From positions 30,001-62,000 of the forward strand of contig JBHLRO010000022.1 of assembly GCA_048882505.1 (NCBI GenBank): a stretch of DNA of 32,000 nt, written 5' to 3'. The notes beneath the pieces are model-generated. The model was not told where the DNA came from. It was given only the letters and a program-made list of their open reading frames with translations, and did no database searches. The stretch comes from Candidatus Thorarchaeota archaeon (GTDB taxonomy: Archaea; Asgardarchaeota; Heimdallarchaeia; Hodarchaeales; Hodarchaeaceae). Position 1 is the stretch's first letter, and each line of letters opens with the position of its first letter. Below, piece after piece: positions 1 through 32,000 of this stretch. The translations under genes and the position numbers were made by a program.

Positions 1-2
1 TA

Positions 3-665
3 AAAAACACGCCCAAGGAACAGGAGGAGGTTTTTTATCTCCTTGGCGAAAACTTAGATACCCTTAAGAGGAGTCCACATCTGGAACACTATAATAAACT
101 TGATCAAGAAGTTATCCTTTTTGATGAACCGGTTGATACTTTCGTTATGACTCATATAACAGAGTATAAGGACAAAAAGTTCAAACTAGTAGATCAAGCG
201 GAACCTGAACCCGAGTCTGAAGAAAAGAAGGAGGAGGAAGGCGAAACCAAGGAGAAGGAACCCGAAAAAGATAAACTATTATCAAAAATGCTCGAGGTAC
301 TGGGAGACAGAGTTGTTGACGTTCGTTACACAGATCTTTTAACTGAAAGCCCGTGTCGGCTTGTAAGTCCAAGTGGAACCGGGACATTCACGCGAATGCT
401 CAAGTATATGGACGAGAATTATATTCCCCAGAAGAAGATCCTTGAAATAAATCGTAATCATCCCTTAATAAAAGGGCTCGATCCTAAATCCCCTATGTTT
501 TCGCTAAAGACGTTTATGTTGCTGGAAGGTCAAGAATTGTTGGAGGGAATCTTACAGAATCCCACGGACATGGTCTCGCGAATTCATGAATTAATGATGA
601 CGAATGTCAGCTCACAGTTACAGGACAAGGGGAAGGCAGGAAAAAAGAAGTCAAAAAAGAAGTAA
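3..665 (+). CDS. htpG: Hsp90/HtpG chaperone, middle and C-terminal part (5'-truncated by the window edge)
   Basis: The frame is open from position 3, upstream of the Met at 147: KNTPKEQEEVFYLLGENLDTLKRSPHLEHYNKLDQEVILFDEPVDTFVMTHITEYKDKKF. This matches the Hsp90 'IYY.TGE...SP.LE......EVL...DP.DE......EY..K.L' segment. Later motifs are LTESPCRLV and KKILEINRNHPLIKGL. Confidence 0.93.
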   Translation, partial: KNTPKEQEEVFYLLGENLDTLKRSPHLEHYNKLDQEVILFDEPVDTFVMTHITEYKDKKFKLVDQAEPEPESEEKKEEEGETKEKEPEKDKLLSKMLEVLGDRVVDVRYTDLLTESPCRLVSPSGTGTFTRMLKYMDENYIPQKKILEINRNHPLIKGLDPKSPMFSLKTFMLLEGQELLEGILQNPTDMVSRIHELMMTNVSSQLQDKGKAGKKKSKKK

Positions 666-844
666 ACTGGCAATTTTATTACGCCTCCTGCAAAATACAC
701 CTCACCATAGTTTTCAGTCCAATTCCCATAAAAAAACTTCAACCGTGTACCAGGAATACAAGCTTCTTAATAGTGCGCCAAAATAAGTGGAAACAAGAAA
801 AGCTACTGTCATTTCCATTGTGATATGCCTATTTGGTCTAAGGA

Positions 845-2095
845 ATGGCTAATATGAGTGCAGAGAACTACGATGTCTTACTTATTGTGATCTTCGAGAT
901 TGGAGCAGTTATAGTTTTCTCATTGTTGACTGCGAACATTTTGGGGAAGCGGGGAATTCCTCAAGTTTTGGGTTTGATTATCGGGGGTTTAGCGCTCCAA
1001 TTCATAGCTGTAACGGGATTTCCTTCACCTCCAACACCAGAAATTCATTTCATTATTACCACCTTTGCCCTCGGATTGATCGGATATCAGATCGGGGCGA
1101 ACTTAGATCTTTACAAACTGCGAGAGGCTTCTTGGGGTTTACCGTTAATTCTTTTGGGAGAAGCAATTGGAAGTTTGATCGCTGTCACGGTCGTTATGGT
1201 AATTATATTTCAAGATTTCATATTGGCTATACTATTGGGGACAATATCTATGGCTACCGCGCCCGCTTCTACATCCGAGGTAATACGTGAATATAAAGCC
1301 CATGGGTCTCTCAGTCAAACCGTTCTTTTTGTTGTAGCCTTTGATAACATCATAGCAATCATTTTTTTCAGCTTTGCTTTCGTTTCAGCTGAAGCTTTCT
1401 ATTCCTCCTCTGACTTATCCATATTTGATGCACTATTGCCTGTTGCCTGGGAAATTGGGGGAGCTGTAATTTTGGGAATTTTAATTGCGTTAATGATGCG
1501 TCCCATTCATATTGAAGGAGTGGAGGTATATCGAAGCGCAGAATATGTCTTTCCTGCAATTTTGATTTGTATTGCGCTTGCGGGGCTATTAGATTTTTCC
1601 GTAATGCTTAGTTGTATCGTTCTAGGGCTGACATTAAGTAATATGGCTCATTGTGAAGACATGGACTGCGTTAGATCAGTGGAACGGCTTAGTCAGCCTC
1701 TAATTGCCCTATTTTTCATTCTCGTGGGTTTTGAAATGGATTTAGCTCTACTGGTAACGCCTACCTTTGTCGGAATTCTTTTATACTTCCTCTCGCGCGC
1801 TGGAGGGAAATCATTGGGTGCTTATGCCAGTGCGAGGATTTCCAATCAACCAGAAAAAGTAACGACAAATTTACCTCTTACTCTCTATACGCAAGCCGGA
1901 GTAGCTCTCGGACTGGTTGCATTTGCATACTCAAGGTTGTCTGATATTGGAACAATCGAGGCAACTAGTGCCGCGCATCTTTTATTAGATATCATTATCG
2001 TCAGCGTGCTACTGGCTGAGCTGGTGGGTCCACTATTCATTAAGAAAGCTTTGTTTAGATCTGGAGAGGCAAAAGATTCGATTAATTCTGTTTAA
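845..2095 (+). CDS. Cation:proton antiporter (Na_H_Exchanger / CPA2-like)
   Basis: About 12-13 hydrophobic helices. Family motifs: ATAPASTSEVIREY, VVAFDNII, FFILVGFEMD, GKSLGAY, QAGVALGL, ELVGP. Confidence 0.85.
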   Translation: MANMSAENYDVLLIVIFEIGAVIVFSLLTANILGKRGIPQVLGLIIGGLALQFIAVTGFPSPPTPEIHFIITTFALGLIGYQIGANLDLYKLREASWGLPLILLGEAIGSLIAVTVVMVIIFQDFILAILLGTISMATAPASTSEVIREYKAHGSLSQTVLFVVAFDNIIAIIFFSFAFVSAEAFYSSSDLSIFDALLPVAWEIGGAVILGILIALMMRPIHIEGVEVYRSAEYVFPAILICIALAGLLDFSVMLSCIVLGLTLSNMAHCEDMDCVRSVERLSQPLIALFFILVGFEMDLALLVTPTFVGILLYFLSRAGGKSLGAYASARISNQPEKVTTNLPLTLYTQAGVALGLVAFAYSRLSDIGTIEATSAAHLLLDIIIVSVLLAELVGPLFIKKALFRSGEAKDSINSV

Positions 2096-2109
2096 AATTA
2101 TGCATCTAC

Positions 2110-2868
2110 TTAGAAGATCCTTTCGAAATTGATCGAAAAACCGATTTTTCTTAGTGATTTTAGAAATGTGGCAGCTTCATCTATCTCTGTTGTCTTATAA
2201 CTTGCAACAACCGCGGGAATCAAGCCTGCGCCCGCAGATTTTATTAATTTAGCTGGCGTTGATTTTGTTTGATTCAGTCTCTCTTCAATAATCTGTTTTC
2301 TTATCAAACTGGTCCTATCAATAAAACTCAGAATAAGGACTCCATATCGCTGTGGTTTGTCCTCCCCAATTTTAACATCGGGCCTCCTTTCCTCCTTTTC
2401 TCCTCCAGAGAAGACTCCCTTAAGCGTTTCCTGAATCTTACTTCCCGTTTTTAGTGCTAGATCTGATAGCTGGTCAATTCCACGAATAAATCCATCAACT
2501 ATCCCTGACGACTGCCCTTTACCATCAAAAAATAGCGTTTGATAAACAATTTCGTAGAATCTAGGTTCATAGATCATGTTGTATCTAGGTGGATAACCTA
2601 CTTGGTCTTTTATCAATCGATAAGCGAACGAACCGCCAGGAATAAGTGAAAGAAGAGCAGAGAATGTTGATTCTAGGGCAACAATTTTGGCTACTTCTAC
2701 GAGGCCTTCTATATTTTGTTTATTGATCCAAAAACAACGGCCCTTTTTATCCACCAATCCTCCTACTAGATAACCCTGGAATACTTCTAAAACAGTGCAG
2801 TCTTTGAACCCTAACATTTGACGGGCAAAATCACGAATCTTTAGCTCCTCTTGCTCATTGAAGCTCAT
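2110..2868 (-). CDS. Hypothetical protein; C-terminal ~80 aa has an L7/L12-CTD/ClpS-like pattern
   Basis: 252-aa ORF ending convergently 14 bp from the antiporter. The domain guess rests only on the secondary-structure pattern. Confidence 0.65.
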   Translation of the reverse strand: MSFNEQEELKIRDFARQMLGFKDCTVLEVFQGYLVGGLVDKKGRCFWINKQNIEGLVEVAKIVALESTFSALLSLIPGGSFAYRLIKDQVGYPPRYNMIYEPRFYEIVYQTLFFDGKGQSSGIVDGFIRGIDQLSDLALKTGSKIQETLKGVFSGGEKEERRPDVKIGEDKPQRYGVLILSFIDRTSLIRKQIIEERLNQTKSTPAKLIKSAGAGLIPAVVASYKTTEIDEAATFLKSLRKIGFSINFERIF

Positions 2869-2897
2869 TTAAAACCCATGGAGCCATTAATAAGTTC

Positions 2898-2920
2898 CCC
2901 CATTAAAAGTTTTAATGGGG
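2898..2920. promoter_or_regulatory. Perfect inverted repeat (operator or terminator hairpin)
   Basis: CCCCATTAAAA-G-TTTTAATGGGG: 11-bp arms, 30 nt upstream of the 2868 start codon. Confidence 0.35.
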
Positions 2921-2998
2921 AATAGCAGTGCCTCTTCAATTTTCCATTGATTGATGGTAGATTATCCTACCTTTGGAGCCTCTCTTGAACCTGAAAGG

Positions 2999-3317
2999 CT
3001 ATTTTTTTGCAACCAATTTAGCAAATTTATATTGTTTGGTCCCTTGTGCGGGTACGGCTATTAAAGCGTTACTACCCGCCGCCTATATAACAATAAATCC
3101 CTCTGTTCCGCGTATCATTATCTCCTCCATGTCTCCCCTTTCGGGAGGTTTAACAGCACGTTATGAAATACTTAAAGAAACCGCCGCCAAAGCAGATGCT
3201 ATGCGTTCACCGTCCACAAAAGTAGAAGCTAATGGAGGTTTGTCCTGTTATAAAACTTTAATTGATACCATTCTCTGCAATTTTCCTTGTTACCCCCCTG
3301 AGTAATGTGGAGAGCTC
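2999..3317 (-). pseudogene. Roadblock/LC7 (MglB-like) pseudogene
   Basis: Minus-strand translation: ELSTLLRGVTRKIAENGIN*SFITGQ, then a frameshift near 3243, then PPLASTFVDGERIASALAAVSLSIS*RAVKPPERGDMEEIMIRGTEGFIVI*AAGSNALIAVPA. This follows the roadblock consensus. Stops at 3260-3258, 3163-3161 and 3085-3083. Confidence 0.65.
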
Positions 3318-3636
3318 CTATAATGAAGTACGACGTTCTTGATCGGCGAGTATGACCAGTTTCTTCTCGAGGTATGGTGAGGAGCGTTAAGAAAAACATA
3401 TCTGGAGAAGGTATCCGTCAAAAGCCTATTGTTCGTTTTATTAGTGATGCCACAAATTAAACACTTGTATCGTGAAATACCACCTCACATTAGTATAGCA
3501 GACCTATTAGGAGCCGCCCACTCCTTCAACCAATTAAGAAAACTATTTAACCCTTGTAAGAGAGTTCGATCCTCAGTTTTCCGAGAAAGCCCGTAAACCG
3601 TGATAATTCCTCTCCTATTCCACGCTTTCTAGAATA

Positions 3637-5235
3637 ATGTCTAAGACCGTATGGACAATGACAGTAGATAGCCAAGATGACGCAATTCAAATCCTTTATT
3701 TCAAGGGTGAACACTGTGCCCCGTGTAAACCCGTGGAGAAGCATTTGAAACGGATAGTTGAAACAAGTCAAGGGAAAGCCCTTATGACGACCATCGACAC
3801 GGATGAACATGCTGAAATTGCTTCTCGATACGGCGTCAAACAGGTTCCACACGTCTTATTCAATGAGGAGATAGTGCTAACTGCAGGGCAAGCCAGTGGA
3901 ATGGTGGGCTTTGGTGAATTTGACCAGTATGACTTATTCAATTACCTATTTAACAAGCTGATTGAGGCTGGGGTCAAAGCAAGCGAAGCAGAACGAGATC
4001 GCTGGCGAAAATTGTCGATTATCACAGTGTCTGAACGGTTGATAAATGTAGAAGAAAGTGGTATTGTAACAAGACCCTCAGTAGGAGATTATGTTCATAT
4101 TGGGCATCTTCAATCAATCGTAACGTCTTTACTAGCTATCAATCCTTCCGCCAAAACATACCTATTTCGCGCGGGAGAGATGGCCGGAAAATTCGGCGCA
4201 GCGCAATCTTGGCTCGGACGCTATAACCCGAACATTATGTCCACCAATCGGATGGGTGACCGATTCAAGGAGGTTTTGAAAGGTTTTCGAGTTCTTTACG
4301 GTAAGAATCCCATGGAATCAAAGGTAGCGTCGGAGTTGAACTACACCCAATCCTCTCCATATCACGCCACGCTTAAGATCATGGGTTCTGCTCATGCCGT
4401 TCGGAACTCCGAAATTGGGCAAGATGTTTGTGGGTTCTTGGCCGGGGAGATTTCAGGATTGCTAGAAGTCACCTTGGGAGAAAAAGCGGCGGTAGTTGAG
4501 ACTAAATGTTGGGGCCTTGGACATGACCATTGTGAATTCGATATACGGCTGAATGAAAACTCAGATCACTATTTAGTTCCCTTCTCCAATGCCAAGGAAT
4601 TTTTTGGAACAGATGACCGTCTTCGATTCGAGCTATCCCTCGCTGAAATCTCGAGAAATATGTTTGATTCGATCTTACGTCGTCCTTACGGACTTTTGCG
4701 ACCAGATATTGGAGATTACATCCATATTTCCTCTCTCCAACATATTCTGACCTCATTGAAATTCTCAGATCCTTTCAATTCTACACTCCTCTCCTATGCA
4801 GGATTACATTATGGACAAATACTGGAGGATGTAGGTATTATTTCAAGGATTATGACACGCCGCAATCTCAAATATTCTTTTCCCATGGAATTTGATCAGG
4901 CATGTGAGGTTCTTGGATATTACTTTAGCACACCTGGAATGATATATGCTCGTATCCACGCAGATATGACTGTTGAGATGAAGGATGACGAAACAGCGAT
5001 CTTTAAAATGTGGGAGAGCGCTGCCACTTCTGGTATTGATCTTTCAACCGTTGATTTATCGGCACTATTCCCTGGAACGGAAAAACCTGCTACCATAAAC
5101 ACGTTGGATGATTTCATGGCAGGTTTTATCAACGGTCGTTTGGATTTATTGGTGGAGGAAGATGTGATTGTTCATGAAGCACGTTGTCAGGCTAGCGGGC
5201 ACCCGTATTGCGAATTCGTAGCGGAACTAGACTGA
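3637..5235 (+). CDS. Thioredoxin-like domain fused to two V4R (4-vinyl reductase) domains
   Basis: N-terminal YFKGEHCAPC (CxxC) and cis-Pro motif VKQVPHVLF. Two repeats: RPSVGDYVHI...CGFLAGEISG...ETKCWGLGHDHCEF and RPDIGDYIHI...DFMAGFING...EARCQASGHPYCEF. Confidence 0.85.
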   Translation: MSKTVWTMTVDSQDDAIQILYFKGEHCAPCKPVEKHLKRIVETSQGKALMTTIDTDEHAEIASRYGVKQVPHVLFNEEIVLTAGQASGMVGFGEFDQYDLFNYLFNKLIEAGVKASEAERDRWRKLSIITVSERLINVEESGIVTRPSVGDYVHIGHLQSIVTSLLAINPSAKTYLFRAGEMAGKFGAAQSWLGRYNPNIMSTNRMGDRFKEVLKGFRVLYGKNPMESKVASELNYTQSSPYHATLKIMGSAHAVRNSEIGQDVCGFLAGEISGLLEVTLGEKAAVVETKCWGLGHDHCEFDIRLNENSDHYLVPFSNAKEFFGTDDRLRFELSLAEISRNMFDSILRRPYGLLRPDIGDYIHISSLQHILTSLKFSDPFNSTLLSYAGLHYGQILEDVGIISRIMTRRNLKYSFPMEFDQACEVLGYYFSTPGMIYARIHADMTVEMKDDETAIFKMWESAATSGIDLSTVDLSALFPGTEKPATINTLDDFMAGFINGRLDLLVEEDVIVHEARCQASGHPYCEFVAELD

Positions 5236-6489
5236 CGATGCTTCAGCCGACCGAATCTCCCGATTTGGAGAATCATCTGTAAGGGCCCGTATCGAGGAAA
5301 CCGCGAGGATTCCCAACCCTAGGATGCATAACAACGCGGAAATCGCAAAAAATGGATTTTCTGTTATTTTTGAATATGCTTCAATAGACCAAAGAAGCGA
5401 CCACCAGATTTCTCCTATGTAAACCATTGTAAGACCGCCGACCAAGCCTAAAAGTGCGTAGTCAGACCAAAGCGCAATCTCAGTTTCCTTATCCTTTTTG
5501 ATTCTAAGAACGAGCATAATGGAATAGAATGCAAAGAAAAATGGAATATAATGAGGGTATAGGATACGATTAAACATCAGAAATATAGTCATCAAAGGGA
5601 CAACCGTCTCCAAAATCCATCGTTGGGAAATCACAGGTGATCGAATGACAAGATACATGAGACAAATCGTGAGCAATGTGAACTGAATTAAAAATGGAAG
5701 TAATGTGGTCGAAAATTCGGTGAAAAAATAGGTATATAATGACATACTGGGATCTGGTCGGGTCGCGTGAATCAGAAAGACATCCTCTATATATTGTGAG
5801 GGAGCAAGAATTAGGAAAGGAAAGGAGACCATAAGAAATAATGCCCCTGCAATTCCCCAGGTCCACAGAACCTGCCATTTCCGTGCTCGAATCCCCCATA
5901 CCAAAAGAGGAAGCATATATATACCTGCTGTTGGTTTGGTTAGCAGTGCAAGACCAAATCCCACACCGCCTAGTATGTAATTGTCATTCAAAATAGCAAT
6001 AAACGCCATTAAAACAAAGATGAGCATAAAACCTTCGTGATAACCTCCGAAGACAACTCCTAGCGTTGCTGGATTTAGCAAAAACCAATTCATGGCTAGA
6101 AGGGAAACAGTTCGACTTTGAGGGATATTTTCGGTAATTTTAGACACAAGAAGATAAAGTAAAACTCCGTTAATTAGGTTACAGATTATTAAAAATATTT
6201 TAACTCCTTGCCATGTAACGTTTTCGACCCCCACTATGCCCATCAATGCTGCCAAGGTGTATAAATAGAGCGGTGGATACTGTGGCCTAGGAAGACGCTT
6301 CCCTTCCAATACTATGGCGCCTATGTCACGGTAAAGGAGTTTACCTCTCGAAATTTCCTTCGCCGCTTCAAATTGAAGAACAAAATCCACTGGATTAAAA
6401 TATAAGAGCCCTACCACCAAGTGTACAAGTAAATTTACAAAAAACGAAACCTTAACTCGCTGTAAATGATTCATATTGCTCAGAAACAT
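5227..6489 (-). CDS. GT-C fold polytopic glycosyltransferase (GT87/DUF2029/PIG-M-like mannosyltransferase)
   Basis: About 11 TM segments, a first loop with LLYRD...QYPPLYLY, then WFLLNP, GLALLTKP...LPLL, and a C-terminal RILYPHY. Confidence 0.72.
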   Translation of the reverse strand: MFLSNMNHLQRVKVSFFVNLLVHLVVGLLYFNPVDFVLQFEAAKEISRGKLLYRDIGAIVLEGKRLPRPQYPPLYLYTLAALMGIVGVENVTWQGVKIFLIICNLINGVLLYLLVSKITENIPQSRTVSLLAMNWFLLNPATLGVVFGGYHEGFMLIFVLMAFIAILNDNYILGGVGFGLALLTKPTAGIYMLPLLVWGIRARKWQVLWTWGIAGALFLMVSFPFLILAPSQYIEDVFLIHATRPDPSMSLYTYFFTEFSTTLLPFLIQFTLLTICLMYLVIRSPVISQRWILETVVPLMTIFLMFNRILYPHYIPFFFAFYSIMLVLRIKKDKETEIALWSDYALLGLVGGLTMVYIGEIWWSLLWSIEAYSKITENPFFAISALLCILGLGILAVSSIRALTDDSPNREIRSAEASSV

Positions 6490-6880
6490 ATAGTTCCCTG
6501 TCTTTGTAAAAGAGTACTAGAAGGATCAGGACATTTCGAAAATAAACTATATCCCGACTTATATCGCTTTTCAGGAAAAAGCCCTGCTTATCATATGTAT
6601 CGTATTATCCACCAATTAGTATGGAGGTTGTACCTAAGGCGCGTGTGGTCCATTGGTGGAGCTGATTAGCTATTTTCTTTTCGGGTTTCATCAACTAGCT
6701 TGAAAAACAGGAAGGTGTACTCGGAAATGACAAAATACTAGGAAAATTTTTCGCTTACGTGTATTCTGGTGCAGCTGGGAATATGTGAATCCGTCCACCA
6801 GCGGTGAGGTTATTAAATGTTCTCTTTATAAGATCAAGATCAGTGAATATACGGCACCGAAAAGATAGGCGAATTCCTGG

Positions 6881-8242
6881 TTAAGCCGCTTCTCCGTACA
6901 GTCGTTTAATCCTACTACGCCAAGGTAGGAACTCATCGGGACTTCTTGGATAATTTTCATAGAGATCCCTGGCATTGTTCATTCTGTTAAGGATTCCTCG
7001 AAATTTGAGAAGCGTTCCCAGCATAGTTCTGCCACGCCATATTCGTCCGAGGTTCTTTGTGAAGCTGCCACCAGATAGTTGCCCCGTTGCATTACCATAT
7101 AGAAGATCGTCCTCTTGTAGGATCCGTTTATGAAAAACTTTATTTATGAGTTCACTGGGCATCGGAACAATGAAATCTTTCATAATTGCTAATGGGGCCG
7201 TTACAGGGGCAATGGTTGTCATAAACTCGACACTGTAATCCCATAGCCCATTCTGTGAGACATCCCCATTTTCTAATGCTTTAGTAATAGTTTTTGTTGC
7301 CATTGCCGCAGCATTGACACTTATTCCTATTCCCCCGCCATCAGTGGGTTTAACTTGAGTCCCCGCATCGCCTATCAACATAAAACCGTTCCAAACCAAA
7401 TTATCCTGTGGTCGTCTTAAAGGAACCGGCCAACCTCCACCATGTATGATCTCAGAGTCCTTGTAAAATCCTTTGACGGACTCCATGAATACTTGAAATT
7501 GTTTTTGCGGACTCAAATTGTTGATTTTCATTACTCCTAATCCGACATTCATACTCTTGGGCCCTCGTGGAAACTCCCAAATATATCCTCCGGGACAGAT
7601 TTCTTGATCGAACATTAGACGTATGAATTCAGGAGATTCAATTTCTGTTTCCGTGTCCCGAAGTTCCCGGTAACATTTACAGACATCTTTTGGATCCAAG
7701 AACCGATCCATATAGGTTTTTTCTGGATCTAAATTTCTCCTGAGGAAGGCGTTTATCCCCGTGGCGTCTATTGTAACTTTTGCAAAGTCTTCCTTAAGCG
7801 TACTATCTTTTTCTCGATATCGAATCCCGATTACACTATCCTTTTCCACAATGGGCTCCTTAACCCTAGTATCATCAATGAGCTCGGCCCCATAGTCCAT
7901 GGCCGTTTCTAATGTACGCATGCCCATTTTAAAGCGATCAAGGATGACACCCGTGCTATTTTTTTCGACGAGTTCAAGTTTTACTTCTCTGTCGGGGGAA
8001 TATAGCCAGGCCCCTTTAACCCGTTGAAGGATTTCATCTCCTTTCGGAGGAGAAACCCCTATTATCGATTCAATCTTTTTAAAATGATCAAGACTCGAAG
8101 CGTCACCACAGATTTTGACACCGATATCATCTTTAGGTAATCGATCATAAAGAGCGACCTTTAGCCCATGATGCGCCAGTCCAGCCGCCGCTACAGAACC
8201 CGCGGTGCCCGCACCAGCAACTATAACGTCGTAATTGGTCAT
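6881..8242 (-). CDS. Geranylgeranyl reductase family FAD oxidoreductase (digeranylgeranylglycerophospholipid reductase-like)
   Basis: YDVIVAGAGTAG, KICGD, PGGYIWEFP, IGDAGTQVKPTDGGGIG. Start moved to the ATG at 8242, just before the Rossmann motif. Confidence 0.88.
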   Translation of the reverse strand: MTNYDVIVAGAGTAGSVAAAGLAHHGLKVALYDRLPKDDIGVKICGDASSLDHFKKIESIIGVSPPKGDEILQRVKGAWLYSPDREVKLELVEKNSTGVILDRFKMGMRTLETAMDYGAELIDDTRVKEPIVEKDSVIGIRYREKDSTLKEDFAKVTIDATGINAFLRRNLDPEKTYMDRFLDPKDVCKCYRELRDTETEIESPEFIRLMFDQEICPGGYIWEFPRGPKSMNVGLGVMKINNLSPQKQFQVFMESVKGFYKDSEIIHGGGWPVPLRRPQDNLVWNGFMLIGDAGTQVKPTDGGGIGISVNAAAMATKTITKALENGDVSQNGLWDYSVEFMTTIAPVTAPLAIMKDFIVPMPSELINKVFHKRILQEDDLLYGNATGQLSGGSFTKNLGRIWRGRTMLGTLLKFRGILNRMNNARDLYENYPRSPDEFLPWRSRIKRLYGEAA

Positions 8243-8586
8243 TTTCCTCACGTTAAACATGATGAATGGGATCTTATCAATTGCGCTGCATGAATTTAGT
8301 ATAATCAAAAACCACGATGAAAGAACCTAGATAATGGACCGAAATTTCTTCTCAGGTCAATATATTATCCAAACTCTCTGACTAAGCATGCTGCAATTAA
8401 ACGTGGATCTCCCTGGACTTCCTGAGAAAAATCTCTCTGAATTTTCTTTAAGATTCTAATTCATTGGTTCGCCTTGTTAAAATTGCATTCTCACCGATGC
8501 GAGAAACGAAAAATAACGTAAATAATTTGATTACGATGTGTACACGTTCAACTTTTATCTACAGTAATGACAAGAAGAGTTCACCC

Positions 8587-10200
8587 ATGGCAACTAAATT
8601 ACACCCGACAACACAATTCTATCTGTTTTTAGCCCTTCTTATAGGGGTTGTTATTGGCTCTGGAGGAGGCTTCATTATGTTTTCAATAGTCAACCCTAAC
8701 CAACCTGCTAGAGAAACAGTAACTTTTGACATCGGAGCTTATCAATGGGGCTTTGATCCCAATAGAATTGAAGTAAAACTCGGAGACCACGTGGTCTTGA
8801 GATTTTCAAGTAACGCAACTACGGAACCCGCTTACACAAGGCATTCAATTATTATTCAAACCTATAATATAAGCGCTGATTTGCCCGTTGGTCAGATTAC
8901 AATTGTAGAATTTGACGCGACTGTCCCTGGAGAATTTCTTGGTGAATGTGGTATCTTTTGCGGACGAGATCATGCAGCTATGTCTATGACGATCGTTGTG
9001 AGCGGAGCTGAGGAAGATGCTCCTGAACAGGACTTACAACCAGTCACCCAACTTGGCCAAGGTGTTACTGCCGGAACCTGGAATAACTCTGACGTAATGG
9101 TTATAGTCGAGAGAGAAGCCAGATCAATATCGTTTATTGATGGAAGCAGTAATACATACCTCGGAAGATTGTCAGGAATTGGTTATCAACCACATACAGT
9201 TGTGTTTTCTAGTAATTTAACATTTGGCTACATCATCGGACGAGGAGGATGGTTTGTAAAATTTGGTTTGGATGATTTTCAAGCTAAAGCGTGGATAAAA
9301 GTCGGAACTTCAAGTAGAGGAACGGCTATTAGTAACGATGATAACTATGTGCTGGTAAGTAACTATGAGCCGTCAAGTTTCGTGATCGTCAATACAAGGA
9401 CAATGGAAATCGCTAAAGACTACCAAATCCCAATCCCATACGATGAAAACGGAACTACGGAAGGATCCCGGGTTGCATCGATCATTGATACGCCGAACAA
9501 CCTGATGGTCATTGCAATGAAAGATCTAGGTGAAGTGTGGGTAGTTAATATGTCGGAACCGAACTTCCCTGTCGCAAAAATATTCTACGATGTCGGAGAG
9601 GTTCTTCATGACGCATTTTTAACTGAAGATGGACGGTATTACTTCCTAGCTAGTCAGGGGTCAAACTGGATTTGGGTTCTAGATACGGAGACCTTAACAG
9701 AGGTAGCACGGATTACTACTGGAGAAAAACCACACCCTGGTCCAGGTGCACTATGGGGTGATTTGGCTTTCTCACCATCTATTGGTGAGGGAAGATTAAA
9801 CATTTGGAATACCACTTCATTTACGATGCACAGAAATATTACACACGGTGGTCCGGGATTGTTTATTCGATCCTATTCCAGAAATGCTTCCTATCCTTAT
9901 ATTTGGTGGGATACCATACTATCCTCCGATCCTGCTGAAAACAGATTAATCCATGTACTCGATGCAAGAACTATAGATGATCCTACTCCACTGATCTACG
10001 ATTTAGCCCCAGGAAACGGATCCCTTCATCCCGAGTTCACCTATAATGGAAAATATGTCTATGTATCACTTTGGCACGAAAGTAAAGTAGTCGTGTACGA
10101 TGCCTACAACTTCAATGATGGGCCAATAACATCATTTATCATTACAACGCCAACAGGGATCTTTAATGCCGGATTACGCGTCGAAGAAGTAGGGCTGTAA
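8587..10200 (+). CDS. Membrane-anchored CuA cupredoxin-cytochrome d1 beta-propeller fusion (NirS-like, no heme c domain)
   Basis: From the ATG at 8587: one TM helix (aa ~11-35); cupredoxin with AYQWGF, H86 and C121-GIF-C125-GRD-H129-AA-M132; then a cd1-type propeller with GYQPH203, SRVASI, VLH341DA, KPH383PGPG, HPEFTYNG and TPTGIFN. Confidence 0.85.
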   Translation: MATKLHPTTQFYLFLALLIGVVIGSGGGFIMFSIVNPNQPARETVTFDIGAYQWGFDPNRIEVKLGDHVVLRFSSNATTEPAYTRHSIIIQTYNISADLPVGQITIVEFDATVPGEFLGECGIFCGRDHAAMSMTIVVSGAEEDAPEQDLQPVTQLGQGVTAGTWNNSDVMVIVEREARSISFIDGSSNTYLGRLSGIGYQPHTVVFSSNLTFGYIIGRGGWFVKFGLDDFQAKAWIKVGTSSRGTAISNDDNYVLVSNYEPSSFVIVNTRTMEIAKDYQIPIPYDENGTTEGSRVASIIDTPNNLMVIAMKDLGEVWVVNMSEPNFPVAKIFYDVGEVLHDAFLTEDGRYYFLASQGSNWIWVLDTETLTEVARITTGEKPHPGPGALWGDLAFSPSIGEGRLNIWNTTSFTMHRNITHGGPGLFIRSYSRNASYPYIWWDTILSSDPAENRLIHVLDARTIDDPTPLIYDLAPGNGSLHPEFTYNGKYVYVSLWHESKVVVYDAYNFNDGPITSFIITTPTGIFNAGLRVEEVGL

Positions 10201-10220
10201 GTATTTTTTAATACAGCACT

Positions 10221-10260
10221 GGCTCATTTTGAGCCCCTATTTTTCTCTTTTCTTTTTTTT
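10221..10260 (+). terminator. Hairpin + T-tract terminator
   Basis: GGCTCA-TTT-TGAGCC followed by a long pyrimidine/T run, 20 nt after the TAA at 10200. Confidence 0.5.
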
Positions 10261-10391
10261 AGCGTTAGATTGGTACTCATCTATAAGGAGCTGATATGTA
10301 CGAATAAGAAGCTGCTCGAAGTTGCCTCAGAAGCTTATGGAGAGAACAATTTAATTTAAATCTCAATTCACCCGAATCTACCCAAATCGCC

Positions 10392-11504
10392 TTAACTGAG
10401 CCGCTGTAATGCCTCAATTACCTTGGATTGTGTTTGCTTCCGCTCTTCTAGTTCTCGTTTGAGGTAATCGATACTCGAGACTGTGCTTGGATCCTTGTGA
10501 TTCAACATGGCCAGGTAGATACTGATGAAGTCAAATAAGTATGTAACAGACAGCAGTTGGCTAAGCAAGTGGACTCCCTTGCCATGGACCTCGATGAGTT
10601 CACACTTTGGACTTACGATTCTCTTACTGATCTCGAAACGTAAACGAACGTATTGATGCTCTGTTGGGAATCGTATCGCCAATACTAGGAAAGGGTAATC
10701 GTTTTTTTCGTACCCTTCCCATCCAACTATATGATTATGGTTTAGTTCGGGTAATTCCTCAGAGATCGCTAGCATCTTTGAATTCTCGTTGAACTGACAC
10801 TTAATTCGATTTGCAACACATCCATACGGGGCCCAAATAACGGGTATTTTTTGAAACAGATTCATCGCGGTATTTTTTGCACTGTTCTCAGGTAAATTAA
10901 CATCAGGACGACATTGATCTCGTATATCTCGAAGGTTATACAATAATTCATCGATTGCGGTCCCTTGCAAACTTATCATATCGAATGATTGAAAAATCTT
11001 CACCAAAGCAAGAAAAATGAGTGGAAACGCTGCTCGTGGTTGAAAACCCCCTGGAATTTCGAAATGTGGTAGGGAATTCTCCTCAAAAAATCTGGTAATA
11101 TAACCTCCTGAAGATATCCCTACAACAGGGCAGCCTTTTTCGAGAGCTAAGAGAAGACAGGACAGGGTTTCCTCAGTGTTTCCAGAATAAGATACCAAAC
11201 ATACTAATGTATCTTTTCCAACAAATTTAGGAAGATTGTAATTCCTAATCACAGTAACGGGAATTTGCAGCGGAAATATTACCTTAACATAATCGCCACT
11301 AACAGCTGAACCCCCCATCCCGCAAATAATGATGCTATTCGGTTTTTCTACATATGAAACTTCGAACTTATCTGTTTTAATGTGAGAAGGTATTGTAAAA
11401 TCACGCGAAAGAAGAACCTCTATCAATTCAGGCAGACTGTACACCTGGTTCAACATGTTTTTGGGATCGTATTCTTTCATTTGAGCCGTATTATTTAAAT
11501 CCAT
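10392..11504 (-). CDS. Bifunctional phosphoglucose/phosphomannose isomerase (SIS-domain PGI/PMI)
   Basis: GMGGSAVSG, SYSGNTEET, GFQPRAAF, QFNENSK, PELNHN. Start set at the ATG at 11504, which has GGAG upstream. Confidence 0.92.
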   Translation of the reverse strand: MDLNNTAQMKEYDPKNMLNQVYSLPELIEVLLSRDFTIPSHIKTDKFEVSYVEKPNSIIICGMGGSAVSGDYVKVIFPLQIPVTVIRNYNLPKFVGKDTLVCLVSYSGNTEETLSCLLLALEKGCPVVGISSGGYITRFFEENSLPHFEIPGGFQPRAAFPLIFLALVKIFQSFDMISLQGTAIDELLYNLRDIRDQCRPDVNLPENSAKNTAMNLFQKIPVIWAPYGCVANRIKCQFNENSKMLAISEELPELNHNHIVGWEGYEKNDYPFLVLAIRFPTEHQYVRLRFEISKRIVSPKCELIEVHGKGVHLLSQLLSVTYLFDFISIYLAMLNHKDPSTVSSIDYLKRELEERKQTQSKVIEALQRLS

Positions 11505-11627
11505 AAAATCCGCTCCGACTAAGAATTGATAGTATGACAATCATCAATTAAAACATGAACTTCATAATGTGTTCTAGGTACTATCCTTCCTTTTTGCGTT
11601 TTTTTACGGTTATTGTTTTGATGTATT

Positions 11628-12089
11628 ATGCGAGGAACATTCCTCCGACTTCTTAGTTTTCTCGGTGAAACCGGATACTATGCGCGAACGCCAAATGAAA
11701 AAGAAATCTTGTCGGAATTAACTGAAACAGGAGTTGTCCAATTAAAAAAGAGAACGAAAAACGTTTATACACTTACTCGTGAGGGGTATCAGTTGGTTAG
11801 CGAGAGATCAGCGAATACCCCCCAAGTTTCTGATGACCAATTCCTCCAATGGCTAAGAAAAGCTTATCAACAATTGGCCAATCCTCTTAACCCATTGGTT
11901 AAAATACCAGATCTCAGAACTCGATTAAGCACTAAATGTCACGATGCTGTTTTTGAGAAAAAAATGCTGGACTTTCATGATCAAGGAGTCTTGACTCTTC
12001 ACACAGCATTTTCAAAACAACATGCGGAAGGTGGGATAGAATCAAGAACCAAACCTGGGGTATATTACTACGTGATGTTTGAGGCATAG
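11628..12089 (+). CDS. Tandem winged-helix-like protein
   Basis: First wing motif VYTLTREGYQL; second unit LVKIPDLRTRLS...FEKKMLDFHDQGVLTLH...GGIES...YYYV. Ends 5 bp before the ATPase gene. Confidence 0.62.
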   Translation: MRGTFLRLLSFLGETGYYARTPNEKEILSELTETGVVQLKKRTKNVYTLTREGYQLVSERSANTPQVSDDQFLQWLRKAYQQLANPLNPLVKIPDLRTRLSTKCHDAVFEKKMLDFHDQGVLTLHTAFSKQHAEGGIESRTKPGVYYYVMFEA

Positions 12090-12094
12090 TTACT

Positions 12095-13459
12095 ATGAGC
12101 CATCCTGCCACAATTATTACAGAAAATCCATTTCATACCTTTGTTGCACGCCCAGACGTTCCTGTACGTTTTAATCTTAACCGACCCAATCAAATGGCAG
12201 TTGATAATGTCAAACGATTTTTAAAGATAATAAGAGCCAAAAAACGAGAAAACGTCCTTCTTCCAATTATTGCAGAAGCGGGATCAGGCAAAACGCATCT
12301 CTTTCATGTAATTCGGGAAGTTGTGACGGATGCTTACGCAGTATACATTCCAGTCCCCATCAATACCGAGCGGATATTTGCTCATATTTATTTTGAAACG
12401 GTGAAGGCAGGTGGGGCATTGCTTCTTGAGTGGGTAGCGGATTATCTAGAGCAAACTTACAAATCTGTCGAAAACGCAGCTTTGGAATTCCCTGGAATGA
12501 CCAATATAGTAATTACTGGTTTTTTTGCTCTAAAGGATCCTAAACAGGCCAAAATAGCCCTAAAATGGTTAACAGGTTTTGATGTGGACTCTGAGACAGT
12601 CCATTTTAAGCGGACAATAATGGACGATGAAGATCTTGCATTTGCCGCGCTACAATTAATTCTTAGGGTGATTGACAAACCCATTATCTTTTTTATAGAT
12701 GAAGTCGAATCTTTATTTATTTCACAGGGCCCTGAAGCAGAACTTCGGTTTTTGGAGACAATAAAGAAATTAGTTAACGAGGCTTCAAATTTTCTTATGT
12801 GTCTTGCCTGTTTGATCACCCTATGGGATAAAATTCTGGATCTTTCAAGCACTGCATTTCAAGGACGGATTGAACCACCAATTGTGCTGAAACATTTCAC
12901 AAAAGAAGACATAAATGACTATTGTCAATCTGTTCTTCCTGAATTCCACGTTAGGTTTGATATTTCGCCTCCAGATCCTCTGTGGCCATTAGAAAAGGGA
13001 GATATCGAATCTTCATACGCGTACTCACATGGAAATCCTAGAGAAGCTATCAAATGGTTAGCAGGAATAATAGAGAAGAGAAAGATTGCACTTCTGGAAA
13101 CATTGGATACAAATCAACAGTACCTTACTAGAATTGGTTCAAGAGTAAAAACCAAAATTGAACATGTCATCAAAGGTACGGTTGGGCTCCTCCATAAAAA
13201 TCATGGGCTTTTGGTTCCCGTTTCAAATGAAGACCTTCGCATTTTGGTCGTAATACCTCCCCATAACACCGTGTCTGACCTATTTCAGGAATCATTTTGG
13301 GCTGCAGTTGCTCGTAGAACCACAAATGAAGATTATGATAAAATTATCTCGATAGGTGAAGAGGAAGACATGGAACAACAAAAGACCAAGCTAGAATATG
13401 AATATTTTACTGAAGGGGAATTTGAAGAAGGTCTAGCGACAATATTGGACGTCAAATGA
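12095..13459 (+). CDS. AAA+/STAND-like P-loop ATPase
   Basis: Walker A AEAGSGKTH, Walker B IIFFIDEVE, FQGRI arginine region, HGNPRE helical-lid motif. Confidence 0.8.
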   Translation: MSHPATIITENPFHTFVARPDVPVRFNLNRPNQMAVDNVKRFLKIIRAKKRENVLLPIIAEAGSGKTHLFHVIREVVTDAYAVYIPVPINTERIFAHIYFETVKAGGALLLEWVADYLEQTYKSVENAALEFPGMTNIVITGFFALKDPKQAKIALKWLTGFDVDSETVHFKRTIMDDEDLAFAALQLILRVIDKPIIFFIDEVESLFISQGPEAELRFLETIKKLVNEASNFLMCLACLITLWDKILDLSSTAFQGRIEPPIVLKHFTKEDINDYCQSVLPEFHVRFDISPPDPLWPLEKGDIESSYAYSHGNPREAIKWLAGIIEKRKIALLETLDTNQQYLTRIGSRVKTKIEHVIKGTVGLLHKNHGLLVPVSNEDLRILVVIPPHNTVSDLFQESFWAAVARRTTNEDYDKIISIGEEEDMEQQKTKLEYEYFTEGEFEEGLATILDVK

Positions 13460-13769
13460 TCTTAAAGACCAAAAGGAAAATAAAAGATTAAAAGGTCCTA
13501 GGTTTGGCTAGGATCGGATATTTCACCAAAACAAAATCCGAATAGTTTGTTTAAAATTGTTTAAAAAAAATAAACCGCATTTGATTGTTGAAATTAGTTT
13601 CAAGGTATTCGATCGAAATATCATGGAAACCATTTCATCAGGAGATTATCCCTCGGCTCATGTATAGAAAAGAATGAGAAATTCTTGTTAAAGAAAGGCT
13701 ATTGTCCTCTCTTTCTGGATGAAAATGACATAAAAAACATGAACTACTTGGTTCAATCTCAAATTCCTA

Positions 13770-14702
13770 ATGGTGAGTGAACTTAACATGGTCAGCGGAA
13801 TTTACATTTTGAATAAAGAGACAAGCATACCATTATATTCCGTGCCTATCACAAAAGACGGTTTTAATCCGAATAATGGTGATTTGGTATCAGGATTGAT
13901 GGGCGCAATAGTGAAATTTAGCGAACACATCCAAATCGGGCAAATCACAAACTTCGATACACAGGAGCACAAAATCATTGTTGCCAGTTCTGCCAGTAAT
14001 ATCCTCAGTCTAGTTTATGACCAAAAACGCCAATCAATTAGGGACCCACATTACCTTGCGGCCTATTTATTGGATGAATTTGAGCGAAAGTACCCCGAAC
14101 TTAGGGATTCTGAACCACCTGTTGATTTTGACACGACTGGTTTTGATAAGATAATTAGCGATGCCCTTTCACTGAATATGCTTCCGTTTTTCTATAATGT
14201 GGTCAAATGGGCTAAGAAGGAATATGGAGGGGAGCCGCTTCTGCATCAGCAGGCTTATACTGAAAATGAAGAACCAGTTGTCATTGACATAATGTTAGAT
14301 CGGGGCAATCGTGATATAAAAGGGATCTTAGATCGGGTAGCAAGTCGTGTTATCGGTGAAGACTTTTCAAAGGATATAATTTACATAAAGGTAGTCGACG
14401 GCCAGGCAGGTGCGGGAGAAATTCGAGAATTTCTTAACATGTGTTCAGCATTTGGGAGACGTCGGGGACATGACTCTATACCCTCTTACTTTCCCTCAAT
14501 TGCAGTAGTAGTAGCTAGAAGTTATAGTCCTACAGTTCCCCGGATTTTTGCGGAGCTTCAAAACAATGGGGATGCTCACTATCTCATACCAGAAGCCGCC
14601 CCTAGAATTGCTAAATCAATTAACAAACCTCCGAAATCACACCAATGCCTAATCCAATGCTGGCAATGGGATAAACAGTACCCTGATCTCGTTTATGAAT
14701 AA
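13770..14702 (+). CDS. Longin-like domain fused to a restriction-endonuclease-like (Mrr-type) domain
   Basis: N-terminal GIYILNKETSIPLYS...DLVSGLMGAIVKFSEHI...KII...LSLV longin pattern. C-terminal IDIMLDRG...IIYIKV...GAGEIREF...IAVVVARSYS resembles a PD-(D/E)xK topology. Confidence 0.6.
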   Translation: MVSELNMVSGIYILNKETSIPLYSVPITKDGFNPNNGDLVSGLMGAIVKFSEHIQIGQITNFDTQEHKIIVASSASNILSLVYDQKRQSIRDPHYLAAYLLDEFERKYPELRDSEPPVDFDTTGFDKIISDALSLNMLPFFYNVVKWAKKEYGGEPLLHQQAYTENEEPVVIDIMLDRGNRDIKGILDRVASRVIGEDFSKDIIYIKVVDGQAGAGEIREFLNMCSAFGRRRGHDSIPSYFPSIAVVVARSYSPTVPRIFAELQNNGDAHYLIPEAAPRIAKSINKPPKSHQCLIQCWQWDKQYPDLVYE

Positions 14703-14704
14703 AA

Positions 14705-16021
14705 TTAGGCCCATTTCTTGGGCATTTCAGGCCCCCAGCCTTCAGGTATCGTTCCAGTAGCAAAAACCGTGAGTCGATGCTTGAAGCCCTTCAAAAGAGA
14801 ATTTGTTGCCTTGTGCATCTCTGATGGCTCTATTTGCACTAGTTCAGAGTACATTTTATCGGGGAAAATAGGTTCTCGGAATTTGAGGAATTTTTGTAGA
14901 AAGTCCACGCCGTAGGAAGAAGGATCTTCGATTTCGCTCAAATAGTTCCCCCAAACTTCTTCAATCAAGGTATTAACCATCGGCTGGGTCCATTCAATAT
15001 CCTCCAATCTCGCGACTGTATTCATCACTTCTTCAAATACGTTCGGAGTTTGATTAGGGGGAGCCACAAACAAGATCGAAGCGGCAGAAATATCATGTAG
15101 AGGTTCAAAGCCATATCCGCAGACACCTGCAATGCCTTTACTAACTATTTCTCTGTATAAAAGAGAAGTTCTTGAGTTTCCGATATACGTGTTCAGTAGG
15201 AGGAGCGGAAAAATATGTTCCGATGAGATCCCGGGCGCATCTACGCACAATCCTACGTAACAGAGAGGTTTATCGCTAAGTTGGGTACGGTACTTTATAT
15301 TTTCATCACGTTTACCGAGGATGACGGGTGGGGGGTGTTCTGGGTTTGCTCTTGGATTTTCGATCGGGCTATCGAAGAGATCTGTGAGAAATTCTTTCCC
15401 TTCATCTACTTGAAAGCCACCACATAAACCCAAAGCTGCATTGTCGAGGGTATAGTATTTGTTAACATACGTTTCGATCATTGGGATATCCATACCCCTT
15501 ACAGACTCAGGGCTACCAAGGATCGTATGCTCGAGAGGAGTACCTTCAAAATGCAATTTACGAGCTGTAAATAGCGCATGTCTTGCTGGATTATCTAACG
15601 TCAACAAGATTTCCTGGATTACCACATCTTTCTCGGATTTCAGTTCCACGGGATCTAGTCGACGGTTGAGCAGTAACTCACGCCAGATCTGAGCTGCTGT
15701 CTTTAAGTGTCTTGTAGGAACCTTAGCGTAGTAAATTGTGTGATCAAAACTGGTATAGGCATTCAATTCAGCCCCCATACGAGTGAAGGCTTCATTTACT
15801 TCTTGGGTCGAGTATGAGGGGGTTCCCTTAAATGCCATATGCTCAAATAGGTGACTAATCCCATCTGTAGAGCCAGTGCCAAATCCTATCTCCATCATAG
15901 AGCCAACATTGTACGCTATTGCAAATAAGGTTGTTCTTGCCCTGGGAATTCCCACGAGATGCATTTGTAACCCATTGGGCAGAGAAGCGGACTCTATTTC
16001 CTCCTCTACTTTGGTTTTCAC
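14705..16021 (-). CDS. M16 (pitrilysin/insulinase) peptidase, catalytic subunit
   Basis: GISHLFEHMAFKGT (H57xxE60H61), LNAYTSFDHTIYY, EKDVVIQE. Confidence 0.92.
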   Translation of the reverse strand: MKTKVEEEIESASLPNGLQMHLVGIPRARTTLFAIAYNVGSMMEIGFGTGSTDGISHLFEHMAFKGTPSYSTQEVNEAFTRMGAELNAYTSFDHTIYYAKVPTRHLKTAAQIWRELLLNRRLDPVELKSEKDVVIQEILLTLDNPARHALFTARKLHFEGTPLEHTILGSPESVRGMDIPMIETYVNKYYTLDNAALGLCGGFQVDEGKEFLTDLFDSPIENPRANPEHPPPVILGKRDENIKYRTQLSDKPLCYVGLCVDAPGISSEHIFPLLLLNTYIGNSRTSLLYREIVSKGIAGVCGYGFEPLHDISAASILFVAPPNQTPNVFEEVMNTVARLEDIEWTQPMVNTLIEEVWGNYLSEIEDPSSYGVDFLQKFLKFREPIFPDKMYSELVQIEPSEMHKATNSLLKGFKHRLTVFATGTIPEGWGPEMPKKWA

Positions 16022-16027
16022 CTTGGT

Positions 16028-17278
16028 TCACCCTATGGTAATTTCTATCTCAGTTTTCCATTGCTCATTAAGGACAGATGGTTTGATATTGCCTGAAGCG
16101 GCCAAGCTAAAGTTTTCAGGAGCAAGAATGTCCTTCCACCATAGTGTCAGCTCTTTTGGATCAACCTTTCCGATTTCAGCATAAATATTCTCGATCGATT
16201 CTTCTAATCCGTGAATACGACGATTGATCATCTTTCCCGTAATTCCCAAGCAGCTATCGAAATCAAGATCCAGTCCGTTTATCAAGAAATCCTTTGTGGT
16301 TTCGAATTCCCGCTTTGAAACAGGCTTCCTTCCCAAATCTATAATCAGATCAGTCAATCTTCCTAGAGCTTCCCCCACGCGTGCTGGATTAGTTTCCATA
16401 AAACACCTGAGAATCAGGGTATCGTTAATGACGCTCATATTTGACCCGGTAATATATCCCAATCCCAATTCGTCTCGTAGAACACGAAACATGCGGGAAC
16501 CAAACGATTCACCCAGTAGTGCACTTGAAAAACGACAAAATGCTACATTCAAAGGAGTAGCAGCCGTAGTTACGTTTAAACAAAGATATGCATTCTGATC
16601 CGTCGGTACTGGGGACAATACCGAGACTTTCTTTCCATTTTTCCGTTTGGGAAACTTGGTATGCTCGCTAACGGGTAATTTTCTAGGGGAAAATTCTTCA
16701 AACTTCTTTTGTACCTTGGATAGAATAGTTCTATTGAAGTTTCCAACTAAAAAGCCAAACATGTTCTCGCGAAACTTTGAGAGTGTAGCACTCAAATCCT
16801 CTATGCCAATTTTACTTAGAGACTCTTCATCACCAAATTGCGAACGACCCAACAGATGATTCGGGCCAAATATTGCTCTATCAGCATCAAAAAAGAGCAT
16901 CTTTTGTAAGGAGCTCGCCTTAATTTGCTGAACGGTTTGGATTAGTTTTTCGCGTTCAATTTCAAATGCCATTGGATTTAGGATGGGAGTGGAAATAAGA
17001 TCGAACAGGAGATCCAGCACGTCGTCAGAATACCTGGGAAGAACCCGGCAACCAAATATTGAGTAATCTTTTTCTACGGCGGTGAAGAATACCCCACCTT
17101 TGCCATCAATAAGTTTCGCAACCTCTGGTTCAGAATAACGAGAACTACCACGTTTCATAACCTGAGCTAACACCGTGGTAGTTCCTCCTACTAAATCGTT
17201 CGCTGCTCCGTGTTTTGTTACTAAACCAAGAGTGCATGTCCTAAAATGGTCATAAGGGTGAACCATTGACAATTCCAT
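16028..17278 (-). CDS. M16 peptidase-like non-catalytic subunit
   Basis: HxxEH is replaced by TTVLAQVMKRGS. Retains GSRMFRVLRDELGLGY. 6-bp gap to the catalytic gene. Confidence 0.87.
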   Translation of the reverse strand: MELSMVHPYDHFRTCTLGLVTKHGAANDLVGGTTTVLAQVMKRGSSRYSEPEVAKLIDGKGGVFFTAVEKDYSIFGCRVLPRYSDDVLDLLFDLISTPILNPMAFEIEREKLIQTVQQIKASSLQKMLFFDADRAIFGPNHLLGRSQFGDEESLSKIGIEDLSATLSKFRENMFGFLVGNFNRTILSKVQKKFEEFSPRKLPVSEHTKFPKRKNGKKVSVLSPVPTDQNAYLCLNVTTAATPLNVAFCRFSSALLGESFGSRMFRVLRDELGLGYITGSNMSVINDTLILRCFMETNPARVGEALGRLTDLIIDLGRKPVSKREFETTKDFLINGLDLDFDSCLGITGKMINRRIHGLEESIENIYAEIGKVDPKELTLWWKDILAPENFSLAASGNIKPSVLNEQWKTEIEITIG

Positions 17279-17327
17279 GTCTCATCCACCAAAGATTAGC
17301 AGAAAAAGGTACCGAGAGAGAAGAGGG

Positions 17328-18959
17328 CTAACTGGAAAGATCTAAGGCTGCCTTTTGGGTTGGAGCTAGCTTTGCTCGACCCTTTTTCCACCACCATATA
17401 CCCCCTAGGATTAATGCTCCAATAAATACAAGTACTTCTAAAGTTATCACCACAATGTCCATTGAGATTGAGTCTGCTAGTGTAGGAAGGACATAGGCCA
17501 ATTGGGTCGCCAATGTTGCCTGAAGGTTAACACCAAACAAAAAATCAAGAGCAGGAAGAGTGCCTCCAGCCAAGGTTCCAAGGCTCGCGATAAGCTGGCC
17601 AAATCGATGGCTACTTACACTCAGCCTAGGTAGAATCATTTCTTGGAGTAAAGTCCCCCGTTCGTTTCTAATGTAGATTTTTCCGTTTAACGGGGTCGAT
17701 CTGAGACCAGGATCCACTAATGGTGTTACAAAGAATACAAGTTCCATGGGGAAGTTCTGTGATTCAATATTTACCCGTTGGTATGTTGGTTGAACCAAAC
17801 ATCCAGAAAGAAGCGGTTCAACATGCAATTGACGGGTTGGTTCTACTAGTTCGAATTTATCTCGAACTTCTGTCTCCTGTTCACCTGAAAAGACGTGAGT
17901 TTTATCTCGCATGATCTCTCTTGCTCGAGACGACAACGTAACTGTAAAAGGATAGGTTTTCCGAGGATTCATTCGAGAGAAGTAATGGAGATGTGTGTGT
18001 ATCGTTCGAGGAGAGGGTTTCTGCCCGATAGTAACTTCATCCGCAGAGGTATCTACTTCCGACTCTCTTGGTTTGGCCTTAGACATTTCATCGGAAGCGG
18101 GAGCTGGCATACCAGCAGCGAGATCATCCCCCACCGTCGAAGATGAGATTGAAAGAAAGGAGTCTTCCATTGGGGTAGGTTCAGGGGTAGTTGGAGGCGG
18201 TTCGGGAATAGCAGCCAAAGAGGGAGAACTTGGGGTCTTTCGACTCTTTTTCTGCTTATCCTCGATCCCACTGGAACTCACAGAAGTAGGCTTTGGAGCA
18301 GGTTGTGGTGGGCGTATGGCTTGACCAGGAGGAGGTGGAGGAGCTGCCTTTGCGCGAGCTGGTGCGCGGCGGCTCCTCAATTCAGACAGTTCTTCTTTTT
18401 CTTCCTCCTTTCCTTCTTCACCGGGAAGATCGCCAGATTTTTCCCATAAAGAAGATAGGGTATCTGGAGTAAGTTCCGATTCTTCCTTGGTCAAGATTGC
18501 CTCTGGTGGGGCTTTGGAAGATTTTTCCAGAAGTTCTAAGTCTGCCTTACTGTCAAGAATCTCCTCTAGTTTACTAGACAGCTCTGCTGCTGCCTTTGAG
18601 TAAATTATATCTGAAGATAGGGCCATTTCGGTTAGAAGGGCCTGGAGTTCGGATTGTTCGGCGAGGAAGTGCCATGTAGCCACCGCTTTAAGGAGAACAT
18701 TGATTAACATCAATCTTCCAGCATCTGTTCCATTTCTCAGCACCGAGAGGATCATGGGAACAAATTTTTGTGGAGAAGGGAGAAAATATTCTTGGAGTTT
18801 AGCAACCAAGTAATGCACAAATTCGTCATGATCAATCCAGGGTGAATCTTCGGGGAGAGATAATAGAAACTTAGGGACAAAATCTAGAAAGTTCTCTGCG
18901 GAGTGTAATGAGAATGGAAAAATCATCAGGAAACCAACCAATACTATTTGAACAGTCAT
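17328..18959 (-). CDS. Hypothetical protein: helical N-terminus, Pro/Ser/Glu-rich disordered linker, beta-rich domain, C-terminal TM helices
   Basis: 543-aa ORF with PPPPPG and PEPPPTTPEP tracts. Hydrophobic segments near the C-terminus followed by WWWKKGRAK. Lies 49 bp upstream of the M16 pair. Confidence 0.7.
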   Translation of the reverse strand: MTVQIVLVGFLMIFPFSLHSAENFLDFVPKFLLSLPEDSPWIDHDEFVHYLVAKLQEYFLPSPQKFVPMILSVLRNGTDAGRLMLINVLLKAVATWHFLAEQSELQALLTEMALSSDIIYSKAAAELSSKLEEILDSKADLELLEKSSKAPPEAILTKEESELTPDTLSSLWEKSGDLPGEEGKEEEKEELSELRSRRAPARAKAAPPPPPGQAIRPPQPAPKPTSVSSSGIEDKQKKSRKTPSSPSLAAIPEPPPTTPEPTPMEDSFLSISSSTVGDDLAAGMPAPASDEMSKAKPRESEVDTSADEVTIGQKPSPRTIHTHLHYFSRMNPRKTYPFTVTLSSRAREIMRDKTHVFSGEQETEVRDKFELVEPTRQLHVEPLLSGCLVQPTYQRVNIESQNFPMELVFFVTPLVDPGLRSTPLNGKIYIRNERGTLLQEMILPRLSVSSHRFGQLIASLGTLAGGTLPALDFLFGVNLQATLATQLAYVLPTLADSISMDIVVITLEVLVFIGALILGGIWWWKKGRAKLAPTQKAALDLSS

Positions 18960-19478
18960 TGGTGTTCAAAAATATATCCTTTTCCCAGTAACGCCAGGAA
19001 TGGGTGGCGATTGGTGTTCATCATCAATATATCTTTATTTCAACCTAGACATACCGAGGAGCTTCCCCAACAGGCTCGAATTCTCTCGTTCAGATATCAG
19101 GTAGAATTTTTTTTAAATTTGCATGAGGATTCCCGCCATCTCCATACTCGGTGGGATGCTTAGTGCTTGACGATACTCTAAGATTTCTGTATACAAATCA
19201 TGTAACAAATGAAAGTTATTAACTGATTATCTAAAGAAAGACCTGGTAGAGCGCAAATAGTTCGGGTATGGATGTTTCCCTTGGGATTTTAAGTTCGTTT
19301 ATCATTCTTTTCAAATTTCGCCAAAGATTCAGGATGTCTTGCCTGGAAATCCACGAGACTTATTCAGAAAACTCTAAGGAAATGAATTTCATGGCCTATT
19401 TGTGTCCCCTCCTGATGATCGATAGAATGTTGACTTATTTTCACCGTCATATAGGCGTAGTGAGCGATCTTTGTTAAG

Positions 19479-19925
19479 TCATTTAAGGTTAAGATGTTCT
19501 TGATAGATAGTAAGTTCACGTAGAATCTCTGATATGATCTTATCATAGGGCCGCAAAAGTCGAATTAAAACTTTATCCTGAAACATTTCCGTTGGTGAGA
19601 GTCCCTGCCTAATTAACTCTGGCAATCCACTTGGAACGTAAACGATCCCTTCCCGAATTAAGCGATAGATCTCCTGAAGCACCCGTGCCTTCTCCTCTAT
19701 GGTTTTAATGTCTAAGGCGTCAAGAATCTCAGGAAGATTCTGCTGGGGAGCATCTTTAAACGAAAGAAGCAAGATAACTCTCTCCATTAACTGAGCTATG
19801 CGCTCTGCATCAGCTTTTTCTTTTGAGGAACCCTTTCGCTCGGCTACGCCGTTCTTCTCCTTTAAAAGAAATAATTTCCCGAGAATTCTATCGGTTTTCT
19901 CTTGCGTATTTGATGTTGGGCACAT
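19479..19925 (-). CDS. Hypothetical protein, possible winged helix
   Basis: 148-aa ORF; NLPEILDALDI...VLQEIYRLIREGIVYV resembles a wHTH. Confidence 0.55.
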   Translation of the reverse strand: MCPTSNTQEKTDRILGKLFLLKEKNGVAERKGSSKEKADAERIAQLMERVILLLSFKDAPQQNLPEILDALDIKTIEEKARVLQEIYRLIREGIVYVPSGLPELIRQGLSPTEMFQDKVLIRLLRPYDKIISEILRELTIYQEHLNLK

Positions 19926-20198
19926 TAGAAATCCTGCTTAGCTTTGGCTAGCTCGGAAAAGCTAGCACGATAACGACCACGGAGTCTTCCAGAAAAGCTA
20001 GGAAAATATCTGCATAACATCTTCCCGTATCAACGCGTGCGGTATATGGACAACTGAGGATGGCCTATCTAAGGCGTCTAATTATCGGGATCTTATATAA
20101 AAACGCCAAAAAAGGAATTCTTTAAACTTCGAACACTTCCGAAAAACATTGAGGAAAGGAGTATTAAGCAAGCTCGAGTCAAAGTAAAATGGATAAAA

Positions 20199-21026
20199 AT
20201 GTCACAAATGCGCTTAATTGATGAGGACGAGCAAGAGATAAGTTTCCAAAGTCAGAAAATAAAACGAAAAATCGTAGTTCTTTCTGGCAAAGGAGGAGTA
20301 GGTAAATCGACTGTAGCCACCAATCTTGCTCTCGCATTTGCCAAGAAATTTGGGAAAGGAAAAGTTGGAATCATTGATTTGGATCTCTCTGGCCCAAATA
20401 TCCCCAAAATGCTTGGCATTGAGGATAAGAAAGTACAAGCTGCAGTTAAATCTCCTGTGGAAACAGGAAAAGAGCTATTAGAGCCTGTAGAAGGACCGTT
20501 GGGACTCAAAGTAGTATCCATGGGATTTTTTTTGGAAACTCGTTCTACGCCAGTAGTTTGGCGTGGTCCCATTAAAATCAAGGCACTTCGACAATTTATG
20601 GACGATTTCGATTGGGGTGAGTTGGAGATACTAATCTTTGATATGCCCCCAGGGACAGGCGATGAAGCACTATCCGTTATGCAACTCCTACCAGAGATGG
20701 ATGGTGTAGTAATAGTAACTACTCCCCAGGAGGTTGCTCTCTTAGATACGGGAAAATCGTTAACCATGTCCCGGGAAATGCAACGCCCAGTGATTGGTAT
20801 CGTAGAGAATATGGCGACTTTTCAGTGTCCCAATTGTGGTACCCAACATCCCATCTTTGGTGAAGGGGGCGGTCAAAGGCTCGCAAAAGAGTTTAATACC
20901 GATTTGCTTGGCCAAATTCCTCTAGATCCCGTTATTCGGGTAAAGGAAGATCAAGGAATATCCAAACCATTTGATTATTTCGTTCCCATTGTAGATCGGA
21001 TACTTGAGAAGATTGACTCTGCTTAG
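20199..21026 (+). CDS. mrp: Mrp/NBP35 (ApbC) Fe-S cluster carrier ATPase
   Basis: SGKGGVGKST, DLDLSGPNIPKMLG, VVWRGP, DMPPGTGDE, VTTPQEVA, VENMATFQCPNCG. Confidence 0.93.
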   Translation: MSQMRLIDEDEQEISFQSQKIKRKIVVLSGKGGVGKSTVATNLALAFAKKFGKGKVGIIDLDLSGPNIPKMLGIEDKKVQAAVKSPVETGKELLEPVEGPLGLKVVSMGFFLETRSTPVVWRGPIKIKALRQFMDDFDWGELEILIFDMPPGTGDEALSVMQLLPEMDGVVIVTTPQEVALLDTGKSLTMSREMQRPVIGIVENMATFQCPNCGTQHPIFGEGGGQRLAKEFNTDLLGQIPLDPVIRVKEDQGISKPFDYFVPIVDRILEKIDSA

Positions 21027-21036
21027 GTATCGTCAA

Positions 21037-21067
21037 AGGAATCTTCCTCCCCTTTTTTTTCCATTTT
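21037..21067 (+). terminator. T-tract terminator after mrp
   Basis: AGGA-ATCT-TCCT followed by a T8 run, about 10 nt after the stop codon. Confidence 0.4.
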
Positions 21068-21328
21068 AAATTATTGGGACTCTAATCAATGTTAAAATTC
21101 CACAAAGACCTTTTCCGGAATCTTTTACGAGGCCCACCTACTTTCCGGAAATTTTCCCGTTGGCGTCACTCTCCGAAAATAGATGGTGTTATAATTCCAA
21201 GGTTCAATGAGTTGGTGACTTATCAAAAGTTGATTTATGATAGGCTCTAATCTTAATTTGTTGAATATGATACTGTTTCTACATATCTTGTTCGATCCTG
21301 TCGGCTTCATACCGTAGTGTGTACCTCC

Positions 21329-21772
21329 ATGCCGAAGCTATTAATCTTTGAATCGGGATTAATCAGGAACGGATTACCCCTAATTCGAAGGCAATACCTT
21401 GAGTCAGAAGATCTGAAAGCCAATCCCACTCTTGTTGGGGGATTCTTGTCGGCCATTCAACAGTTTACAGCTGCAACGTTCAAAGATCTTCCAACTTTAC
21501 TTAAAATGGAAAAATATATGGCTTGTCTCAAGAGGATCGATTGGCCTTCGGATAACGTCCTTCTATATGCTATCTGTGATGGCAAAGGTGACCCCAAGAT
21601 AATCCAGAACGCCCTCGCCAAGATCACCAAGCGTTTGGTGGGATGGGAGACCGCATTGCAGAGTATAGATACTGAGGATTATAAGGGGCTTTTTCCAATC
21701 TTTGATGAAGAGTTCTCATTGTTAAACCGAAACTATGCGGATTCGTTTGTGGATTGGTTAGCGGAAGTATGA
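21329..21772 (+). CDS. Longin-like domain protein
   Basis: LLIFESGLIRNGLPLIRRQY...PTLVGGFLSAIQQF...LLYAICD, the typical Asgard-type longin signature. ATG at 21329 preferred over GTG at 21317. Confidence 0.7.
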   Translation: MPKLLIFESGLIRNGLPLIRRQYLESEDLKANPTLVGGFLSAIQQFTAATFKDLPTLLKMEKYMACLKRIDWPSDNVLLYAICDGKGDPKIIQNALAKITKRLVGWETALQSIDTEDYKGLFPIFDEEFSLLNRNYADSFVDWLAEV

Positions 21773-21867
21773 CCAATTAAAAAGGGATAATCGAATCCTG
21801 GACGCGATCGGCTCATTTCGGTATCGTTAATCTAGTGTTTTCGAAGTTGAGTTGATGAGAATCCTGA

Positions 21868-22029
21868 ATATGGATTCCAATCCCTAATCTTCGGGTAGGT
21901 CTCTTCTTTTCCCTGTTGATAGCTCTGGAAAAGCTGACCCCGCCACGTCTTGCTGAAGGCCTTGATCTTACGCCTTCCAATTAGTGGATATCATAACTAG
22001 TCATGAGAAATCCCCGGTCCAAGGAAAAA
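21868..22029 (-). pseudogene. Fragment of a DUF362 paralog (3' end)
   Basis: Ungapped match to 22647..22808, with 37 of 54 codons encoding identical residues. HDWIWYP has become HD*L*YP (TAG at 21999-21997, TGA at 21993-21991), and the terminal TAA has become TCA. Confidence 0.87.
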
Positions 22030-22030
22030 A

Positions 22031-22063
22031 TACGTAGAGTCATTTATCGACTGGCTAGCTGAC
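22031..22063 (+). pseudogene. 3' remnant of a longin-gene paralog
   Basis: YVESFIDWLAD versus YADSFVDWLAE at 21734..21766: 7 of 11 identical, with differences concentrated at third codon positions. Confidence 0.6.
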
Positions 22064-22115
22064 CAACGTGTAAGTTGTTCATATACTGTAAAAATCTAGA
22101 AGAGAGGTTATACAG

Positions 22116-22325
22116 TTAAGTCTCCACTGGATCTTTAGGTGAAACCAAAATGCGAGACTGAAAAGCGGCGAGAAGAAGTACGGAGCCAGGTATGAGAAGT
22201 AACATACTGGTGACACCATAAATCGTTTTCACACTGATGTCTGTCAGAAATATGAGCAGGGTGTGTACCCCAAGAACCCAGAGCATAATTGCAAGGGCCA
22301 AAAAAATGTACTCTTGTCGATTCAT
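22116..22325 (-). CDS. Small two-TM membrane protein
   Basis: 69-aa ORF with an ATG start and two clear hydrophobic segments. Confidence 0.5.
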   Translation of the reverse strand: MNRQEYIFLALAIMLWVLGVHTLLIFLTDISVKTIYGVTSMLLLIPGSVLLLAAFQSRILVSPKDPVET

Positions 22326-22643
22326 AGTTACAATTCAATCAAAGATGTATTAATAGTTTCCTCTTTCGGAACTCCCATTATCACAAATATATAACTTAAA
22401 TTCATGTTGTTTTTTTTCGCGATAACAGTATGTTCCCTTTGTTGGGATTTAAGTACGAAAAACAGAGTTTATTTCCCAACTCTGAATCAGAGTAATGATG
22501 ACTCATGAAAATCATTTTCTACATTTGTGGATCGTCAGGCGACGCGTCATATTCAAATTCGATAATTGTTGTCCAAAAGAAAGAACCCATCCACTTATTC
22601 GGTAATCCCATTAAAACATCCTTAAGTGAGTCTTCTCTAGGAT

Positions 22644-23789
22644 TTAATACGGGTTCCAATCTCTAATCTTAGGGTACGTCTCTTTTTCTCCATACTCATA
22701 TTTTTGAAAGAGGTGTCCCCAGTCCGTTTCTTCAAATGCCTTGATCTTGCGTTTTCCGATTAGAGGGTACCATATCCAGTCGTGATAAATCCCGGATCCA
22801 AGAATAAAGAGCTTGAAGAAAGGTGTATAGAATAATAACCAGTGGAGAGGTTTAAGAGGACGGTATCGATAGGTAGTACTTCTCAATCTTTGATCCCAGC
22901 GAACCACCAAGCTTCGTTTTGTCTTGAATCTGAAATTCGTAACCTTAAATTGTTCTTCTTCCCATCCTATTATATCGATCTGCTCTACATCCCCCTGCCC
23001 TAAACCCTGATCATGGGCCAAAGCGATGTATTTTATTGATAGAGGATCAAAGCCCATCAATTTTGCTGCTACCGCATCGATAGCTACCTGATCCTCGCTG
23101 GCCAGTAAAAGGTTTAACGGGCGTGGTTCCATAACGCGAGGTCCAGCACCGTCTCCAGCCACTGTACCATCCATCACAGCTAAAAGCCCAGGATGGATTT
23201 CTTTCTGAATGGCCAAGAGATCCACAAGTATTTGATGTATAATTTTATGGCTGTGGTGACGATATTTTGGAATTAAACCTCCAAAAGCGTTTTTAATCGC
23301 GCCTGTGGTCACAGTATGTCCGTGGGTCTTGAACGTTGGAAGATGAACCATGTTGCTATTCAGAAAGATCTCAGGAACTATAATCTGGTCTTTGAACAGT
23401 TCCCGCATCCCTGGAACGTCTGACTTTGGCTCGTAGTGCACCCATTTTTCATTGGTTAATGGTCTATATACTGTATTTTGCTTCTTGAGTATTGCCAACC
23501 ATTTATTCAAGTAGGCCCCCTTATATGGATGAGTTACGACTGTTTGATTCTCAGTAGGAATTATTTTAGCCGGGTCAAACCCATCATCAATGAATTTTTG
23601 AAGAACACCATCCAATTGCCATGGAGGGGTTGAACATGCTGGATAGAAGAGAGACCAAGATAAATTGATTTTAAAAATCGTGTCGATTTCTTTTTTTAGA
23701 ACACGTTGATAGTCGATGAGATCTAGAATCCGGGAATAGTCTGTGGTCACCTGCTGGGGGCTTGTCGATAGAATAGCAACCTTACTCAT
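22644..23789 (-). CDS. DUF362 family protein
   Basis: KINLSW...PACSTPPW, HLPTFKTHGHTVTTGAIKNAFGGL, VMDGTVAGDGAGP, DQVAIDAVAAKLMGFDPLSIKYI. Confidence 0.9.
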   Translation of the reverse strand: MSKVAILSTSPQQVTTDYSRILDLIDYQRVLKKEIDTIFKINLSWSLFYPACSTPPWQLDGVLQKFIDDGFDPAKIIPTENQTVVTHPYKGAYLNKWLAILKKQNTVYRPLTNEKWVHYEPKSDVPGMRELFKDQIIVPEIFLNSNMVHLPTFKTHGHTVTTGAIKNAFGGLIPKYRHHSHKIIHQILVDLLAIQKEIHPGLLAVMDGTVAGDGAGPRVMEPRPLNLLLASEDQVAIDAVAAKLMGFDPLSIKYIALAHDQGLGQGDVEQIDIIGWEEEQFKVTNFRFKTKRSLVVRWDQRLRSTTYRYRPLKPLHWLLFYTPFFKLFILGSGIYHDWIWYPLIGKRKIKAFEETDWGHLFQKYEYGEKETYPKIRDWNPY

Positions 23790-24099
23790 ATCTAAACATC
23801 GCCATATAATCAGAATGTTGTTTTATCCAAAAAGATTCCGTGAAAATTACTGAAATGAATACTAGAAAGCGCTAATGTTTCCGCTCCTCCTCGTTCTAGA
23901 GTTAAAATATGAATATTATCTGCATTCAGGAAGGTAAATCAACAATCAAAACGGATGGTGCTGCTTCTAGAACTCATTCACTGCATTGGAGTGTGTTCTC
24001 AACCCAATGTTCATCGGGCATTTTCAAAAGAGACGAAAAGGATATGGAAAAAGGAAAAAGAGGAAATGGCTTGGCACCGCCAGCCGTTATTTATAGAAT

Positions 24100-24801
24100 T
24101 TAGGCGCCTACGGCTATTCCGCTCAGGCTGCCTCGGATTTTTAGGGGGATATTGGTAAACGCCAAACCGGCCAGGAGGATTCCAATGTTAATCACAAGGC
24201 CGCTCACAGAGGCAAAGGTCATTGGGACAAGAATGTCGTTAGTACTCAAAAAAGCTGAGATGATGCCAATAAATCCGATGACGAGGCCCAAAATGAGGAA
24301 AAGAATTTTGTTTCGGACGTCGGGACTATCTGCACTTACCTGATAAATCTGACCAAATACGTATGCCGACAGAACTAAAGCAACAGAGACGATTAGGGCG
24401 CCAACCAAAACACTTCTACTAAGCTGGAAACTCGCCGAGAAATAGAGCAACGCGTATGCGATCGTAAATAGTAAATAGGCCCCGAAAACGACGATGGCGA
24501 GGGGACTCCTATAGGCCCCATCACGTCCGTCCAGGATCAGCTTGCCCGCAAAAAAGATCGCCGTTGGAGCCCAGATCATAATGATGTTTCCGATAAATCC
24601 AAGAGCTTCCGCCTGAAATCCATAAAATGCCAACATACAGATAAATGATGAAACTCCGAATAAGATTGTTGAAAAACCGAATGTTAGATTGATCTGATTT
24701 CGGTTAGATCTTAGGATTAATAGCGTCAATAAGGTGAACGCAATCCCTAAGATGCCAAAGAAAGATCCCATTAAAATGTCAACTTCAGCCATTATTTCCA
24801 C
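24100..24801 (-). CDS. Seven-TM membrane protein (HisKA_7TM-like sensor domain, standalone)
   Basis: Seven hydrophobic helices and no soluble output domain. Confidence 0.7.
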   Translation of the reverse strand: MEIMAEVDILMGSFFGILGIAFTLLTLLILRSNRNQINLTFGFSTILFGVSSFICMLAFYGFQAEALGFIGNIIMIWAPTAIFFAGKLILDGRDGAYRSPLAIVVFGAYLLFTIAYALLYFSASFQLSRSVLVGALIVSVALVLSAYVFGQIYQVSADSPDVRNKILFLILGLVIGFIGIISAFLSTNDILVPMTFASVSGLVINIGILLAGLAFTNIPLKIRGSLSGIAVGA

Positions 24802-25064
24802 ATCGATTAGGATAATTGGATAAGAAAAGGTATACCTTCATTATAAAAATGATTATACGAAAACTGATCTCAGGCGCATGAATTCTCTAGTTTACAATCT
24901 GATTTTCGTATGGGCAAAAAAATCGGATTCGGATTGCCTCCGAGAGAAATTTTAGATTTTTTAAGGTTCTTCGTAGATGGGAAGGAGATTTGAGAGTGAG
25001 GAGGATCGCTTTCTTCCTGTATACGGGATTACTACCCTGCTAGCCCATCTTTTAGGAAGATTCG

Positions 25065-25190
25065 CTAGAGAGTCTCCAATTTTTCAATTAAGATGCTTTC
25101 AAAATCCTTGAAAATTTCGTTTACAATTGCGTACATTTTTCGTAAGTCGATTATTGTTTTCAAAAGTTGCTTTGACTCTGGTGGAATCAT
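25065..25190 (-). CDS. Putative 41-aa small protein (not in the ORF track)
   Basis: MIPPESKQLLKTIIDLRKMYAIVNEIFKDFESILIEKLETL*. ATG is preceded by GGAGTCGGTGGAAA; amphipathic periodicity. Confidence 0.4.
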   Translation of the reverse strand: MIPPESKQLLKTIIDLRKMYAIVNEIFKDFESILIEKLETL

Positions 25191-25246
25191 TTTCCACCGA
25201 CTCCTTGCTGCCGTGTTGCGCTTATGTGCTTATATATACTAGGTGT

Positions 25247-25537
25247 TTAATCCAGCCCTAATACCGCGGTGAGTCGCCCTTGACAATAGGGACAAACTGG
25301 AGATTTAAAGAGAGTGGCCAGCGTGGCATAACAGGTTCCGCACAGACAGGTGTCACCTTGGGCACACCAATAAGCTGACTCGTGTGTGGCGTGCAGGCGT
25401 TCATCGATCTGGCAGAGGAAGGGCAGTTCCAATTTCAGGTCATCGGAGATGGTCAATTTCGGGAACCTTAATGACTGGAGGTTCTGGCTTAAGAGGTTCA
25501 TTCCAACCACCTTCGCTGGATTTTTATCCTCTACCAT
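25247..25537 (-). CDS. Small RING-like/Cys-rich zinc-finger protein
   Basis: C42-x2-D45 ... C58 ... C64-L-C66-x2-C69 ... C82-P-Y-C85. Confidence 0.6.
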   Translation of the reverse strand: MVEDKNPAKVVGMNLLSQNLQSLRFPKLTISDDLKLELPFLCQIDERLHATHESAYWCAQGDTCLCGTCYATLATLFKSPVCPYCQGRLTAVLGLD

Positions 25538-25614
25538 TAGACCGAGTCCCTTTTATAAACCTGGAGTAACATCCTGACACCCTTAGATCACCCAGGGATG
25601 CTTAGGCTAGGAGC

Positions 25615-25998
25615 TCAGCGAGGTACCGCCCTACCACATTGCTCTTCGTATCTGGCCATCTCAGCTGTCGCTTCAGCCACCCACGGACACCCCCAGCGGC
25701 GTGCGTTCTCTAAAACTTCATACGCGTACTGGTTAGTGCGGCACCCCTGGCGGATTATAACGGGCTCACAATCTATGGTTCCTTCGAACACGATTTGGCC
25801 TTCTTTGAACGTACCTTTGGGCGGTCTATCACACTGCAGTTCAAAGCGGATATCCGCAAAGACCTTGGGAATTTGATCCCAGATTCGTTTATAGGACTGA
25901 CACATTCGTTCAGGCAATGTTTGCGCAACTTCCGCACCTCTCTCGTATTGAAAGAGAATTTGGGCGTCCCGTAGGACTACTCGTTCATATTCCGGCAT
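25615..25998 (-). CDS. Hypothetical protein
   Basis: 127-aa ORF with a strong GAGGTGG ribosome-binding site upstream of the ATG at 25998. Confidence 0.65.
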   Translation of the reverse strand: MPEYERVVLRDAQILFQYERGAEVAQTLPERMCQSYKRIWDQIPKVFADIRFELQCDRPPKGTFKEGQIVFEGTIDCEPVIIRQGCRTNQYAYEVLENARRWGCPWVAEATAEMARYEEQCGRAVPR

Positions 25999-26172
25999 AT
26001 ATCAACCACCTCTCATAAATTTGCTAGAAGAACAGGTACCTATGCGGTAAAAACCAACAATTTGATACCTAAATATCCTTTATTGTCTGATGTGCTATAT
26101 TAGCTTTACCATCCAAACATTGACATAGCGCCGAGGATTTCCACTTGCCTGTACTCTCATAATCAACACAAC

Positions 26173-26754
26173 CTATTTTCTTTTCCTTACTTGCACAACA
26201 TAATAGCTGGTCAAGAATCCTACTGATAGATATGTAGTCAAAAAAAGAAAGCCTCCTAGATCATTAAATTGAGTTATTTGACCTAAAATACTGGGAATTA
26301 AAACTACCCAGGCACCGATTGTGATCCAAGCCATGTAATAATAAAAGGGAGTGCTGGCAGGGATCCCCGTTTCTTCAGGTCTCCAAACTTCCGAATTAAG
26401 AACATGCGCCTCTCTTATCTTGCCCTCAAGGTATCTGTATCTAATATACGCGATGAGGAAGTTTAAACATGCAGTAATGACGCACAAAAGCGCGGCCAAA
26501 AGGCCGTCATTTATTGCGGCGCTTGTGATCACCGTAGCAGGGAGTATTTCTATTAGAAGTCCTTCAAAAACATTAAATGTCGTGTAAATGAAAGATAGGA
26601 AAAATATTAGTATAAACGACCCCTCTAGGATTGAAATTGCCACACCTTGTATGGAATAAATACTCAACATCACCCAGATAGCTCCCATAATCATCTCCAC
26701 TCCAATCAGATATTTTTGCCGTATAACCAGCGGTCCACTTCTAAGTAACCCCAT
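26173..26754 (-). CDS. Hypothetical membrane protein (~5 TM)
   Basis: 193-aa hydrophobic ORF, 3 bp downstream of the zinc-ribbon ORF. Confidence 0.6.
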   Translation of the reverse strand: MGLLRSGPLVIRQKYLIGVEMIMGAIWVMLSIYSIQGVAISILEGSFILIFFLSFIYTTFNVFEGLLIEILPATVITSAAINDGLLAALLCVITACLNFLIAYIRYRYLEGKIREAHVLNSEVWRPEETGIPASTPFYYYMAWITIGAWVVLIPSILGQITQFNDLGGFLFLTTYLSVGFLTSYYVVQVRKRK

Positions 26755-26757
26755 TTT

Positions 26758-26967
26758 TTATCTTCCTTTCCTCAAGAAGCTTCCACATTCCTCGCAGTGA
26801 TATACTTTCATATAGGCCCTTGGAAATGGGATGATTAAGAACAATACAATCCTTAATAAATGGGTAGAACTGGCTGCTGTAAATTTTCTGCAGGTAGGAC
26901 ATTTAATGATTTCGGGCTTAAGTGATTTCCATAACATGAGGGTAAAAGTTCCGAATCCTACTGCCAC
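26758..26967 (-). CDS. Zinc-ribbon protein (zinc_ribbon_15-like)
   Basis: KCPTC...LFLIIPFP...YHCEECG, with the hydrophobic 'LFxIP' hairpin between the two CxxC pairs. Confidence 0.6.
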   Translation of the reverse strand: MAVGFGTFTLMLWKSLKPEIIKCPTCRKFTAASSTHLLRIVLFLIIPFPRAYMKVYHCEECGSFLRKGR

Positions 26968-27752
26968 TTTTCTGGTCCCTCTTGGAGTCTCTTTTCGATA
27001 GAGGTATTGGACGACTTCTAAGCTAGGCCTAATCTAACATCCTTTTTCCATAATCCTATCACACTTTTCAAGCAGATCGGAGAACTATTGTTATGAGTAT
27101 CAACGGACTAATTACGAGTGGACTTGGTTTTCCTCAGGTCTGCTAGAATAGGGGCAGTCTATTATAAACTTAAATGGTTTTTTTCCACGGATGACCCAGA
27201 AAAATATCTCTAGACACTTCCCATTCCTGACAGATATATGCTAACCAGCGAGCTCATACCTTCTCTCAAGTTTTACTTGCTTCTCGGGGTAAGTATCATC
27301 CTATGGGTTCTTTGCTCGCACATTTAGTATCGAAAGGGGTCATTCTTTCAGTTAATGAATAAAATAATGGCACTCTGAGGATATCCGGAATGGTGTTGTT
27401 CGATAATCAAACTTCTATATGTTAAATCAATAATCATTGGTTTTTGGACTAAACATCCGATGTAAAAAACAAGGGAACTCACTTAGAAATACTCCAAACC
27501 TAGCATGCCTAATTCACTGCCAAACCATACACGAAGTGTTAAGGATAAACCTCAGTTATTCTAATCTTCATTTTAAGACTTTTTTCTGTTCTGTGATTGT
27601 AATAGAATTCTTTAAGACCTTTTTTCTAGACCAAATACCTGAATTGATTAAATTATGGAATCAGAAGAAGTAATAATACCAAACACTAAAGGGTTAGTAA
27701 GGGTTTTTAACGTTGATTATGTACACACATTTCTTTATGCTGTTCTCAAAAT

Positions 27753-28598
27753 TTACTTGAGTATGTAGTTTCTTAATTTGACAAAATCGTCTTTCTCCTT
27801 TGCATATATCTCCTTATTACTGTATTCAGCTATTTTTTTGTTGAGAAACATTATTTCTTCTGCATTTGATATTTCGAATTCTACAGGAAAGAGACGTGGA
27901 CTTGTCCTAGTCTTCGAGATGAGAACTGCAGCTATTTTTGGAGACAATGGAAATAGAAATTCACAAGCAATTACTTCTCCATTTATCTTTACACAGCCCT
28001 CTCCGTTAAACGATAGCACTACTGGATTATCGCTTGTAATAAAACTCTGGCTTGTCTTATTCATAAAAAGGATCATATTTTCCTCGTTTATCATATCACA
28101 GATTACCTCTTCTACCCTACTAATCTCCGGTCCTAATTTTTCGAGATAAAAGTCCGCAGGTGATCCAGTTGGATAGGGATTTGGAATAGAAGGAAAAAAC
28201 TGCTGTTCTTGTAGTTTTTTCACATCAAGCTGGTTCTTAGGATTGAATATTCCCATCACATCACGCCAATAACGACCCCGAATCCGTTGATATCCGATAT
28301 AAATATACAAATCCCCTAAACCAGTGTTTAATGTCCCTCTATCTACTATCTGCTGAATAGCAGGAAAGTGCCGGTTTTCTATTTCAGACAGTAGACAATC
28401 AACTTTGTAATTTAGGAAGTGAAATTCCATTGATAGTTTATCAATTTTCTTGGGTTTGCCTATGATATCTATCTTGCTTCTTTTTGTCTCTGCTACCCAA
28501 ATCTTTCTTTTCTCTCTTTCTTGTGTGGGGTCGATTGCAAAATTCTTCAAATATGCTGCTTGCACATAATGCTGCCTTTTTTTCTCTTTTTTAGACAA
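27753..28598 (-). CDS. DUF4238 domain protein
   Basis: N-terminal RQHYVQAAYLKNFA and C-terminal FITSDNPVV...FPLSPKIAAV motifs. TTG start with GAGG upstream. Confidence 0.8.
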   Translation of the reverse strand: MSKKEKKRQHYVQAAYLKNFAIDPTQEREKRKIWVAETKRSKIDIIGKPKKIDKLSMEFHFLNYKVDCLLSEIENRHFPAIQQIVDRGTLNTGLGDLYIYIGYQRIRGRYWRDVMGIFNPKNQLDVKKLQEQQFFPSIPNPYPTGSPADFYLEKLGPEISRVEEVICDMINEENMILFMNKTSQSFITSDNPVVLSFNGEGCVKINGEVIACEFLFPLSPKIAAVLISKTRTSPRLFPVEFEISNAEEIMFLNKKIAEYSNKEIYAKEKDDFVKLRNYILK

Positions 28599-28687
28599 GA
28601 TGTTATCCTCTTCTCCCTATTGTAGTTGATTTTCAATTCGTTCACCCTCATTCTAAGTAGCAAATTTATTTACTTCATTTGAAATAA

Positions 28688-28894
28688 ATGTTGCTATTTC
28701 GATACAAAACTGTTAACAAATGGGATAACGATAAAGACCCAAGTATCCTTCTTAGGATGATGGCCTATATTAGTTTTACCATCCTAATATTGACAATACC
28801 GATAAAGATAACCCATTACCTTTTCTTTTATACCCAGGATTCATCCTTTATAGCTATTTTCAGGTCCGTTTTCGGTTTTGTGATTTTGACATGA
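28688..28894 (+). CDS. Possible small membrane protein or fragment of a decayed gene
   Basis: 68-aa hydrophobic ORF ending 9 bp before the next ORF; no motif recognised. Confidence 0.3.
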   Translation: MLLFRYKTVNKWDNDKDPSILLRMMAYISFTILILTIPIKITHYLFFYTQDSSFIAIFRSVFGFVILT

Positions 28895-28903
28895 GGGACT
28901 GTT

Positions 28904-29290
28904 ATGTTTTGTAATTGGTCTCCCGTACCACGCCAGAACTTGGAACATCACAATCATATGTGTACTTCACTTGATTATTTCGAGAAGATATCATCCTTTG
29001 ATCCTTGGGAAAAGATAAACGCCATCATTTCCATCCTTCAGATGAACATCGGGAAATTGGCGATATTACGGCTATGGCGTAGGGGTCTCCAACCCCTTCT
29101 TTATGCTGCGTATTCACTCTTCTTGGATTATAATGGTACAATCGCCAGACAGACCGCTGGTGCCTTTATGGACGTTTTCTTAGGTTATGAACCAAGCGAT
29201 CTAACGTATATAATGTATGACAAATATGAACTGGCCCTGCAGCGAGGAGAAGCTTTCAACTTCTTTGATTATGCAGAGTACTTTAGCTAG
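28904..29290 (+). CDS. Hypothetical protein
   Basis: 128-aa ORF ending convergently 6 bp from the next gene. Confidence 0.4.
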   Translation: MFCNWSPVPRQNLEHHNHMCTSLDYFEKISSFDPWEKINAIISILQMNIGKLAILRLWRRGLQPLLYAAYSLFLDYNGTIARQTAGAFMDVFLGYEPSDLTYIMYDKYELALQRGEAFNFFDYAEYFS

Positions 29291-29296
29291 TCCATG

Positions 29297-30052
29297 TCAG
29301 CGACGGCCTGAATATAATCTATAGCTCATGTAACTCAGACCACAACCAATTATGAAAATAAATGGGGTAACAATAGGATCGACTGGAGTACTATTGTACA
29401 GCGGTTGAATTTGGGCGACCATCAAGAATGGATGAAAGTAGCTATGGACTCCAAACATCATAAAGATAGCGATTACAATCGTGTGGGGAACGATTTTGTT
29501 TAAGTTGCCATTGATCGCCAAACCAAGACGACCTCTTAAATCAGATATAACGCTAAATCGCGCCTTGATTCTAGCGGAAAACCATGAGTAGTCTGTAATC
29601 CCAAGGATCAAAAGCATCACAAGACAAACCTGAGCTAAGGCAACGAAGATTACTTGCAATATATATAGATTAGAAAAAAAGACCACAATAGCCTGATTAC
29701 TTCGAGAACTTTGGATATGTTCGTCTATCCGCATGAAATAATAAAATGAAATATAACATACCATCAATATGGTAGCAAGAGGGGGAATGAGAATAGACGA
29801 GGCGTTCTCGTTTTCTTGTTCATTGAATAGTCTGATGTAATGATAAATGCTCTGCCCCACTAACATCAGAATCAAAAAGAAGAGTAGTTCGAGAAGGAGT
29901 AAGAGGAAGGTTAGTTCTTCTAGCGGAAGAATGGATTCAAACAATAATTTTTCTTGTATCCATATATACGCCGATTCTCCAAAGTATTTTGAATTAGGTA
30001 TTTCTACAACGCTAATAGCCAATGAGAGACTGAGAAATATATTAAGCCCCAA
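29297..30052 (-). CDS. Hypothetical polytopic membrane protein
   Basis: 251 aa with about 6 TM segments; overlaps the upstream ORF by 11 nt. Confidence 0.55.
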   Translation of the reverse strand: MGLNIFLSLSLAISVVEIPNSKYFGESAYIWIQEKLLFESILPLEELTFLLLLLELLFFLILMLVGQSIYHYIRLFNEQENENASSILIPPLATILMVCYISFYYFMRIDEHIQSSRSNQAIVVFFSNLYILQVIFVALAQVCLVMLLILGITDYSWFSARIKARFSVISDLRGRLGLAINGNLNKIVPHTIVIAIFMMFGVHSYFHPFLMVAQIQPLYNSTPVDPIVTPFIFIIGCGLSYMSYRLYSGRR

Positions 30053-30374
30053 AGCTACACAAACCTAGCCAAATTACCTTCGATAAAGAAATTGGTAGTT
30101 TTTTGGGATCCACTTGACGTCTCATTCTCAGGCCCTTTACACCAAGTAAAATTCCAATGCCTATAAATAAAAAAACGTACCATTCGTGGAAAATAAGGAG
30201 AAGACGGGAAATAACGGCACAAATCGCTCTAAGTTGGAAGATCTCTACATTGCTCCCTATGCGGGCATGGTTGGTGAGGATTCTGTTAAAAATGATAAGG
30301 TAATTGAATAGTAGAGGTAAACTACCCGTCAAACATAGTAAACTTCCGATAGTATAGGCATTAGACCGGTTCAT
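30042..30374 (-). CDS. Hypothetical membrane protein
   Basis: ATGA start/stop overlap with the 30371..30907 ORF; 2-3 hydrophobic segments. Confidence 0.5.
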   Translation of the reverse strand: MNRSNAYTIGSLLCLTGSLPLLFNYLIIFNRILTNHARIGSNVEIFQLRAICAVISRLLLIFHEWYVFLFIGIGILLGVKGLRMRRQVDPKKLPISLSKVIWLGLCSFGA

Positions 30375-30907
30375 TCAACGTTAGGCCTCACATCAATTGG
30401 GGGAACCCATCCCAAGTTGTATCCCTTGGATGTTTCGTAAGCTAGTTTCATTACATCCGTCCTGTCAGTTTCATAACCCCAATTCAGATAATCACCAAGA
30501 ATTGTAGACAATCTACGCTTAAAATCCACTGGATTCAATAAAATCTCAAGTTTTATCATAAAAAGGTCTTTTCTTTCATAGTCGAACAAGAAAAGGATTA
30601 TCTTATACTCTGTCATTTGGAGAGCACAGAGACAGTGATAAGAATCATTTTCAACTAGGATCTCCCAGTTTTTTGTCCTTTTAATCTCTTCCCAAATGGG
30701 CTTTAGATCTATGTGGGAGTTGAAATCAGGAATAAATTGGTATCTGATCCAATTTTGATTTTTGATCTGTTGATCTTCTGTAATTAGCCTAAATTCAGAG
30801 AAATCACGATGTTCAGGATTATGCGGGTCTTGACGAAATCCGCTTGTCTGTATAAACACTTCTAAATCTTCGACAGACTTTAAATTCTTGAATTCTTGCA
30901 TCTTCAT
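30371..30907 (-). CDS. Hypothetical protein
   Basis: 178-aa ORF with a globular composition, coupled to the downstream ORF by an ATGA overlap. Confidence 0.62.
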   Translation of the reverse strand: MKMQEFKNLKSVEDLEVFIQTSGFRQDPHNPEHRDFSEFRLITEDQQIKNQNWIRYQFIPDFNSHIDLKPIWEEIKRTKNWEILVENDSYHCLCALQMTEYKIILFLFDYERKDLFMIKLEILLNPVDFKRRLSTILGDYLNWGYETDRTDVMKLAYETSKGYNLGWVPPIDVRPNVE

Positions 30908-30975
30908 TCCTACCCTAATTCTCCATTTTTATTTGGAATAATCCATCTTTTATACTTTACAGACCCCAGAGTCAA

Positions 30976-31542
30976 TCAATTGAAATTGAATCCATCTCTT
31001 GATTGAGGTTTGATATTCTTAAGTTCATCTTCAATGCGAAGAAGAAATTCTTTATATATCTTTAAAGTGATATCATAGACCGCTAGCATCTCCGATACGA
31101 TTTTGCGTAATTCTTCGTCGCATATAGATTCATCAGAAATTAATTTCCCTCTGAGATCTCCTAAACTATTCCTATATCTTGTTAATTCTTGCACATGATA
31201 TTGAGTTCTATCTAATGCTAATTTTTTAGGATTTAAATTAAAGTAATAACGAGTTTTTCCTCTTTTTCCTTTTTCAGGTGAAATGGCGCAACAGTACTTT
31301 TCATTAACCATTTTCGTTAGAGTTCGGCTTACCGTACTTACTGAAAGGTCACGAGCAAAATTTTCATTGATGAAGGTCAGTATTTTCCGCTGATCAAGAC
31401 TATTCTCTTCTGATCTGGCCTTTAAAAAAAGCAAAGCGAATATTCTGCCGAAGTTTCTGGATCTTCGAGAAGCAAAAATTCCGCCATAGAGCTCGACAAA
31501 CTCTTTCTCATATTTTGTTAGAGTATAATCAGGATCAGGGAT
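30976..31542 (-). CDS. GbsR/MarR family transcriptional regulator (start codon uncertain)
   Basis: The frame is open upstream of the track's TTG at 31434: IPDPDYTLTKYEKEFVELYGGIFASRRSRNFGRIFALLFLK...LDQRKIL...SVSTVSRTLTKMV...KTRYYF. Confidence 0.72.
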   Translation of the reverse strand: MPDPDYTLTKYEKEFVELYGGIFASRRSRNFGRIFALLFLKARSEENSLDQRKILTFINENFARDLSVSTVSRTLTKMVNEKYCCAISPEKGKRGKTRYYFNLNPKKLALDRTQYHVQELTRYRNSLGDLRGKLISDESICDEELRKIVSEMLAVYDITLKIYKEFLLRIEDELKNIKPQSRDGFNFN

Positions 31543-31625
31543 GGTTCCAACACTTCCAAATGATTAAACGCTAGTTATGACCAGAAAGTCACTTACTAAA
31601 TCCGCGGTACAATGTATTTATAGAA

Positions 31626-31775
31626 ATGACCGAGAACGATATATTTAAAAAGATTTTTGCATTGCAACGAAACGCAATTGATGTGAAAAAGATGGATTAT
31701 ATTGCACTACTTCCGCAATTGTATCAATCTAAGCAACTGAAAAAGAGAAAAGAAGCTGTTTTACAGGTATGGTAA
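31626..31775 (+). CDS. Putative 49-aa small ORF (not in the ORF track)
   Basis: MTENDIFKKIFALQRNAIDVKKMDYIALLPQLYQSKQLKKRKEAVLQVW*, ending 6 nt before the next ATG. It could instead be promoter DNA. Confidence 0.3.
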   Translation: MTENDIFKKIFALQRNAIDVKKMDYIALLPQLYQSKQLKKRKEAVLQVW

Positions 31776-31781
31776 TGGAAA

Positions 31782-32000
31782 ATGAAGAGTATTCAACAAG
31801 AGGAAAAATACATCTTTACTTTTCGAGAAATTAAACCAGAAATGCAAAAATTGGCAGGAGGAAAAGGAGGTGCTCTTGCCCGTCTTTTGAACGCAGGATT
31901 CCCAGTTCCTGATGGTCTAGTTATTACTCCAAAGGCATTTGAGGAGGATCAGTTACTTCCAGAGGTTTGGAAACAAGTTAAAACTTACCTTAAAGGTGTG
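31782..32000 (+). CDS. PEP/pyruvate-binding domain protein (PEP synthase / PPDK_N ATP-grasp family), 3'-truncated
   Basis: From the ATG at 31782: MKSIQQEEKYIFTF...LAGGKGGALARLLNAGFPVPDGLVITPKAF, the canonical GGKG..L..L...G.PVP.GF motif. Confidence 0.85.
   Translation, partial: MKSIQQEEKYIFTFREIKPEMQKLAGGKGGALARLLNAGFPVPDGLVITPKAFEEDQLLPEVWKQVKTYLKGV

Follow-up and report, generated by a model that had tools for sequence, protein, structure and literature searches.

In NirS (P. aeruginosa, 1nir; P. pantotrophus, 1aof), a one-electron entry domain carrying haem c on a CxxCH motif stands N-terminal to an eight-bladed d1 propeller with one axial and two distal histidines. NirN and NirF have the same type of propeller and act in the haem d1 pathway, and the cytochrome c domain of NirN takes electrons from the bound tetrapyrrole (PDB 6rtd). 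CuA is found in NosZ, in which the propeller comes first and CuA last, together with a CuZ site, and in COX2, which docks on COX1. Two histidines of NirF, H48 and H238, face the iron (10.1101/2020.01.13.904656).

The window (the whole stretch of 32,000 nucleotides that we analysed) comes from an Asgard (Heimdall-group) archaeon, whose metagenome-assembled genome of 83 contigs is 94.5% complete. One of its genes (Table 1) encodes a protein, here called CuA-d1, that resembles NirS in placing a one-electron entry domain N-terminal to a d1 propeller, but has a CuA cupredoxin where NirS has its haem c domain. The gene translates stop-free to 537 aa. Although its longest ORF opens at TTG 8464, we chose the ATG as the start codon because every homologue begins there and the 94%-identical protein of a syntenic relative is called at 537 aa. 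An AlphaFold2 model (pLDDT 83.5, pTM 0.74) consisted of a helix at residues 7-34, a beta-sandwich at residues 44-139 and then the propeller; its best Foldseek matches were NirN (6rtd), NirF (6tv2) and NirS (6tpo/1nir), with TM scores of 0.6-0.86. The modelled helix coincides with a hydrophobic stretch, in agreement with the N-terminal membrane anchor of the original prediction. We infer that the part of the protein after this helix is extracytoplasmic, and counted as support its excess of N-x-S/T sequons: there are 10, the number first reported, versus 4.2 ± 1.8 in shuffled sequences (p ~0.005). A scan of all 537 residues found no CxxCH and no cysteines besides C121 and C125, as had been claimed, and the codons of the key residues begin where they had been placed (H86 at 8842, C121 at 8947, C125 at 8959, H129 at 8971, M132 at 8980, H203 at 9193, H341 at 9607 and H383 at 9733).

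Table 1. Features of the CuA-d1 gene and its product, with positions in the window.
Feature	Position	Strand	Basis
CuA-d1 gene, 537 aa	8587..10200	+	ATG start, backed by homologues; stop codon 10198-10200
N-terminal hydrophobic helix, membrane anchor (predicted), ~residues 7-35	8605..8691	+	AlphaFold2 helix 7-34; hydrophobic stretch
CuA cupredoxin domain, residues 42-139	8710..9003	+	Cupredoxin_1/COX2 and NosZ/CoxB CuA matches; ba3 alignment; AlphaFold2 beta-sandwich
H86, first CuA His ligand (predicted)	8842..8844	+	ba3 alignment; invariant in 14 homologues
CuA loop C121-x3-C125-x3-H129-x2-M132	8947..8982	+	ba3 alignment; all four invariant in 14 homologues
Acidic linker between cupredoxin and propeller, residues 140-165	9004..9081	+	low pLDDT at 141-146; alignment length varies
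Eight-bladed Cytochrom_D1 beta-propeller, residues 166-537	9082..10197	+	PF02239, E 1.9e-61; Foldseek to NirN, NirF and NirS
H203, equivalent of iron ligand NirS H182 / NirF H48	9193..9195	+	alignments; 10.1101/2020.01.13.904656
H341 (LHDA), equivalent of distal catalytic NirS H327; Tyr in NirF, Asp in NirN	9607..9609	+	alignments
H383 (KPHPGPG), equivalent of NirS H369 / NirF H238	9733..9735	+	alignments; 10.1101/2020.01.13.904656

Sequence comparison confirmed that the N-terminal domain is a complete CuA cupredoxin, with a predicted copper site, fused to a propeller of the cd1 family. Family models scored close to their cut-offs: hmmscan of the protein gave Cupredoxin_1 26.2 bits (cut-off 27) and COX2 (PF00116) 20.4 bits (cut-off 22), and a six-frame search of the genome gave COX2 22.6 bits, above the cut-off. 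The domain aligned to the CuA domain of Thermus cytochrome ba3 (6ptt, 2cua; E 2e-9 to 1e-7) with the first histidine, the CxxxCxxxHxxM loop and its methionine all in register, and in profile searches the region also matched the C-terminal CuA of NosZ/CoxB models. It thus has the H-x35-C-x3-C-x3-H-x2-M pattern of ba3 subunit II (2cua, 1ehk) and NosZ CuA with every ligand aligned, but unlike either it sits upstream of a haem-type propeller.

The C-terminal domain matched Cytochrom_D1 at 208 bits over residues 166-528. In the HMMER alignment R176, H203, R219, R244, H341 and H383 correspond to NirS R156, H182, R198, R225, H327 and H369, so that the axial and both distal histidines claimed in the original prediction are found, together with three of the four arginines that bind the tetrapyrrole carboxylates in NirS. 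This propeller is nevertheless not that of a canonical NirS. P. aeruginosa R372 is replaced by P386 and the following lysine by R428, giving an HHH-P-R-H signature rather than HHH-R-K, and the residues at 428 and 481 (R and H, for K and Q in NirS) resemble NirN. By sequence, the closest PDB entries were NirF (E 2e-37) and NirN (E 5e-35), with NirS less similar (8e-18), and in our tree the propeller fell within a non-canonical HHH-P-R-H radiation that also encloses NirN and NirF. Grouping with NirF/NirN together with a lack of haem binding had been named as an outcome that would count against a NirS-like enzyme; the grouping was found, but the second distal histidine, H341, was retained, and this residue occurs only in NirS and the HHH-P-R-H radiation, NirN and NirF excepted. 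CuA-d1 shares with NirN and NirF the propeller and two iron-facing histidines, and is tethered as NirF is in some species and NirS is not. It differs from NirN in having His for Asp at 341, CuA for haem c and no d1 operon context, and from NirF in having His for Tyr at 341, R244 where NirF has Ile, and a redox domain.

The fusion and its key residues are conserved. In 14 homologues (40-94% identity) from Heimdall-annotated and Poseidoniaceae-annotated archaea and unassigned metagenomic lineages, the CuA ligands, the histidine triad, R176, R219, R244 and D342 were all invariant; loss of the histidines among homologues, which would have spoken against the original prediction, was thus seen in none. 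The key residues of the propeller were also kept in cytochrome b5 fusions of Patescibacteria and in most of 47 cluster representatives.

Propellers of this clade are preceded by several kinds of N-terminal module: CuA, tandem cupredoxins, cytochrome b5 (in many Patescibacteria), cytochrome c and a multicopper-oxidase-like module. Redox modules are therefore interchangeable at the front of the propeller, and this modularity fits a role in electron transfer. The Patescibacterial proteins (~694 aa), in which several TM helices and a cytochrome b5 replace the single anchor and CuA, form the sister propeller clade (37-44% identity; SH-aLRT/UFboot 99/99); they share the HHH-P-R-H signature and the position of the redox module, and their hosts likewise lack haem synthesis. 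Their N-terminal TM domain had no match in Pfam, and we rejected its identity with the CopD-like protein encoded beside the Poseidoniaceae-type homologue (E 0.36). Cytochrome c-fused members with the HHH-P-R-H signature directly adjoin NirJ/AhbC-family radical-SAM genes (347-388 bits), so the signature does occur beside genes for d1-type cofactor synthesis. To call CuA-d1 a third design next to NirS and NirK, as originally proposed, goes too far: its propeller is of NirS lineage and has had its redox module exchanged.

The host genome was informative about the cofactor. The absence of haem d1 biosynthesis genes, first noted for the window, extended to the whole 94.5%-complete assembly: ALAD, HemC, NirE, NirDLGH and NirJ were not found, the NirJ model scored 50 bits at best (cut-off 515), and tblastn with NirE, NirD, NirL, NirG, NirH and NirJ returned nothing specific. 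The host, unlike those of NirS, NirN and NirF, thus cannot make haem d1 or any other tetrapyrrole. ALAD was also missing from 7/7 genome records of carriers searched, so that haem would have to be scavenged. Most relatives without the gene are ALAD-negative as well, and haem auxotrophs are reported to be frequent in Patescibacteria, MG-II and Asgard archaea (10.1101/2021.01.11.426183). An A-type haem-copper oxidase and CtaA are encoded, indicating that the host uses and modifies haem. On this genomic evidence the cofactor of CuA-d1 is more likely scavenged haem b than haem d1. We also considered a lack of cytochrome c maturation in the host as the reason why CuA stands in for haem c, but the genome encodes a Cytochrom_C_asm (CcsA/CcmF-like) protein, and we rejected the idea.

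Genes for a nitrite-based metabolism were likewise missing. No molybdopterin oxidoreductase was found in the host genome, and hence no nitrate reductase; the A-type enzyme is its only haem-copper oxidase, and hence there is no NOR, a further difference from NirS. Nitrite respiration is therefore without contextual backing in this host. The neighbours of the gene, both in the window and in the syntenic relative, are housekeeping genes only (geranylgeranyl reductase, PGI/PMI, M16 peptidases), and the window contains no tRNA or Rfam element that we could find. The sequencing runs listed as containing this DNA included no RNA run. Nitrogen-cycle genes adjoin neither this gene nor the genes at two Patescibacterial loci, where we saw no informative operon.

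Our best explanation, which we hold with even confidence, is that CuA-d1 is a membrane-anchored, outward-facing, two-domain reductase of nitrite or O2, of NirS lineage, fed through CuA and using scavenged haem. One-electron donors would reduce CuA, CuA would hand the electron to a haem in the propeller hub, and the His341/His383 pair would protonate a small oxidant bound there. Candidate donors are small cupredoxins and membrane-bound polyferredoxin-CuA proteins, such as adjoin one homologue (P0012): that gene is followed by genes for a 642-aa membrane protein with CuA and a Fer4_5 polyferredoxin and for a 140-aa CuA cupredoxin, a set that looks as if it relays electrons from the membrane through copper. 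For the substrate, our best guess is nitrite (to NO), from homology, with O2 as the main alternative. The hybrid copper/haem reductase of the original prediction stands in its architecture, through the fusion and the NirS histidine triad; its assignment to nitrite draws no help from a host without the d1 pathway, nitrate reductase or NOR. The direction of electron flow is not readable from sequence, and NirN runs the opposite way.

The same architecture and chemistry might instead serve to remove O2, H2O2 or NO rather than to respire nitrite, with the protein acting as a surface haem oxidase or peroxidase of microaerophiles and fermenters, fed by CuA here and by b5 in Patescibacteria. We regard this as unlikely. 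NirS also reduces O2 to water, and CuA is a high-potential centre that suits high-potential acceptors; both properties would accommodate such a role, as would a host with an aerobic A-type oxidase and neither nitrate reductase nor NOR. Some gene neighbourhoods point the same way: the Poseidoniaceae-type homologue (P0006) lies ~1.2 kb from a COX3-COX2-COX1 operon and adjoins the CopD-like gene, P0012 adjoins a hemerythrin gene, and at one Patescibacterial locus (L031) AhpC/Redoxin and HSP20 genes lie 1.5-8 kb away, not adjacent. These associations are, however, weak and inconsistent from locus to locus, and the distal histidine pair cannot tell nitrite from O2.

A role in handling tetrapyrroles, as for NirN and NirF, appears improbable. 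External haem would then be substrate or cargo rather than cofactor, and the redox domain would move electrons to or from the bound molecule during capture, modification or hand-over, as an adaptation to haem auxotrophy. The closest solved sequences, the nesting of NirN and NirF in the same radiation, the NirN-like residues at 428 and 481 and the precedent of electron uptake from a bound tetrapyrrole in NirN all favour such a role, as do the ALAD-negative carriers from lineages rich in haem auxotrophs. That last correlation may reflect lineage only, however, since relatives without the gene are mostly ALAD-negative too, and no haem-transport genes were seen near the gene in the window or at the P0006 and P0012 loci. 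CuA-d1 also strictly retains the second distal histidine, which NirN and NirF have both lost, and this speaks for a small molecule reacting at the iron.

Very improbable, in our estimate, is an all-copper enzyme that works on the NosZ principle with the domain order reversed, CuA being paired with copper bound in the hub of the propeller. Copper-binding propeller histidines would explain the presence of the protein in haem auxotrophs, and four hub histidines are invariant (H203, H341, H383 and H481), but a CuZ-type site needs seven. The best NCBIfam match was lactonase-type (clade III) NosZ, in three stretches, yet at 59.7 bits it fell far under the cut-off of 700; two further NosZ models scored 29.9 and 16.3 bits, each with a cut-off of 625. 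ESM Atlas placed CuA-d1 near NosZ-like propeller and cupredoxin clusters by language model (0.88-0.91), whereas its structure neighbours were D1 proteins. The propeller is, moreover, an eight-bladed Cytochrom_D1 domain in which the retained NirS carboxylate arginines are invariant, and its b5-fused relatives require haem regardless.

We dismissed as practically nil the probability that the ORF is mis-called or an assembly chimera of a COX2-like and a propeller gene, a concern raised originally for reads across 8980-9100. Contigs of two studies cross the junction between the domains (a 13.9-kb contig spans 8677-10600, and one from a second study spans 8701-9348 with one mismatch), and the same fusion recurs in the syntenic relative (94% identity) and in another 12 homologues of different lineages and sources.

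A full-text literature search of partial coverage turned up no account of either a CuA-d1 or a b5-d1 protein. One paper notes in passing that some nirS ORFs of Chloroflexi carry cupredoxin domains (PMC8756737), and Patescibacterial genome papers list 'nirS' from automatic annotation only. The terms cupredoxin, cytochrome b5, Patescibacteria and Asgard are all absent from the text of a broad NirS phylogeny that surveyed nirS in 24 bacterial phyla and Hydrothermarchaeota (PMC10999283). We tentatively raise the possibility, doubtful as it is, of a widespread and unrecognised branch of the NirS lineage, in which CuA (in Asgard archaea, Poseidoniales and other archaea) or b5 (in Patescibacteria) replaced cytochrome c and scavenged haem would occupy the d1 pocket, for reduction of nitrite, NO or O2 at the surface of haem auxotrophs. 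If so, supposedly non-denitrifying haem auxotrophs would reduce nitrite, NO or O2 and be overlooked by nirS/nirK surveys.

The carriers belong to the Asgard archaea, the marine group II archaea and the Patescibacteria, lineages that cannot make haem. These are abundant members of sediment, ocean and groundwater communities and do not figure among the recognised producers of nitrite or NO. Their CuA-d1 and b5-d1 proteins raise the questions of what occupies a d1 pocket where d1 cannot be made, how haem auxotrophs supply extracytoplasmic haem enzymes, and whether nirS-based surveys (PMC10999283) have overlooked a whole branch. An active CuA-d1 would be a cd1-family enzyme fed electrons through copper, and the d1 propeller would be a catalytic cassette that works with CuA, b5 or c-type modules. 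Were it inactive or merely haem-binding, it would still stand as a surface protein conserved among haem auxotrophs.

We placed the start of the 537-residue CuA-propeller ORF at ATG 8587 rather than at TTG 8464, to which the same frame extends upstream, because all homologues start at the former and the relative at 94% identity has a 537-aa gene call. The nucleotides assigned to H86, C121, C125, H129, M132, H203, H341 and H383 in the original prediction all match the translation; as it also claimed, C121 and C125 are the only cysteines and CxxCH is absent. The N-x-S/T sequons number ten, where shuffled sequences have 4.2 +/- 1.8. An HMM search for the predicted two-domain architecture placed Cytochrom_D1 at residues 166-528 (Pfam E 1.9e-61). 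Cupredoxin_1 and COX2 matches at residues 31-136 fell slightly below the Pfam threshold on the protein, and COX2 passed its cut-off in a six-frame search of the host genome; NCBIfam matches were only to the CuA-bearing C-termini of the NosZ and CoxB models, far under cut-offs. Aligned with the Thermus ba3 CuA domain, the cupredoxin matches it position by position at the His, the Met and the C-x3-C-x3-H-x2-M loop, and its His-to-Cys spacing of 35 is the same as in ba3 (H114/C149). An AlphaFold2 model built from a 14-sequence alignment (pLDDT 83.5, pTM 0.74) comprises a helix (7-34), a beta-sandwich (44-139), a disordered acidic linker and the propeller; its top Foldseek matches are NirN (6rtd), NirF (6tv2) and NirS (6tpo, 1nir, 1aof).

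Our leading interpretation, at roughly even confidence, is a NirS-lineage reductase of small molecules that contains haem, receives electrons through CuA and sits on the outward side of the membrane. Electrons would enter via CuA, and haem in the propeller would reduce nitrite or O2 outside the cell, with nitrite the substrate favoured by homology and O2 the main alternative. The data establish the two-domain layout, the ligand sets and their conservation, the modular front domain and the lack of a cofactor pathway; membrane topology, the course of the electrons, the type of haem and the substrate are inferred. The original prediction saw a third design beside NirS and NirK; the protein does not add a third type of nitrite reductase but is a cd1-family variant with an exchanged redox module. 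Automatic database labels of homologues read "cytochrome D1 domain-containing protein" or "nitrite reductase (NO-forming)/hydroxylamine reductase".

Redox modules are interchangeable at the front of the d1-type propeller. Searched exhaustively with phmmer, 1.84 billion cluster representatives gave 47 clusters at E <= 1e-30, in which the same propeller follows CuA (P0131, P0139, P0151), two tandem cupredoxins (P0136), b5 (P0123, P0125, P0135), cupredoxin plus cytochrome c (P0142), cytochrome c alone (many clusters), a two-domain multicopper-oxidase-like module with no type-1 Cys (P0122) or, in further clusters, N-terminal domains of unknown type. P0122 (746 aa, metagenomic) matches Cu-oxidase_3/_2, has HxH motifs, scores only 48.8 bits with the NirK model and in the tree groups with the CuA clade. 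Sister to the CuA proteins (99/99 support) is a large family from Patescibacteria, ~694 aa long, that joins an N-terminal multi-helix membrane domain, cytochrome b5 and a d1-type propeller with identical key residues. Members of this family (P0020, P0027, P0029, P0036, P0068, P0095 and ~100 more clusters; loci L031 and L032) keep the full NirS His triad, and their membrane domain has no Pfam match. We found no description in the literature of a CuA-d1 or b5-d1 architecture, or of the Patescibacterial family.

The CuA homologue P0012 is preceded by a hemerythrin gene and followed by two CuA proteins, the first a membrane protein (Table). This neighbourhood is similar to the relays from quinol to reductase in nos clusters and supports CuA as the site where electrons enter a terminal reductase; the two proteins could form an all-copper relay to the CuA-propeller enzyme. 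The Poseidoniaceae-type homologue P0006 adjoins a CopD-like gene, with a COX3-COX2-COX1 operon 1.2 kb away.

Searching the host genome (4.3 Mb, 83 contigs, 94.5% complete) for d1-synthesis genes, which the original prediction had noted as absent from the window, recovered no NirJ orthologue (best match 50 bits, cut-off 515) and no tblastn match to NirE, NirD, NirL, NirG or NirH. ALAD and porphobilinogen deaminase (HemC) are also absent from it; since a COX operon and CtaA are present, the host is a haem auxotroph, aerobic or microaerobic, which takes up haem and modifies it. It also has a CcsA/CcmF-like gene. ALAD is missing in 20 of 21 congeners, closed genomes among them, and most members of the genus are likewise respiring haem auxotrophs. 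None of the carrier genome records examined encodes ALAD either (G000, the host; G016; G023; and those with the P0006, P0020, P0002 and P0012 loci, P0002 being a Heimdall locus and P0020 lying at L031 in G042); some of these records may be close kin of one another. Kim et al. (10.1101/2021.01.11.426183) report that many Patescibacteria, MG-II and Asgard archaea are haem auxotrophs. Given the absence of cofactor pathway genes, haem d1 cannot be made in carrier hosts; these must obtain the cofactor by scavenging, and it is more probably haem b than haem d1.

With no molybdopterin oxidoreductase the host genome lacks Nar and Nap, and with a single haem-copper oxidase it lacks NOR; at 94.5% completeness, it offers nothing for nitrite supply or NO removal. 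The same CuA-and-haem chemistry might instead serve O2, ROS or NO detoxification, which we consider unlikely.

A second alternative, a NirN/NirF-like tetrapyrrole-handling role linked to haem auxotrophy, we judge quite improbable. For the propeller, best PDB scores were to NirF (2e-37) and NirN (5e-35), with NirS lower (8e-18), and HMMER comparison with solved structures aligned R176/H203/R219/R244/H341/H383 on P. aeruginosa NirS R156/H182/R198/R225/H327/H369. We read a signature at positions 203, 341, 383, 386, 428 and 481 in a residue table, alongside two trees; the reference NirS, NirF and NirN were named sequences from plasmid-borne, annotated nir clusters of Pseudomonas mandelii, Ruegeria pomeroyi and Thermus. 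The protein, H-H-H-P-R-H, shares H-H-H with canonical NirS (H-H-H-R-K-(Q/H)) but differs at P386 and R428; it shares R428 and H481 with NirN (H-D-H-S-R-H), which has D at 341 and S at 386, and carries H341 and P386 where NirF (H-Y-H-G-x-H) has Y and G. H-H-H-P-R-H marks a large non-canonical radiation; when canonical NirS is used as the root, both NirN and NirF nest inside it as long branches, in agreement with NirF as an "internal outgroup" in NirS phylogeny (PMC10999283). By the signatures and both trees, the propeller combines the catalytic histidines of NirS with a background like that of NirN. The separation from NirF and NirN on which the original prediction depended thus holds only in part, whereas the histidines it named are clearly conserved: the 14-sequence alignment shows no variation at any of the five CuA ligands, in the His triad, or at R176, R219, R244 and D342. 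NirJ/AhbC-family radical-SAM genes (347-388 bits) directly follow the cytochrome c-fused H-H-H-P-R-H members P0161 (archaeal contig) and P0137, so the signature does occur beside genes of this d1/haem-modifying family.

A NosZ-like enzyme using copper only is very improbable, and an artefact is next to inconceivable. The CuA/propeller junction lies within Logan contigs of two origins, the probable source sample (8677-10600) and a second, independent study (8701-9348, one mismatch), ruling out an assembly chimera. The nearest relative (94% identity; Candidatus Heimdallarchaeota by NCBI annotation) shares gene order with the window, and all 12 further homologues (40-54% identity) have both domains; one is annotated Poseidoniaceae and the rest come from unassigned metagenomic lineages. 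Among 40 relatives in the host's group the gene is patchy: of the 21 species in the genus one other carries it, as does one sister-family genome.

Table. Coordinates of the CuA-propeller gene and of other features in the window, host and related loci
Location	Feature	Observation
Window 8587-10200 (+)	CuA-propeller ORF	
L006:4377-6734	642-aa protein (N-terminal CuA cupredoxin, Fer4_5 polyferredoxin), then stand-alone 140-aa CuA cupredoxin	Neighbours of P0012
Host C6:158.8-161.0 kb	Related 749-aa polyferredoxin	No CuA domain detected
Host C17:43.5-46.9 kb (L029)	A-type COX2-COX1-COX3-COX4 operon	
Host C27:11.4-11.8 kb (L033)	Short CtaA (haem A synthase)	
L026:7161-9112	Unannotated frameshifted d1-type propeller gene, Natrinema thermotolerans plasmid CP031304.1	33% identity; no obvious redox domain
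Window 3-665 (+)	5'-open ORF, putative HSP90-family counterpart by synteny alone	Position of a 633-aa HSP90-family gene (HATPase_c_3 + HSP90), an unusual chaperone for an archaeon, in syntenic relative L008, with a Roadblock/LC7 ORF nearby
Window 3637-5235 (+)	532-aa protein, N-terminal thioredoxin domain and two V4R domains	Unusual layout, kept in relative
Window 11628-13459 (+)	153-aa winged-helix-like ORF, then 454-aa P-loop protein	Weak BrxC/D and AAA_22 matches in the latter; no Pfam match above threshold in either
Window 26000-32000	Possible acquired island	GC 0.35-0.39 (~0.42 elsewhere); several short ORFs without family matches
Window 27753-28598 (-)	DUF4238 protein	Within the low-GC stretch
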